Positions 1-64,000 of a DNA stretch of 64,000 nucleotides are shown here, in pieces (positions within the stretch are counted from its first letter, which is position 1; each line of letters opens with the position of its first letter). The notes below the pieces were generated by a model, which saw nothing but the letters and a program-made list of their open reading frames with translations, had not been told where the DNA came from and did no database searches. Position numbers and translations under genes: made by a program. This DNA comes from an uncultured Acidobacteriota bacterium (GTDB lineage Bacteria > Acidobacteriota > Thermoanaerobaculia > UBA5066), in NCBI GenBank assembly GCA_963836285.1, contig CAWIIN010000001.1:353967-417966 (forward strand), in the 5' to 3' direction.

Positions 1-1404
1 CGGGACGATCTCGTGCGCGATCCCGCGGGAGTCGAAGAAGCGCGCCGCGAGACGGCGGTATTTCGTCCCGACGCGGACGGGCTGCCCGTTCGGCTTGAAC
101 GTCTCGCCGGCCCGGCCGATGAGCGACAGCCGACACTCCCCGAAGGGCAGATCGACCGGCGTGAAGACGTCCTCGCCGGACTCGGCGACGCGGTCGCTTC
201 CGACGACGCCGAGGTCGGCGCCGCCGTGCGCGACGTAGGTCGGGACGTCGTCGTCCTTCAGAAGGAGAAGCTCGAATGCGCCGTCGGCCGATGGAACGAG
301 CAGCCGGCGCCCGTCCGGCTCGCCGAACACCGCTCCTCCCTGGCGCAGCGCCGCGAGTGTCTGCGCGAGAAGGCGCCCCTTCCCCACCGCGATGCGGAGG
401 GGCCGGGCGGCAGCCGCGGCGGACGCCGAGGAGGCCGCCGCGAGCGCCTCGAGGCCGATGCAGAACCCGAGCGCCGGCGCGGGCGTACCGAAGCGCGCGA
501 GCAGCGTGTCGTAGCGCCCGCCGGCGGCGACGATCCCCGCCGCCCCCGCGGCGTCCACGGCGAACGAGAGGCCGGTGTAGTACGGCGCATCCGGGGTCGC
601 CGCGACGTCGACGACGACCGACGCACCGGGACGGGCGGCGCGGGCCGCTGCGGCGGCGCGTCTCAGCTCCTCCGCCTGGCGCGCGAGGGCGGGAGCGGCG
701 AAGAGCTCCGAGGACGGGTCGAAGCCGGTCAGGAGCCCGGCGCCGAGCTCGCGAGCGGCCGGTGCGGCGGCGCCTCCGGCGACGAGAAGGGCCTCGAGGG
801 CCGAGACGCGTCGCCTCCGCACCTCGGCGAGAGCCGAGACGAGACGCGCGCCGTCTCCCGACGTGAGCGCGGGCGCGGCCGCGACGAGCAGCATCGGGAG
901 GAGGCCGGCGTAGCCGAGCGTGATGCGGAGCCGCTCGGCCGGAACGTCCTCGAGCGCGGAGAGGCACAGCCTGAGCATCTCCTCGTCGGCGTCGAAGCGC
1001 GCGTCCCCGTACCGTTCGGCTCCAACCTGCGCGAACTCCCGCGGTCGGCCGACGCCCGCCTCCTCGTCGCGCACGACGTCGCCCCGGTAGAAGAGCGAGA
1101 CGGCGCCCGTGATCTGGCCGAGGCGCGGCGCGACGACGCGCGCGGCCATTGGCGTGAAATCCGCGCGCAGCGCGAGGGTCTGGCCCTCGCGGTCGAGGAA
1201 GCGATAGAGGCGCTCATCACCCTCGGCCGTGACGCCCGTGTACGGGTCGGCATAGTCGAGGACGGGGAGGATGACCTCGCGCAGGCCGGCCGCGCGCAGG
1301 ACGTTCACGACGGCCTCCTCCGCGCCGCGCCGCCGGTCGGCCGCGTCGAAGAGGAGCGCCTGGACGCCCCGCGGCAGGTTCGGGTCGGGCCGACCGGCGC
1401 TCAC
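1..1404 (-). CDS. hisZ-hisG: HisZ–HisG fusion: ATP phosphoribosyltransferase regulatory subunit (HisRS-like catalytic domain lacking the anticodon-binding domain) fused through an Ala/Ser linker to short-form ATP phosphoribosyltransferase HisG. The 3' end is cut off by the window start.
   Basis: Manual minus-strand translation from a GTG at 1404 to position 1 gives one frame with no stop and high GC3. The motifs found, in order, are LALRADFTPMAAR, REFAQVG and GGRYD (HisRS/HisZ motifs 2 and 3), then the linker AASSASAAAARP, then HisG N-terminal motifs LRIAVGKGRL, LLLLKDDDVPTYVAHGGADLGVVGSDRV and LPFGECRLSLIG. The GTG start overlaps the aroDE stop as GTGA. The ORF table missed it because it runs off the edge. 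Confidence 0.7.
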   Translation of the reverse strand, partial: MSAGRPDPNLPRGVQALLFDAADRRRGAEEAVVNVLRAAGLREVILPVLDYADPYTGVTAEGDERLYRFLDREGQTLALRADFTPMAARVVAPRLGQITGAVSLFYRGDVVRDEEAGVGRPREFAQVGAERYGDARFDADEEMLRLCLSALEDVPAERLRITLGYAGLLPMLLVAAAPALTSGDGARLVSALAEVRRRRVSALEALLVAGGAAAPAARELGAGLLTGFDPSSELFAAPALARQAEELRRAAAAARAARPGASVVVDVAATPDAPYYTGLSFAVDAAGAAGIVAAGGRYDTLLARFGTPAPALGFCIGLEALAAASSASAAAAARPLRIAVGKGRLLAQTLAALRQGGAVFGEPDGRRLLVPSADGAFELLLLKDDDVPTYVAHGGADLGVVGSDRVAESGEDVFTPVDLPFGECRLSLIGRAGETFKPNGQPVRVGTKYRRLAARFFDSRGIAHEIVP

Positions 1405-2960
1405 GACGCGCTCTCCGCCGGGGCGCCGACCGGGGATTCTCCGAACGAGAGAAATGTGAGCCGGCGCTCGGGCGGGAGCCGCTCGAGAAGATCCGGCGGA
1501 CTCGTTTCGCGGCCGGTGAAGCGCGCGGCCTGACCGGCCGCCTGGAGGAGGAGCAGCTTCTGCCCGTCGACGACCCGGCAGCCCGCCTCGCGGGCGGCAC
1601 GCACGAGCTCCGTCCCTTCCGGTCGGTACGGCGCGTCGACGACGAGGACGCCGGACCGGAGGAGCTCCGCCGGACAGGGGACCGGATCTCCCGAACGCAG
1701 CCCGAGCGCCGTGGCGTTCACGATGACGAGCGGCACAGGCCACGTCGCGACAGATTTCCTTGAAAGGAAGAGGGCTCCCGTGGCCCTCGCCAGCTCTTCG
1801 CCACGCTCCGCCGTCCGGTTGGCAACGAGGACCTCCCACCCCTTTCTCAGAAGAATTTCCACCGCGACCCGGGCCGTGCCGCCCGCACCGAGGACCAGAG
1901 CCGGCCCGTGGCCCGCTTCCTCCGAGCGCTCCGGAATCACCCGCTCGAACGCGTCCCGGTCGGTGTTCGCCGAACGGAAGCGCGCGGGGGCGCCGGCGCC
2001 GGAAACGCGGACGAGGGTGTTGACGGCGTTCTCGTCCGCGTCCGCGAGGTGCGCGGCCTCCTGCTTGAACGGGATCGTGACGGAGGCGGCGACGAGCGGC
2101 AGGCCGAGCCGGTCGAGCCCGGCGACGAGGTCCGGAAGCTCTGCGCCGAGCGCGCGAAGGGCGAACGGCACGTAGAGCGAGTCCTGGCCGAGGGCCTCGA
2201 AATTCGCGTTGTGAAGAACGGGTGACAGCGAATGCGACACGCGGTCGCCGAGGAGCGCGAAGAGTCGCGCCACCCGGCGCGGGCGCCCGACGCCGTAGAC
2301 CTCGTCGAGGTCGCGCGCGAGAACCTGCCCAGGCGCGGTCGCGCGCCCCGGGACGAGAGCGCCGAAGGACAGCGCCCCGCCGAGATAGGGGCAGAGGACG
2401 CGCGTCGCGATCCCGGCCTCGCCCATCCCGAAGGCGGTGAGCCGCCCGTCCCGGTGCGTGGACTGCAGTTCGAGGAGCCGCAGGACGTCGGAGACGTCGT
2501 TCGGCGTCGCGACGAGCTTCACAAAGCGCGCGTCCGAAGAGAGCATTCGGGAAACGACGCCGTCCAGGTCGGCAGGGATGCCTTCAGGGTCATGGAGAGA
2601 AGAGATTCTCTTGGAGAGGGGTATGGCGGCGAGGCGCTGCCCGCTGTCCCGGCGAAACTCGACGTCCGCGAAATCGAAGCCGGCCGAGAGGGCACCTTCT
2701 AAGAAATCTCTCTCTTCATCTTCCGTCCCACGAAACGCGCCACCTTCGGGCTTCGACCGCACCGTCGCGATGAGCGTTCTCCCCGCGAACGCCGCGCGCA
2801 GCGCGGTGAACGCCGGCGCTTCCGTCATCGCGTCGAGGCGCAGCTCCACCGCGGCGCCCGGAGGCAGGGTCGCGGCTTCCTCCGCCGCGGCGAAGGCCTC
2901 GGCGTTCGTCGCGGGGGCGACGGAGGCGACGAGAAGCGTCTTCTCGGCGGTCAGGTCCAA
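1401..2960 (-). CDS. aroDE: bifunctional type I 3-dehydroquinate dehydratase / shikimate 5-dehydrogenase (AroD–AroE fusion)
   Basis: The N-terminal half has type I DHQase motifs (VELRLD, IATVRSKPEGG, VKLVATP, FGMGEAGIATRVL). The C-terminal half has AroE motifs (SLSPVLHNANFEALG, LVLGAGGTARAV). Confidence 0.85.
   Translation of the reverse strand: MDLTAEKTLLVASVAPATNAEAFAAAEEAATLPPGAAVELRLDAMTEAPAFTALRAAFAGRTLIATVRSKPEGGAFRGTEDEERDFLEGALSAGFDFADVEFRRDSGQRLAAIPLSKRISSLHDPEGIPADLDGVVSRMLSSDARFVKLVATPNDVSDVLRLLELQSTHRDGRLTAFGMGEAGIATRVLCPYLGGALSFGALVPGRATAPGQVLARDLDEVYGVGRPRRVARLFALLGDRVSHSLSPVLHNANFEALGQDSLYVPFALRALGAELPDLVAGLDRLGLPLVAASVTIPFKQEAAHLADADENAVNTLVRVSGAGAPARFRSANTDRDAFERVIPERSEEAGHGPALVLGAGGTARVAVEILLRKGWEVLVANRTAERGEELARATGALFLSRKSVATWPVPLVIVNATALGLRSGDPVPCPAELLRSGVLVVDAPYRPEGTELVRAAREAGCRVVDGQKLLLLQAAGQAARFTGRETSPPDLLERLPPERRLTFLSFGESPVGAPAESAS
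2694..2725 (-). repeat. solo copy of the dispersed AT-rich repeat, in-frame inside aroDE (encodes ..EDEERDFLEG..). A related copy at 2594–2619 encodes SKRISSLHD.
   Basis: Contains GATTTCTTAGAAGGTG with a rare TTA codon. It is a local GC drop in an otherwise ~70% GC gene. Confidence 0.6.
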
Positions 2961-3136
2961 AACGAAAACCCCTCCGGTACCGGAGGGGCTCGGGTGACTT
3001 CATGAACGACCCTGCGCCTCCGGACCTCGATCGGGCCGGCGGCGCGCTGCGCTGCCGGCTTACGTGTGGTGGCTGTGCCAGTGGCGCGAAACCGACATCA
3101 TGGAACCGGCATTGGACCCCGACGGCCCCCGGCCTG

Positions 3137-4642
3137 TCAAGCCTTCCTCTTCCAGCGGACGCCCTGGGGCGTGTCCTCGAGGACGATGCCCTTGCCGGCG
3201 AGCTCGTCCCGGATCGCATCGGCGGCCTTGAAATCCCGGGCCTTCTTGGCGGCTTTCCGGGCCTCGATGCGCTCCAGGATCCACGGTCCGTCGGAAGGAG
3301 GAGAGGAGCAAGACTCGGAGGAGGATTTCTTCGAAGGTGAAGACGGCTGGGCGCTGGCGGCCGTGCCCAGCATGACGCCGAAGATGTCGCCCGCGACGCC
3401 GCGGAGGAGGCCGCGGGCGGCGGACGCATCCGCCGCGCTGAGGCGGCCGGCCTCGAGGTCCACGTTCGTCGCCTTCACGAACGAGAACAGCGCCCCGAGG
3501 GCGCCGGCGGTGTTGAGGTCGTCTTCGAGGGCCGAGAAAACCGCGGTGCGCGCCGCCGCAACCCGTCCCGCGAATCCCCCTCCCGCGCCCTCTTCACCAT
3601 TCGAAGAAATCCTCTTCTCTTCCGTCTCCTCTTCTCTCTCTCGCTCCGAAAGCCTGAGATCCAGCGAATCCAGCCGCTCGAGCGCCGACGCCGCGCCCCT
3701 GAGCCCCTCGAACGTGAAGTTGAGCTTCTGGCGGTACGGAACGGACTGGAAGAGATAGCGGATCGCGCGGGGCGTGTAGCCCTTTTCGACGAGTGCCGGC
3801 AGCGTGAAGAAATTGCCCTTGCTCTTCGACATCTTCTCGCCGTCCACGATCAGGTGCTCGGCGTGGAGCCAGGTCCTCACGAAGGGCTTCCCCGTCGCGC
3901 CCTCGCTCTGGGCGATCTCGTTCTCGTGGTGCGGGAAGATGTTGTCAACGGCGCCGGTGTGAATGTCGAAGGTCTCGCCGAGGTACTTCATCGACATCGC
4001 GCTGCACTCGAGGTGCCAGCCCGGCCGACCGCGCCCGAGCTCGGTCGTCCAGGTCGCGGACGCGGGCTCGCCTTCCTTGGCCGCCTTCCACACGGCGAAG
4101 TCCCGGACGTCCTCCTTCTCGTACTCGTCGTCGGCGACCCGGGCGCCGCGCTTGACGGCCGTCAGGTCGATCTTCGAGAGCTTCCCGTAGCCGGGGAACG
4201 TCGCGATGCGGAACCAGAAGGAGCCCTCGCTCTCGTACGTGTGGCCGCGCGCGGCGAGCTTCTTCACGATCTCGACCATCTCGGGGATGTGGTCGGTCGC
4301 GCGCGGGTACGCCGCCGCCGGATGGACGCCGAGCGCGTTCAGATCCTCGAAGAAGGTCGCGACGTGCGGCTCCGTGAACTCCCGGAGCGGAAGGCCGGCC
4401 GCGACCGCGCCACGGATCGTCTTGTCGTCGATGTCCGTCAGGTTCATGACCTGCCTGACCTCGTAGCCGAGCGCACGCAGGACGCGACACAGGACGTCCT
4501 CCCACACGAACGTCCGGAGGTTTCCGATGTGGACGCGGTCGTAGACCGTCGGGCCGCACGTATAGAGGCCGACCTTCCCCGGCACGAGCGGCCGAAACTC
4601 CTCCAGCGACCGGGTCAGCGTGTTGTGGAGGCGGAGCGGCAC
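3137..4642 (-). CDS. cysS: cysteine--tRNA ligase
   Basis: HIGH-type class I motifs (CGPTVYDRVHIGN) and KMSKS. The N-terminus MPLRLHNTLTRS from a GTG at 4642 matches CysS starts. The ORF-table start at 4744 is probably an over-extension. The C-terminal region is longer than usual. Confidence 0.9.
   Translation of the reverse strand: MPLRLHNTLTRSLEEFRPLVPGKVGLYTCGPTVYDRVHIGNLRTFVWEDVLCRVLRALGYEVRQVMNLTDIDDKTIRGAVAAGLPLREFTEPHVATFFEDLNALGVHPAAAYPRATDHIPEMVEIVKKLAARGHTYESEGSFWFRIATFPGYGKLSKIDLTAVKRGARVADDEYEKEDVRDFAVWKAAKEGEPASATWTTELGRGRPGWHLECSAMSMKYLGETFDIHTGAVDNIFPHHENEIAQSEGATGKPFVRTWLHAEHLIVDGEKMSKSKGNFFTLPALVEKGYTPRAIRYLFQSVPYRQKLNFTFEGLRGAASALERLDSLDLRLSEREREEETEEKRISSNGEEGAGGGFAGRVAAARTAVFSALEDDLNTAGALGALFSFVKATNVDLEAGRLSAADASAARGLLRGVAGDIFGVMLGTAASAQPSSPSKKSSSESCSSPPSDGPWILERIEARKAAKKARDFKAADAIRDELAGKGIVLEDTPQGVRWKRKA
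3595..3642 (-). repeat. solo copy of the dispersed repeat in-frame inside cysS (encodes SEREREEETEEKRISSNGEEG, a roughly 20-aa insertion relative to E. coli CysS between LERL and DDxFNT)
   Basis: GAGAAGAGGATTTCTTCGAATGGTGAAGAGGG preceded by a polypurine run. It is a low-GC island. Confidence 0.6.
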
Positions 4643-4722
4643 CGGGCGGGATTCTCCGGCATCCGGGCTCCGGCCGCCACCGGGGCGGCCCGGAACCCCT
4701 GTGCTATAAGGCGCGAACGCGC

Positions 4723-5625
4723 ATGTTCCGTACGCCCGCGGCACCGCCTCTCATCCTCCTCGTCGACGACGATCCGTACCAGGCGGAGGTCGCGTCCTAC
4801 ATCGCGTACGAGCTCGGCTGCGACTTCGAGAGTGCGCTGTCCGGTACGGAGGCTCTCCAGAAGGTGGACGCGCGCCGGCCCGATGTCGTCCTCCTGGATG
4901 TCCGCATGCCCGATCTCTCGGGATACGAAGTCTGCCGCCGCATCAAGACCGCCGCCGCGACCGCGGGGACGCAGGTCATCTTCGTCACGGCGCGCACCGA
5001 GGAGGAGGACCTCCTCCAGGGCTTCGAGGCGCTCGCGAACGACTACGTCACGAAGCCCTTCTCGGCGCGCGAGCTGAAGGCCCGCGTGAAGAACGCGCTG
5101 CGCGTCAAGCAGCTCGTGGACGCCCTGCAGGCCCGAGCCGCCATTCTCGAGCTCGAGCAGGAGATCGCGTCGCGCCTCGACGACGAGGGCATCTCCGGCG
5201 AAGAGATGCGGGCGCACCTTCTCGTCCCCGTCCTCGACAGGATCGCGTCCGTGTTCGGCGCGGACGGCGCGACCCTGCACGTCCGCAGGCCGGGCGTCGC
5301 CGAGCTCCACGCCGCGACGTCGACGACCTGGCCGGGGGGCGCGCCGCCGTCCTACGTCGCGGCACTCGCGCTCGACGCCGATCCGAGGTTCGGTCGCGCG
5401 CCGCGCCTCGCGGGCGAGCAGGACGCCGAATGGACGATGGCCGCCGCGCCTCTCTTCGCGGGAAGCGAGCTGATCGGGACTCTGCGCATCCACCGCCGGA
5501 GCCCGGCGCCGGCTCCGGGGGCGTCGCACGAGCTCGAGCACCTGCTCGACTTCTCGGGACACTTCGGGCGCGCCCTCCGCCGCGTTCAGGTCCTGGACGA
5601 GCTGCGGGCGAAGGCCGGGGCCTGA
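4723..5625 (+). CDS. response regulator with an N-terminal receiver domain and a C-terminal GAF-like domain, with no DNA-binding output domain
   Basis: LLVDDDP...D(V)...TKPF CheY-like motifs. The C-terminal half resembles a GAF domain. It is divergent from cysS across an 80-bp spacer. Confidence 0.75.
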   Translation: MFRTPAAPPLILLVDDDPYQAEVASYIAYELGCDFESALSGTEALQKVDARRPDVVLLDVRMPDLSGYEVCRRIKTAAATAGTQVIFVTARTEEEDLLQGFEALANDYVTKPFSARELKARVKNALRVKQLVDALQARAAILELEQEIASRLDDEGISGEEMRAHLLVPVLDRIASVFGADGATLHVRRPGVAELHAATSTTWPGGAPPSYVAALALDADPRFGRAPRLAGEQDAEWTMAAAPLFAGSELIGTLRIHRRSPAPAPGASHELEHLLDFSGHFGRALRRVQVLDELRAKAGA

Positions 5626-5626
5626 C

Positions 5627-6142
5627 CTACCAGGAGCCCTGTTTCTGGCGCTTGAGCACCCTCCTGAGGATCAGCCCCTTCTTGAGGGACGAGAGGCGGT
5701 CCACGAAGAGGCGCCGATCGAGATGGTCGATCTCGTGGCAGAACGCCCGCGCGAGAAGATCCCGCCCGTCGAGGGCTCGCTTCAGTCCCCGCTCGTCGAA
5801 CGCCTCGATCGTGACTTTCTCGGGGCGCTCGACCGTCTCGACGAGATCCGGAAACGAGAGACACCCCTCTTCGTCCCGGATCGTCCCTTTCGCGGCCACG
5901 ACGACCGGATTGACGAGGACCAGGACCTGCGACGGGTCCTTGCCGATGGACAGGTCGACGATCGCGACGTGGCGGTTCACGCCGATCTGCGGGGCGGCGA
6001 GCCCGAGCCCCGGAGCGGCCCAGCACGTCTGCTTGAGGTCCTCGACGAGCCGGAGAAGGGACGGGTCTCCGAAGTCCGTCACGGCCTCGTTGCGCGCGAC
6101 GAGCCTCGGATCTCCGTACTTGACGATCTCGCGGACGGACAA
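5627..6142 (-). CDS. def: peptide deformylase
   Basis: GLAAPQIG, EGCLS and HEIDHL motifs. Confidence 0.92.
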   Translation of the reverse strand: MSVREIVKYGDPRLVARNEAVTDFGDPSLLRLVEDLKQTCWAAPGLGLAAPQIGVNRHVAIVDLSIGKDPSQVLVLVNPVVVAAKGTIRDEEGCLSFPDLVETVERPEKVTIEAFDERGLKRALDGRDLLARAFCHEIDHLDRRLFVDRLSSLKKGLILRRVLKRQKQGSW

Positions 6143-6282
6143 CGGCTCTTCCTCTCCCGAGCACGGGAATCCCCTTTAGGGGAGCCGCATCGGAGGGCCG
6201 AGAGTGCCGGTGAGGGCCGCTTCGGGTCAAGCGTCCCCGCGGGGGGACGTGCGGCCGCCTCCGAAGCTGGTACGCCGGTCGC

Positions 6283-8211
6283 ATGGCCCGGGACGGAGAT
6301 GACCCCGTGAAGCCGCCCTCGGTCCGACCCGCCCTCCTCGCCGTCGCCCTTCTGGCGGCGAGCGGGTCCGCCCGGGCGCAGCGCGAGGGTTACACCTATC
6401 TCGCGTACGTCGGGCCGGAAGTGTCGCTCGTCTCGCAGGCGGACGAGGACTCGGCGGCCCGCCCGAACATGCCGGTTCTCCCCGGGGACGTGCTCGTCAC
6501 CGGGACCGCGTCGCACGCCGAGGCGGTCCTCGCGGACGGGAACGTCGTGCGCCTCGACGGCCGCTCGGAGCTGCGCTTCGAGCGGCTCAACCGGACGTAC
6601 GACGGAGACGACGACCGCACCGTTCTCGCCCTCGCGCGCGGCACGGTGGCGGTCGAGGTGCGCGAGGTCTCCACGCGCGAGCGGGCGCTGCGGCTCGACA
6701 CGGACGACGCGACGGTCCTGTCTCCGGCCCGCTCTCTGTTCCGGGTCGACGCGGGCCGACGCGGGACGGAGGTCTATGTCCTTTCCGGCCAGGTGGACGT
6801 GAACTCACGCGGGAGCCGGGCGCTCGTGCGCGCCGGCGAATACGCCTATGTCGAAGGGGACGCGGAGGTCGAGGTCGAGGTCGCGGACGCGCCGAGGGAC
6901 CGGTTCGCGCGCTTCGTCGAGGAACGGCGCGACCGGGCCGATCGCCGCGACGTGACGCGTTTCGTCGGCTCGGAGTTCTCCTACGACTCGGACAGCGCCG
7001 CTTTCGAGGACAACGGCACGTGGGTCTACGTCCCGTTCGTGGGCGCCTATTGCTGGCGTCCGAACGTCGCGCCCGGATGGACGCCCTACTCGCTCGGCAC
7101 CTGGCGCTGGACGCCCGCGGGTCTCACGTGGGTCTCTTACGAGTCGTGGGGCTGGCTGCCCTACCACTACGGGACGTGGGCGTGGGACCCCGATCTCGGC
7201 TGGTACTGGATTCCCGGCAGCCTCTACGCCCCCGCCTGGGTCTACTGGTCGTACGCAGACGACTGGACCGGCTGGTGCCCGGTTGGCTGGTACGGCGGCT
7301 ACTACGGGTCCTACTACCGCTCGTCGCGACCGACTCTCGGGAACGAGCGCGGGGGGCCGTGGCTCCCGAACCTGCGCGGCAAGGTCGAGGTCACGCAGAT
7401 CGACCGCCGCGGCTGGAATTTCGCTCCGACGGCGCGCATCGGCTCGCGCCTCGAGAGACGCGACGTGACGCGGGGCGACCGCGTCTCCTTCCCGCGCGGG
7501 CACACCGTCGTGGTGACGACCGCGCCGCTGCGCGTCGAGCGGGGCGCCGGCCCGGCGACCTCCGTTCCCGACGCGATCCGCCGGGCGTCTCTCTCGGCCG
7601 AGTCCGCACGCGGCCCCGTCAACGAGGGATTCACCTCCATCCTGCGCCGCGACCGCGTCCTCGACGCCGCGGCCCGGGAAGAGCTCCGCCGCTCCCTCCG
7701 CCCCAGCCGCGAGTTTGGCGGCCGCGCTTCACCGGTCGAGGCGTCCCGTCCGCCCCGGCTCGAGGATGCCTGGCGCGACGCCCGCGCGGGCGGGCGGAGC
7801 GCGGGAGGTCTCGTGCGCGAGGGACCCGCGAGGACCGACGAAGGCTGGCGCGCGTCGTCCTCGGTTCCGCCCGCCCCCATCGAACGGCACGCGGGCGAGA
7901 GGCGCGAGCGCAACGGCGACTCGGGGTGGCGTGCCCCCTCGCCCCGCGTGATCGAGCGCTCGTCCGAAAGACCCGTTTACCGCCGGGACGACACGCCGAC
8001 CCGCCGCGAGTCGCCGCCGGCTCGCGAGGCCCCCCGTGAGGCGCCCGTGCGCCACGAGTCCGTCCGTTCGGCGCCGGCGCCCGTCACCTCGGCGCCCATG
8101 CGCTCGGCGCCGGCGTATTCGGCGCCCGCACCCGCCCCCGCCGCGCCGCCGGCCGCCGCACCCGCACCGGCACCCGCCCAGGCCCCCGCAGCCGCTCGCC
8201 GCGACGGCTGA
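6283..8211 (+). CDS. secreted FecR-domain protein with a Trp/Tyr/Gly-rich repeat region and a low-complexity Arg/Pro/Ala-rich C-terminal tail
   Basis: The signal peptide is ALLAVALLAASGSARA. A FecR-like beta-rich domain follows (GDVLVTG...VVRLDGRSELRF...GTVAVEV). Then comes a W-rich block (GWTPYSLGTWRWTPAGLTWVSYESWGWLPYHYGTWAWDPDLGWYWIPG). The tail is [18 protein letters not shown]. Confidence 0.6.
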   Translation: MARDGDDPVKPPSVRPALLAVALLAASGSARAQREGYTYLAYVGPEVSLVSQADEDSAARPNMPVLPGDVLVTGTASHAEAVLADGNVVRLDGRSELRFERLNRTYDGDDDRTVLALARGTVAVEVREVSTRERALRLDTDDATVLSPARSLFRVDAGRRGTEVYVLSGQVDVNSRGSRALVRAGEYAYVEGDAEVEVEVADAPRDRFARFVEERRDRADRRDVTRFVGSEFSYDSDSAAFEDNGTWVYVPFVGAYCWRPNVAPGWTPYSLGTWRWTPAGLTWVSYESWGWLPYHYGTWAWDPDLGWYWIPGSLYAPAWVYWSYADDWTGWCPVGWYGGYYGSYYRSSRPTLGNERGGPWLPNLRGKVEVTQIDRRGWNFAPTARIGSRLERRDVTRGDRVSFPRGHTVVVTTAPLRVERGAGPATSVPDAIRRASLSAESARGPVNEGFTSILRRDRVLDAAAREELRRSLRPSREFGGRASPVEASRPPRLEDAWRDARAGGRSAGGLVREGPARTDEGWRASSSVPPAPIERHAGERRERNGDSGWRAPSPRVIERSSERPVYRRDDTPTRRESPPAREAPREAPVRHESVRSAPAPVTSAPMRSAPAYSAPAPAPAAPPAAAPAPAPAQAPAAARRDG

Positions 8212-8247
8212 CGGGCGCCGCCGGCCGACGCCTCTACAATCCGGCAC

Positions 8248-8517
8248 GTGGGTGTGACGCTCGTCGGGTCCCGGCTCCTGAGAGCCCTGTTCATCCTCTA
8301 TGTGCTCGAGGCCGGGGCGTTTCTCAGTCTCGCCCCATGGAGCCGCCTCTGGACCCTCCGGGTCGTCGCGCGCTCGCCGGCGCTCGTGCGGGGCCTCCTG
8401 GCCTCGCCCTACTTCCGGAGCTTCGTCGTCGGCATCGGCCTCCTGCACCTCTGGGCCGCGGTTTCCGAGATCGAGGCCTGGCGCCGCGAGCGTCCGGAGA
8501 CGGGCGACCTGCCGTGA
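8248..8517 (+). CDS. hypothetical small membrane protein (2–3 predicted TM helices)
   Basis: GTG start and high GC3. Hydrophobic segments. The stop overlaps the acpS GTG start (GTGA). Confidence 0.4.
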   Translation: MGVTLVGSRLLRALFILYVLEAGAFLSLAPWSRLWTLRVVARSPALVRGLLASPYFRSFVVGIGLLHLWAAVSEIEAWRRERPETGDLP

Positions 8518-8942
8518 CGGATCGCGTCTCGGCGGCCGAGGCTCTCCCCCACGGGACCGGCATCGTCGGAATCGGTATCGACGTCTGCGAGATCGGCCGA
8601 GTCGCGGCCGCGATCGGACGCCACGGGGCCCGTTTCGCCGAGCGCCTCTTCCGGCCGGGCGAGGTCCGCCGGCCGGCCTCCTCCCCGGCCTACGCCGAGC
8701 ACGTTGCGGGCCTCTTCGCCGCCAAGGAAGCCGCGATGAAGGCCCTCGGAACCGGGATGCGCGGCGTCGCGTTCCGCGAGCTCGCGATCGTCCGGGCGCC
8801 CGGGGGGCCGCCCCGCCTCGCTCTGTTCGGGCGCGCGGCGGCGCACGGGACCCGGCTCGGCGTCACCGGCGCCCACGTCACGATCACGCACGGCCGGGAA
8901 ATCGCGGCGGCGGTCGTGCTCCTCACCGGCGTACCTCTTTAG
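8514..8942 (+). CDS. acpS: holo-[acyl-carrier-protein] synthase
   Basis: GIGIDVCEI...FAERLF...FAAKEAAMKALGTG motifs. The GTG start at 8514 is inferred from the GTGA overlap. Confidence 0.8.
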   Translation: MTDRVSAAEALPHGTGIVGIGIDVCEIGRVAAAIGRHGARFAERLFRPGEVRRPASSPAYAEHVAGLFAAKEAAMKALGTGMRGVAFRELAIVRAPGGPPRLALFGRAAAHGTRLGVTGAHVTITHGREIAAAVVLLTGVPL

Positions 8943-8954
8943 AATGGCGACGCG

Positions 8955-9347
8955 ATGACCGGAATTCCGAACACCATGGCGGGGCGGAAGGTCCTCGTCG
9001 TCGACGACGAGCCGTACATCCTGAAGATCCTCTCCTTCAAGCTGCGGCTCACGGGGCTGGATCCGATGGAGGCCTCGAGCGGCGAGGACGCGCTCCGGCT
9101 CGTTCGGGAAGCGGGGCCCGACCTCGTCCTTCTCGACGTCTCGCTCACCCCCGGCCTGACGGGATTCGACGTCTGCCGGATCCTCAAGGAGAACCCGGGC
9201 ACGACGCGGATCCCGGTCATCATGCTCACCGCGCGCACGCTGCCCGCCGAGCGCGACCTCGGCCTGCGCCTCGGCGCGACGAGCTACGTCACGAAGCCGT
9301 TCTCGACGAAGGTCCTCGTTCAGGAGATCGAGAAGGCGCTCAGTTAG
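8955..9347 (+). CDS. stand-alone receiver-domain response regulator (CheY-like)
   Basis: VLVVDDEPYI...DLVLLDV...TKPF. The start may be the ATG at 8976. Confidence 0.8.
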   Translation: MTGIPNTMAGRKVLVVDDEPYILKILSFKLRLTGLDPMEASSGEDALRLVREAGPDLVLLDVSLTPGLTGFDVCRILKENPGTTRIPVIMLTARTLPAERDLGLRLGATSYVTKPFSTKVLVQEIEKALS

Positions 9348-9370
9348 CGCCGCGCGAAGCGCGGCGCTGA
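9348..9370 (+). terminator. GC hairpin (AGCGCCGCG-cgaag-CGCGGCGCT) immediately after the receiver gene stop
   Basis: Perfect 9-bp stem read in the sequence. Confidence 0.5.
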
Positions 9371-9408
9371 GGGGAGAGAAGAGAAGTTTCTTAGAAGGTC
9401 ATAGGGCC
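9371..9408 (+). repeat. dispersed repeat, F-orientation copy (GGGGAGAGAAGAGAAGTTTCTTAGAAGGTCATAGGGCC)
   Basis: Polypurine arm plus TTTCTTAGAAGGT core. It is paired with an inverted copy at 9487–9534. Confidence 0.7.
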
Positions 9409-9455
9409 GGAGGCCAGGCCGCGACGACTGGCCGACGGCGCGCGCCCGCCTCGCC

Positions 9456-9495
9456 GCAAAAGGAAGAGGCCCCGGTCTCCCGGGGCCCCTCTTCA
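9456..9495 (-). terminator. intrinsic terminator of rplQ / alpha operon (stem GAAGAGGGGCCCCGG / CCGGGGCCTCTTC followed by CTTTTG on the minus strand)
   Basis: Hairpin plus T-tract 45 nt downstream of the rplQ stop. Confidence 0.65.
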
Positions 9496-9534
9496 CCTTC
9501 TAAGAAAATCCTCTTCTTCGTGCTCTTCGGACCC
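9487..9534 (-). repeat. dispersed repeat, inverted copy (CCCTCTTCACCTTCTAAGAAAATCCTCTTCTTCGTGCTCTTCGGACCC)
   Basis: It is the reverse complement of the F core. Its GTGCTCTTCGGAC tail recurs at 56641 and 63941. Confidence 0.7.
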
Positions 9535-9540
9535 TGCCGA

Positions 9541-10176
9541 CTAGCTCCCGACCTTCCGGTGGCCGCCGCCGTGGGTGCCGCCGCCCTTCGGGCCGCCGCC
9601 GCCCTTCGGGCCCTTGATCTTCGCGGGCTTCGGCTTCTCGACGGGCTTGGCCTTCTTCTCGGCTTCGCCCTCGCCGCCCTCGGCCTTCTTCTCGTCCTTC
9701 TCGCCCTTCTCCTCGCCGCCCTTGCCGCCGACGAGCTTCTTCGCCCTCTCGAGGAGAGAGGTCTTCTTCTCCTCGGCCGCCTTCGCGGCAACCTTCTTCT
9801 CGGCCTGGCGCTGCGCGAAATCGAAGTCGATGAACTCGAGGATCGCCATCTCGGCGCCGTCACCGGGACGGCGGCCGAGCTTGAGGATCCGGGTGTAGCC
9901 GCCGGCGCGCTCCTTGAAGCGCGGGGCGATGTCCTCGAAGAGCTTCTTGACCGTGACGGCCTCGGGGATCGTCTTCAGGGCGAGCCGGCGCGCGTGGAGG
10001 CCGCCCCGCTTCCCGAGCGTGACCATCTTCTCGATGAGCGGCCGGAGGTCCTTCGCCTTCGGGAGCGTGGTCTGGATCCGTTCGTGCGTGATGAGGGACG
10101 AAAGCTGGTTCCGGAACAGCGACTTGCGGTGCGCCGTCGTCCGGCCGAGCTTGCGGCCCGCGCGGTTGTGCTGCAT
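9541..10176 (-). CDS. rplQ: 50S ribosomal protein L17 with a roughly 85-aa Lys/Glu/Gly-rich C-terminal extension
   Basis: N-terminus [24 protein letters not shown]. The tail is ...[38 protein letters not shown]. Confidence 0.9.
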
Positions 10177-10183
10177 CGAATCC

Positions 10184-11155
10184 TCAGCGTCCCGCGCCCG
10201 TCGGGGCCTCGAGCTTCATGCCGAAGGCGAGGCCCTTCTCGCGCAGGATGTCCTTGATCTCGTTCAGGCTCTTGCGCCCGAAGTTCTTCGTCTCGAGCAT
10301 GTCCTTCTCGGTCTTCTGGACGAGCTCGCGGAGGGTCCGGATGCCGGCGTTCTTGAGGCAGTTCGCGCTCCGGACGGAGAGCTCGAGCTCCTCGACGTTC
10401 GTGTCGAGCAGCGCGTCGAGCTCGCTCTGCGGCATCTCGGCGCCGGCGGCCTGGCTCGCGTCGTCGGTCTCGACGTTCACGAAGATCGCGAGGTGGTCGC
10501 GCAGGAGGACGGCGGCCACGCCGACCGCGTCGCGCGGCGTGATCGTGCCGTTCGTCCACACCTCGAGGACGAGCTTGTCGTAGTCTGTCGCCTGGCCGAC
10601 GCGGGCCGCCTCGACGTGGTAGTTCACGCGCCGGACGGGAGAGTGCGCCGAGTCGAGCGGGATCGTCCCGATGGGCGCCTCCGGGTCGAAGTTGCGGTCG
10701 GCCGGGACGTAGCCGCGCCCCTTCGTGACCGTCGCCTCGAAGCGCAGGCGGCCGCCGTCGGCCAGCGTCGCGATCGGAGCCTCCGCGTTCAGGATCTCGA
10801 GCTGTGCGTCGTCCTCGAAGGCGTCGGCGGTGACGAGGCCCTTCGTCTTGATGTCGAGGTTGAGCGTGCGCGGGCCCTCGTCGTGGAGCCGGATCGCGAG
10901 GCTCTTCAGGTTCAGGATGATGTCCGTGACGTCCTCGACGACGCCCGGCACCGCCGTGAACTCGTGCTCGACGCCTTCGATCTTGACCGCGGTGATCGCG
11001 GCGCCCTCGATCGACGAGAGGAGGACGCGCCTCAGAGCGTTGCCCACCGTCGTTCCCCACCCGCGCTCGAGCGGCTGGGCCGTGAACCGGCCGTAGTTGC
11101 CCTTCTCTTCCTCGACCTCGAGACGGTTCGGACGCTGAAAGCCTTTCCAAAGCAT
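10184..11155 (-). CDS. rpoA: DNA-directed RNA polymerase subunit alpha
   Basis: Full-length similarity to the RpoA NTD and CTD. Confidence 0.95.
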
Positions 11156-11219
11156 GGTGTCTTCTCCTGGTCCTGCGACTTATCCGCTGAGCGGCGCGCG
11201 AGGGCCCCTGTCTACGCTG

Positions 11220-11846
11220 TTACTTCGAGTAGAGTTCGACGATCAGCTTCTCGCTGATGGGGATCGAGACGTCCTCGCGCTTCGGCAGCGCGACGACCTT
11301 GCCTTGGAACTGGGCGGCGTCGAGCTCGAGCCACGCGGGGATCCCGCGCCCCTTCGCGGTCTCGACCGCGGAGGCGATGAGCGGGTTCGTCCGGCTCTTG
11401 TCCTTGATGGAGACGACCGCGCCCTGGGGCACGATCATGCTCGGGACGTTCACCTTGCGGCCGTTCACGCGCACGTGGCCGTGGCGGACGAGCTGGCGCG
11501 CCTGGGGCCGCGAGCCCGTGAAGCCGAGCCGGTGGACGACGTTGTCGAGACGGCGCTCGAGGAGGGAGAGCAGGTTCTCGCCCGTGACGCCCCGCATGCG
11601 CTCGGCCTTCTCGAACGTGAGGCGGAACTGGCCCTCGAGGACGCCGTAGAAGCGCTTGACCTTCTGCTTTTCGCGGAGCTGGATGCCGTACCCGAGGATC
11701 TTGGAACGGCGCTTGCCGTGCTGACCCGGCGGGAAGTTCCGCCGCTCGACGGCGCACTTGTTGGTAAAGCAGCGGTCCCCCTTGAGGAACAGCTTCATTC
11801 CTTCGCGCCGGCACAGCCGGCAGACCGATTCGCGATAACGAGCCAC
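11220..11846 (-). CDS. rpsD: 30S ribosomal protein S4
   Basis: [16 protein letters not shown]... Confidence 0.95.
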
Positions 11847-11932
11847 GGGAAGTGAGGCCTCCGTCCGTCTCCGTCGTTTCGTCTGCGTCCTTCGTCCCGG
11901 CCCGGAGTCGGAGAGCTCGGTTTACGGACGAG

Positions 11933-11979
11933 AAATCCCGGGTGGAAAAGACCGGGGATTTCCTAGAAGGTAAGAGGGG
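11933..11979 (+). repeat. hairpin (AAATCCCGG...CCGGGGATTT) fused to an F-type repeat copy (GGGGATTTCCTAGAAGGTAAGAGGGG) in the rpsK–rpsD spacer
   Basis: Read in the sequence. It is paired with an inverted copy at 12033–12059. Confidence 0.6.
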
Positions 11980-12032
11980 CAACGCCCCCCACGATGCGCG
12001 GCCGGAGCCGGGTGGCGCCGGCGCTGCGGCCG

Positions 12033-12059
12033 CATTCTTCACACTCGAAGAAAGAACGG
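12033..12059 (-). repeat. dispersed repeat, inverted variant (CATTCTTCACACTCGAAGAAAGAACGG)
   Basis: CTCGAAGAAA variant of the core. The same variant is seen at 16968, 36148 and 3601. Confidence 0.55.
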
Positions 12060-12109
12060 CCGTGCGCGAACCGGATCATAACCCGAATAAGCCTCTTACT
12101 CCCAGCGTC

Positions 12110-12541
12110 TTACACCCGCCGCCGCTTCCGCGGCCGGCAGCCGTTGTGGGGGATGGGCGTCGTGTCCTTGATGGACCGGATGTCGATGCCCGCTGCGGCG
12201 AGGGCGCGGATCGCGCTCTCGCGGCCGGCGCCGGGTCCCGTCACCTTGACGTCCAGCGAACGCACGCCGTTCTCCTGGGCGATCTGGGCGGCGTTGCCCG
12301 CGGCGAGCTGCGCCGCGAACGGGGTGCCCTTGCGCGAGCCCTTGAAGCCGATACGGCCCGCCGACGACCAGGCGAGGACGTTGCCCTGCTGGTCCGTGAT
12401 CGAGACGATCGTGTTGTTGAAGGACGCCTGCACGGTCGCGAGAGCGTGCGGGATGTTCTTCTTTTCCTTCTTCGGGCCTTTTTTCTTGCCCTTGGCGGCG
12501 GAGGCCTTGGCGGCGGCGGTCGATTCAGTGGGTGTTGCCAT
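12110..12541 (-). CDS. rpsK: 30S ribosomal protein S11
   Basis: ...[12 protein letters not shown]... Confidence 0.95.
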
Positions 12542-12549
12542 TCATCTAC

Positions 12550-12933
12550 CTACTTCTTAGTCGCCTTCTTCTTCCCGGCCACGGCGCCCTTGCGGGGGCC
12601 CTTCCGCGTGCGGGCGTTCGTGTGGGTGCGCTGGCCGCGGACCGGGAGGTTGCGGCGGTGCCTGAGGCCGCGATAGCAGCCGATCTCCATGAGGCGCTTG
12701 ATGTTCTGCGCCGTGTCCTTGCGGAGGTCGCCCTCCACCGTGACGGAGTCCTGGATCGTCTTGCGGATCCGGGACACCTCGTCCTCGGAGAGATCCTTGA
12801 CCCGGGTGTTGCGGTCCACCTTGGCGGTCTCGAGGATCTTATTCGAGCCCGGGCGACCGATCCCGAAGATGTAGGTCAGGCCGATCTCGACGCGCTTGTT
12901 CGGGGGAAGGTCGACGCCTGCGATGCGTGCCAT
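12550..12933 (-). CDS. rpsM: 30S ribosomal protein S13
   Basis: [10 protein letters not shown]... Confidence 0.95.
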
Positions 12934-12946
12934 TCGTGGTTCCTCT

Positions 12947-13060
12947 TCAGCCCTGACGCTGCTTGTGCTTGACGTTCTCGCAGATGACCCTCACGACGCC
13001 GGCGCGGCGGATCACCTTGCACTTGCTGCAGATCTTCTTGACGGACGTGCGGACTTTCAT
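12947..13060 (-). CDS. rpmJ: 50S ribosomal protein L36 (37 aa; not in the ORF table because it is under 60 aa)
   Basis: Manual translation gives [37 protein letters not shown]. Confidence 0.9.
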
Positions 13061-13073
13061 GGTTTCCCTCGAC

Positions 13074-13292
13074 TCACTTGTACCGGTAGATGATGCGCCC
13101 GCGCGTCAGGTCGTACGGCGAAAGCTCGACGAGGACCTTGTCCCCCGGCAGGATGCGGATGAAGTGTTTCCGCATCTTCCCGGAGATGTGCGCGAGCACC
13201 TGATGCTTGTTCTCCAACTCGACCTTGAACATCGCGTTCGGCAACGGCTCGATCACCGTCGCGGTCACCTCGATGGCGTCTTCCTTCGACAT
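13074..13292 (-). CDS. infA: translation initiation factor IF-1
   Basis: S1-like fold; [41 protein letters not shown]. Confidence 0.95.
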
Positions 13293-13301
13293 GTTCCTCC
13301 G

Positions 13302-14126
13302 TTACGCCTGGACCGCCACGGGCAGCGGGTACTCGTGGGCGCCGGGGGCTCCGGCGAGGATGGCGTCGGACGAGTAGCGCCCGAAGCCGAGGACGACGGG
13401 GCCCCGGGCCGTCGCGACGATCGTGTGCTCGAAGTGGGCCGACACCAGCCGGTCCTTCGTGCGCACGGTCCACCCGTCCGGGTCCGTCGTGACGGCCGCG
13501 CCGCCGAGGTTGAACATGGGCTCGATCGCGAGCGTCATCCCCTCGCGGATGACCTCGCGCTTGCCGCCGGGTCCGTAGTTCGGGACCTGGGGTTCCTCGT
13601 GAAGAGCCGTCCCGATGCCGTGCCCGACGAACTCGCGCACGACGCCGTACTTCTTCTGCCTCGCCACGGCCTCGACGGCGGCGCCGATGTCGCCGATGCG
13701 CCCGCCGACACGGACCGCGTCGATCCCCGCGAGAAGCGCCGTATGGGTCGTCTCGACGAGAGCCCTGACCTCGTCCGGCACCGGGTCGACCGGAATCGTG
13801 CGAGCGGCGTCGGCGTAGTAGCCCTCGACGATGGCCCCGAGGTCGAGCCCGACGACGTCGCCCGCCTTTACGACCCGATTCGGCGACGGGATGCCGTGCA
13901 CGACCTCGTCGTTGATCGAGATGCAGATCGTCTTCGGGTAGCCGCGGTAGCCGGGGAAGGCGGCCTTGCCGCCGCGCGCGGCAATGCCCTGCGCGGCCAC
14001 GCGGTCGATCTCCTCGGTCGTGACCCCGGCGCGGCACGCGGCCGCACACTCGGCGAGCGCCTCGTGGACGATGCGCGCCGCGCGCTCCATCTTGAGGAGC
14101 TCCGACTTTCCCTTGCAGGTGATCAC
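13302..14126 (-). CDS. map: type I methionine aminopeptidase
   Basis: Metal-ligand motifs (D..D..H..E..E) in a full-length match. Confidence 0.92.
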   Translation of the reverse strand: MITCKGKSELLKMERAARIVHEALAECAAACRAGVTTEEIDRVAAQGIAARGGKAAFPGYRGYPKTICISINDEVVHGIPSPNRVVKAGDVVGLDLGAIVEGYYADAARTIPVDPVPDEVRALVETTHTALLAGIDAVRVGGRIGDIGAAVEAVARQKKYGVVREFVGHGIGTALHEEPQVPNYGPGGKREVIREGMTLAIEPMFNLGGAAVTTDPDGWTVRTKDRLVSAHFEHTIVATARGPVVLGFGRYSSDAILAGAPGAHEYPLPVAVQA

Positions 14127-14710
14127 ACGCCCCCCTGCCGGGCCCGGCCGACGGAGTCCTGGACGTCCGCGGCGACCGCTTCGACCGCGCGGTTGCCGTC
14201 GATCGTCACGAGGAGACCCGCCCTGCGGTAGAGGTCGGCGAGCGGCGCCGTCTTCTCGCGATAGACGCGCAGGCGCTCCGCGATCGTCTCTTTCGTGTCG
14301 TCGGACCGGCCCTCGAGCACGGCCCGCTTCAGCAGGCGATCCACGAGCGCCGCGTCCGGCACGTCGATGAAGAGGACGATGTCGACCCTCCCGCCGGCGG
14401 CCCTCAGGAGCGCATCCAGCGACTGCGCCTGGGCGACCGTGCGCGGGTATCCGTCGAAGATCGCGCCGTCTTTCGCGTCGGCCTGCCCAAGCCGCTCGGC
14501 GAGCATCTTCGTGACGAGATCGTCGGGAACGAGCGCGCCGGACTCCATGATCGGCTTCGCGGTCGCGCCGAGCGCCGTTCCCTTCGCCACGTGGCTTCTC
14601 AGGAGGTCCCCGGTCGAGACCTGCGGCATACCCAGGGACGACGCGAGACGCGACGCCTGAGTCCCCTTACCCGACCCCGGAGGCCCGAAAAACACGATGG
14701 CGGACGGCAT
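14123..14710 (-). CDS. adk: adenylate kinase
   Basis: GPPGSGKGTQ P-loop. It overlaps the map start by 4 nt. Confidence 0.93.
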   Translation of the reverse strand: MPSAIVFFGPPGSGKGTQASRLASSLGMPQVSTGDLLRSHVAKGTALGATAKPIMESGALVPDDLVTKMLAERLGQADAKDGAIFDGYPRTVAQAQSLDALLRAAGGRVDIVLFIDVPDAALVDRLLKRAVLEGRSDDTKETIAERLRVYREKTAPLADLYRRAGLLVTIDGNRAVEAVAADVQDSVGRARQGGV

Positions 14711-14716
14711 GGCGGG

Positions 14717-16153
14717 CTAGTTCCTCCGGCCCCTCACGCGGCCCTTCTTCAGGAAGCCGTCGTAGTTGCGCATGACGAGCTGCGACTCGATCTGCTGGAC
14801 CGTGTCCATGGCGACGCCGACGACGATGAGAAGCGACGTGCCGCCGAAGAAGAACGAGATCCCGAGACCCTGCGTCACGAAGTTCGGCAGGTGCGCGTCG
14901 AGCCAGGGCCCGATGGCCGGGATGCTCTGGACGCGCAAGCCCATCGTGAGGAACTCGGGGAGGAGCGCGATGACCGCGAGATAGATCGCGCCGATGAGCG
15001 TGATGCGCGTCAGGACGGTGTCGATGTAGTCCGACGTGGCCTTGCCCGGGCGGATGCCCGGAATGAAGCCGCCGTACTTGCGCATGTTCTCGGCGGTGTC
15101 GTTCGGGTTGAAGATGATCGAGATGTAGAAGTAGCAGAAGAAGATGATCGAGACCGCGTAGAAGATGTTGTAGAGCGGCTGGCCAACGGCGAGCTGCTCG
15201 GCGATCTTCTTCATGAAGTCGCTCTTGAACGCGGACGCGATGTACTGCGGGAACTGGAGGATCGAGACGGCGAAGATGATCGGGATGACGCCGCCCGTGT
15301 TCACGCGCAGCGGAAGATACGTGTTCTGGCCGCCGAAGACCTTGCGGCCGACGACGCGCTTGGCGTACTGGACCGGGATGCGCCGCTGTGCGCGTTCCAC
15401 GAAGACGATCGCCGCGACGACGGCGGCCATGAAGATCAGGAGGAAGAGGGCCGTGAAGAGCGTCATCGAGCCGCGGCGGATCTGGTCGACCGTGTTGATC
15501 ACGGCGCTCGGAAGGTTCGCGACGATGCCCGCGTAGATGATGAGCGATATGCCGTTACCGACGCCGCGCTCCGTCATCTGCTCACCGAGCCACATGACGA
15601 ACGCCGTCCCCGTCGTGAGCGTCAGGACCGCCATGAGGATGAAAGCGAGCTTTCCCGAGTTCGAGGCGGGATCGCGTACGGCGAGGTAGCGGCCGCTCGG
15701 CGTCGTCTGGCTCCAGAGCCAGAGCGAGATTCCCGCGCCCTGGACGATCGAGAGCACGACCGTGCCGTACCGGGTGTACTGCGTGATCTTTCGACGGCCC
15801 ATCTCCCCTTCCTTCGAGAGCTTCTCGAGGTAGGGCCAGACGACCGTGAGGAGCTGCAGGATGATCGACGCCGTGATGTAAGGCGCGATGCCCATCGCGA
15901 ACACGGAGAGGCGCCGTAGCGCACCGCCGGAGAAGACGTCGAGGAAACCGAGGATGCCTCCCGAGCTCGCCTTGAAGAACTCGTCGAGCGCCGACGGGTC
16001 GAGTCCCGGCGTCGGGATGTGCGATCCGATCCGGTAGATCGCGAGCAGACCGAACGTGAAGAGGACGCGCTTCCTCAGGTCCGGAATCGCGAAGATGTTT
16101 CGGAACGACTCGAAGAACTTCATCGACGGCCTCGCTCGGCTCGGCCGCCGCAT
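14717..16153 (-). CDS. secY: preprotein translocase subunit SecY
   Basis: 10-TM SecY signature. Confidence 0.95.
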   Translation of the reverse strand: MRRPSRARPSMKFFESFRNIFAIPDLRKRVLFTFGLLAIYRIGSHIPTPGLDPSALDEFFKASSGGILGFLDVFSGGALRRLSVFAMGIAPYITASIILQLLTVVWPYLEKLSKEGEMGRRKITQYTRYGTVVLSIVQGAGISLWLWSQTTPSGRYLAVRDPASNSGKLAFILMAVLTLTTGTAFVMWLGEQMTERGVGNGISLIIYAGIVANLPSAVINTVDQIRRGSMTLFTALFLLIFMAAVVAAIVFVERAQRRIPVQYAKRVVGRKVFGGQNTYLPLRVNTGGVIPIIFAVSILQFPQYIASAFKSDFMKKIAEQLAVGQPLYNIFYAVSIIFFCYFYISIIFNPNDTAENMRKYGGFIPGIRPGKATSDYIDTVLTRITLIGAIYLAVIALLPEFLTMGLRVQSIPAIGPWLDAHLPNFVTQGLGISFFFGGTSLLIVVGVAMDTVQQIESQLVMRNYDGFLKKGRVRGRRN

Positions 16154-16190
16154 GCACGTTCGAAGCTCCAGGACACGTCGCTTCTCACGT

Positions 16191-16652
16191 TCACGGCGTC
16201 AGGACCTCGCAGCGCCCGCCGGCGGCTTCGATCTTCTTCTTCGCGCCCTCGGTGAACTTGTGTGCCGAAACGACAAGGCTCTTCTTGATCTCGCCGGTCC
16301 CGAGGACCTTCACGCCGGCCGCCTTCTTGCCGACCTTCACCGCTCCGGACGTCCGGAGGAGCTCGAGGGTGACAGCCTCACCCGGCTTGAACAGACGCTC
16401 GAGCGCCTCGACGCTGATGGTCGCCCATTCCTTGCGAAAGATGTTCGTGAAGCCGCGCTTCGGCATCCGGCGATGGAGCGGCATCTGCCCGCCCTCGTGG
16501 CCCCGGAGGTGCGAGTAGCCCGATCGGGAGTTCTGGCCCTTGTGGCCCTTACCCGACGTCTTCCCGAGGCCGGAGCCGGGGCCGCGCCCGATCCGCTTGC
16601 GCGTGGAGGTCGCTCCCTTGCGGGGGCCGAGGTTGTGCAGTCCGTGCGACAT
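16191..16652 (-). CDS. rplO: 50S ribosomal protein L15
   Basis: Gly/Lys-rich N-terminus ([15 protein letters not shown]). Confidence 0.93.
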
Positions 16653-16661
16653 GGCGTTCCT

Positions 16662-17012
16662 TTACGCCCCCTCGACGATTTCGACGAGGTGGCGGACCTT
16701 GTGGATCTGGCCGCGGAGGGCCGGGGTGTCCGGGCGGACGACCTCCTGCCGGATGCGGCGGAGGCCGAGGCCGAACAGCGTCTGCTTCTGGTCGACGGGC
16801 GCGCAGATGCCCGACTTCACCTGGCGAATGCGGACAGTTCCGGATGATTTCTGCTTCGGAGCGGCCGCCTTCGCGGCCGCCGGGGGCTGCTTAGAAGGCG
16901 CGTGAGAGGCGCTCGCGGCCGCTTCGCCACCGCCGCGAGGCTTCGCACCTGCAGCCTGCTCGGGACCACTCGAAGAAATCTTCTCTTTCTCTTTCTTCTT
17001 CTCTTCAGTCAT
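16662..17012 (-). CDS. rpmD: 50S ribosomal protein L30 with a roughly 55-aa low-complexity N-terminal extension
   Basis: L30 core TVRIRQVKSGIC...LGLRRI. The ATG overlaps the rpsE stop (TGATG). The first 15 codons ([16 protein letters not shown]) are encoded by a repeat copy. Confidence 0.8.
   Translation of the reverse strand: MTEEKKKEKEKISSSGPEQAAGAKPRGGGEAAASASHAPSKQPPAAAKAAAPKQKSSGTVRIRQVKSGICAPVDQKQTLFGLGLRRIRQEVVRPDTPALRGQIHKVRHLVEIVEGA
16964..17012 (-). repeat. dispersed repeat copy supplying the 5' end and start codon of rpmD (ATGACTGAAGAGAAGAAGAAAGAGAAAGAGAAGATTTCTTCGAGTGGTCCC on the minus strand). A partial copy lies at 16886–16900.
   Basis: Polypurine arm plus GATTTCTTCGAGTGG core. 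It is a low-GC island. Confidence 0.6.
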
Positions 17013-17665
17013 CAGACCTTCTCCGTGGCGGCCTCGGCTGGCGGGGCCGCGGGAGTCGCCGTCGCGGGCTCGGCCACCTTCGCCTCGCCGTTGCCGACAC
17101 CGCGGGCCTTCGCGATCGTCTCCTCGAGCTGGAGGTGCAGGAGCGCGTCGAACGTGGCCTTCACGACGTTGTGCGGATTCGTCGTGCCGAGCGACTTCGT
17201 GAGGATGTTCTGGACGCCCGCCGATTCGAGGACGGCTCGAACCGCGCCACCGGCGATGACGCCCGTGCCCTCGGAGGCCGGCTTCAGCATGACGCGCCCG
17301 GCGCCGTAGTGCCCGACGATCGGGTGCGGGATCGTCTTGCCCTTGAGCGGGACCTTGATCATCTTCTTCTTGGCCATCTCGATTCCCTTCTTGATGGCCA
17401 TGGGGACTTCCTTCGCCTTGCCCGCGCCGTAGCCGACGCGGCCGTGGCCGTCGCCGACGACGACGAGCGCCGAGAAGGAGAAGTTCTTGCCGCCCTTGAC
17501 GACCTTCGTCACGCGGTTGATGTGCACGACGTGGTCGATGAGGTCGGCGCCCGCGCGGCCCTCACCGAGGGCGCCGGCGGGACGGGGCGGAGGCCCGCCG
17601 GGGCCGGAGCGGCCGCCGGGGCGGTTTCCACGCGGGGGACGGTTGATCGGCGCGTTGCTGCTCAA
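17012..17665 (-). CDS. rpsE: 30S ribosomal protein S5 (extended N- and C-termini)
   Basis: S5 dsRBD and C-terminal domain with Gly/Pro/Arg-rich N-terminal and Ala/Pro-rich C-terminal extensions. Confidence 0.93.
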
Positions 17666-18030
17666 AACTTCAACCCCTTCTCGCGTGCGGCTTCCGCGAG
17701 CGCTTTCACGTTGCCGTGGTAGAGATGCCCGCCCCGGTCGAAGACGACCGCGGAGATGCCTTTCGCCTGGGCGCGCTCGGCAATGAGCACGCCCACCTTG
17801 ACGGCGGCGTTCTTGTTCGCGGCGCTCTTGGCCTTGCCCCGCACGCCCTCCTCGCGCGACGTCGCGTGCGCGAGGGTCGTGCCGGTTCCGTCGTCGATGA
17901 TCTGGACGGAGATCCAGCGGAGCGTCCTGCTGACGGCGAGGCGAGGCCTTTCGGCCGTCCCCTTCACCTTCGTGCGGATCCGCGCGTGGATCCGCGTCCG
18001 TGCCTCGACGCGGGCCTGTGCCTTCTGCAT
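17662..18030 (-). CDS. rplR: 50S ribosomal protein L18
   Basis: Full-length match. Confidence 0.93.
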
Positions 18031-18040
18031 GGTCAGTTCC

Positions 18041-18598
18041 TCACTTGCCCGTGGCCTTGCCGGCCTTCTTCTTGAGGACCTCGCCCACGAAGCGGAAGCC
18101 CTTGAGCTTGTACGGGTCCGGCGGACGGATCCCCCGGATCTCGGTCGCCGTCTGGCCGACCTTCTGCTTGTCGACGCCGGTCACGATGATGTGGGTGACG
18201 TCCTTGGCCTTCGCGTCCGGCGCGACGTTCACCGCGACGCCTTCGGGCATCGGAAACGTGACCTGATGCGAGAAGCCGACGCTGAAGACGATGTTCTTGC
18301 CCTTGACCTCGGCCTTGAAGCCGATCCCGACGAGGTCGATCTCGCGCTTGAAGCCCTCGGTCACGCCGAGGACGGCGTTCTGGACGAGCGCGCGGTTGAG
18401 TCCGTGGAGGGCCTTGTCCCTCTTCTCCTCGCCGCTGCGGACGAGGACGAGCGTCCCGTCCTTCTTCTCGATCGCGATCCCCGCGAGGATCGGCGCCGTC
18501 ACGGAGCCCTTCGGGCCCTTGACGGTCACGGCCCCCTGGCCGAGCTGGACGTCGACGCCCTTGGGCACGGCGACGGGCTTCTTTCCGACTCGAGACAT
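18041..18598 (-). CDS. rplF: 50S ribosomal protein L6
   Basis: [15 protein letters not shown]... The start was trimmed from the over-extended ORF. Confidence 0.93.
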
Positions 18599-18606
18599 GA
18601 TTTCCC

Positions 18607-19005
18607 TCACCACACCGTGCAGACGACCTCGCCGCCGACGCCGCGCTTTTTCGCGTCGTTGCCGGTGAGGAGGCCTTGCGAGGTGGACACGATGGCGACG
18701 CCGAGGCCGCCGAGGACCTCGGGGAGCTCGTCCTTGCCCTTGTAGAGACGGCGGCCAGGCTTGCTGGACCGCGTGAGACCGTGGATGACCGGGTTGCCCG
18801 TGTCGTCGTACTTGAGGTACAGACGCAGGAGGCTCCCGCCGCGGTCGTCCATGACCTTGAAGTTCTTGATGTAGCCCTCGTCCTTGAGGATCCGGGCGAG
18901 CTCCACCTTGAAACGCGACGACGGGATGTCGGCCTTCTCGTGGCGGGCCGAGATGGCGTTCCTCAGGCGGGTCAGGAGGTCGGAGACGGGATCGGTGACG
19001 TTCAT
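18607..19005 (-). CDS. rpsH: 30S ribosomal protein S8
   Basis: MNVTDPVSDLLTRLRNA... Confidence 0.95.
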   Translation of the reverse strand: MNVTDPVSDLLTRLRNAISARHEKADIPSSRFKVELARILKDEGYIKNFKVMDDRGGSLLRLYLKYDDTGNPVIHGLTRSSKPGRRLYKGKDELPEVLGGLGVAIVSTSQGLLTGNDAKKRGVGGEVVCTVW

Positions 19006-19017
19006 CTCGCCTCCTTC

Positions 19018-19203
19018 CTACCAGGACGCTTTCGTCACGCCCGGGATGTACCCGGCGAGCGCGAGATTGCGGAAACAGATGCGGCACATGCCGAACTTCC
19101 GGATGAAGCTCCGCGGTCGCCCGCAGCGCGCGCAGCGGTTGCGCTTGCGGATCACGTACTTCAGCTTCGAGTTCGCCTTGATGACGGCGGCGCGACGAGC
19201 CAT
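19018..19203 (-). CDS. rpsZ: 30S ribosomal protein S14 type Z (zinc-binding, 61 aa)
   Basis: [21 protein letters not shown]4 motif. Confidence 0.9.
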
Positions 19204-19219
19204 TTCGGTCGCTCCTTGC

Positions 19220-19762
19220 CTATCGCCCGAACGGCATGCCGAGCTCCCGGAGGAGAACCCGGGCCCGGTCATCCGAGCCTGCCGTCGTGACGATGGTGAC
19301 GTTGAGTCCCTTGGATTTGTCGATCTTGGTGGGGTCGATCTCGGGGAAGATCACGTGGTCCTTCACGCCGAGCGTGTAGTTCCCGCGCCCGTCGAAGGCG
19401 CGCGTCGGCACGCCGCGGAAGTCGCGGACGCGCGGAAGCGCGACGTTCATGAGGCGGTCGAGGAACTCGTACATCCGGTCCCCGCGCAGGGTCACGCGGC
19501 AGCCGATCGGCATGCCGGCGCGCAGCTTGAACGTCGCGATGGACTTCTTCGCCTTCGTGACGACGGCGCGCTGGCCGGCGATCCGCGTGAGCTCCTCGGC
19601 GGCGGCGTCGACGAGCTTCGCGTTCGAAATCGCCTCGCCGATGCCCATGTTGAGGACGACCTTCTCCACCTTCGGGATCGCCATCGGGTTCTCGATGCCG
19701 AATTCCTTCTTGAGGACGGGGACGACCTCTTTCTTGTACTTCTCGGAAAGTCGCGCGCTCAT
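19220..19762 (-). CDS. rplE: 50S ribosomal protein L5
   Basis: [15 protein letters not shown]... Confidence 0.95.
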
Positions 19763-19764
19763 GG

Positions 19765-20130
19765 CTACTCCCCCGCCGTCCGGAGTGTCCCGATCGTCGA
19801 GCCGCTCTTCTTCGCGTAGCGGACCCACTCGGCGCCCTCCTTGCGGACACCGACGCGGGTCGGCTTGCCGCCCTCGGGATCGACGAGCATGAGGTTCGAG
19901 ATGGCGACGGGCGCCTCGCGCTCGAGGATGCCGCCCTTGATGTTCTTCTGGGGATTCGCCCGCGTCGCGCGCTTGATCTTGTTCACGCCCTCGACGATGG
20001 CCCGGCCCTTGGCCGGGATGACGCGCAGGACCTTGCCCTGCGCTCCCCGGTCCTTGCCGGTCAGGACGACGACGACGTCGTCCTTGCGGATGCGGCACTT
20101 GCCGCCGTAGGTCGGTTGCTTCTTCTTCAT
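19765..20130 (-). CDS. rplX: 50S ribosomal protein L24
   Basis: KOW motif. Confidence 0.93.
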
Positions 20131-20132
20131 GG

Positions 20133-20507
20133 TCAGATGACTTCCGGAGCCAGCGAGATGATCTTCATGAACTTCTTCTCGCGAAGCTCGCGCGCGACCG
20201 GCCCGAACACGCGGGTGCCGATCGGCTCCTTTTCGTTGTTGACGAGGACGGCCGCATTCGTGTCGAACTTGATGTAGCTGCCGTCGCGGCGCCTCTGCTC
20301 GCGCACGGTGCGGACGATGACGGCCTTCACGACCTTGCCCTTCTTGACCGTGTCGGGCGCGTCCGGATTGGACTCCTTCACGGAGCAGGTGATGACGTCC
20401 CCGATGCGACCGTAGTCCCCGGTCGAGCCCCCCTGGACCTTGATGCAGGCCAGGCGGCGCGCGCCGGAGTTGTCGGCGACCTCGAGGATCGTTCCCATCT
20501 GGATCAC
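20133..20507 (-). CDS. rplN: 50S ribosomal protein L14
   Basis: [17 protein letters not shown]... Confidence 0.95.
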
Positions 20508-20905
20508 GACGCCCTCCCTTCCGCAGGCGCGTCGGTCCGCTTCACGGACTTCTTCGCGGCGCTGCCCGGGACCTCGGCCGTGTCGGCGACCTCGCCGTGG
20601 CCCTTCGTGACGACCGCGACGACGCGCCAGCGCTTCTTCGCGGACAGCGGGCGCGTCTCCTCGATCTCGACCGTGTCGCCCGGCTGGGACTTCAGCACGC
20701 GGTCGTCCGCGAGGAAGCGCTCGGAGCGCTTCATGTAGCGGCCATACCGCTCGTGCTTCACGAGGCGGGACACCTCGACGACGACGGTCTTCTCCATCTT
20801 GTTCGAGACGACGGTCCCGGTCTTGCGCGAGCGCCGCCTGGCGGGCGTGTTCGCGCCCGCGGAGGGGCCGGAGGTGTTCTGGTTCGTGCTCATGGGCTTG
20901 CTCAC
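20504..20905 (-). CDS. rpsQ: 30S ribosomal protein S17 (extended N- and C-termini)
   Basis: S17 core [16 protein letters not shown]. About 25-aa N-terminal and 25-aa C-terminal extensions. Confidence 0.9.
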
Positions 20906-20921
20906 TGCTTCCTGTTACCGA

Positions 20922-21410
20922 CTACTTCTTCTTGCTCTTCTTCGGGGCCGCGGACTTGACCTTCGAGGGTCCGGCCGTCTTGCCCTTCGGTCCCGCGGAT
21001 TTCTTAGAAGGTGAATGGGCCCTCGCCGCCGCGCCCGCCGTCTTCTTCCCCGTGGCCTTCGCGGCCGCCGCGCGCTTCTTGGCGCCCTTGCCGCTGGCCG
21101 CCGTCGCGCCGGCATGGCCCTTCGGCTTCGGCGTGGCCGCGCTCTTCTCATTCGCAGAACTCTTCTCTTCGCGCCCCTCGGTCTGCGCCGGCGTGACCTC
21201 GTGCGCCGCCGCCGCCGCCGTCTCCGCGGCTCCCATGTGCTGCGCGGTCTTGAGGCGGGCGATGTCCTTGCGGAGCTGCTTGATCTTCATGGGGTTCTCG
21301 AGCTGGCCCGTCGCCTTCTGGAGGCGCAGGGTGAAGAGGGACTGCGTCCACTCCTTCACCTTCGCGGCCTTCTCGTCGGGGGACCAGTCGAGCATCGCCT
21401 GGATCTTCAT
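20922..21410 (-). CDS. rpmC: 50S ribosomal protein L29 with a roughly 100-aa Lys/Ala-rich C-terminal extension
   Basis: L29 core [14 protein letters not shown]...[10 protein letters not shown]. The tail is ...[19 protein letters not shown]...KSKKK and contains a repeat copy at 20995–21019. Confidence 0.85.
20995..21019 (+). repeat. solo repeat copy (GCGGATTTCTTAGAAGGTGAATGGG) in-frame in the rpmC tail (encodes HSPSKKS)
   Basis: Core motif read in the sequence. Confidence 0.55.
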
Positions 21411-21412
21411 GC

Positions 21413-21838
21413 TCACCTCACCGCCGCAAGGAAGCCGCGCGAGACGAAGCGGGTCTTGATCCCGATCTTGTCCGCGGCGAGCTTGAAAGCCTCGCGCGCG
21501 GTCTTCTCGTCGACGCCTTCCATCTCGAACAGGACGCGGGCCGGCTTGACGACGCACACCCAGCCTTCGGGCGCGCCCTTGCCCTTGCCCATGCGGGTCT
21601 CGAGCGGCTTTTTCGTGATCGGCTTGTCGGGGAACACGCGGATCCAGAGCTTTCCGCCGCGCTTGACGTGGCGCTGGACGGCCACGCGGCCCGCCTCGAT
21701 CTGGCGCGCGGTGAGCCAGCCCGGCTCGAGCGCCTGCAGCCCGTACTCCCCGAAGGAGAGCTCGGAGCCGCGAAGCGCCGTGCCGCGCATGCGGCCGCGC
21801 TGCTGCTTTCTGTATTTGACCTTGGACGGCATCAACAT
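21413..21838 (-). CDS. rplP: 50S ribosomal protein L16
   Basis: Full-length match. Confidence 0.95.
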
Positions 21839-21850
21839 GAGCGTTGTTCC

Positions 21851-22498
21851 TTACGCGACTTTCCGGCGGCTCTTGGCGCGGTGCAGGTCGCCCTTGTAGA
21901 TCCAGCACTTGACGCCGATCTTTCCGTACGTCGTCCGAGCCTCGGCGAACCCGTAGTCGATGTCGGCCTTGAGCGTGTGGAGCGGGAGGCGGCCCTCCTG
22001 GTACCACTCGGAACGCGCGATCTCGGCGCCGTTCAGGCGGCCGCCGCAGCGGATCTTGATTCCCTGCGCGCCGAACCGGAAGGCGGACTCCATTCCCTTC
22101 TTCATCGCGCGGCGGAACGCGACACGGCGTTCGAGCTGCATCGCGATGGACTCGGCGACGAGCTGGGCGTCCGTCTCGGGGCGCTGGATCTCGATGATGT
22201 TCACGTGGATGTCCTTGCCGAGCCGCTGCTGGAGCCGGTCGCGGAGCTGGTCCACGGACGCGCCCTTTTTCCCGATGATGACGCCGGGACGGGCGGTCAT
22301 GATGTTGATCTTGAGCTTGTTCCCGCGCTCGATTTCCACCTCGGACACGGCCGCGTTCGCGAGGTCGCGCTTGAGCTCCTCGCGGAGCTTGATGTCATCG
22401 TGGAGGAACTTGAGGTAGTCCTTCTCGGCGTACCAGCGCGAGTGCCAGGTCCGGTTGTAGCCGATGCGGAAACCGTAGGGGTGGACTTTCTGACCCAT
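21851..22498 (-). CDS. rpsC: 30S ribosomal protein S3
   Basis: [13 protein letters not shown]... KH domain. The start was trimmed. Confidence 0.95.
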
Positions 22499-22509
22499 CG
22501 TTGACTCCG

Positions 22510-23136
22510 TTACTCGGCCGCGCCGGGCTTGGGGGACGGCTTCTTGGACTTCGTGGCGCCCTTTTCGCCTTTCGGCTCGGCGTGCGAATGGTCTGCATGG
22601 CTTGCCGAGCTCTTCGACCCGGACTTCGCCGCCTTCGGGCGCGCGGCGGCGGCTGACACGGCGGCGGCGACGCGTCCCTGGCGCTTCTTGACGAGCGGCT
22701 TCGGCGCCTCCGCCTTGAGGCCGGCTCCCTTCCGCGCGGCGGCGTCGTCCGAGAGGACGACCGTCACGTGGCAGAACGGGCGCGGGACGAGCCACATGCG
22801 CCCCTGCGGGCCGGACATGAAGCGCGGGCGCGCGAACCGCTTCTTGTAGTTCGAGATCGCGCGGATCATCGCGTTCCGCTGGAGGGGCCTGCGTCCCGCC
22901 TCGTCGACGTGGATCTTCGCGACGACGAGCGCGTCCGCGTCCACACCCGACTCGTTCTGCTGGGCGTTCGCGATCGCGGACTCGACGAGCTTCAGAAGGT
23001 CCGGCGAGCAGCTCTTGCGCGTCGTGCGAAGGGTCGCGAGGGCCCTCCCGACGGGCTTCATGCGGATGAGGTCGGCCACGAGGCGAACCTTCTGCGCGGA
23101 GCCGCGGTAGTGGCGGAGGCGGGCAACGGTTTCCAT
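22510..23136 (-). CDS. rplV: 50S ribosomal protein L22 with a roughly 75-aa Lys/Ala/Pro-rich C-terminal extension
   Basis: [25 protein letters not shown]... The start was trimmed from the 554-aa ORF artifact. Confidence 0.9.
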
Positions 23137-23147
23137 CGTCCTCCTCC

Positions 23148-23492
23148 TCAGCCCTTCGCCGCCGGCGCGGCCGCGGCCGGAGCCGCGGCGCCCGGAAGTC
23201 CGGGAGCCCCCGGCGTCGCGCCCTTCTCGATCTTGCGACCCGAGTGGCCCTTGAACATGCGCGTGGGCGAGAACTCGCCGAGCTTGTGCCCGACCATGTT
23301 CTCGGAGATGTACACGGGAATGAATTTCTTGCCGTTGTGGACGGCCAGCGTGTGGCCGACCATGTCGGGCAGGATCGTCGAGCGGCGCGACCACGTCTTG
23401 AGGACGCGCTTCTCGCCCGCTTCGTTCATCGTGGCGATCTTTTCGAGGAGCGGCCCGTCGACGAACGGCCCCTTCTTCGTGGAACGAGACAT
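23148..23492 (-). CDS. rpsS: 30S ribosomal protein S19 (Ala/Pro-rich C-terminal extension)
   Basis: [12 protein letters not shown]... Confidence 0.95.
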
Positions 23493-23507
23493 GTTTTCCC
23501 TCGTCTC

Positions 23508-24329
23508 CTACTTGCGGCGCTTGACGATGAGCGCGTCGGTACGCTTGTTGTTGCGGGTCTTCTTGCCCTTGGTCTTCCAGCCCCACGGCGACGTCGGGTG
23601 GCGGCCGCCGGACGTCTTTCCTTCGCCGCCGCCCATCGGATGGTCGACGGGATTCATCGCGACGCCGCGGTTGTGCGACTTCCAGCCGAGCCAGCGGTTG
23701 CGGCCGGCCTTGCCGATCGAGACGTTCTCGTGCTCGATGTTGCCGACCTGGCCGATCGTCGCGTAGCAATCCACACGGACCCGGCGCAGCTCGCCGGAGG
23801 GCACGCGGAGGAGCGCGAAGGCGCCCTCCTTCGCCATGAGCTGGGCGCTCGCGCCGGCCGAGCGGGCGAGCTGGCCGCCGCGTCCGGGCTTGAACTCGAT
23901 GTTGTGGACGACCGTGCCGAGCGGGATCGCCTTGAGAGGCAGCGCGTTGCCCACGACGATGTCCGCCGCCGGGCCCGACACGACCGTCTGCCCGACCGCG
24001 AGGCCCGCCGGCGCGACGATGTAGCGCTTCTCGCCGTCCGCGTAGTTCAGGAGCGCGATGCGAGACGAGCGGTTCGGGTCGTATTCGATCGACGCGACCT
24101 TTGCCGGAATCTCGTGCTTGTCCCGCTTGAAGTCGATCGTGCGGAACCGCTTCTTGTGGCCGCCGCCGCGCCACCAGGACGTCAGGTGGCCCCGGCTGTC
24201 GCGACCGCCCGTCTTGAGCTTGCCCTTCGTGAGCGACTTCGTCGGCTCGGACTTCGTGATCTCCGAGAAATCCGACGTCGTCCTCTGGCGCATGCCGGGA
24301 GACGTCGGCTTGTAGGACTTCACGGGCAT
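23508..24329 (-). CDS. rplB: 50S ribosomal protein L2
   Basis: Full-length match. Confidence 0.95.
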
Positions 24330-24333
24330 GGCG

Positions 24334-24636
24334 TCACACCCCTTCGAACAGGGCCGGGAGCTTCTGGCCCTTCGCGAGCTTCACGTAAGCCTTCTTCCGG
24401 TCCTGCGCGCGACCGATCGACTTGCCTACCTTCTTGATCTTCCCGCTCACGGCGACGACGCGGACGGCGTCGACCTTGACCTGGAAGAGGGCTTCGACCG
24501 CCTTGCGGATCTCGATCTTGTTCGCGTCGCGGGCGACGTCGAACGTGAGGACGTTCTGTGCCTGGCTCATCGCCGTCGAGCGCTCCGTGAGCACGGGGCG
24601 GACGAGAACGGACTGAGGGGTGCGGCCGATCGTCAT
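24334..24636 (-). CDS. rplW: 50S ribosomal protein L23
   Basis: [18 protein letters not shown]... The start was trimmed. Confidence 0.92.
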
Positions 24637-25319
24637 GCCAGCACCTCCGAGACGGCGCGGAGAGCGTCCTCGGTGAGGACGATCGTGCCGGCATTCAGGG
24701 CGTCGTAGACGTTCAGGCCGAGCGGATCCCGCGTCGTGACCGCGGGGTTGTTCGCCGCAGCCCGTGTGAGGTTCTCGTTGCCCTTGCGGTCGACGACGAG
24801 AGCCTTGCCCTCGATCCCGAGCTTCGCGAGCGCGCCCGCGAAGTCTCGCGTCTTGTGCGTCGCGAGCTCGATCGCGTCGAGGAGGACCACCTTCTGCTCG
24901 CGGGCCTTCTCGGAGAGCACGCAGCGGAGCGCCGCCTTCTTCGCCTTGGCGTTCACCTTGAGCGCGTACGAGTGCGGGACGGGCCCGAACACCGTGCCGC
25001 CGTGGCGGTGGATCGGCGGGCGGCCGCCGCCCTGGCGGGCGCGGCCCGTGTGCTTCTGCTTGAAGGGCTTCTTGCCGGAGCCCGACACCTCGGCGCGGGT
25101 CTTCGTCTTGTGGGTGCCGCGGTGCTCGCGCGCGCGGATCTCCTTGACGACCTCCCACACGAGATGGCGGCGGAACGGCACCCCGAAGATGTCCTCGGGA
25201 AGCGTCGCCTCGCCGACCGTCTCGGCCTTGAGGTTCCGCACCTTGACCTTCAGCGACGCGGCGGGCGTCTTCGGAGAAGTCCTGGCCGGAGCGGCGGTCT
25301 TCGTCTTCTTGTCTGCCAT
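24633..25319 (-). CDS. rplD: 50S ribosomal protein L4
   Basis: Full-length match. Confidence 0.95.
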   Translation of the reverse strand: MADKKTKTAAPARTSPKTPAASLKVKVRNLKAETVGEATLPEDIFGVPFRRHLVWEVVKEIRAREHRGTHKTKTRAEVSGSGKKPFKQKHTGRARQGGGRPPIHRHGGTVFGPVPHSYALKVNAKAKKAALRCVLSEKAREQKVVLLDAIELATHKTRDFAGALAKLGIEGKALVVDRKGNENLTRAAANNPAVTTRDPLGLNVYDALNAGTIVLTEDALRAVSEVLA

Positions 25320-25328
25320 GGCCGCTCC

Positions 25329-25985
25329 TTACGCCGCCGCCCCGTTGCCGGCCTTCTTCGAGAGCTTCTTCACGATCTTGACGACCGTGTTGCGAGCCCC
25401 CGGGACCGCGCCGCGGAGGTAGATGAGGTGGTTCTCGGCGTCCACGCGGACGACGATGAGGTTTTTCATCGTCGTCTGCTTGCCGCCCATGCGCCCCGAC
25501 GAGCGGGTGCCCGGGTAGACGCGAGACGGGAACGCGGACGGGCCGATGGAGCCCGGCGCACGGTGGAACATCGAGCCGTGCGTGGCCGCGCCGCCCGCGA
25601 AGTGGTGGCGCTTCATGACGCCCTGGAAACCCTTGCCTTTGGAGACGCCGACGACGTCGACGTGCTCTTTTTCGGCAAAGATGTCGCAGAGCACCTTGTC
25701 GCCGGGGGCGGCTTTCTCGTCGGCGTCGCAGCGCACTTCACCGAGGGTCTTCGCCGGCGGCACGCCCGCCTTCTCGAAATGACCCCTCGCCGCCGCCGTG
25801 AGGCGGCGCGGCGACACGCGGCCGACGAGCCCGAGCTGGACGGCGTCGTACCCGTCGTGGTCCTTCGTCTTGCGCTGGACGACGAGGCAGGGCCCGGCTT
25901 CGACGACGGTGACCGGCACGACCGTGCCGTCCGCCTCGAAGACCTGGGTCATCCCGATCTTGCGTCCCAGAATTCCGTTGATCAT
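25329..25985 (-). CDS. rplC: 50S ribosomal protein L3
   Basis: [16 protein letters not shown]... Confidence 0.95.
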
Positions 25986-26040
25986 GTTTCTTTCCTCGCC
26001 GCGCCCCTGGAAGAGGCGAGGCGGTTCTTTGTTCGACTTC

Positions 26041-26358
<318 letters not shown>

Positions 26359-26407
26359 TTTTTCCTGCCCCGAGCGTCGCCTGTCGCGCCCCGGCAAGGC
26401 CACGCCG

Positions 26408-26432
26408 CTTTCTTCTTAGAAGGTGAAGAGGG
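26408..26432 (+). repeat. dispersed repeat F copy (CTTTCTTCTTAGAAGGTGAAGAGGG) in the S10 leader / tuf–rpsJ spacer
   Basis: It is paired with an inverted variant at 26474–26503. Confidence 0.65.
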
Positions 26433-26473
26433 CGGCGGGCCCGTCGGTGCATTTCAGGTCAGCGTGTCGTTGC

Positions 26474-26503
26474 GTTCTCTCTTTCAGAAGAAAATCCGAA
26501 AAC
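26474..26503 (-). repeat. dispersed repeat, inverted variant (GTTCTCTCTTTCAGAAGAAAATCCGAAAACC)
   Basis: Its reverse complement, GGATTTTCTTCTGAAAGAGAGAAC, matches the F consensus. Confidence 0.6.
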
Positions 26504-26524
26504 CAAAACTCCCCGGTCTCTCTC

Positions 26525-27727
<1,203 letters not shown>

Positions 27728-27756
27728 CTGTCTCTCCTTCGCTCCTGGCGGCTTTC

Positions 27757-29833
<2,077 letters not shown>

Positions 29834-30040
29834 GAGCGTTTGATCCCGTTCCGGGGTGACTGCGCCGTCGAAACCAGGGGTTCTGCAATTCGCTTCGCGA
29901 ATTGGGCCGAGGCAACGGCGCCCGGCTCTATCCCCGTGATTTCCGCACGCTTTGAGGCGTGTTCCGGGTCTTCGAAAGGACCTGTCCGGGTCTGATCGCT
30001 CAGCGCCGGCCGGTTTCCCTTCACCCGGGATGTGGCAGTG

Positions 30041-30520
<480 letters not shown>

Positions 30521-30528
30521 TTAAATCC

Positions 30529-30903
30529 TCAGGCCTTCGGGCGCTTTGCGCCGTACTTGCTGCGCGACTGCTTGCGGTTCGCGACACCGACGGCGTCGAG
30601 CGTGCCGCGGATGATGTGGTACCGCACGCCCGGGAGGTCCTTCACGCGGCCCCCGCGGATCATGACGATCGAGTGCTCCTGGAGGTTGTGCCCGATGCCG
30701 GGGATGTAGGTCGTGACCTCGATGCCGTTCGTGAGGCGCACGCGTGCGATCTTCCGGAGGGCCGAGTTCGGCTTCTTCGGAGTCGTCGTCTTCACCTGGG
30801 TGCACACTCCGCGGCGCTGCGGGCAGGACTGCAGGGCGGGCGACTTCGTCTTGTAACGGACGGCTTCGCGGCCCTTTCTCACGAGCTGGCTGATCGTCGG
30901 CAT
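30529..30903 (-). CDS. rpsL: 30S ribosomal protein S12
   Basis: [12 protein letters not shown]... (start trimmed); [10 protein letters not shown] motif. Confidence 0.95.
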
Positions 30904-31105
30904 GGGACTTTCGAGACTCCTTCGGAACGCGTGACGAGTCGGATTCCGGTGACGTACGTTCGATCGAGGCGACAACCGACCGCCGAGCGGCCGTTTCCCG
31001 GGCGCGACACGACGCATGGCGCCGGGCCGGTCCCCGGGGAAACCTGCGGATCATAAAGATGCCCCGGATGGCTGTCAAGCGCAGGCCCTCCCAGGGAAGC
31101 CCGTT

Positions 31106-33040
31106 TCAGCTCCAGTGGACGGTCTCGGGCACCGTCCGTGGAGGCGCCGGCGTCGTTCCGGCGCCGCGGCCGAGGCCCGGAAAGAGCTCCAAGACCCTCG
31201 CCGCGACGCCGTCCGCGTCGAGACGGAAGAGCTGCCGCTGGAACGCCTGCGGACCGTGCTCCACGAACTGGTCCGGGATCGCGTGGGCGAAGACGCCTGC
31301 CGACGGGAGACCGGCCGCGTGGACCGCCTCGAGGACCGCGCTGCCAAATCCCCCCATGAGCAGATGCTCCTCGAGGGTGACGAGGAGCGGGGACGCGGCA
31401 AGGAGGGTCCGCACGAGGTCGAGGTCCAAAGGCTTGGCGAATCGCGCGTTAGAGACGCCGCAGTTGATCCCCCGAACCTTCAAAGCCGCGGCCGCCTTCT
31501 CGGCGACGGCCACCATCGAGCCGTAAGCGAGCAGGTTCACGTCCTTTCCGATCGAGAGAATCTCACCCCTCCCCACCGGAAGGGTCCGGAATGCCGCGTC
31601 GAGAGGAACGCCGAGTCCGGCGCCGCGGGGGTAACGGATCGCGAACGGCCGGCCCGACCCCAGCGCGGTGAACAGCAGGTGCTGGAGCTCGTTCTCGTCC
31701 TTCGGGGCGGCGACGGTCATGTTCGGGATGCCGCGCGTGTAGGCGATGTCGTAGATCCCCTGGTGCGTCTTCCCGTCGTCCCCGACGAGGCCGGCCCGGT
31801 CGATGCAGACCGTCACGGGCAGGTTCTGGAGGCAGACGTCGTGGATGAGCTGGTCGTAGCCGCGCTGCAGAAACGTCGAATAGATGGCGACGACGGGCTT
31901 GAGGCCCCCCTTCGCCATCCCGGCAGCCATGATGACGGCGTGCTCCTCGGCGATCCCGACGTCGAAGACGCGGGCCGGGTACGTCTTCCGGACCTCGGCG
32001 AGCGCGGTTCCCTCGAGCATCGCAGCCGTGATCGCGACGATTTTCGGATCCGTGTCCATCATCGCGACGAGAGTCTTCGCGAAGACCTGCGACGCCGTCG
32101 GCGCCGTTCCGGACCCGGCGACGGGCGTCGGCGTACCGGGCTGGTGGAAGCGCGACGGGTTCTCTTCGGCCTTGTCGTACCCGCGCCCCTTGTGTGTGAG
32201 CGCGTGGATGACGACCGGCGTGCCGTCCCTGGCGACGTCCTTCGCCCGGGCGATGGCCTCCTCGAGCTCCTTGTAGTCGTGGCCGTCGATCGGCCCGACG
32301 TAGTGGAAGCCGAGCTCGTCCCAGACCAGGTTCGGGAAGAAGAGCCCTTCGACGGAGTTCTTGATCTTCTTCGCGAGGCCCCATGCCTCCTCGCCCTTCG
32401 GGAGCTTCTTGAAGAGGCCGTGGCCCTTCTCGGTCAGGCGCTTGTAGACGGGGTGCAGCTCGAACCGGTTGCGCCAGTGAGCGAGCCAGCCGACGTTCTC
32501 GGAGATCGACCAGCCGTTGTCGTTCAGGATCACGACGAGACGCTTCGGCTTGATGTGGACGATGTTGTTCAGGGCCTCGTAGCTCGTGCCCGACGTCATC
32601 GCGCCATCCCCGACGACCACGACCACGTACGGCTCATCGGCGTCGTCCTGGTGCGCGACCGCGAGCCCGAGCCCGTATGAAAGGCCCGTGCCGGCGTGGC
32701 CGGCCGCGAAGGTGTCGTGGTCGCTCTCCGTCGGCTCGGCGAAGCCGGAAAGGCCCCCCGGCTTGCGGATCGTCGCGAACCCCGCCGCGCGCCCCGTGAC
32801 GAGCTTGTGCGTGTAGCACTGGTTCGACGTGTCCCAGACGAAACGGTCCCGCGGGCTGTGGAACGCGCGATGGAGCGCGAGCGTCAGCTCGACGACGCCG
32901 AGGTTCGAGGCGAGGTGCCCGCCGGACCCCGTGATCGTCTCGACGATCACGTCGCGGCACTCGGCGGCGAGGCGGGCGAGCGCCGCGTGGTCCAGGCCGC
33001 GGAGATCGTCCGGCCCGTCGATGGTCTCGAGAAGGGTCAT
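31106..33040 (-). CDS. dxs: 1-deoxy-D-xylulose-5-phosphate synthase
   Basis: TPP-binding transketolase-like signature over the full length. Confidence 0.93.
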   Translation of the reverse strand: MTLLETIDGPDDLRGLDHAALARLAAECRDVIVETITGSGGHLASNLGVVELTLALHRAFHSPRDRFVWDTSNQCYTHKLVTGRAAGFATIRKPGGLSGFAEPTESDHDTFAAGHAGTGLSYGLGLAVAHQDDADEPYVVVVVGDGAMTSGTSYEALNNIVHIKPKRLVVILNDNGWSISENVGWLAHWRNRFELHPVYKRLTEKGHGLFKKLPKGEEAWGLAKKIKNSVEGLFFPNLVWDELGFHYVGPIDGHDYKELEEAIARAKDVARDGTPVVIHALTHKGRGYDKAEENPSRFHQPGTPTPVAGSGTAPTASQVFAKTLVAMMDTDPKIVAITAAMLEGTALAEVRKTYPARVFDVGIAEEHAVIMAAGMAKGGLKPVVAIYSTFLQRGYDQLIHDVCLQNLPVTVCIDRAGLVGDDGKTHQGIYDIAYTRGIPNMTVAAPKDENELQHLLFTALGSGRPFAIRYPRGAGLGVPLDAAFRTLPVGRGEILSIGKDVNLLAYGSMVAVAEKAAAALKVRGINCGVSNARFAKPLDLDLVRTLLAASPLLVTLEEHLLMGGFGSAVLEAVHAAGLPSAGVFAHAIPDQFVEHGPQAFQRQLFRLDADGVAARVLELFPGLGRGAGTTPAPPRTVPETVHWS

Positions 33041-33963
33041 CGAGGGTCCCCCAAAAGCGCTCGATCATACAGGGGGGCGTCCTCGCCCCGCGCGAGCGCG
33101 GTTCGAACGCGCCGGACGATGCGGTACACCTCCGGGCGCCCGATCTTCACGCCCGGGCCCCTCTCCTCGACCCTCGCGAGCGTCGCCCACGCGAGCGCGA
33201 CCGGGAGCGCCGTGAACTCCACGATCCCGGCGGTGGCGCCCGCCGCGCGGAGGGTGTCGATGTACTCCCCCGCGACGCCCAGGTCGCGGCGGGCAAGGGC
33301 GAAGACGTCCCCGCGCGGGACGCCGGCCGGCAGGTAGCGCCGTCCCTCGGCCGCGTCCTCGTCGGAGTCTTTCAGGATGTTGACGAGCTGGAGCGCCTCC
33401 CCGAACGCCCGAGCCCGGGAGCGGAGGTCCATGGCCACGGTTCGAAGAGAAGATTCTTCGAGTAGGAAGAGCTCCGTGAGCAGCTCTCCCACGATCCCTG
33501 CCACCGTGTAGCAGTAGGCCTTGAGGTCGTCGAGAGTGTCGAGGACGAGGCCCCCGTCACCGGTTCTTGCGACGAACCGCGCCATCCCTTCCGCCGATCG
33601 GACCACGTGGCTTCGGAGGATCGCCGCCCCTTCGGGCCGCAGCGCGGCGAACGCCTCGAAGACGAACGGCGTCTCGGAGATGAGCTCGCGGTAACCCGCG
33701 TGGCGCGAAACGCCGGCCTGCGTCCAGACCTGCCCGAGCCGCTCCGCCTCCGTCCGTGTCCCGTTCTTCAGAAGAAATCTGAAATCTCCCAGCGCCGCGA
33801 TGCGGGCCGCGGGGGGCCAGTGCGTCGCGTCCTCGAACGTGTCGGCGATGCGGAAGAGGAGGTACGCGACGGCGACCTCCCGCCGCGTCGGCTCGGGGAG
33901 CGGAGGGATCGAGAGGGCGAACGTGCGACTCGTCTTCTCGAGGAGGTCGAGGAGCTCGGGCAC
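33037..33963 (-). CDS. squalene/phytoene synthase family protein (HpnD/HpnC/CrtB-like)
   Basis: YCYTVAGIVGELLT and LQLVNILKDSDEDAAEGRRYLP (DxxxD regions). The GTG start at 33963 is chosen to avoid overlap with the divergent gene. It overlaps the dxs start by 4 nt. It contains a repeat copy at 33764–33788. Confidence 0.75.
   Translation of the reverse strand: MPELLDLLEKTSRTFALSIPPLPEPTRREVAVAYLLFRIADTFEDATHWPPAARIAALGDFRFLLKNGTRTEAERLGQVWTQAGVSRHAGYRELISETPFVFEAFAALRPEGAAILRSHVVRSAEGMARFVARTGDGGLVLDTLDDLKAYCYTVAGIVGELLTELFLLEESSLRTVAMDLRSRARAFGEALQLVNILKDSDEDAAEGRRYLPAGVPRGDVFALARRDLGVAGEYIDTLRAAGATAGIVEFTALPVALAWATLARVEERGPGVKIGRPEVYRIVRRVRTALARGEDAPLYDRALLGDPR
33764..33788 (-). repeat. solo repeat copy in-frame in the squalene-synthase-family gene (minus strand GGAGATTTCAGATTTCTTCTGAAGAAC, encodes GDFRFLLKN)
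   Basis: GATTTCTTCTGAAGAA variant of the core. Confidence 0.5.
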
Positions 33964-34048
33964 GGACGGGATGTTACCGGCTTCGGAACTCCGGCACGGG
34001 AATGCCGAGGAGGCGGTAATCTCCGCCGGAAACGACGGAGGTCCCACG

Positions 34049-35803
34049 ATGAAAAGAGGCGCGCTCGCGGTCGCGGCACTGGCCGCGCTTGCTCTCTGTC
34101 CCTCCGCGGCCCCCGCAGCCGCTGCCCACGACGGCCCGGCGGCTCCTCTCCGATTTGCGATCTCCTTTCCGAAGGACCGCAGCGCCGTCCCCCTCGACGG
34201 ACGCATCCTCCTCGTCGTCTCGAAGGACGGCTCCGAGGAGCCCCGCATGCAGGTCGGGATCGGCCTCGACACGCAGCAGATCTTCGGGATCGACGTGAAC
34301 GCCCTCGCTCCCGGCGCCGAGGCGATTCTCGACGCGACGGTCCTCGGGTATCCGCTCGAGACGCTCGCGGCGATCCCGAAGGGTTCGTACTTCGTGCAGG
34401 CCGTCCTGCACCGGTACGAGACCTTCCATCGTACGGACGGTCACACCGTCAAGCTGCCGATGGACCGAGGCGAGGGCCAGCACTGGAACCTCGCGCCGGG
34501 GAACCTCGTGAGCACGCCGCGGAAAATCGACGTCGACCCGGCCCGAAACGAAACGATCCGGGTCTCCCTGGACCGTGTCCTGCCGCCGATCCCGGAGCCG
34601 AAGACGACGAAATTCGTCCGGCACGAGCGCATCCGCAGCGAGAGGCTCTCGAAGTTCTGGGGCCGCGACATGTTCCTCGGTGCGCACGTCCTCCTTCCGC
34701 TCGGATACGACGAGCACCCGGGCGCCCGATACCCGTTCGTCATCTTCCACGGGCATTTCCCGGAGACGATCGAGGGCTTTCGCGAGGAGCCGCCCGACCC
34801 GGACCTGAAGCCGAAGTACAGCGAGAGGTTCCACGTCCCGGGCTACAACCGAATCGAGCAGGAACAGGCGTACCAGCTCTACAGGGACTGGACGTCGCCC
34901 GGCTTCCCCCGCGCGATCGTCGTCGAGATCCAGCACGCGAACCCCTACTACGACGACTCCTACGCCGTGAACTCCGAAAACCTGGGCCCCTACGGCGACG
35001 CGATCGAGTACGAGCTCATCCCGTACCTCGAGAAGAAGTACCGCGCGATCGGCGCCGGGTGGGCGCGCTTCGCGTACGGCGGCTCGACCGGCGGATGGGA
35101 GGCGATGGCGGTCCAGGTCTTCTATCCCGACGACTACAACGGCATCTACGCCGCCTGCCCCGATCCAATCGACTTCCGGGCCTACACCGTCGTCGACATC
35201 TACAAGGACCGAAATGCCTACGACGACGACGCGCCCTGGAAAAGGATCCCGCGCCCCGGGCACCGCGACTCCTTCGGGCGCATCTCGGCCACCGTGCAGG
35301 ACATGAACCGCCTCGAGCTCGTCCTCGGGACGAACGGCCGCTCCGGCGAGCAGTGGGACATCTGGCAGGCCGTCTATTCGCCCGTGGGCGCCGACGGCTA
35401 CCCGAAGCCGATCTGGGACCAGAAGACCGGTGTCATCGACAAGGACGTGGCGGCGTACTGGAGGGATCACTTTGACCTGACGGCCATCCTGAAGAGGGAC
35501 TGGGAGAAGGGCCTCGGGAAAAAGCTCGAGGGCAAGCTCAACATCTTCGTCGGCGAGGCGGACAGCTACTTCCTGAACAACGCCGTCGTCCTCGCCGAGG
35601 AGACCCTGAAGTCCGTGAAGAACCCGCCGTCCGGCGCGTTCGTGGACTACGAGCCGCGCGCCGAGCACTGCTGGAACGGGGACCACACGCGCCCGAACGC
35701 GATCTCGCGCCTGAGGTACCACCAGATGTTCCTGCCGCGGATCGTCGAGCGGATCCGGAAAACGGCGCCGCCCGGGGCGGACCTCAAGAGCTGGGACTAC
35801 TGA
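34049..35803 (+). CDS. secreted alpha/beta-hydrolase (putative esterase family) protein
   Basis: Signal peptide [26 protein letters not shown]. GxSxG-type elbow FAYGGSTGGWEAMA. Confidence 0.65.
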   Translation: MKRGALAVAALAALALCPSAAPAAAAHDGPAAPLRFAISFPKDRSAVPLDGRILLVVSKDGSEEPRMQVGIGLDTQQIFGIDVNALAPGAEAILDATVLGYPLETLAAIPKGSYFVQAVLHRYETFHRTDGHTVKLPMDRGEGQHWNLAPGNLVSTPRKIDVDPARNETIRVSLDRVLPPIPEPKTTKFVRHERIRSERLSKFWGRDMFLGAHVLLPLGYDEHPGARYPFVIFHGHFPETIEGFREEPPDPDLKPKYSERFHVPGYNRIEQEQAYQLYRDWTSPGFPRAIVVEIQHANPYYDDSYAVNSENLGPYGDAIEYELIPYLEKKYRAIGAGWARFAYGGSTGGWEAMAVQVFYPDDYNGIYAACPDPIDFRAYTVVDIYKDRNAYDDDAPWKRIPRPGHRDSFGRISATVQDMNRLELVLGTNGRSGEQWDIWQAVYSPVGADGYPKPIWDQKTGVIDKDVAAYWRDHFDLTAILKRDWEKGLGKKLEGKLNIFVGEADSYFLNNAVVLAEETLKSVKNPPSGAFVDYEPRAEHCWNGDHTRPNAISRLRYHQMFLPRIVERIRKTAPPGADLKSWDY

Positions 35804-36003
35804 GGTCCTTCTTCAAGGGAGGGAGTCCCCGACTCCCCCCTTTGGATCCCCCCGTATGGGCAGTGCCGGCAGCCCGATCCGCAGCAGCTGCCGTAGCGCA
35901 GGAGATACGTCGTCGTGAAGACCTCGTAGCCGGTCTTCGGGTCGATGTACGTGTCCTTCCCCTCGGCGAGCGCCTTCGCGTGCAGCCGGTCGATCTCGTC
36001 CAC
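35797..36003 (-). CDS. small Cys-rich protein (DUF5522-like; CCGSGCRHCPY motif)
   Basis: 68 aa with YGSCCGSGCRHCPYG. It converges on the esterase gene with a 7-nt overlap. Confidence 0.6.
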   Translation of the reverse strand: MDEIDRLHAKALAEGKDTYIDPKTGYEVFTTTYLLRYGSCCGSGCRHCPYGGIQRGESGTPSLEEGPQ

Positions 36004-36067
36004 GGGGGGATTGTCCGCTGAAGACGATGAAAACGAAGAGGACCGCCTTGCGGCGGCCCAGGGGATT

Positions 36068-36096
36068 GAAGATTTTCTTAGAAAGTAATAGGGCTG
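36068..36096 (+). repeat. dispersed repeat F copy (GAAGATTTTCTTAGAAAGTAATAGGGCTGG) preceded by a polypurine run
   Basis: It is paired with 36148–36170. Confidence 0.65.
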
Positions 36097-36147
36097 GAGA
36101 GGCGCCGCGGCTCATGGCGAGACGCGTGGATGACGTCGCCCTCCTGA

Positions 36148-36196
36148 CCACTCGAAGAAAAGGGGGATCCAAAGGGGGGAGCCGCAGGCTCCCCCC
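36148..36196 (-). terminator. rpoC intrinsic terminator (GGGGGGAGCC-tgc-GGCTCCCCCC then a T-rich run) whose T-tract merges into an inverted repeat copy (CCACTCGAAGAAAAGGGGGATCC)
   Basis: 10-bp GC stem read in the sequence 20 nt after the rpoC stop. Confidence 0.7.
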
Positions 36197-36214
36197 TATG
36201 CAGAATCCTCGTTC

Positions 36215-40438
<4,224 letters not shown>

Positions 40439-40452
40439 GTTTCCTCTTCTCC

Positions 40453-44727
<4,275 letters not shown>

Positions 44728-44769
44728 TTGGATTTCAGCTCCAGTCTGTGGATCACCGGTGGACCGGGC

Positions 44770-44824
44770 GAAAAGAAGGAGAGGGAAACGAGAGGGAAGA
44801 GAAAATCTGCTTAGAAGGGGTCAC
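44770..44824 (+). repeat. dispersed repeat F copy with a 40-nt polypurine arm (…GAGGGAAGAGAAAATCTGCTTAGAAGGGGTCAC) in the rplL–rpoB spacer
   Basis: It is paired with 44875–44908. Confidence 0.6.
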
Positions 44825-44874
44825 AGCCGCGCCGTCTCCCCTTTCGAGCTGCGCCCGCCCGGGGCTCCGCCGGG

Positions 44875-44908
44875 GCTCTTCTCTTTTTTCCTTCTAAGAG
44901 AATCCCCC
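44875..44908 (-). repeat. dispersed repeat, inverted copy (GCTCTTCTCTTTTTTCCTTCTAAGAGAATCCCCC)
   Basis: CCTTCTAAGA core plus a polypyrimidine arm. Confidence 0.6.
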
Positions 44909-44928
44909 GGCGGCGAATCCCGGCGCGG

Positions 44929-44947
44929 AGACGTCTCGGAAGACGTC

Positions 44948-44948
<1 letters not shown>
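44929..44948 (-). terminator. perfect palindromic hairpin AGACGTCT-tccg-AGACGTCT abutting the rplL stop (the rplL–rpoB attenuator position)
   Basis: Read in the sequence. The spacer is 220 nt in total, as in the rif-region attenuators of other bacteria. Confidence 0.5.
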
Positions 44949-45325
<377 letters not shown>

Positions 45326-45349
45326 GGTTCTTTCTCCTGATTCTTCGGC

Positions 45350-45892
45350 TTATGCCGCGGTTTCTTGGGATTTGGCTTTCTGTTCGGCGACCGCGGCGAG
45401 CGTCGCGGCGACGTTGCGGTGTGGGGCGGAGAGGACCGTCACGAGGCGCCTCACCGGCGACTGCATGAGGCCCAGGAGCTTGGCGACGAGCTCGGTGCGC
45501 GACGGCAGGTTTGCGAGGGTCTCGAGCTCCTTCGCGGCGACGGGCTTGCCGTCGAGGAGAGCCGCCTTGACCTTTACGTGCGGGTTCGTCTTACCGAAAG
45601 TGTGGAGGACCTTCGCGAGGGCGACGACGTCGGTCGTGCTGAAGGCGATGCCCGTCATTCCCGAGAAGTGCTCCTTGAGCGAGCCGAGAGGCTTGTCCTC
45701 CAGCGCGCGCAGCGCGAGCGTGTTCTTCACGACGACGTACTCGGAATTCGCGGCACGGATCTGGCGCCTGAGGTCCGTCACGGCCGGAACGGTGAGGCCC
45801 TTGTAGTCGATCAGGAACGCGTGGGATGCCTTTCCCACGGTCGCCGCGAGCTCGGCGAGCTCCTCGGTCTTGGAAGCGCGGGTGGTCGTCAT
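45350..45892 (-). CDS. rplJ: 50S ribosomal protein L10
   Basis: Full-length match. Confidence 0.93.
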
Positions 45893-46600
45893 TTACGCCG
45901 TCCTCCCGACGAGCTTCTCGGCGGTCGAGGGATCCACCGGGACGCCCGGGCCCATCGTCGACGAGAGGACGACGGACTTCATGTACTTGCCCTTCGCGGC
46001 GGCGGGCTTCGCCTTCTGGACCGCCGTGAGAAGCGCTTCGGTGTTCTCGACGAGCTGGGCCTCGGGGAACGAGACCTTGCCCACGGGAACGTGGATGATC
46101 GCCGTCTTGTCGACGCGGAACTCGATCTTGCCGGCCTTCAGCTCCTTGACGGCCTTGCCGACGTCGAACGTCACGGTCCCGGCCTTCGGGTTCGGCATGA
46201 GCCCGCGCGGCCCGAGCACCTTCCCGAGACGCCCGAGCGACTTCATCATGTCCGGCGTCGCGACGAGGGCCTCAAAGTCGAGGAAGCCGGCCTGGATCTT
46301 CGCGACGAGGTCGTCCCCGCCGACGTGATCGGCGCCGGCCGCCTCGGCTTCCTTGACCTTCTCGCCCGAGGCGACGACGGCCACGCGGGTCGTCTTCCCG
46401 AGGCCGTGCGGCAGCACGACCGTGCCGCGCACCATCTGGTCCGCGTGCTTCGGGTCGACGCCGAGGCGGAGGGCCACTTCGACGGTCTCGTTGAACTTGG
46501 CGAACGCCGCCGACTTGACGAGCGCGACGGCCTGGGAGACGTCGTAGAGCTTCGCCGGGTCGACTTTCGCGGCGGACGCGGTGAATTTCTTGCCACTCAT
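45893..46600 (-). CDS. rplA: 50S ribosomal protein L1
   Basis: [21 protein letters not shown]... The start was trimmed from the ORF. Confidence 0.93.
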
Positions 46601-46733
46601 GGTGTGTTTCACTCCGGAGTCGGTCGCGTCCCCCGGGTCCGGCGGTGAGAAGCCCCGGGGCATCCCGGGCACCGACGAACCGCGCGCCGGGAGAGGCCCG
46701 GCGCGGGAGGCTTCCGCCTCGTTGATCGCGGCG

Positions 46734-47159
46734 TCAGCCGACGACCTCGATTCCCATGGATCGCGCGGTCCCCTCCACCGACTTGACGGCGGCGGCGAGG
46801 TCCACGGTGTTCAGGTCGACGAGCTTGAGCTTCGCGATTTCCTCGACCTGCTTTTTCGTCACCTTGCCGACCTTCGTCTTGTTCGGAACGCCGGAGCCCT
46901 TTTCGAGCTTGGCGGCCTTCTTGAGCAGGACGGCGGCGGGAGGCGTCTTCGTGATGAACGAGTACGACCGGTCCGAATACACCGTGACGACGACGGGGAT
47001 GATGAGCCCGGCGTCCTTCGCGGTCTTCGCGTTGAAGGCCTTGCAGAAGTCCATGATGTTGACGCCCTGAGGGCCGAGCGCCGTGCCCACGGGCGGAGCC
47101 GGGGTGGCCTTCCCCGCCTCGATCTGGAGCTTGACGTAACCGGTTACTTTCTTTGCCAT
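46734..47159 (-). CDS. rplK: 50S ribosomal protein L11
   Basis: [25 protein letters not shown]... Confidence 0.95.
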
Positions 47160-47174
47160 GGTTGCTGCCTTCTC

Positions 47175-47762
47175 TCAGAGCTTCTGAACCTGAACGAACT
47201 CGAGCTCGACCGGAGTCGGGCGCCCGAAGATGGTGACGAGGACGCGGAGCGTCGAGCGCTCGAGGTTGATGTCCTCGACCGTGCCCGTGAATTCCTTGAA
47301 GGGGCCGTCCGTGATCTTGACCTGCTCTCCGCGCTCGTAGACGTAGCGCGGCTTCGGCTTCTCCTTGGACTCGGCCGTGTGGTGGAGGATCGAGTCGACC
47401 TCGTCCTGCGTAAGCGGGACGGGCGCCTTCGACGAGCCGCCGACGAAGCCCGTGACCTTCGGCGTGTTGCGCACGAGGTGCCACGTCTCGTCGGACATCT
47501 CCATCTGGACGAGGACGTAGCCCGGGAAGAACTTCCGCTCGACGTTGCGGCGCTTTCCGGCCTTCATCTCGACGACGGTCTCCTTCGGCACACGGATCTC
47601 GCCGAAATGGACCTCCATCCCGAGCGCCTTGATGCGGTTCTGCAGCTCCGTGACGACACGGTCCTCGAACCCGGAGTACGTGTGGACGATGAACCAGTCC
47701 ATGTGCGGTGCCGCCGCGGCCGGGGCCGCGCTCACCTGTTCCTGGGGATCGACTTCGCTCAC
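47175..47762 (-). CDS. nusG: transcription termination/antitermination factor NusG
   Basis: NGN plus KOW domains. Confidence 0.93.
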
Positions 47763-47786
47763 CGCTGTGCCTTTATCGGTTACGTC

Positions 47787-47999
47787 TCAGCCGCCGAAGG
47801 CGGCGAAGAGCTTGTTCACGAGCGGCGTGACTGCCGCGTCGACGAGGAAAAGGAAGATGCCCACGAGAACGGTGTAGACGATGACGACCATCGTCGTCCC
47901 GACCACCTCGTCCCTGTCCGGCCACGAAACCTTGGCGGTTTCCTTCTTGACGTCCGAGAGGAAGCCGCGGAAGGTGGTCCAACGTTCGGTGAAGTTCAT
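47787..47999 (-). CDS. secE: preprotein translocase subunit SecE
   Basis: Single C-terminal TM helix; conserved location. Confidence 0.88.
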   Translation of the reverse strand: MNFTERWTTFRGFLSDVKKETAKVSWPDRDEVVGTTMVVIVYTVLVGIFLFLVDAAVTPLVNKLFAAFGG

Positions 48000-48064
48000 G
48001 TCGTTTCGTTCGTCCTTCGTCTCGATTTCTGTCCGTCGTCTCGTGTCGTGATCCCGGCCGAGGT

Positions 48065-48142
48065 TGGCAGGGGTGCGGGGATTCGAACCCCGAACCTACG
48101 GTTTTGGAGACCGCCGCTCTAGCCAGTTGGAGCTACACCCCT
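48065..48142 (-). tRNA. tRNA-Trp (anticodon CCA), CCA-encoded
   Basis: Manual fold: AGGGGTG acceptor, anticodon loop CUCCAAA. Confidence 0.9.
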
Positions 48143-48175
48143 GTGCGTCGTCGCGGGAAAACAAGCTGCGTGAGA

Positions 48176-48250
48176 TGGAGCGGGAGACGGGATTCGAACC
48201 CGCGACCAACAGCTTGGAAGGCTGTGACTCTACCCCTGAGTTACTCCCGC
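48176..48250 (-). tRNA. tRNA-Gly (anticodon TCC)
   Basis: GCGGGAG acceptor, anticodon loop CUUCCAA, GGTTCGAATCC T-loop. Confidence 0.88.
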
Positions 48251-48316
48251 TCAAGAGAGCGACCGGTGCGGAGAAGGCTCGGGAGAACCCGACCCCCGGG
48301 CTCTCCTGATGATAAA

Positions 48317-48392
48317 TGGAGCCCACGAGCAGATTTGAACTGCTGACCCCGTCCTTACCAAGGACGTGCTCTACCAACTGAGCTACGTGGGC
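48317..48392 (-). tRNA. tRNA-Thr (anticodon GGT)
   Basis: GCCCACG acceptor, anticodon loop UUGGUAA. Confidence 0.88.
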
Positions 48393-48438
48393 AGGATCGA
48401 GCCTCAGTGGGGGGGTCCGGGGGGATAGTACCCCCGGG

Positions 48439-48459
48439 AAAAAATCAGCCGGCAGCTGA
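48439..48459 (-). terminator. intrinsic terminator after tRNA-Tyr (UCAGCUGCCGGCUGA + UUUUUU on the minus strand)
   Basis: Hairpin plus a 6-T run read in the sequence. Confidence 0.6.
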
Positions 48460-48484
48460 CCACCATCTTTCGCTCCGCGAAAGA

Positions 48485-48572
48485 TGGTGGGCAGAGAGGG
48501 ATTCGAACCCCCGTAGCACGTCAGTGCGGCAGATTTACAGTCTGCTGCCATTAACCACTCGGCCATCTGCCC
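48485..48572 (-). tRNA. tRNA-Tyr (anticodon GTA), long variable arm
   Basis: GGGCAGA acceptor, anticodon loop CUGUAAA. Confidence 0.88.
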
Positions 48573-48618
48573 ATTCCGTCCTTCATCCGTCCCTTGTCCG
48601 GCCCCCGGAGGCTGTTCC

Positions 48619-48694
48619 TGGAGCTGGCGATGGGACTTGAACCCGCAACCTGCCGATTACAAATCGGCTGCTCTGCCAATTGAGCTACGCCAGC
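48619..48694 (-). tRNA. tRNA-Thr (anticodon TGT)
   Basis: GCTGGCG acceptor, anticodon loop UUUGUAA. Confidence 0.88.
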
Positions 48695-48847
48695 ACCCGC
48701 ATTCCCAGCCAGAGAGAGCTCAACCGTGCGACCCGATGACCTTGAAAACACGAAGACCGCACGGCTTCGCGCACCCGGCGAGGCGCGAATCAAGGGTTAT
48801 ACCAGTCGCTCGGAAACCTCGTCAAGCCATTTTCATGCCGCAGTTCG

Positions 48848-49561
48848 TCATCCGGACTGCCGCCGAACCCATTCGTAGAGGAGGATCCCGGCCGCGACCG
48901 AGACGTTTAGCGAGCCGGACCCCGCGGCCATCGGGATCGACAGGATCCGGTCGCAGGTCTCGCGGGTCAGGCGTCTCAGACCCGTCCCCTCGGAGCCCAA
49001 GCAAAGAACGGCGTCGCCGGAAACATCGACTTTCCAGAGACTTTCGCCCGCCATCGCGGCTCCGTAGATCCAGAAACCGGCCTCCTTCGCCTGCTCGAGG
49101 AAGCGGGCTGCGTTGACGACCCTGCCCACCCTGACCCGCTCCAAAGCCCCCGCCGCGGCCTTTGCCACCGCCTCGTTCAGGCCGGCCGAGTGCCTTTCCG
49201 TCAGGACGACCGAGGCCCCCGCGGCCGCCGCCGTGCGGAGGACGGCCCCGAGGTTCCCCGGATCGGTCACCTCGTCCAGGAAGAGGACGCAGCGGGCGCC
49301 CTTCGGACCGGCGAGGCACGCCTCCACGTCGTCGTATTCACGCTCGGCGACCCGGGCCGCGACTCCGTTGTGGGCCCGCCCCGCGACGCGGTCCAGCTCC
49401 TCCTTCGCGACGAGGCGCACCGGGACGCCGGCGCCGCGCGCGAGCTCCTCGATCTCCGAGGCCCGCGCGTCCTTGCGCCCGCGCTGCACGAGCAGCGCCT
49501 CGATCGCGCGCGGTCTCTTTTCGAGGACCTCACGGACCGGGTGAAAGCCCGACACGATCAC
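48848..49561 (-). CDS. rlmB: SpoU/TrmH-family rRNA 2'-O-methyltransferase (RlmB-like)
   Basis: SPOUT motifs (VFLDEVTDPGNLGAVLRTA, LCLGSEGTGL, SLNVSVAAGILLYE). The GTG start at 49561 is inferred. The ORF-table N-terminus overlaps ispF. Confidence 0.8.
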   Translation of the reverse strand: MIVSGFHPVREVLEKRPRAIEALLVQRGRKDARASEIEELARGAGVPVRLVAKEELDRVAGRAHNGVAARVAEREYDDVEACLAGPKGARCVLFLDEVTDPGNLGAVLRTAAAAGASVVLTERHSAGLNEAVAKAAAGALERVRVGRVVNAARFLEQAKEAGFWIYGAAMAGESLWKVDVSGDAVLCLGSEGTGLRRLTRETCDRILSIPMAAGSGSLNVSVAAGILLYEWVRRQSG

Positions 49562-49566
49562 GGTCT

Positions 49567-50043
49567 CTACTCGGCCGCGTCGCCTTCGGCAAGCAGGACG
49601 ACCGTGGCGGCGACGCCTTCTCCCCGGCCGAAGTCCGTCAGGCCGTTTCCCGACGACGCCTTCACGGAGACGCGGTCCACCGGAATCCCGAGGAGGGCCG
49701 CGATGTTCGCGCGTATCGCCTGCCGGAACTCCGCCACGCGCGGCTTCCCGGCCAGGATCGTCACATCCACGTTCAGGATCTGCGGATGATCCGTCAGGTC
49801 GCGGACGTGGCGGACGAAGGCCTCCCCGCCCGCGCCCGACCACTCGGGACGGTCCGTCCCGAACACGGTGCCGAGGTCGCCGGCGGCGGCCGCCCCGAGG
49901 AGCGCGTCCGCGAGCGCATGCAGAACGACGTCGCCGTCCGAGTGGCCGACGGGCCCGGCGTCCGACGGAATCGCGACGCCGCCCAGCACGCACGGCCGGC
50001 CGGGGGCAAGCCGGTGGGCGTCGAAGCCGTGTCCGATCCTCAT
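49567..50043 (-). CDS. ispF: 2-C-methyl-D-erythritol 2,4-cyclodiphosphate synthase
   Basis: MRIGHGFDAHRL...GHSDGDV... The start was trimmed. Confidence 0.9.
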   Translation of the reverse strand: MRIGHGFDAHRLAPGRPCVLGGVAIPSDAGPVGHSDGDVVLHALADALLGAAAAGDLGTVFGTDRPEWSGAGGEAFVRHVRDLTDHPQILNVDVTILAGKPRVAEFRQAIRANIAALLGIPVDRVSVKASSGNGLTDFGRGEGVAATVVLLAEGDAAE

Positions 50044-50047
50044 CGCG

Positions 50048-50731
50048 TCACGCGCCGGCCCGGCCGAGCCAGGCCTCGGCCCACGCGAGGTCCTCGGGGT
50101 ACGTGATCTTGATGTTCCAGCGCGACGTGAGGACGACCGTGACCTCGCCGCCGGAACGTTCCACGAGTTCCGCGTCGTCCGTCGCCTCGGGTCCGCCTTC
50201 CTTCGCAAGGCCCTTGCGGAGGATCGCGGCGCGGAAGGCCTGCGGCGTCGTCGCGGCGACGAGGTCGCCTCGCGACACGGTCTCGCGGATCTTCCCGGCC
50301 TCGACCCTCTTGATCGTCTCGACGATGGAGAAGCCCGCGATCGCCGCGCCCGTCGCGTCGGCGGCGTCCACGACGGCCTTCACCTCGAGCGGGTCGACGA
50401 GAGGCCGCGCCGCATCGTGGACGAGGATGAGTGCGTCGTCGTCTTTCGGGTCGGCCGCCGCGAACGCCCGGGCGACGGACTCACGGCGTGTGACGCCGCC
50501 CTCGACGAGAACGTACGGGAGGGGCGCCGGGCTGAGCGCGGCGTGGAAGTCGGCGTCACAGCCGCCCGGAATCGCGACGACGGCCGAGGCGACGCGCCTC
50601 GACGCCGCGAGCCGCTCGAGCGCGTGGACGATCAGCGGCTTTCCCGCGAGGAGGACGAGCGCCTTCGGACCGCCCTCGTGGAAGCGAGTGCCGAAGCCGG
50701 CCGCCGGGACGAGAGCCGTGGCCTGGCTCAC
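50048..50731 (-). CDS. ispD: 2-C-methyl-D-erythritol 4-phosphate cytidylyltransferase
   Basis: VPAAGFGTRF motif. Confidence 0.9.
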   Translation of the reverse strand: MSQATALVPAAGFGTRFHEGGPKALVLLAGKPLIVHALERLAASRRVASAVVAIPGGCDADFHAALSPAPLPYVLVEGGVTRRESVARAFAAADPKDDDALILVHDAARPLVDPLEVKAVVDAADATGAAIAGFSIVETIKRVEAGKIRETVSRGDLVAATTPQAFRAAILRKGLAKEGGPEATDDAELVERSGGEVTVVLTSRWNIKITYPEDLAWAEAWLGRAGA

Positions 50732-51291
50732 CGGGCGAAGACTTCCACTTCTTTCGTCTTGAGGATCTGGTCGACGTCGCCGACGCTCTTGTCCGTGAGC
50801 TTCTGGACGTCGTCGAGCGCCCGCTTCTCGTCGTCCGCGGAGACACCGGACGCCTTCGCGTCCTTCTTGATCGCATCGTTCGCCTCGTGGCGATGGTGCC
50901 GGATCTCGACCCTCGCGTGCTCGGCGAAGCCGTGAGCCTTCTTGACGATCTCCTTGCGCCGCTCCTCGGTGGGCTGCGGGACGGGAATCCGGACGACCTT
51001 GCCGTCGGACGACGGGTTGAGCCCCAGGTCGCTCGTGCGGATCGCCTTCTCGATCGCCGGACAGAGCGAGGGCTCCCAGGGCACCGCGAGCAGGAGCGTC
51101 GCGTCCGGCGCCGAGAGGTTCGCGACCTGGTTGAGCGGCGTGGGCGTCCCGTAGTACTCGACGAGGATCCCCTCGAGGAGGCCGACGGAGGCGCGCCCCG
51201 TCCGGAGGTGCTTGAGCTCGTGCTTGAGCGCCTCGAGCGCGGCGTGCATCCGCCTCTCGGCTTCCTTCTTGGTCTCGGCGATCGTCGGCAT
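50728..51291 (-). CDS. frr: ribosome recycling factor
   Basis: Full-length match; ATGA overlap with ispD. Confidence 0.93.
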   Translation of the reverse strand: MPTIAETKKEAERRMHAALEALKHELKHLRTGRASVGLLEGILVEYYGTPTPLNQVANLSAPDATLLLAVPWEPSLCPAIEKAIRTSDLGLNPSSDGKVVRIPVPQPTEERRKEIVKKAHGFAEHARVEIRHHRHEANDAIKKDAKASGVSADDEKRALDDVQKLTDKSVGDVDQILKTKEVEVFAR

Positions 51292-51320
51292 GGGCGTCTC
51301 CTTCTCCGGCGGGCGGGGCC

Positions 51321-52043
51321 TCAGGCGTGCCCCGCCTCGACCACGCTTCCCACCGGCTCGCCCATCACGACGCGGCGGATGTTCCCGGGGACGAGCAGGT
51401 TGAAGACGCGGATCGGCATGCGATTGTCACGGCAGAGCGCCACCGACGTCGCGTCCATGACGGCGAGCCGCTTCTCGAGCACGTCCTGGTAGGTGACCCG
51501 TGGCAGGAACTCGGCCTTCGGGTCCTTCTGCGGGTCGTCCGAGTAGATCCCGTCGACGCGCGTCGCCTTGAGGATCGCCTCGGCACGGACCTCGTTCGCG
51601 CGGAGGGCCGCCGCCGAGTCCGTCGTGAAATACGGGTTGCCGGTCCCGCCCGCGAAGATGACGCAGCGCTTCTTCTCGAGGTGGCGGATCGCCCGCCGCC
51701 GGATGAACGGCTCGGCGACGGCGCGCACCTCGAAGGCCGTCATGACGCGCGTGTGGATCGTGCGCTTCTCCAGCGCGTCCTGGAGCGCGAGCGCGTTGAT
51801 GACGGTCGCGAGCATCCCCATGTTGTCGCCCGTGACGCGGTCGATGCCCTGCGTCGCGGCGGACACGCCGCGGATGATGTTGCCGCCGCCGATCACGATC
51901 GCGGTCTCGACCCCGAGGCGCGCGACCTCGGCGACCTCATCAGCGATCCGGGCGACGACGGCAGGCTCGATGCCGAAGGGCTGGCCGCCGAGGAGCGCCT
52001 CCCCGGAGAGCTTCAGCAGGACCCGGCGATAGCGGGGTTCCAC
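51321..52043 (-). CDS. pyrH: UMP kinase
   Basis: [11 protein letters not shown]...[11 protein letters not shown]. The GTG start at 52043 is chosen to avoid a 38-nt overlap with tsf. Confidence 0.9.
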
Positions 52044-52047
52044 GGCG

Positions 52048-52965
52048 CTACTTCGTGAGGGCGGCCACTTCGGCGGCGAAGTCACCGCCCTTCTTCTCGA
52101 CGCCCTCGCCCACCTTGAAGCGGACGAAACGAATCACAGCCGCGTTCGTGCCGCCCTGCTCGGCGATGACCTGCGAGACCTTCTTCTCGGGCTCCATCGC
52201 GAAGGCCTGATCGAGCAGAACGACCTCGCCGTACCACTTCCCGATCATGCCCTCGACCATCTTGTCGGCGACGGCCTCGGGCTTGCCGGCGGCGACCGCC
52301 TTGGCGCGCGCGATCTCCCTCTCGTCGGCGAGCGCATTCGGCGAGACGGACTCGCGGTTCGTGAACTGCGGCGCGAGGGCGGCGACGTGCATCGCGAGAT
52401 GCCTGGCAAGGTCCTCCGGCATGCCCTTCGTCTCGATCGCGACGACGGTCTTGTCGCCCGGGTGGGCGTAGAGCGTGAGTTTGGCGCCAGCACCGGCGAC
52501 GAGCCGAGCGAAGCGGCGGACCTCGGTCTTCTCCCCGAGGTCGCCCACGAGGGCCTGGATGGACTCGGCGATCGTGGCGCCGGGGTGCGGCATTCTCTTC
52601 GGCGCCGGCATGGCCACGAGGGCCGCGACGTCGCCGTCGGCGGTGTCGCCCAGGGCGGCGTGGTCGAAGATGAACGACGTCAGCGCGTCCTTCATTCGCA
52701 GGAATTTCTCCGTCCTCGCGACGAAGTCGGTCTCACAGGCCACGTCGACGAGCACGGCCGTCCCGCCCTCGACTTTGTGGCCGATGAGGCCCTCGGCGGC
52801 GACGCGGCCGGCCTTCTTGGCGGCGGCTGCGAGGCCCTTCTTGCGGAGGATCTTCTCGGCCTCGTCGATGTTGCCGTTCGTCTCCTCGAGCGCGCTCTTG
52901 CAGTCGAGCATCCCGGCGCCCGTTTTGTCGCGAAGCATCTTGACCATCACTGCGGAAATCGCCAT
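52048..52965 (-). CDS. tsf: elongation factor Ts
   Basis: [28 protein letters not shown]... Confidence 0.93.
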
Positions 52966-53040
52966 GGGAACCTCTCTGACATCAAAAAGGCCGGCGGGGG
53001 ACCCCAGGTCTCCCGCCGGCCCGGATCACGTGGATCGGGA

Positions 53041-53844
53041 TCAGGCCTGGACGGGAACCGCGGGGCCCTCGGGCTTGGCCGCGCCCGCCTCGGTCACCTG
53101 GAAGTTCGTGGGCATGGGCTCGTCGTCGCCGTGGACGACCTTGCCGACGAAGCGCTCCTCCTGCGCGTGCAGGCCCTCGAGCACCGCGTCCGACACCTTG
53201 CCCGTGAAGAGCTTGATCGCCCGGATCGCGTCGTCGTTCCCGGGGATCACGAAGCTGATGTCGTCCGGGTCGCAGTTCGTATCGACGATCGCGACGACCG
53301 GAATCCCGAGCTTCTTGGCCTCCTGGACCGCGATCGCCTCCTTCTTGGGGTCGATCACGAAGAGGACGTCCGGGAGCTCCTCCATCTCCTTGATGCCGAC
53401 GAGGTTCTTCGCGAGCTTCGCCTTCTCGCGGTCGAGCTGGATGCGTTCCTTCTTCGTGAGGATCGCGTCGGAGCCGTCCGCGAGCATCGTCTCGATCTCC
53501 TTGAGGCGCGAGATCGACTTTCGGATCGTGACGAAGTTCGTGAGGGTGCCGCCGAGCCAGCGGTTGTTCACGTAGAACATGCCGCAGCGGTTCGCCTCCT
53601 CGTAGATCGCGTCCTGCGCCTGGCGCTTGGTCCCCACGAACAGGATGTTCTTGCCCTGCGACGCGACGTCCGTGATGAAGGCGGCAGCCTCGCGGAAGCA
53701 CTTCAGGGTCTTCTGGAGGTCGATGATGTAGATCCCGTTGCGCTTGCCGAAGATGTACTTCTTCATCTTCGGATTCCACCGCTTCGTCTGGTGACCGAAG
53801 TGGACGCCCGCCTCGAGCAGCTCCTTCATCGTGATCTGGCTCAT
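53041..53844 (-). CDS. rpsB: 30S ribosomal protein S2
   Basis: Full-length match. Confidence 0.95.
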
Positions 53845-53854
53845 TCGTCCCCCA

Positions 53855-54247
53855 TTACCTCTTCGAGAACTGGAACCGGGCGCGGGCGCCGCGCTGACCG
53901 TATTTCTTACGCTCCTTCATGCGCGAATCGCGCGTGAGGAGTCCGGCCTTCTTGAGAGCCCCGCGAAGCTCGACGTTGAACAGACAGAGCGCTCGGGCGA
54001 TTCCGTGGCGGATCGCCCCGGCCTGACCCGCGCTCCCGCCGCCCTCGACGAGAGCGACGACGTCGAACTTGTCGACCATCTCGGTGAGCTGCAGCGGCTG
54101 GCGGATGACCATCTTGAGCACGTCGTTCGGAAAGTAGTCCTCGAAGGTGCGGTCGTTCACCTGGACGGCGCCCTTGCCGGGACGGAGGAACACGCGGGCG
54201 ACGGATTCCTTGCGGCGTCCGACGGCCTGATACTGGAGGTTCGTCAC
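53855..54247 (-). CDS. rpsI: 30S ribosomal protein S9
   Basis: ...[19 protein letters not shown]...[19 protein letters not shown] start. Confidence 0.9.
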
Positions 54248-54273
54248 GGGAAGCGTCTCTCCTTCGTTCCGGT

Positions 54274-54708
54274 TCAGACCGCGACGGCCGCGGGGGCCTG
54301 GGCGGTGTGCGGATGGTGCGGGCCCGCGTAGACCTTGAGCTTCTTGAACATCTTCCGCCCGAGTTTCGTCTTCGGGAGCATGCCCTTGACGGCCTCCTCG
54401 ATGACACGCTCGGGACGCGTCGACCGGAGCTTCTCGAACTCGACGGTCTTCATGCCGCCCGGGAAACCCGTGTGGCGGCGGTAGACCTTCGCCTGGGCCT
54501 TGGCGCGGGTCAGCGCGATCTTTTCGGCGTTCACGACGACGACGAAGTCGCCCGTGTCGAGGAACGGCGTGTAGACGGCCTTCGTCTTGCCCGTGAGGTG
54601 GCGCGCGACGAGCGTCGCGAGACGACCGAGGACCTTCCCGTCGGCGTCGACGACGATCCAGCGGCGGGTGTGGTCGGAAATTTTCGGGAGCGGCGTACGG
54701 GTGCTCAC
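54274..54708 (-). CDS. rplM: 50S ribosomal protein L13
   Basis: [19 protein letters not shown]... GTG start at 54708. It is followed upstream by a 220-nt leader/divergent promoter region. Confidence 0.9.
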
Positions 54709-54927
54709 GGGAACGGTCGACTCCGGCCTGCGCGGTTGGGGGGTCGTGAAACCCCGTTGGAGGATGCGGGGTCTCTTTCGCGATGCGGATCCGGGAAGCA
54801 TCGAAAGACCGGGGCCCCGACGGCACACGACTCGCGGGGCTCGGACAGGGACCCGAAACCCGCGGGGCAGTGGAAAATACCCCCCCGCCATGTCCCTGTC
54901 AAGTAACTCTCGGTCACAATAGGGCTC

Positions 54928-55841
<914 letters not shown>

Positions 55842-55845
<4 letters not shown>

Positions 55846-56495
55846 TCCTCAAGGTCGGACTCACGGGCGGTCTCGCGTCGGGCAAGAGCACGATCGCCGC
55901 GGGTCTCGTGAGACGCGGGATCCCCGTGCGCGACGCGGACCGGATCGTCCACGAGCTCTACGCGCCGGGCGCCGCGGGCGCGCGCGCGATCGCCGCGGCG
56001 TTCGGGCCGGACTTCCTCTCCGCGGACGGGTCCGTCGACCGGCGCAAGCTCTCCCTGCGCGCGTTCCACGACAAGGAAGCGCTCGCGAAGCTGAATGGGC
56101 TCATCCACCCGCTCGTTCGCGAGGAGCAGGCGCGGTGGTTCGAGGCCCTCGCCCGGAAGGGCGAGCCCCTCGGGGTCATCGAGGCCACGCTCCTCGTCGA
56201 GACCGGCGGCCGCGAGCGCTTCGACGTTCTCGTCGCCGTGTCGGCCCCGGCGGACACGAGGCTGCAGCGCGCGATCAAGCGCAGCGGCGAGACCGACCCG
56301 AACGAGTTCATTCAGCGGATGTCGGCGCAATTCTCCGACGCGGCGCGCGAGGAGGTCTCCGACATCGTGATCCGCACGGACGGCACCCGGGAGGAGCTCG
56401 AGGACAAGATCGACCGCCTCGCCGAGGACCTCCGCGCCCGCGCCGCGGACGCCGGCGCCGGCGGCCGCAGCGGCTTCTTCACCCGGCCGGGGTGA
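55842..56495 (+). CDS. coaE: dephospho-CoA kinase
   Basis: [13 protein letters not shown]-loop; ATGA overlap with the folD stop. Confidence 0.9.
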
Positions 56496-56560
56496 GAACG
56501 AGAGAAAAGGAAATAGAGAGAGGAAAAGACAAAGAGAAGAGGAAGGTTTCTTAGACGGTG
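56495..56560 (+). repeat. dispersed repeat F copy with a 45-nt polypurine tract (GAGAACGAGAGAAAAGGAAATAGAGAGAGGAAAAGACAAAGAGAAGAGGAAGGTTTCTTAGACGGTG) starting at the coaE stop
   Basis: It is paired with 56620–56653. Confidence 0.65.
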
Positions 56561-56619
56561 TGTGTGCGCACGACGCTCGATGGAGGCCGGGGCGCTACCC
56601 GCCGCTCCCGCCTCACTCA

Positions 56620-56653
56620 CGCTTCTAAGAGGTCCGAACGTGCTCTTCGAGAG
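56620..56653 (-). repeat. dispersed repeat, inverted copy (CGCTTCTAAGAGGTCCGAACGTGCTCTTCGAGAG) abutting the rdgB stop
   Basis: CTTCTAAGA core plus the GTGCTCTTCG tail shared with 9521 and 63941. Confidence 0.6.
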
Positions 56654-57223
56654 TCACCCGGCGACCAGCCGCCGCAATTCCTGAAACGCCCGCGCCCGGT
56701 GGGAAGCAAGATTCTTCTCTTCCTCTCCCATCTCCGCGAACGTCCGCGTCTCGCCCTCCGGGATGAAAAGCACGTCCCACCCGAAGCCGTTCTCGCCGCG
56801 GGGGTGAAGGGCGATCGAGCCCTTCACGCGCCCTTCCGCGAGGATCACGTCCTTCTCGCTCTGGCCCGGGCGCGCGAGGGCGAGGACCGAGACCGCCTCG
56901 GCGCCGCGGTCGGAGAACCCGTCGAGCATCTTCGCGAGGCCTTCCTGCCCGAGGACGCCCATCGTGATCCACTTCGTGAGCGGCCCCGGGAAGCCGCCCC
57001 AGCCCGCGACGGCGAGACCCGAGTCCTCGACGAGGACGGGAACGCCGAGCGCGCGGGCCGCGATGATCGCCTTCGCGCGCGCGACCTCGCGGAAGTCGAG
57101 CGACTGGATCTCGGAAAGGTCGAGGGCGTGCGCGGCGACGTCGCGTCCGAGAAACGCCGACGCCTCGCGGGCCTTCCCGGGGTTCGACGTCACAAGAACG
57201 AGGCCGGAGAGCGGGTCGGTCAC
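56654..57223 (-). CDS. rdgB: non-canonical purine NTP pyrophosphatase (RdgB/HAM1 family)
   Basis: VLVTSNPGKAREA...FGWDVLFIP. The GTG start overlaps the upstream stop as GTGA. Confidence 0.88.
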   Translation of the reverse strand: MTDPLSGLVLVTSNPGKAREASAFLGRDVAAHALDLSEIQSLDFREVARAKAIIAARALGVPVLVEDSGLAVAGWGGFPGPLTKWITMGVLGQEGLAKMLDGFSDRGAEAVSVLALARPGQSEKDVILAEGRVKGSIALHPRGENGFGWDVLFIPEGETRTFAEMGEEEKNLASHRARAFQELRRLVAG

Positions 57224-58848
57224 GCGCGGGACACGGGACGGCCCGCGGCATCCATAAGGAGGCGGAACGCCGTCATCCCCTTCGAAAGCCCCTTGAGCTT
57301 CTGCTCGCCGAGCGGCTCGAAGGCATAACCCGCCGCCTGACGGGCCGTCTCCCCGCCCACGACGATCTCGTTCGGGCCCGCCACGGCGGACTCGAGACGC
57401 GCCGCGACGTTCACGGCGTTGCCGAGGACCGTGTAGTCGACACGCCGGTCCGACCCGATGTCCCCGACGAACGCCCGCCCCGTGTTCACGCCGATGCGGA
57501 CGGCGACCGGACGCTCCCCGCGCTCGATCCGGTGGGCGTTCCACGCATGCAGGCTCTCGATGAGCTTCGCGGCGGCCGCGACGGCGCGGCGCGCGTGGTC
57601 CGGCTGCGGGATCGGGGCCCCGAAGAACGCCATGACCGCGTCACCGATGAACTTGTCGAGCGTCCCCCCCTGCTCGAAGATCGCGTCCGCGGCGAACGTG
57701 AAGACGCGTTCGAGAAACCGCGACACCTCCTCGGGGTCCATCGTCTCGGCGGAGGACGTGAATCCGACGATGTCCGCGAAGAAGACGGTGACTTCCCGCG
57801 TCCTCACGCTCTCGACGCCCTGCGGCTTTCCCGTCACGATCTCGTCGACGACGCCCGGAGAGTGATAGCGCGAGAGGCGCTCGCGGATGCGCTCCTCGCG
57901 CTCGATGCGGCCCTGGAGCCGCGCACGCTCGATCGCGACGGCCGCGAAGTTGCCGAGCGCCGTCAGGAGGTCCAGGTCGTCGGCCGTGAACGTGCCCGTC
58001 TTCAGGGGCGTGTCGACGTGGAGCGCTCCGATCACGCGGTCGCGGTCCCAGAGCGGCACGCACATCGCGGAACGGATCTGCTGGATCCGGATCGACTGCC
58101 CGGCCTCGAAGCGGTCGTCCGAGAGCGCGTCGGAGGTCAGGACGGCGACCCGGTCGCGGACGACGGAGTCCACGATCGTGTGGGAGAACGAGGCCTCCGG
58201 GTCCGCACCCTCTTTCCCGCGCCGCCGCGCGAGCGTCGGGGTCGGGGTGCCGTCGTCCTCGAGGAGCACGACGACGGCGCGCTCGGCCGGCAGGAAGTCG
58301 AAGAGAAGGTCCACGACCTTCGAGAGGATCTGCCCGACCTCGCGCGCCTCGATGAGCGTCCGCGCGACGAGGACCATCGCCTCGAACACCTTCTCGCGCG
58401 TCGCGGGGCGCCGGCCCGCCATCGTGCCCGCGAGGTCCTCCCGCGCCGGAACGGGCGCCGGGGCGTCGAAGCCGAAGTCGCGGTTGAAATCGGCGATCGA
58501 CCGGACGAACGTCGCGCTCGAGTCGCTGATCGAGACGGTGGACTTGCCCCGGTACGTCGGCTGCTCGCGCACCGTGAGAGTGAACGTCCCGATCGAGAGG
58601 ACGTCGCCCGGGCGCACGGGAGCCTTCGGGACGAACTCGCCGTTCACCTTGAGCCCGTTCGTCGACTTGAGGTCCTCGATCGTCCACGTCCCGTCGCGTT
58701 CGGACAGCAGCGCGTGCTTGCGGGAGACCGAGAAGTCGTTCAGGACGATCCCGTTCTCGCTCGAACGGCCGACCGACACGTCCTCGCCGGAAAGAAGGTA
58801 CCGGCGGGTCTGGCCTTCGACCTCGTAGACGAGCTCCATGAGCGGCAT
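57220..58848 (-). CDS. FHA domain – GAF domain – class III adenylate/guanylate cyclase signalling protein
   Basis: N-terminal FHA (VSVGRSSENGIVLNDFSVSRKHALL...TNGLKVNG), central GAF, C-terminal CHD cyclase (VTVFFADIVGFT...FIGDAVMAFFGAP...GVNTG). Confidence 0.85.
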   Translation of the reverse strand: MPLMELVYEVEGQTRRYLLSGEDVSVGRSSENGIVLNDFSVSRKHALLSERDGTWTIEDLKSTNGLKVNGEFVPKAPVRPGDVLSIGTFTLTVREQPTYRGKSTVSISDSSATFVRSIADFNRDFGFDAPAPVPAREDLAGTMAGRRPATREKVFEAMVLVARTLIEAREVGQILSKVVDLLFDFLPAERAVVVLLEDDGTPTPTLARRRGKEGADPEASFSHTIVDSVVRDRVAVLTSDALSDDRFEAGQSIRIQQIRSAMCVPLWDRDRVIGALHVDTPLKTGTFTADDLDLLTALGNFAAVAIERARLQGRIEREERIRERLSRYHSPGVVDEIVTGKPQGVESVRTREVTVFFADIVGFTSSAETMDPEEVSRFLERVFTFAADAIFEQGGTLDKFIGDAVMAFFGAPIPQPDHARRAVAAAAKLIESLHAWNAHRIERGERPVAVRIGVNTGRAFVGDIGSDRRVDYTVLGNAVNVAARLESAVAGPNEIVVGGETARQAAGYAFEPLGEQKLKGLSKGMTAFRLLMDAAGRPVSRA

Positions 58849-58875
58849 GAGAGGGGCGCGATTATAGGTGCGCGC

Positions 58876-59910
58876 TCAGTCCGGAGGCGGCTCGCGCGAG
58901 GCCTGCGGCGCGAACCTGACGCGGATCACCTTCCAGACGGCGACGGGCTGTCCGTTCACGCGCGCCGGCCGGTAGGTCCACTTCTTCACGGCGTCGACGG
59001 CGGCCTCCGTCATCCCGAAAGACGCCGGGGAGACGGTCTCGACGCGGCCGATCGAGCCGTTCGCCTCGACGACGACGCGCAGGACGACGTCTCCTCCGAC
59101 CCGGAGCCGCCGGGCCGCCTCCGGATACTGCGGATCCACGCGCGTCACGAGCACGGGTAGCTCGGCTCCCTCCGGAAGCGCGGTGAAGGGCGCGGACGGC
59201 GGAGCGCCGGGGACCGGACTGGGCGGAGCCGCGAATCCCGCCGCGGGGATCTCGCCGGGCGGCCCTGGTGTCGGGCGCGCCATCGGCTGCGTCTCGCGGT
59301 CGGGCACGCCGAGGGACTGGATCTCGGGCGCGACGCCTTTTCCCGGCGGCGCTCCCGACGCCGGCCCGACCGCGGACGGCAGGAGCCGGATGGCGCGGGC
59401 CGGAACGAACGCGAGCACGTTCCCCGCGAGCCGCACGCCGAAGAAATCGTGATCCGCGAGGATCACCGCGACGTCGTCGCCGTCCTCGAGCGTCCCCCAC
59501 CGGGCGGCGCCGTAGTCCGGCGCGAGGAGGATCGGACAGGGCTCGACGGCGCGGCCGCGCTGGGCCGCGAAGTCCTTGACGGACTCGGCGCGCTTCTCCC
59601 TCGCCTCGCGATCGCCGAGGCGCTCGACGCTGCCGAAGGTCACCCACACGTCGCCGGCGGGTGCCGTCACGCGCACGGAATCTCCCTTCGTCTCGTGGAT
59701 CGTGACGGGCGTCCCGCGCGTGAGCGTGGCCGTCACGGCCGAGGTCGACGAGGAATCCGCGCGTCCGGAGACGCGCTCGAGTGTGACGACCCCGCGGTCG
59801 TCCGGCGCGCCGCCGGCGGCTCCGGGCCGGCGGGCCTTCCGGCACGCGGGCGCGAGGGCGACGAGGAGTCCCAGCGCGGCGGCCGCGAGGAGCCGGGGTC
59901 GAATCGTCAG
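58876..59910 (-). CDS. TonB C-terminal-domain protein with an N-terminal signal/anchor and a Pro-rich linker (start codon uncertain)
   Basis: C-terminus VDPQYPEAARRLRVGGDVVLRVVVEANGSIGRVETVSP...AAVDAVKKWTYRPARVNGQPV. No ATG/GTG/TTG is in frame after the argF stop. The ORF-table N-terminus overlaps argF and is not credible. Confidence 0.6.
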   Translation of the reverse strand: MTIRPRLLAAAALGLLVALAPACRKARRPGAAGGAPDDRGVVTLERVSGRADSSSTSAVTATLTRGTPVTIHETKGDSVRVTAPAGDVWVTFGSVERLGDREAREKRAESVKDFAAQRGRAVEPCPILLAPDYGAARWGTLEDGDDVAVILADHDFFGVRLAGNVLAFVPARAIRLLPSAVGPASGAPPGKGVAPEIQSLGVPDRETQPMARPTPGPPGEIPAAGFAAPPSPVPGAPPSAPFTALPEGAELPVLVTRVDPQYPEAARRLRVGGDVVLRVVVEANGSIGRVETVSPASFGMTEAAVDAVKKWTYRPARVNGQPVAVWKVIRVRFAPQASREPPPD

Positions 59911-60830
59911 GGCGCGCCCATCAGGGTGACGAGGATCGCCTTCTGGACGTGCAGGCGGTTCTCGGCCTCGTCGAATATCACCGAGCGGGGGCCGTCGCAG
60001 ACTTCCGCCGCGACCTCCTCGCCCCGGTGCGCGGGCAGGCAGTGCATGAAGACGGCGTCCTTGTGCGCGAGGGCCATGAGGGCGTTCGAGACGGTCCAGC
60101 CCGCGAAGTCCTTCGCGCGGCGGGCCTGCTCGGCCTCCTGACCCATCGAGGCCCAGACGTCCGTGTAGACGACGTGCGCGCCCGCGACGGCGTCCTCCTT
60201 CACGTTCGTGACGAGCATCTTCGTCCCGGCCGCCGCCGCGTCGGCCCTCGCGGTCCGGATGATGCCCTCGTCCGGCTCGTAGCCCTTCGGGGTCGCGACG
60301 GCGACGTCCACGCCGCACTTCGGCCCGCCGTACATGAGCGAGTGGGCAATGTTGTTGCCGTCTCCGACGTATGCGAGCTTGAGGCCCTTCAGGCTCCCGA
60401 ACTTCTCGGACATCGTGAAGTAGTCGGTCAGCGCCTGGCAGGGGTGGAGGAGGTCCGTCAGCCCGTTCACGACCGGGATCGTCGCGTGTGCCGAGAGGTC
60501 GAGCACCGTCTGGTGCGCGAACGTGCGCGCCATGATGCCGTTCACGTACCGCGAGAGGACGCGCGCCGTGTCGGAGACGGGCTCGCCTCGCCCGAGCTGG
60601 ATGTCCCGCGACGAGAGGAACTGGGCCGCGCCTCCGAGCTGCGTCATCCCCGCCTCGAACGAGACGCGCGTCCGCGTCGAGGACTTCTCGAAGATCATCG
60701 CGAGGATCTTCCCGGAGAGGGCGGAACGATAGTCATTCCGGCGGGCCTTGATCTTCGCGGCAAGGTCCAGAACCGCCCGAACCTCCGCGGCGGTCAGTTC
60801 GTGAATCGAAATCAGGTCTCTTTTCGTCAT
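59907..60830 (-). CDS. argF: ornithine carbamoyltransferase (probably catabolic, ADI-pathway partner of arcA)
   Basis: STRTR and HCLP motifs. It is adjacent to arginine deiminase. Confidence 0.9.
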   Translation of the reverse strand: MTKRDLISIHELTAAEVRAVLDLAAKIKARRNDYRSALSGKILAMIFEKSSTRTRVSFEAGMTQLGGAAQFLSSRDIQLGRGEPVSDTARVLSRYVNGIMARTFAHQTVLDLSAHATIPVVNGLTDLLHPCQALTDYFTMSEKFGSLKGLKLAYVGDGNNIAHSLMYGGPKCGVDVAVATPKGYEPDEGIIRTARADAAAAGTKMLVTNVKEDAVAGAHVVYTDVWASMGQEAEQARRAKDFAGWTVSNALMALAHKDAVFMHCLPAHRGEEVAAEVCDGPRSVIFDEAENRLHVQKAILVTLMGAP

Positions 60831-60863
60831 CGAAGGTCTCTCGCTTTCATCGGATTCGCATTC

Positions 60864-62147
60864 TCACACCGGATCGCGCGCGAGCGGCATCGTCATGCAG
60901 CGCGGCCCGCCGCGGGCGCGGGAGAGCTCCGGGGCCGACATGAGGATCGCCTGCTTGACCGGTTTCTTGCGCTCGAGCGTCTCGCGCCCGAGCAGGAGGT
61001 CGTCGTCGGAGAGGATGCGGTAGCCGTGCCGCGCGAGCTCGTCGGCGGTCCGGGTGTTGCGGTCGTAACCGAGCACGAGGCCGGGCGCGAGGGCGAAGAG
61101 GTTCGCGCCGTCCGTCCACTGCTCGCGCTGCTGGTCGATGGGGTCGGAGCCGCCGCACAGGACGGGCTCGAGGTCGACGCCGTGGACGCGCAGGGCGGAC
61201 AGGAGGTCGTCCTTCGTCGTCCAGGAGACTTCGCGGCCGGTGAGGTCCGCCTCGTAGACGTCGACCTCCTCGGCGCCGCCCGACAGGATCATCGGGCCGT
61301 GGCAGAGGCACTCGCTCTCGGAGAGGCGCGTGAAGATCGTGTCGAGGTGCATCGTCGCGCGCTGCGGCGGGATCGCCACGACGAGAATGCGCCTCACGGC
61401 GGACCCACCCTTGCGGAGAGCCTCGGCGAGGCGCTCGATCGTGATCTTCTCGGTTCGCTCCGAATAGCCGATGACGAGCGTCTCGGCCGACAGGACGAGA
61501 ACGTCTCCTCCCTCGAGCGTCGGGCGCATGCGCGCGAGGGAGAGGCTCCTCTCCTCGGCCGCGAACTCCTGGAACCAGAACGTGTCGCTCCGTCGGCCGA
61601 AGCGCGGGTGGAACGCGAAAATCGCGCCCGAGAGAAGAGGCTCGCGCCAGCGCGCGCGCGTCGCCATCGCGCTCCGGATCACACGGTCGCCGAGAACGAC
61701 CGCCGGGTCGCGCTGGAAGAACCAGTTCGGGAGCGGAGGCAGGAGGTACAGGGAGTCGAGGGAGTCGGAGATCTCCGGCCGGGGCGTCTCCACTCCCTCC
61801 ACGAGACCCGCGGCGAGCCGGTCGGCCGGGAGGTCGTTCAGGGCGACGAGGACGGCGGGCGGCCACGAGAGGAGGCCCGCCAGCTCTGTGAGGACGGCAT
61901 TGCGGGCATGAGCGTCCTGGAGGACCTCCTCGAGCAGGTCGCGGGCCTCGAGGACCTCGTCCGCGACGAACTTCAGGACCTGCCGGAATCGCCGGTGCTC
62001 TTCCCGGGCCCGCGCGCCGAACAGGATGTCGTCGAAGAGCAGGTCCTGCATCATCGACGGCACCATCCGGTCGATCTCGCGCCCGGGCTCGTGCACGAGG
62101 ACGGTTCTCAGCCGGCCGATTTCGGAGTCGATGCGCAAAGTCGTCAT
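60864..62147 (-). CDS. arcA: arginine deiminase
   Basis: Full-length ADI similarity, including the C-terminal catalytic Cys context (CMTMPLARD). Confidence 0.88.
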   Translation of the reverse strand: MTTLRIDSEIGRLRTVLVHEPGREIDRMVPSMMQDLLFDDILFGARAREEHRRFRQVLKFVADEVLEARDLLEEVLQDAHARNAVLTELAGLLSWPPAVLVALNDLPADRLAAGLVEGVETPRPEISDSLDSLYLLPPLPNWFFQRDPAVVLGDRVIRSAMATRARWREPLLSGAIFAFHPRFGRRSDTFWFQEFAAEERSLSLARMRPTLEGGDVLVLSAETLVIGYSERTEKITIERLAEALRKGGSAVRRILVVAIPPQRATMHLDTIFTRLSESECLCHGPMILSGGAEEVDVYEADLTGREVSWTTKDDLLSALRVHGVDLEPVLCGGSDPIDQQREQWTDGANLFALAPGLVLGYDRNTRTADELARHGYRILSDDDLLLGRETLERKKPVKQAILMSAPELSRARGGPRCMTMPLARDPV

Positions 62148-62205
62148 GATGGCGCGGCCCGGGTCCGCCCGGAGATGCTAACCTGAGGGACGCCGGAGAA
62201 AGCGC

Positions 62206-62370
62206 ATGGATGAGGTCGCCTTCGTCGTCTGCCTGAACTGCGACACCCCCTGCTACTCGTTCGAATACGAAGAGAAGAGCGGCATCCGGAGCGCGTTCTG
62301 CGCCGTCTGCGGGAACGACGAGGTCAAGGAATTCCGGATCCCCACCGACGACGAGGTCGAGGACGAATGA
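62206..62370 (+). CDS. small zinc-ribbon protein (54 aa, CxxC…CxxC), translationally coupled to purB; not in the ORF table
   Basis: Manual translation gives MDEVAFVVCLNCDTPCYSFEYEEKSGIRSAFCAVCGNDEVKEFRIPTDDEVEDE. High GC3. The stop overlaps the purB ATG as ATGA. Confidence 0.6.
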   Translation: MDEVAFVVCLNCDTPCYSFEYEEKSGIRSAFCAVCGNDEVKEFRIPTDDEVEDE

Positions 62371-63821
62371 GCGGATCGCCCGCGGACCGCTGGGAGAATC
62401 CCCTCACGACCCGATACGCCTCCGGTGAGATGTCCACGCTCTTTTCGGCGCGCTCGAAGTTCACCGCCTGGCGCCGCCTCTGGCTCTGGCTCGCGGAGGC
62501 CGAGAAGCAGCTCGGCCTCCCGATCCCCGAGGCGTCGCTGGAGGCCCTGAGGGCCCACCTCGTCCCGACCGACGCCGAGCTCGAGGCCGCCGACCGCTAC
62601 GAGCGCGAGACGAAGCACGACGTCATGGCGCATCTCCATGCGCTCGGAGACGTCGCCCCGACCGCCAAGGGCGTCCTGCACCTCGGCGCGACATCGGCCT
62701 TCGTGGGCGACAACGCGGATCTCCTTGTCCTCCGCGAGGCGCTCCGCCTCCTCGCGACGCGGACCGTGCGCGTCATGGGCCGGCTCGCGCGGTTCGCGCG
62801 CGCCTACAGAAACCTCCCGTGCCTCGGCTTCACGCACTTCCAGGCCGCGCAGCCCACGACCGTGGGCAAGCGCGCCTGTCTCTGGCTGCAGGACCTCGCC
62901 CTCGACCATCGCGAGCTCGTCCGCCGCGCCGACGAGCTGCGCTTTCTCGGGTGCAAGGGCGCGACGGGCACCCAGGCGTCATTCGTCGCGCTCTTCGACG
63001 GTGACGCGGACAAGGCCGAGCGACTGGACGAGCTCGTGGCGGAGAAGGCGGGCTTCCCGGATCGGCTCCTCATCTCGGGCCAGACGTACACGCGCAAGCA
63101 GGACGCCCTCGTCCTGTCGGCCCTCTCGGGCCTCGCGGCCTCGGCGTCGAAGTTCGCGAACGACATCCGCCTCCTGCAGCACCTCAAGGAGGTCGAGGAG
63201 CCCTTCGGCAAGAAGCAGGTCGGCTCGTCGGCGATGCCCTACAAGCGCAACCCGATGAAGTGCGAGCGGATCAACGCCCTCTCGCGCTGGCTCCTGTCGA
63301 TCTCCGACAACGGCAACTGGACGCACGCGACGCAGTGGTTCGAGCGCACGCTCGATGACTCGGCGAACCGGCGGCTCGCGCTCGCGGAAGCGTTCCTCTC
63401 GGCAGACGCGATCCTCCTCCTCTGGGACGCCGTCGCGGACGGGCTCGTCGTCCACCCGGCCGTCGTCCGCCGCAGGCTCGACGCGGAGGTCCCGTTTCTC
63501 GCGACCGAGAACATCCTCATGGCCGCCGCGAAGAAGGGCGGCGACCGGCAGGTCCTCCACGAGAAGATCCGCGTCCTCGCGCAGGCGGCGGGCGACCAGA
63601 TGAAGAACGAGGGCGGCGAGAACGACCTCCTCTTCCGCATCGCGGCGGATCCGGCCTTCGGCCTGACGCCGGTGGAGATCCAGGTCGCCTCGGATCCGGC
63701 GCGGTTCATCGGCCGGGCTCCCGAGCAGGTCGACGAGTTCCTCGAGAAGGAGATCGACCCGATCCTCGCGACGGCCCCGCAGGCGGCCGCCGGCGAGACA
63801 CACGAGGAGGTCCGCGTCTGA
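62367..63821 (+). CDS. purB: adenylosuccinate lyase
   Basis: Full-length PurB similarity (…GSSAMPYKRNP…). Confidence 0.93.
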   Translation: MSGSPADRWENPLTTRYASGEMSTLFSARSKFTAWRRLWLWLAEAEKQLGLPIPEASLEALRAHLVPTDAELEAADRYERETKHDVMAHLHALGDVAPTAKGVLHLGATSAFVGDNADLLVLREALRLLATRTVRVMGRLARFARAYRNLPCLGFTHFQAAQPTTVGKRACLWLQDLALDHRELVRRADELRFLGCKGATGTQASFVALFDGDADKAERLDELVAEKAGFPDRLLISGQTYTRKQDALVLSALSGLAASASKFANDIRLLQHLKEVEEPFGKKQVGSSAMPYKRNPMKCERINALSRWLLSISDNGNWTHATQWFERTLDDSANRRLALAEAFLSADAILLLWDAVADGLVVHPAVVRRRLDAEVPFLATENILMAAAKKGGDRQVLHEKIRVLAQAAGDQMKNEGGENDLLFRIAADPAFGLTPVEIQVASDPARFIGRAPEQVDEFLEKEIDPILATAPQAAAGETHEEVRV

Positions 63822-63862
63822 AGGAAGAAGAGAAGCGAAGATTTTCTTTGAAGGTGAATGAG
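63821..63862 (+). repeat. dispersed repeat F copy (AAGGAAGAAGAGAAGCGAAGATTTTCTTTGAAGGTGAATGAG) starting at the purB stop
   Basis: It is paired with 63919–63953. A GC hairpin plus TTTTCC (63880–63920) lies between them. Confidence 0.65.
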
Positions 63863-63918
63863 ATCGGGGCCCGCGGCACGGCAATCGCCGAGCGGCGCCG
63901 CCCGCGCCGAGCCCTTTT

Positions 63919-63953
63919 CCCCCTCAAAGAAATCGCTCTGGTGCTCTTCGGAC
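63919..63953 (-). repeat. dispersed repeat, inverted copy (CCCCCTCAAAGAAATCGCTCTGGTGCTCTTCGGAC)
   Basis: Reverse complement of the F core plus the GTGCTCTTCGGAC tail. Confidence 0.6.
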
Positions 63954-64000
63954 TTTCCGTCGCGGCGTGCTCGTCCGCCCCGAAGGCCACGACCTACGTC

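Follow-up and report, generated by a model that had tools for sequence, protein, structure and literature searches.

A stretch of 64 kb from a Thermoanaerobaculia (Acidobacteriota) genome, hereafter the window, carries a lineage-specific family of short DNA repeats whose copies nearly always occur as arms of inverted pairs that face inward. The repeat is AT-rich and abundant in a clade of ~69% GC, and its arms occupy both intergenic DNA and in-frame sites within housekeeping genes, using both strands and several reading frames. We tentatively read the pairs as an old, clade-specific, self-copying foldback (inverted-repeat) family, which would resemble Rickettsia palindromic elements (RPE) and MITEs in outcome and would have spread by recombination rather than by cut-and-paste; we hold this reading with a little less than even confidence.

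An earlier note on this DNA had placed a repeat at 3595-3642. This stretch is indeed a member of a family: the 15-mer TTCGAAGAAATCCTC occurs four times in the window with up to two mismatches, against 0.19 expected, and a profile made from the copies identifies 18 arms. The family was detected by a GC-trough scan combined with nhmmer profiles; a generic repeat finder run over the whole window missed it, with GC-rich chance matches dominating its output. At a threshold of 12 bits, which 12 of the 18 window arms reach, the profile search found no arms in 155 unrelated high-GC loci (2.03 Mb). Most copies are local GC troughs, as the earlier note had stated for all of them; those in rpmC and in a squalene-synthase-family gene are not among the window troughs of ≤45% GC. 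The window was compared with ~21 kb loci of relatives, comprising at least five close relatives from a metagenome scan with CysS and others from exact-protein look-ups. Arm density across 14 in-clade loci ranges from 1.6 to 5.6 per 10 kb. The core of the repeat is present in independent short-read and long-read assemblies. An Rfam scan of the window at the gathering threshold returned five tRNAs and no matching family, and a literature search found no report on repeats in Thermoanaerobaculia. A search for a viral link gave no match to a 20-mer and 22 single matches to a 17-mer, all in contigs of 32-57% GC and consistent with chance.

The arms of the window are listed in Table 1. A complete unit consists of a GA-rich tail, GATTTTCTTAGAAGGTGAAGAGGG, a spacer of 40-280 nt, CCCTCTTCACCTTCTAAGAAAATC and a CT-rich tail, measures ~90-340 bp and has no coding capacity, its arms being inward-facing and complementary. 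The arm consensus, CCCTCTTCACCTTCTAAGAAAATC followed by the CT tail, is self-complementary only within TTC-N3-GAA, and its information content is concentrated in a conserved 14-nt core, CACCTTCNAAGAAA (also written CACCTTCTAAGAAA). The outer ends are variable simple-sequence tails with no defined termini. Spacers are not conserved between copies, and those in cysS, aroDE and hisA are native coding sequence. Adjacent arms face inward 64 times in 11 genomes, against 27 for the three other orientations combined, as do all seven scored adjacent pairs in the window; solo arms are rare. The copies in cysS, aroDE, rpmD and rpmC, described in the earlier note as solo, each have a partner (Table 1). 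The copy it had placed in a squalene-synthase-family gene did not survive scrutiny: GGAGATTTCAGATTTCTTCTGAAGAACGG lies under the profile threshold, has no visible partner and is a weak look-alike.

Table 1. Repeat arms in the 64-kb window, with strand and encoded peptide where the arm lies in a gene
Feature	Position	Strand	Remarks
aroDE partner arm, weak	2591..2615	-	encodes SKRISSLHD, over native K-x-I-x-S-x-H-D motif
aroDE arm	2691..2729	+	encodes EDEERDFLEGA; codon overprint
cysS site-2 arm	3303..3348	-	CT-sense in mRNA, encodes SSPSKKSSSES; inverted partner of 3585-3642
cysS site-1 arm	3585..3642	+ (CT-rich strand)	GA arm in minus-strand mRNA, encodes REREEETEEKRISSNGEEG; CCATTCGAAG sub-variant
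rplQ-side left arm	9373..9407	-	intergenic, between convergent response-regulator gene and rplQ
rplQ-side right arm	9484..9530	+	partner of 9373..9407
rpsK-rpsD spacer arm	11944..11979	-	
rpsK-rpsD spacer partner arm	12033..12056	+	minus strand = TTCTTTCTTCGAGTGTGAAGAATG
rpmD partner CT arm	16890..16905	-	codons 37-42 (SHAPSKQ)
rpmD GA arm	16961..17009	+	codons 2-16 (TEEKKKEKEKISSSG)
rpmC C-terminal tail CT arm	20997..21021	-	HSPSKKS
rpmC tail partner GA arm	21141..21170	+	minus strand GAAGAGAAGAGTTCTGCGAATGAGAAGAGC, encodes 10 residues
tuf-rpsJ spacer arm	26412..26435	-	
tuf-rpsJ spacer partner arm, weak	26473..26497	+	
Doubtful arm-like stretch, SQS_PSY-family gene	33761..33789	-	DFRFLLKN, GGAGATTTCAGATTTCTTCTGAAGAACGG
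Arm 3' of rpoC	36055..36093	-	
Partner arm 3' of rpoC	36139..36164	+	minus strand = CCCTTTTCTTCGAGTGGTCAGGAGGG
rplL-rpoB spacer arm	44790..44830	-	
rplL-rpoB spacer partner arm	44886..44908	+	adjoins CCCCGG...CCGGGG hairpin
Intergenic arm	56524..56566	-	long CT tail
Partner of 56524-56566 arm, weak	56614..56634	+	
Arm directly 3' of adenylosuccinate-lyase gene	63824..63861	-	
Partner of 63824-63861 arm	63909..63934	+	

Folding of 9368-9536, which spans the pair next to rplQ, gives z = -5.4 and -4.8 for the two strands, and the cysS arms are predicted to pair across the coding sequence between them (z = -6.0). Beside rplQ, the inner end of the right-hand arm joins 9459-9500 in a terminator-like hairpin, GAAGAGGGGCCCCGG-GAGA-CCGGGGCCTCTTC, followed by CTTTT. 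When all pairs of ten genomes are compared, partner arms resemble each other no more closely than non-partners do, so selection specific to pairing is not demonstrated and no co-evolution of pairs is claimed. For the two cysS arms, covariation is not significant over the whole arm (p = 0.58), and the value for the 25-nt core (p ~0.006) is weakened by shared ancestry and possible paralogy. In the window and L161, the cysS site-1 arms are possibly paralogous; L165 has both types in tandem.

Copies lie within unbroken reading frames in cysS, aroDE, rpmD and rpmC, as the earlier note had proposed, and their effects on the encoded proteins fall into additions and replacements. The cysS gene (3137-4744, minus strand) carries two arms, and the copy noted at 3595-3642 encodes SEREREEETEEKRISSNGEEG. 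The ~20-residue insertion reported there is borne out: 48 residues separate LERL from EDDLNT in the window CysS, compared with 27 in E. coli CysRS. The arms add ~20 residues at site 1 and ~15 at site 2, either side of a helical-bundle domain, and are separated by its ~240 nt of native coding sequence. The peptides in question are EEKRISSNGEEG and SSPSKKSSSE, and in the AlphaFold2 model of CysS both added segments map to inter-domain linkers (residues 345-354 and 427-449, pLDDT <50). The earlier note had suggested this structural mapping together with an alignment of orthologues; the latter shows that the cysS segments are peculiar to the clade, since orthologues at 78-90% CysS identity carry them and those at 67-68% lack them. 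Among the relatives, L082 has a cysS without the site-2 arm, and L168 encodes GFSLKVEE by GGTTTTTCTTTGAAAGTG.

In the ribosomal proteins the repeat forms extensions. The whole rpmD unit constitutes an N-terminal extension of ~55 residues on L30 that must be translated. The earlier note had ascribed the first 15 codons and the ATG of rpmD to the repeat. A GA-rich arm does make up the first 16 codons, but the empty site in L192 (ATG AGC GAG AAG AAG AAA GAA ACG GCT CCG AAG CAG) already reads ATG and the MSEKK codons, which are therefore native. L30 occurs in two forms, of 69 aa and 116 aa, whose DNA differs at the junction by ~130 nt, and the extension looks like a block insertion. The rpsE-rpmD junction is an ATGA overlap. 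The peptide reported for the rpmC tail was recovered unchanged (Table 1).

Elsewhere the arms overlay native codons. The aroDE copy encodes EDEERDFLEG with a TTA codon, as had been reported, but is not an insertion, since EDEERDFLEGAL aligns gap-free with AGEAQRLISKAL, GPEARSILSRAL and ASEASALLGAAL of arm-less orthologues; the Pfam DHquinase_I match likewise has no extra length. In relatives, the hisA arm cores and hisD site 2 also overlay native codons and leave length unchanged, whereas hisD site 1 differs in presence between relatives and looks like a block insertion. In L001 and L165 the segment spanning the aroDE arm pair has a phylogenetic affinity unlike the rest of the gene, a mosaic confined to the pair.

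Arms occupy orthologous positions in cysS, aroDE, hisD and hisA among genomes of 78-90% CysS identity. The same peptides from unrelated DNA would have pointed to an ordinary protein-level linker; the orthologues instead encode the same peptides from the same DNA, including the atypical A/T-ending codons ATT, TCT, TCA, CCT and AAA, and the repeat is thus a DNA-level entity. Third positions of codons for conserved CysS residues are A/T in 9.5% of cases gene-wide and at a frequency of 0.9-1.0 in the arm codons ATT TCT, and TCT TCA CCT TCN AAG AAA TCY is kept in nine of the ten genomes that retain the cysS site-2 arm. Alignment of the rplQ 3' region gives the same picture outside coding sequence, with cores conserved and the spacer not.

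Relatives also differ in which copies they carry. The window and L163 have a segment of 155-170 nt in the rpsK-rpsD spacer, taking in the arm at 11944-11979, that L161 and L162 lack; relatives also vary 3' of rplQ, and tandem arms occur in L165, P0035, P0128 and P0141. Moreover, the doubly derived CCATTCGAAG sub-variant is common to cysS, hisD site 1 and the rplQ tail in different genomes, and a near variant, CCACTCGAAG, lies 3' of rpoC. These presence/absence differences, together with a derived sub-variant shared by unrelated genes, show that copying between loci has occurred. Across relatives, motif strength at the same sites is graded, with no motif at 67% CysS identity, the core only at ~70%, and full arms with tails at ≥78%. 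The native sequence at several sites is itself arm-like (APKQ/GCTCCGAAGCAG vs CCTTCTAAGCAG; EKKKE vs the GA tail), and the GFSLKVEE stretch of L168 cysS belongs with these cases. Comparison of filled with empty sites in the rpsK-rpsD spacer and at rpsE-rpmD revealed no target-site duplication, a test weakened by sequence divergence, and the junctions offer only GA-rich or APKQ-like microhomology and no sharp terminus. No transposase or RAYT was seen in the gene tables of the window or of the ~21 kb loci of relatives.

The foldback family that we tentatively propose would have as its unit two inward arms of ~25-45 nt, each made of the core CACCTTCNAAGAAA and the inner end CCCTCTTC, then a slippage-prone CT (or GA) tail; the 40-280 nt between the arms need not derive from the element. 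Arms or whole units would be copied between loci by homology- or microhomology-guided recombination (ectopic gene conversion), with an outcome that depends on the local sequence. Codons may be added (cysS linkers, L30 N-terminus, L29 tail, hisD site 1), or similar native codons may be overwritten (aroDE and, in relatives, the hisA cores and hisD site 2). Within genes, only stop-free variants and frames would survive: the GA sense yields DFLEG, ISLKVN or ISSNGEEG, and the CT sense SPSKKS or HLLRKSS. Transcribed in either direction, the arms could pair into a long hairpin, and at operon ends their inner ends are fused to terminator-like hairpins matching the form of intrinsic terminators. Conservation of the core nucleotides may mean that a trans-acting factor reads the core, or that copies keep being homogenised.

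The restriction of the family to its clade, the inward pairs and their hairpin potential, the orthologous arms and their nucleotide conservation favour this proposal, as do the inter-locus sub-variant, whole-unit presence and absence, the overprints and arm-like native sites, the mosaic aroDE segment and the low-pLDDT position of the added segments. Against the proposal stand spacers that are non-homologous and, in cysS, aroDE and hisA, native coding, which fits poorly with insertion of a single unit; the lack of target-site duplication and of sharp termini at the filled and empty sites examined; the rarity of solo arms, which independent arm conversion would predict; the absence of a transposase or RAYT from the gene tables; partner arms that resemble each other no more than non-partners; and the long-term conservation of the core, unexpected for a decaying selfish element.

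In an unlikely alternative, the arms would be no selfish repeat but a cis-acting signal maintained by selection. The 14-nt core would be read by a host protein or RNA, or the arm pair would act as an RNA or ssDNA hairpin, in termination, processing, mRNA stability or nucleoid organisation, placed where needed, including in coding sequence within packed operons. Core nucleotides are conserved, A/T third positions included, where synonymous sites should be saturated, and information is concentrated in CACCTTCNAAGAAA. The intergenic units lie at operon ends and junctions (rplQ 3', rpoC 3', rplL-rpoB, tuf-rpsJ, rpsK-rpsD, purB 3'), the stems of the fused terminator-like hairpins covary (CCCCGGG/CCGGGG vs CCGCGG/CCGCGG), the pairing geometry is almost invariant, and overprints require no insertion. 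Yet such a signal has no obvious need within cysS, aroDE, hisA or hisD, and close relatives lack particular copies, as the 69-aa L30, the empty rpsK-rpsD spacer and the absence of the site-2 arm from L082 cysS and of the aroDE arm from L164, L166, L167 and L037 attest; partner arms lack pair-specific covariation, tandem duplications and variable tails resemble repeat dynamics, and Rfam holds no matching family. A rather unlikely variant combines signal and drive: the core would be a trans-recognised signal set in inverted pairs around arbitrary host DNA by recombinational or templated drive, through allelic replacement, cassette-exchange-like recombination or uptake bias, with codons rewritten in place. 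This would make it a new genome-wide bracketing signal, neither a transposon nor a classical uptake sequence, that may enclose native protein segments of essential genes. Likenesses of the arms to Shine-Dalgarno (AGAAGGTGA, GA arm) and anti-Shine-Dalgarno (CACCTTCT vs the 16S 3' end, CT arm) sequences were also considered; the arms do not lie at rpsJ, rpoB or other downstream start codons, and the explanation was therefore dropped. A further idea, that the inverted arms bound an invertible segment switched by site-specific recombination, was rejected, since essential genes would not survive the inversion.

Molecular drive of the DNA-uptake kind, or another recombination bias, appears quite improbable. 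Motif-bearing DNA would be preferentially taken up or retained, and mutation together with allelic replacement would build up the motif in situ, whether the DNA is coding or not. The USS of Haemophilus and DUS of Neisseria share with the arms a clade-specific conserved core of ~10-14 nt, residence in coding and non-coding DNA with tolerated peptide frames, and apparent acquisition in place with length unchanged; both typically also form inverted pairs at terminators. The length-neutral overprints at motif-like native sites, the gradient of motif strength and the differing affinity of the aroDE segment in L001 and L165, which fits allelic transfer, agree with such a drive. Single motifs suffice for uptake, however, whereas nearly all arms here lie in inward pairs, also in genes; 64 of 91 adjacent arm pairs face inward. 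Uptake sequences are single motifs at ~1 per kb, denser than the arms (~2-5 per 10 kb), and have neither long simple-sequence tails nor the insertions of 45-170 nt and the tandem copies present here, and the two-change sub-variant in unrelated genes argues for copying over independent mutation.

Nor do transposable elements of the usual kind provide a good match, and we consider it improbable that the units are classical MITEs or REPINs, non-autonomous transposons moved whole by a transposase or RAYT encoded elsewhere, with the split arms in genes as remains of two separate insertions. Like Correia/NEMIS, ERIC, BOX and Nezha elements, the units are short, non-coding and high-copy, with arms that act as terminal inverted repeats and can form hairpins; they lie close to terminators and operon junctions, share transcripts with the genes beside them, and are present or absent as whole units between relatives. 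For RPE, ERIC and BOX, MITE insertions that keep the reading frame are on record (PMC10969869). Unlike MITEs, the units have no target-site duplication, defined termini, interior homology or known parent IS, and they overlay native codons without added length. Native protein segments lie between the arms in at least four genes, an inward arrangement that independent half-losses would yield only one time in four per gene. Similarly, REP/BIME and REPIN-RAYT systems are high-copy short inverted doublets at transcription-unit ends, with the doublet as natural unit, but REPs, nearly confined to extragenic DNA, are each an imperfect palindrome that bears a GTAG or CGTC tag at its 5' end (PMC3733652). 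The arms here are untagged, not self-palindromic beyond TTC-N3-GAA, and frequent within genes. MIRU resemble the repeat in lying between operon genes with frames that overlap neighbouring stop and start codons, as at rpsE-rpmD; they differ in being direct tandem repeats and in being absent from conserved enzymes. The remaining reading, that these are ordinary E/K-rich or S/P-rich linkers and tails of chance likeness, or an assembly artefact, is extremely improbable. The peptides are of low complexity and lie in linkers and ribosomal-protein extensions common in the phylum; the reading is already contradicted by the occurrence of the same DNA core in intergenic and genic DNA, on both strands and in several frames, by an atypical codon choice conserved between genomes, by the lack of matches in other high-GC loci and by the agreement of independent assemblies.

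A close parallel to the proposed foldback family is RPE, to which the earlier note had likened the repeat. Each consists of repeated palindromic DNA that occupies intergenic sites and, in frame, unrelated housekeeping genes whose ORF stays intact; the added peptides lie beyond the folded core, at orthologous positions that related species share (PMC10969869). The copies in cysS, rpmD and rpmC conform to this pattern. RPE, in contrast, are block insertions of whole ~100-150 bp units with a conserved interior, and their hosts are obligate intracellular Alphaproteobacteria rich in AT. In the present family, conservation is limited to the arms, the sequence between them being arbitrary or native coding; the arms in cysS, aroDE and hisA flank or overlay native sequence, and arm cores can replace codons without added length. 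The arms pair, and the element is thus palindromic, so the comparison is apt in outcome; it does not extend to solo copies or to insertion in aroDE, and no sequence relationship to the Rickettsia families, or feature that links the repeat to them by descent, is evident. The repeat is best read as a member of no described family.

Until now, palindromic repeats lying in frame within housekeeping genes have been regarded chiefly as a Rickettsia oddity. A like outcome in free-living, high-GC Acidobacteriota suggests that the reshaping of proteins by repeats may follow a more general route; the proteins concerned here are an aminoacyl-tRNA synthetase, L30 and L29 of the ribosome and, in relatives, enzymes of histidine biosynthesis. 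In practical terms, the repeats lengthen annotated ribosomal proteins, and some long-read assemblies show frameshifts or split gene calls where they lie. The flanked native protein segments, length-neutral overwriting of codons and a core conserved at otherwise saturated synonymous sites go beyond standard MITE biology. Overall, how the family spreads, and whether a trans-acting factor reads the core, can be tested in the many available Thermoanaerobaculia genomes.

In the window, whose GC content is ~68%, the minus strand carries the str-S10-spc-alpha ribosomal gene clusters, rpoBC and a tRNA cluster, with aroDE and cysS at the left end. CysS homologues fall in Thermoanaerobaculia (Acidobacteriota), and an identical CysS (P0001) occurs in ENA/NCBI metagenome assemblies. 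The cysS copy of the repeat is a local GC trough, and its core 15-mer has four occurrences in the window at no more than two mismatches, against 0.19 expected. A profile of the arms (AT-rich repeat halves, termed GA or CT by their sense in mRNA), made first from visible copies and then remade with 60 arms from relatives, detects 18 arms in the window, 12 of them at or above the threshold of 12 bits. At this threshold, 14 loci whose genomes have a CysS at least 78% identical contain 1.6-5.6 arms per 10 kb, a 69% relative has one arm, and there are none in 155 other loci totaling 2.03 Mb, many of similar GC. These counts establish the repeat as real. Its information content is centered on CACCTTCNAAGAAA, with CCCT(C/A)TT upstream and a downstream tail that varies in length and is rich in pyrimidines but poor in G. 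No Rfam family matches the arms, viral contigs give chance-level matches only, and a literature search on this clade found nothing.

Coordinates of repeat arms and associated features (L numbers denote loci from other genomes)
Feature	Sequence	Coordinates	Remark
cysS site 1 arm	window	3585-3642
GC trough in cysS site 1	window	3595-3642	45% GC
cysS site 2 arm, inverted partner	window	3303-3348
Hairpin-forming unit	window	9368-9536
rplQ 3' unit hairpin	window	9459-9500
rplQ (L17)	window	9541-10176	211 aa
rpsE (S5)	window	17012-17665	217 aa
rpmC (L29)	window	20922-21410	162 aa
TTTGGATCCCCC motif, two copies	window	35809-35852; 36162-36205
Gene downstream of aroDE	window; L161	1-1400; 13235-14863	~542 aa
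hisA CT tail	L071	~18889-19000
cysS break or split call	L003	~11047
aroDE break or split call	L191	2683-3126
Apparent rpsE-rpmD spacer	L193	3814-3910	154 nt

The arms are not the solo copies described in the earlier note, but come as inverted pairs. Read along either strand, a unit runs GA-rich tail, GATTTTCTTAGAAGGTGAAGAGGG, spacer, CCCTCTTCACCTTCTAAGAAAATC, CT-rich tail. In the window, each of the seven adjacent pairs scored by the profile faces inward, the remaining arms have weaker partners identified by eye, and across 11 genomes 64 adjacent arm pairs are inward-facing versus 27 in the other three orientations combined. Spacers are unlike between units, and intergenic spacers hold GC-rich terminator-like hairpins. 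On the 3' side of rplQ, the relatives L166 and L167 possess only a plain 44-52 nt hairpin, and a similar hairpin is bracketed by arms in the window, L161-L163 and L071. A second repeated motif, in which TTTGGATCCCCC follows a G/C hairpin, lies directly after a plus-strand esterase-like gene and, inverted, directly after rpoC; the two copies are 82% complementary over 44 nt, and have the appearance of a common terminator module, separate from the arms.

Compared with E. coli CysRS, site 1 of cysS contributes ~21 extra residues in the LERL-EDDLNT interval, close to the ~20 anticipated from sequence, and site 2 contributes ~15 (SSPSKKSSSES). Both arms occupy the same positions in orthologues of 78-90% identity and are absent at 67-68%, confirming lineage specificity. 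In an AlphaFold2 model, the segments correspond to low-confidence stretches (residues 345-354 and 427-449) between confident helices, flanking the helical-bundle (DALR_2) domain. The site-2 arm is missing in L082 and swapped for another repeat in L167; site 1 is truncated in L037 and doubled in L165 and the protein P0035. A different in-frame insertion, a tandem unit of ~15 residues (LTGVSATGAVDTLTPA) unrelated to the arm family, adjoins or replaces site 2 in L167, L165, P0061, P0068, P0071 and P0077 (alignment A1, columns 486-512).

Of the 116 aa encoded by the rpmD ORF, residues 60-110 form the L30 domain. The rpsE stop and rpmD codon 1 overlap as ATGA and, after codon 1, no in-frame ATG, GTG or TTG precedes codon 65; the extension must therefore be translated. 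A GA arm and a CT arm (SHAPSKQ), separated by a spacer, make up this extension. The GA arm forms codons 2-16, but the ATG, also attributed to the repeat by the earlier note, is native together with the MSEKK codons at the empty site of L192, to which the filled form adds roughly 130 nt. Close relatives with L30 cores ~90% identical have 69-aa forms without the extension, and others carry two GA arms. An apparent rpsE-rpmD spacer in L193 was rejected as a scaffolding artefact, an N run flanked by a duplicated rpsE end. Beyond its L29 domain (residues 10-58), the rpmC tail holds a GA arm (10-residue peptide) and, ~130 nt apart, a CT arm encoding HSPSKKS as noted earlier; L192 shares this pair. 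L17, L29 and S5 all feature long A/K/E/G-rich extensions outside their Pfam domains, and the L165 L17 ORF, called as 309 aa, reads through the downstream arm pair.

At several other coding sites the arms overlie native codons. The aroDE arm does encode EDEERDFLEG, TTA codon included, but is no insertion, since it aligns gaplessly with AGEAQRLISK, GPEARSILSR and ASEASALLGA of arm-less orthologues and the Pfam match has no added length; its partner, SKRISSLHD, sits over a native K-x-I-x-S-x-H-D motif. The gene downstream of aroDE, whose single product matches both the tRNA-synt_His and the HisG Pfam domain, is an apparent hisZ-hisG fusion and the first of a tightly overlapping his operon. In the syntenic his-aro-cysS region of relatives, arms occur in hisA, at two sites in hisD and within a gene resembling anthranilate synthase. 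The hisA cores read VEDFLEG (GA) and FIHLLRK (CT) versus VEAALAS and FAALLAE in an arm-less relative, extra length, a few to ~30 residues, coming only from a poly-Ser CT tail; this tail, 0 to ~30 residues long among relatives, is microsatellite-like when L071 is compared with other loci. At site 1 of hisD, some genomes are longer by 31-45 residues through a complete GA-spacer-CT unit, a 69% relative having the CT core alone at unchanged length; at site 2, native codons underlie both arms. In the cysS of L168, a 72% relative, the GA core GGTTTTTCTTTGAAAGTG encodes the native GFSLKVEE helix. The coding copies in cysS, aroDE, rpmD, rpmC, hisA and hisD thus show two outcomes of an arm, codons added or similar native codons overwritten. 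The proposed SQS_PSY-family copy (DFRFLLKN) is a weak arm-like stretch, under the profile threshold and partnerless.

Third positions in cysS are A/T in 9.5% of 302 columns with a conserved residue, versus 90-100% in the arm codons ATT TCT, and TCT TCA CCT TCN AAG AAA TCY is retained in nine of the ten genomes that keep the site-2 arm. Retention of such atypical codons excludes a purely protein-level explanation, favoring a DNA-level repeat over an ordinary low-complexity linker, and implies either constraint on the core or its continual homogenisation. A selected cis-signal or hairpin is an unlikely explanation of the arms. The hairpin-forming unit folds into a long hairpin on either strand (z = -5.4 and -4.8, respectively), the cysS arms pair across ~240 nt (z = -6.0), and compensatory stem changes between genomes (CCCCGGG/CCGGGG versus CCGCGG/CCGCGG; L163 and L071 in alignment A3) support a functional hairpin in the rplQ 3' unit. 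Similarity between partner arms does not exceed that between non-partners, and changes in the two cysS arms that look compensatory carry less weight because the site-1 arms are possibly paralogous.

Several observations speak for copying of arms from locus to locus. One sub-variant, derived at two points (TCG for TAG, and one inserted base; CCATTCGAAG, peptide ISSNGEEG), is shared by cysS, hisD site 1 and the rplQ tail in different genomes, and a near variant, CCACTCGAAG, lies downstream of rpoC. The rpsK-rpsD spacer is filled (+155-170 nt) in the window and L163 and empty in L161 and L162. In L001 and L165, aroDE codons 61-120, the arm-pair region, resemble L161 and the rest of the gene L164; this mosaic fits allelic transfer, but could alternatively reflect arm conservation and divergence in arm-less lineages. 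A classical MITE with a so far unseen parent IS appears improbable: the filled and empty sites examined (rpsK-rpsD, rpsE-rpmD) reveal no target-site duplication, and no transposase was seen in the examined loci. An uptake-sequence-like drive appears about as improbable. Because of the split arms, overprints and microhomology at sites, we infer that recombinational copying fits better than transposition.

Frame breaks or split gene calls lie close to arm positions in L003 cysS and L191 aroDE; assembly indels at the repeats are a possible cause, and would then mislead gene callers. The suggested parallel with Rickettsia palindromic elements (RPE) holds for outcome, namely in-frame residence in housekeeping genes and added peptides in loops and termini, but not for membership: compared by features, the repeat probably belongs neither to RPE nor to any other described family. 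It reads as an old foldback-repeat family, RPE-like in outcome, whose arms would be copied between loci by recombination, adding or overwriting codons.

What the first reader, a model, noticed from the sequence alone, without database searches (positions are those of the whole stretch)
9371..9534. Dispersed AT-shifted repeat family forming inverted pairs around terminators (best example: RR/rplQ convergent terminator region)
A motif with consensus roughly (polypurine run)-GATTTTCTTAGAAGGTGAAGAGGG occurs at least 25 times in 64 kb of ~70% GC DNA. In seven intergenic regions it occurs as an inverted pair, F copy then 45–90 nt of non-conserved GC-rich spacer containing a terminator hairpin then a reverse-complement copy. 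The pairs are at 9371/9487, 11955/12033, 26408/26474, 36068/36148, 44770/44875, 56495/56620 and 63821/63919. The two arms are mutually complementary, so the transcript can fold into a very long stem enclosing the terminator. Because the pair is symmetric, it reads identically for genes arriving from either strand. All pairs sit at operon ends or classical attenuator positions (rplL–rpoB, tuf–S10 leader, rpsK–rpsD, after rpoC, after purB). Three explanations fit: an RPE/MITE-like mobile palindromic element, a DNA-uptake-signal-like sequence (the Neisseria DUS also forms inverted-pair terminators), or a protein/RNA recognition site for termination or processing.
Basis: seen in the sequence. Interest (0 to 1): 0.85.

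Follow-up and report, generated by a model that had tools for sequence, protein, structure and literature searches.

The report
Paired inward-facing repeat arms, clade-wide
A group of uncultured soil Acidobacteriota carries hundreds of copies of a ~45-base signal that nearly always sits as two inward-facing copies bracketing 30-270 bases of ordinary DNA, mostly at gene ends but also written into essential genes; nothing like it was found in Rfam or in three literature searches, and its function is unknown.

Summary
The unit is an asymmetric arm: a polypurine run followed by GGATTTCTTAGAAGGTGAAGAGGG. A 26-nt weight matrix finds 21 arms in the window and 370 arms in 722 kb from about 25 Thermoanaerobaculia species, against 1 in shuffled DNA. 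Away from the matches used to fetch the loci, there is one arm per 3.6 kb.

Arms form inward-facing pairs: 132 pairs lie within 300 nt, against 12 in the opposite arrangement. The DNA between the arms is locus-specific.

Some of these arose without any length change, against codon bias. The pairing rule still holds inside genes.

Arms sit at the same positions in related species. Whole elements come and go without target-site duplications. Two sister lineages have none.

No covariation links the two arms, and no RNA-type wobble asymmetry is seen. Spacers are not unusually structured, and none was inverted between species.

This argues against a MITE/RPE, a REPIN, an inverton, or an RNA helix selected only for pairing. 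My best reading (confidence 0.4) is a paired duplex-DNA recognition signal that evolves in place. It is distributed like REP/BIME and evolves like an uptake sequence. Its function is unknown.

The parts
9370..9407 (+). Left arm of the flagged element: polypurine run 9370-9386, then core TTTCTTAGAAGGTCATAGGG. It begins 23 nt after the TAG stop (9345-9347) of the response-regulator gene.
   Evidence: PWM 27.7 bits; conserved at the orthologous site in L032
9408..9486 (.). Locus-specific GC-rich spacer. It holds a hairpin GGCCCCGG-TCTC-CCGGGGCC at 9468-9487, whose stem extends into the right arm (GAAGAGG / CCTCTTC).
   Evidence: Only this hairpin is shared with the L032 ortholog. It is not called a terminator by the consensus scan.
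9487..9529 (-). Right arm: consensus core GATTTTCTTAGAAGGTGAAGAGGG on the - strand (9487-9512), plus a polypurine run on that strand up to about 9529. It lies 12 nt beyond the rplQ stop (9541-9543).
   Evidence: exact 24-mer; PWM 44.5 bits
1750..1858 (.). Pair inside the NADP-binding (shikimate dehydrogenase) domain of AroD-AroE: arms 1750-1775 (+) and 1833-1858 (-).
   Evidence: 18.8 and 18.1 bits; Pfam domains; no indel versus the motif-free orthologs L112 and L114
2602..2711 (.). Pair inside the type I dehydroquinase domain of AroD-AroE: arms 2602-2627 (+) and 2686-2711 (-).
   Evidence: 10.7 and 11.4 bits; encodes EDEERDFLEG where the outgroups have TADAAALLAA, at the same length
3321..3614 (.). 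Pair inside CysS that brackets the DALR domain: arms 3321-3346 (+) and 3589-3614 (-).
   Evidence: 37.0 and 27.5 bits; peptides ..EEKRISSNGEEG.. and ..SSPSKKSSS..; present in CysS orthologs down to about 78% identity and absent from the P0098-P0114 group (the P0089 lineage carries its own arms); Pfam
11954..12058 (.). Pair between rpsK and rpsD: arms 11954-11979 (+) and 12033-12058 (-).
   Evidence: 29.2 and 13.0 bits; the whole ~175-nt block is absent from the relative L032 (88.5% identical over the aligned stretches), and no target-site duplication is seen
16882..16983 (.). Degenerate pair forming most of the 59-aa N-terminal extension of L30 ([16 protein letters not shown]...).
   Evidence: 5.4 and 3.7 bits; the L30 Pfam domain covers only residues 60-110
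20995..21165 (.). Pair inside the Lys/Ala-rich C-terminal extension of L29: arms 20995-21020 (+) and 21140-21165 (-).
   Evidence: 35.0 and 17.7 bits; translation; the L29 domain covers only residues 10-58 of 162
26407..26498 (.). Pair between tuf and rpsJ: strong arm 26407-26432 (+) and degenerate arm 26472-26498 (-).
   Evidence: 33.7 and 4.2 bits
36069..36170 (.). Element downstream of rpoC: strong arm 36069-36094 (+). The partner near 36148-36170 is recognisable by eye only (CCACTCGAAGAAAAGG).
   Evidence: 34.1 bits; sequence. The only terminator-like hairpin here (36059-36040, - strand) lies outside the element.
44802..44906 (.). Pair between rplL and rpoB: arms 44802-44827 (+) and 44881-44906 (-).
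   Evidence: 12.7 and 30.8 bits
56542..56637 (.). Pair after the + strand gene that ends at 56495, preceded by a 50-nt polypurine run.
   Evidence: 16.5 and 10.3 bits; sequence
63838..63937 (.).
   Evidence: 37.8 and 25.7 bits; conserved at the orthologous site in L013
33448..33473 (+). Weak arm. A possible partner near 33756-33780 was seen by eye only.
   Evidence: 8.2 bits; sequence
27748..27773 (+). Partial solo arm at the fusA-tuf junction. Its TAA on the - strand is the fusA stop codon.
   Evidence: 3.6 bits; sequence

Best explanation
This is a clade-specific dispersed repeat. Its unit is an asymmetric arm of about 45 bp: a polypurine run plus GGATTTCTTAGAAGGTGAAGAGGG. Arms occur almost always as two inward-facing copies that bracket 30-270 bp of locus-specific DNA.

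Shown:
- Each arm is held close to one family consensus, independently of its partner.
- Arms are kept at the same genomic position across species.
- Arms lie mainly just after stop codons, but also inside genes.
- Inside genes they are written in by substitution or by short in-frame indels, against codon bias and at the cost of amino-acid changes.
- Arms are gained and lost without target-site duplications and without carrying a common interior.

Inferred:
- Each arm is a duplex-DNA recognition site for one sequence-specific factor that works on two convergently oriented sites. That logic resembles a transposase, RAYT or receptor recognising two ends.
- The arms persist and spread by selection, or by short-patch copying or drive, rather than by transposition of a whole element.
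- Because most pairs sit at cistron or transcription-unit ends, the most likely role is a boundary element of the REP/BIME kind (protein binding, topology, transcript-end effects).

The function itself was not demonstrated.
For: **Over-representation.** There are 370 PWM hits in 722 kb against 1 in shuffles. Outside the retrieving elements there is 1 arm per 3.6 kb.

**Fixed relative orientation.** 132 inward-facing pairs lie within 300 nt, against 12 in the opposite arrangement and 14 and 20 in tandem. Half of the strong 'solo' arms have a degenerate partner in the expected place, against 2 of 56 in the control position. In stringent coding context, 25 of 34 arms have a partner and 0 of 34 do in the mirror control.

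**Independent matching to the consensus.** No position shows more arm-to-arm agreement than shuffled partners give. Transition spectra are identical in the 5' and 3' arms of 86 oriented pairs (odds ratio 1.02, p = 0.93).

**Spacers.** They are locus-specific and no more structured than shuffles.

**Constraint at the nucleotide level.** Third-codon A/T is 51% inside arms and 11% outside. 196 of 242 arms are conserved at the orthologous position in another species. Arm identity is 82-83%, against 72-75% for flanks and 67% for spacers.

**Origin in place.** The AroD-AroE arms have no indel against motif-free orthologs. In the L113 CysS, FRGRVEE has been overwritten to FSLKVEE with four A/T-ending codons.

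**Clade limits.** About 90 of the 111 exact-match loci are Thermoanaerobaculia/Acidobacteriota MAGs. Sister lineages L112 and L114 show 0 hits in 34 kb.

**Location.** Among intergenic pairs, 29 are between tandem genes, 16 between convergent genes and only 3 between divergent genes.
Against: - No cognate protein was identified.
- Core information is about 33 bits by my own sum of the per-position values. That is far more than the ~13 bits needed to specify ~1000 sites, which points to templated copying or common descent rather than simple binding-site selection.
- The spacing shows no helical phasing, so no fixed protein-protein geometry is visible.
- The arms do fold into a long stem in silico, so an RNA or single-stranded-DNA hairpin of fixed sequence cannot be excluded.
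- Gene orientation in the wobble test rests on a crude GC3-based gene caller.
- The locus set was retrieved by exact motif matches. This inflates the conservation figures for arms.
Confidence: 0.4

Rival explanations
1. RNA-level element. In any transcript the 5' purine-rich arm pairs with the 3' pyrimidine-rich arm, forming a 25-40-bp stem that brackets the spacer. The stem would act as a 3' exonuclease barrier, an RNase III or Mini-III substrate, or a termination or attenuation bracket, as described for REP, ERIC and Correia elements.
For: - The arms pair in the minimum-free-energy fold on both strands (z = -4.3 and -4.4).
- Pairs sit just after stop codons and between cistrons, and are rare in divergent promoter regions.
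- The symmetry suits convergent genes.
- The duplex would contain ACCU/AGGU. From memory, this is the Mini-III cleavage tetranucleotide.
Against: - There is no covariation between arms.
- There is no G-U-compatible asymmetry between the 5' and 3' arms.
- Spacers are not structured and canonical terminators are not enriched.
- After rplQ, a strong hairpin with a T-rich tail lies between the arms. If it terminates transcription, the transcript would end before the second arm.
- Pairs inside essential genes would place long stems within translated mRNA.
Confidence: 0.2
2. DNA uptake signal, like the Neisseria DUS or the Pasteurellaceae USS. A competence receptor would prefer DNA carrying the arm, and uptake plus recombination would drive the motif into the genome by substitution, coding regions included.
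For: - Arms originate by substitution inside genes, with amino-acid changes and rare codons.
- The motif is clade-specific and shared by many species.
- The density of 1 per 3.6 kb is comparable.
- Inverted pairs occur at gene 3' ends, as for DUS (from memory).
- A ComEA-like protein with two HHH_3 domains exists in the clade.
Against: - A drive on single sites predicts many solo copies in either orientation. Here about 75-85% of arms are paired in one fixed arrangement, even inside genes.
- The motif is much longer than known uptake cores.
- ComEA-type proteins are widespread (from memory) and say little.
- Competence is unknown for this clade.
Confidence: 0.15
3. An old non-autonomous mobile element (MITE, RPE-like or REPIN-like). 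The arms would be terminal inverted repeats and the interiors would have decayed. In-frame copies would be RPE-style insertions.
For: - The pair has the architecture of inverted termini.
- Whole elements, or one arm plus the spacer, are present or absent between close relatives.
- In L29 and L30, whole elements are read in frame as extensions.
- In CysS, each arm adds 10-17 residues relative to the outgroups.
- Information content is far above what a binding site needs (my sum).
Against: - No two elements in any genome share a spacer. Only orthologs match.
- No target-site duplication is seen at five filled/empty comparisons.
- Conservation fades gradually on the outer side and ends sharply on the inner side. 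This is the reverse of a transposon terminus.
- The interiors in CysS, HemC and AroD-AroE are native protein domains.
- Arms arise without any length change.
Confidence: 0.1
4. Invertible DNA segments (invertons). The arms would be recombinase sites and the spacer would flip.
For: - The elements are inverted repeats with a quasi-palindromic TTCTnAGAA centre that flank short segments.
- From memory, intragenic invertons have been reported in other bacteria.
Against: - All 24 orthologous spacer matches have the same orientation as their flanks.
- Many spacers are too short (32-60 bp) for recombinase looping.
- Inversion would destroy CysS, HemC and AroE.
Confidence: 0.03

Closest known systems
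REP / BIME elements of Enterobacteria and Pseudomonads (from memory)
   Same: - A short (35-45 bp) species- or clade-specific repeat at hundreds of sites.
- Roughly one cluster per 7-10 kb.
- Located after stop codons between convergent or tandem genes.
- Arranged in alternating (inverted) orientation.
- Variable presence between relatives.
   Different: - A REP unit is itself a palindrome with a GTAG/CGTC head. The arm here is not self-complementary and has no such head.
- BIME linkers are short and of defined types. Here spacers are 32-270 bp of unique DNA.
- REPs are extragenic by definition. Here arms sit in genes.
- No RAYT gene was found or searched for genome-wide.
REPINs (REP doublets forming hairpins; Bertels and Rainey, from memory)
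   Same: - Two inverted short repeats around a spacer.
- Long persistence at orthologous sites.
   Different: - REPINs replicate as a unit with a characteristic spacing and a related spacer.
- Here spacing is broad and bimodal (40-60 and 80-130 nt).
- Here spacers are unrelated.
DNA uptake sequences (Neisseria DUS, Pasteurellaceae USS; from memory)
   Same: - Shared by a clade.
- About 1 per 1-4 kb.
- Found in coding and non-coding DNA.
- Arise by substitution, with effects on proteins.
- Form inverted pairs at gene ends.
   Different: - Uptake sequences work as single copies.
- Here a partner in fixed orientation is the rule, even inside genes.
- The arm is longer and has a polypurine flank.
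Rickettsia palindromic elements (RPE; from memory)
   Same: - In-frame presence in essential genes.
- Clade-wide conservation at orthologous sites.
- Palindromic ends.
   Different: - RPEs are 100-150-bp insertions alignable over their whole length.
- Here only the arms are shared.
- Here some arms replace native codons without insertion.
HIP1 (GCGATCGC) of cyanobacteria (from memory)
   Same: A genome-wide motif imposed on coding sequence against codon preference and conserved across species.
   Different: - HIP1 is an 8-bp palindrome acting singly.
- Here the signal is a 24-45-bp asymmetric arm in convergent pairs.

Membership tests
REP/BIME | The unit is an imperfect palindrome (stem-loop) of 20-40 bp | tested here: not met
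   The arm has only a 9-bp quasi-palindrome, TTCTnAGAA. Its variable position 5 does not covary with position 3. The rest is purine-rich on one strand.
REP/BIME | Conserved GTAG or CGTC tetranucleotide head | tested here: not met
   The consensus (R)n-GGATTTCTTAGAAGGTGAAGAGGG has no such head. The criterion is taken from the abstract of PMC3733652.
REP/BIME | Strictly extragenic | tested here: not met
   Arms lie inside Pfam domains of AroD-AroE and HemC and around the DALR domain of CysS. 34 arms are in stringent coding context.
REP/BIME | Associated RAYT (Y1 transposase) gene flanked by the repeat | not tested
   Only 8-kb loci were available. The inward-facing pairs more than 300 nt apart enclose ordinary genes.
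REPIN | The doublet replicates as a unit: characteristic spacing and related spacers among copies | tested here: not met
   Gaps run from 32 to 270 nt. Spacer BLAST matches are orthologs only.
MITE | Copies alignable over their full length (common interior) | tested here: not met
MITE | Target-site duplication at insertions | tested here: not met
   None is visible at the filled/empty comparisons.
RPE | A 100-150-bp element inserted in frame, recognisable as a shared peptide module | tested here: not met
   Only the arm peptides recur (..ISLKVN.. / ..SPSKKS..). The interiors are native domains, and some arms have no indel.
DUS/USS | Over-represented clade-specific motif in both coding and non-coding DNA, arising by substitution | tested here: met
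DUS/USS | Single copies in either orientation are the functional and predominant form | tested here: not met
   72% of hits are in inward-facing pairs. The figure is about 85% when degenerate partners are counted. In coding context it is 74-82%.
DUS/USS | Sequence-biased DNA uptake by a competent organism | not testable with these tools
   Only a ComEA-like HHH_3 protein was seen.
Intrinsic terminator | GC-rich hairpin with a short loop followed by a T-tract | tested here: not met
   0 at 9300-9600. Window counts are 14, 16 and 10, against 10.1, 13.5 and 12.6 in shuffles. Spacer folding mean z is -0.2.
Inverton | The segment is found in both orientations | tested here: not met
   24 of 24 orthologous spacers are concordant with their flanks. 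Within-population inversion was not testable.
Structured RNA with a conserved helix | Compensatory or wobble-tolerant changes between the paired arms | tested here: not met
Any Rfam family | A match at gathering score | tested here: not met
   Only five tRNAs were found in the window. Matches at 9300-9600 are below threshold and are terminator-like only.

The most novel reading that the evidence does not exclude
The arms are the cis-signal of an undescribed genome-wide system in a Thermoanaerobaculia clade. A dedicated sequence-specific factor would require two convergent sites. Candidates are a domesticated transposase or nuclease, an uptake or recombination receptor, or a boundary protein. 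Its signal would be actively written into the chromosome, essential protein-coding sequence included, by selection or a short-patch copying drive. This is a mode of repeat evolution that none of the REP, REPIN, MITE, RPE or DUS models covers.
Probability: 0.3. Interest if true: 0.8.

Novelty: new variant of a known kind. Interest (0 to 1): 0.65.

Why it matters
Dispersed short repeats such as REP, DUS/USS, RPE and HIP1 are among the least understood features of bacterial genomes. They are known almost only from cultured Proteobacteria, Rickettsia and cyanobacteria.

This family comes from an uncultured soil lineage and combines properties not reported together in the families I know:
- an obligatory convergent pair;
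- unique interiors;
- conservation of position across species;
- the capacity to overwrite native codons of essential genes.

If a cognate factor exists, it would be a new sequence-specific DNA system, or possibly a dsRNA system.

Practically, the motif is a sharp taxonomic marker for binning. It also explains odd extensions and insertions in annotated proteins of these MAGs (L29, L30, CysS, HemC, ComEA-like).

Tried and rejected
- **Generic repeat finder on the whole window.** It was swamped by GC-rich coding noise and did not recover the family. I replaced it with an nhmmer profile and then a weight matrix.
- **Mobile unit.** All-against-all BLAST of spacers found only orthologs. Inward-facing pairs 300-6000 nt apart enclose ordinary genes, not a transposase.
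- **Helical phasing of arm spacing.** None was found.
- **Spacer as terminator.** Folding against shuffles and consensus terminator scans showed no general signal.
- **Inversion.** 24 of 24 spacers were concordant with their flanks.
- **Arm-to-arm covariation and wobble asymmetry.** Neither was found.
- **Rfam.** There was no family match.
- **Literature.** Searches for Thermoanaerobaculia repeats, uptake sequences in Acidobacteria, and the motif string found nothing relevant.
- **Viral contigs.** There were five exact matches, all in 40-53% GC DNA and without inward-facing pairs. I take these to be chance.
- **rRNA-processing-stem or anti-Shine-Dalgarno mimicry.** This could not be tested, because no rRNA operon lies in any fetched locus.
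- **One script timed out.** It was rerun on the short class only.

Full report

The window is about 68% GC and carries the ribosomal-protein/rpoBC superoperon on the minus strand.

At the flagged site, the response-regulator gene ends at 9345-9347. A polypurine run (9370-9386) leads into TTTCTTAGAAGGTCATAGGG. After 79 nt of unrelated GC-rich DNA, the reverse complement of the consensus GATTTTCTTAGAAGGTGAAGAGGG follows (9487-9512), with its own polypurine run on the other strand. That run ends 12 nt from the rplQ stop.

TTCTTAGAAGG with at most 1 mismatch occurs 14 times, against 0.24 expected.

**2. What the unit is**

About 90 of these come from roughly 25 different Thermoanaerobaculia/Acidobacteriota MAGs. 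The rest are single chance matches in unrelated taxa.

I aligned 200 copies on the core. Conservation rises gradually through about 20 nt of purines. It peaks at GGATTTCTTAGAAGG, continues through TGAAGAGGG, and stops sharply at +19. Nothing is conserved further in.

A 26-nt weight matrix finds 370 arms at >=8 bits in 722 kb, against 1 in block-shuffled DNA. When the element that caused each locus to be fetched is left out, the density is one arm per 3.6 kb.

**3. Pairing is the rule**

Neighbouring arms within 300 nt are inward-facing (3' GGG ends toward each other) 132 times. They are outward-facing 12 times and tandem 14 and 20 times.

Gaps run from 32 to 270 nt, with modes at 40-60 and 80-130 nt. 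There is no 10.5-bp phasing.

Half of the strong unpaired arms have a degenerate partner in the expected place, against 2 of 56 in the mirror control.

Spacers match only their orthologs in other genomes, never other elements. Taken alone, they fold no better than shuffles (mean z -0.2).

**4. Where the pairs are**

By a crude GC3-based gene call, intergenic pairs lie between tandem genes (29) or convergent genes (16), and rarely between divergent genes (3).

The outer polypurine run usually starts right after a stop codon. In ten cases the gene ends at the arm's own TAG or TGA.

In the window:
- Two pairs lie inside the AroD-AroE fusion, within the DHquinase_I and Shikimate_DH domains.
- One pair brackets the DALR domain of CysS.
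- One pair forms the C-terminal extension of L29.
- One pair forms the N-terminal extension of L30.

In five other species, a pair sits in and just after the C-terminal domain of HemC.

Among 34 arms in stringent coding context, 25 have a partner at >=8 bits in the inward-facing position. None has one in the mirror control.

**5. How the arms arise and persist**

- **CysS.** Orthologs down to about 78% identity carry both arm-encoded peptides. The outgroup proteins at 72-74% identity (P0098-P0114) are 10-17 residues shorter at each site and lack them. The P0089 lineage (L113) instead carries arms of its own.
- **AroD-AroE.** The arms have no indel relative to two motif-free orthologs. The native residues were replaced, for example TADAAALLAA by EDEERDFLEG.
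- **L113 CysS.** The native FRGRVEE has become FSLKVEE, using four A/T-ending codons. This gives a 30.8-bit arm.
- **Codon bias.** In confident coding pairs, third positions are 51% A/T inside arms and 11% outside.
- **Stop-codon avoidance.** The central variable base is A in 73% of clearly non-coding arms. It shifts toward C in coding arms, which removes the TAG/TAA.
- **Orthologous conservation.** Across loci at 72-89% nucleotide identity, 196 of 242 arms are at the same position in the other species. Arms are 82-83% identical, against 72-75% for flanks and 67% for spacers. Retrieval by exact motif matches inflates the arm figure.
- **Gain and loss.** A whole element, or one arm plus the spacer, can be present in one species and absent in a close relative. 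An example is rpsK-rpsD in the window against L032. No target-site duplication is seen.
- **Clade limits.** The sister lineages L112 and L114 are syntenic with the window. They have no hit in 34 kb.

**6. DNA or RNA?**

The arms pair in silico on both strands (z = -4.3 and -4.4). Three results argue against an RNA helix as the selected feature:
- Agreement between the two arms of a pair never exceeds what shuffled partners give.
- In 86 pairs of known transcription direction, wobble-compatible and wobble-incompatible transitions are equally frequent in the 5' and 3' arms (odds ratio 1.02, p = 0.93).
- Canonical terminators are not enriched in the 60 kb scanned and are not found at the flagged site.

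After rplQ, a strong hairpin with a T-rich tail lies between the arms. If it terminates transcription, that transcript would not reach the second arm.

Spacer orientation is concordant with the flanks in 24 of 24 orthologous comparisons, so there is no sign of inversion.

Each arm therefore appears to be constrained as a sequence, symmetrically on the two strands, with a fixed convergent arrangement.

**7. Explanation**

The data exclude a unit that transposes as a whole (MITE, RPE, REPIN), an inverton, an ordinary terminator family, and chance.

They leave a signal that is maintained by selection or by some drive and that works as a convergent pair. I rate this reading at 0.4: two duplex-DNA sites for one sequence-specific factor, marking mainly the ends of cistrons and transcription units.

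It resembles REP/BIME in density and location. It resembles DUS/USS or HIP1 in how it evolves.

The rivals are:
- an RNA or single-stranded-DNA stem of fixed sequence (0.2);
- an uptake signal (0.15), which does not explain the obligatory pairing;
- a decayed mobile element (0.1);
- an inverton (0.03).

The core carries about 33 bits by my own sum of the values. That is more than a binding site needs and hints at templated short-patch copying. This is inference only.

The function was not demonstrated.

**8. Novelty**

No Rfam family matches. No paper in the searchable library mentions the motif, or repeats or uptake sequences in this clade. Viral contigs show only chance hits.

I classify it as a new variant of a known kind (dispersed short repeats). 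Three properties are unusual and open to test:
- an obligatory convergent pair;
- unique interiors that include native protein domains;
- overwriting of essential coding sequence.

Noticed in passing
window 35809-35852 and 36162-36205: A second, unrelated inverted repeat: 44 nt, 82% complementary, 309 nt apart. Each arm holds its own G/C hairpin (GGGAGTCCCCGACTCCCC / GGGGGGAGCCGCAGGCTCCCCCC). The arms flank the small ORF 35797-36003 (-) and the repeat element downstream of rpoC (I3).
   Followed up: no
window 20922-21410 (-) and 16662-17012 (-): L29 has a Lys/Ala-rich C-terminal extension of about 100 aa. L30 has a 59-aa N-terminal extension. Both consist of a whole repeat element read in frame. 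The Pfam domains cover only residues 10-58 and 60-110.
   Followed up: partly
any arm, e.g. window 9487-9512: The pyrimidine-strand arm UCACCUUCUAAGAAAUCC resembles the 3' end of 16S rRNA plus its trailer (UCACCUCCUUUCUAAGGA, from memory). The purine-strand arm carries a Shine-Dalgarno-like AAGGUGA just after its UAG. This could not be tested, because no rRNA operon is in any fetched locus.
   Followed up: partly
L009 3-731: A ComEA-like protein with two HHH_3 DNA-binding domains. An arm-encoded SSSPSKKSSSSS linker joins the domains, and a second arm lies near the N-terminus.
   Followed up: partly
L017 about 4465-4486 (ortholog of L022 2039-2135): Where L022 has a full pair, L017 has a 'collapsed' site. 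It consists of a polypurine run, GGAATTTGCTC, and a polypyrimidine run, with no inner cores and no spacer. This suggests that elements can shrink or grow from the centre.
   Followed up: no
window 12073-12033 (-) and 26516-26472 (-): In two places a small hairpin sits immediately upstream of an arm. The arm's own TTTCTT run is then scored as the T-tract of a terminator-like site.
   Followed up: no
window 31078-31050 (-): The best sigma-70-like promoter match in the window (TTGACA-17-TATGAT, 11 of 12). It lies upstream of the ORF I take to be rpsL (30529-31017, -).
   Followed up: no
window 48068-48694 (-): A cluster of five tRNA genes between secE/nusG and the upstream genes. No repeat arms lie among them.
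   Followed up: no
P0067 CysS; L099 HemC region: Arms are sometimes duplicated in tandem. Examples are EKRISSNGEGEKDEEISLKAN in one CysS and two adjacent pyrimidine-strand arms in one HemC. This matches the 14 and 20 close tandem arm pairs.
   Followed up: no
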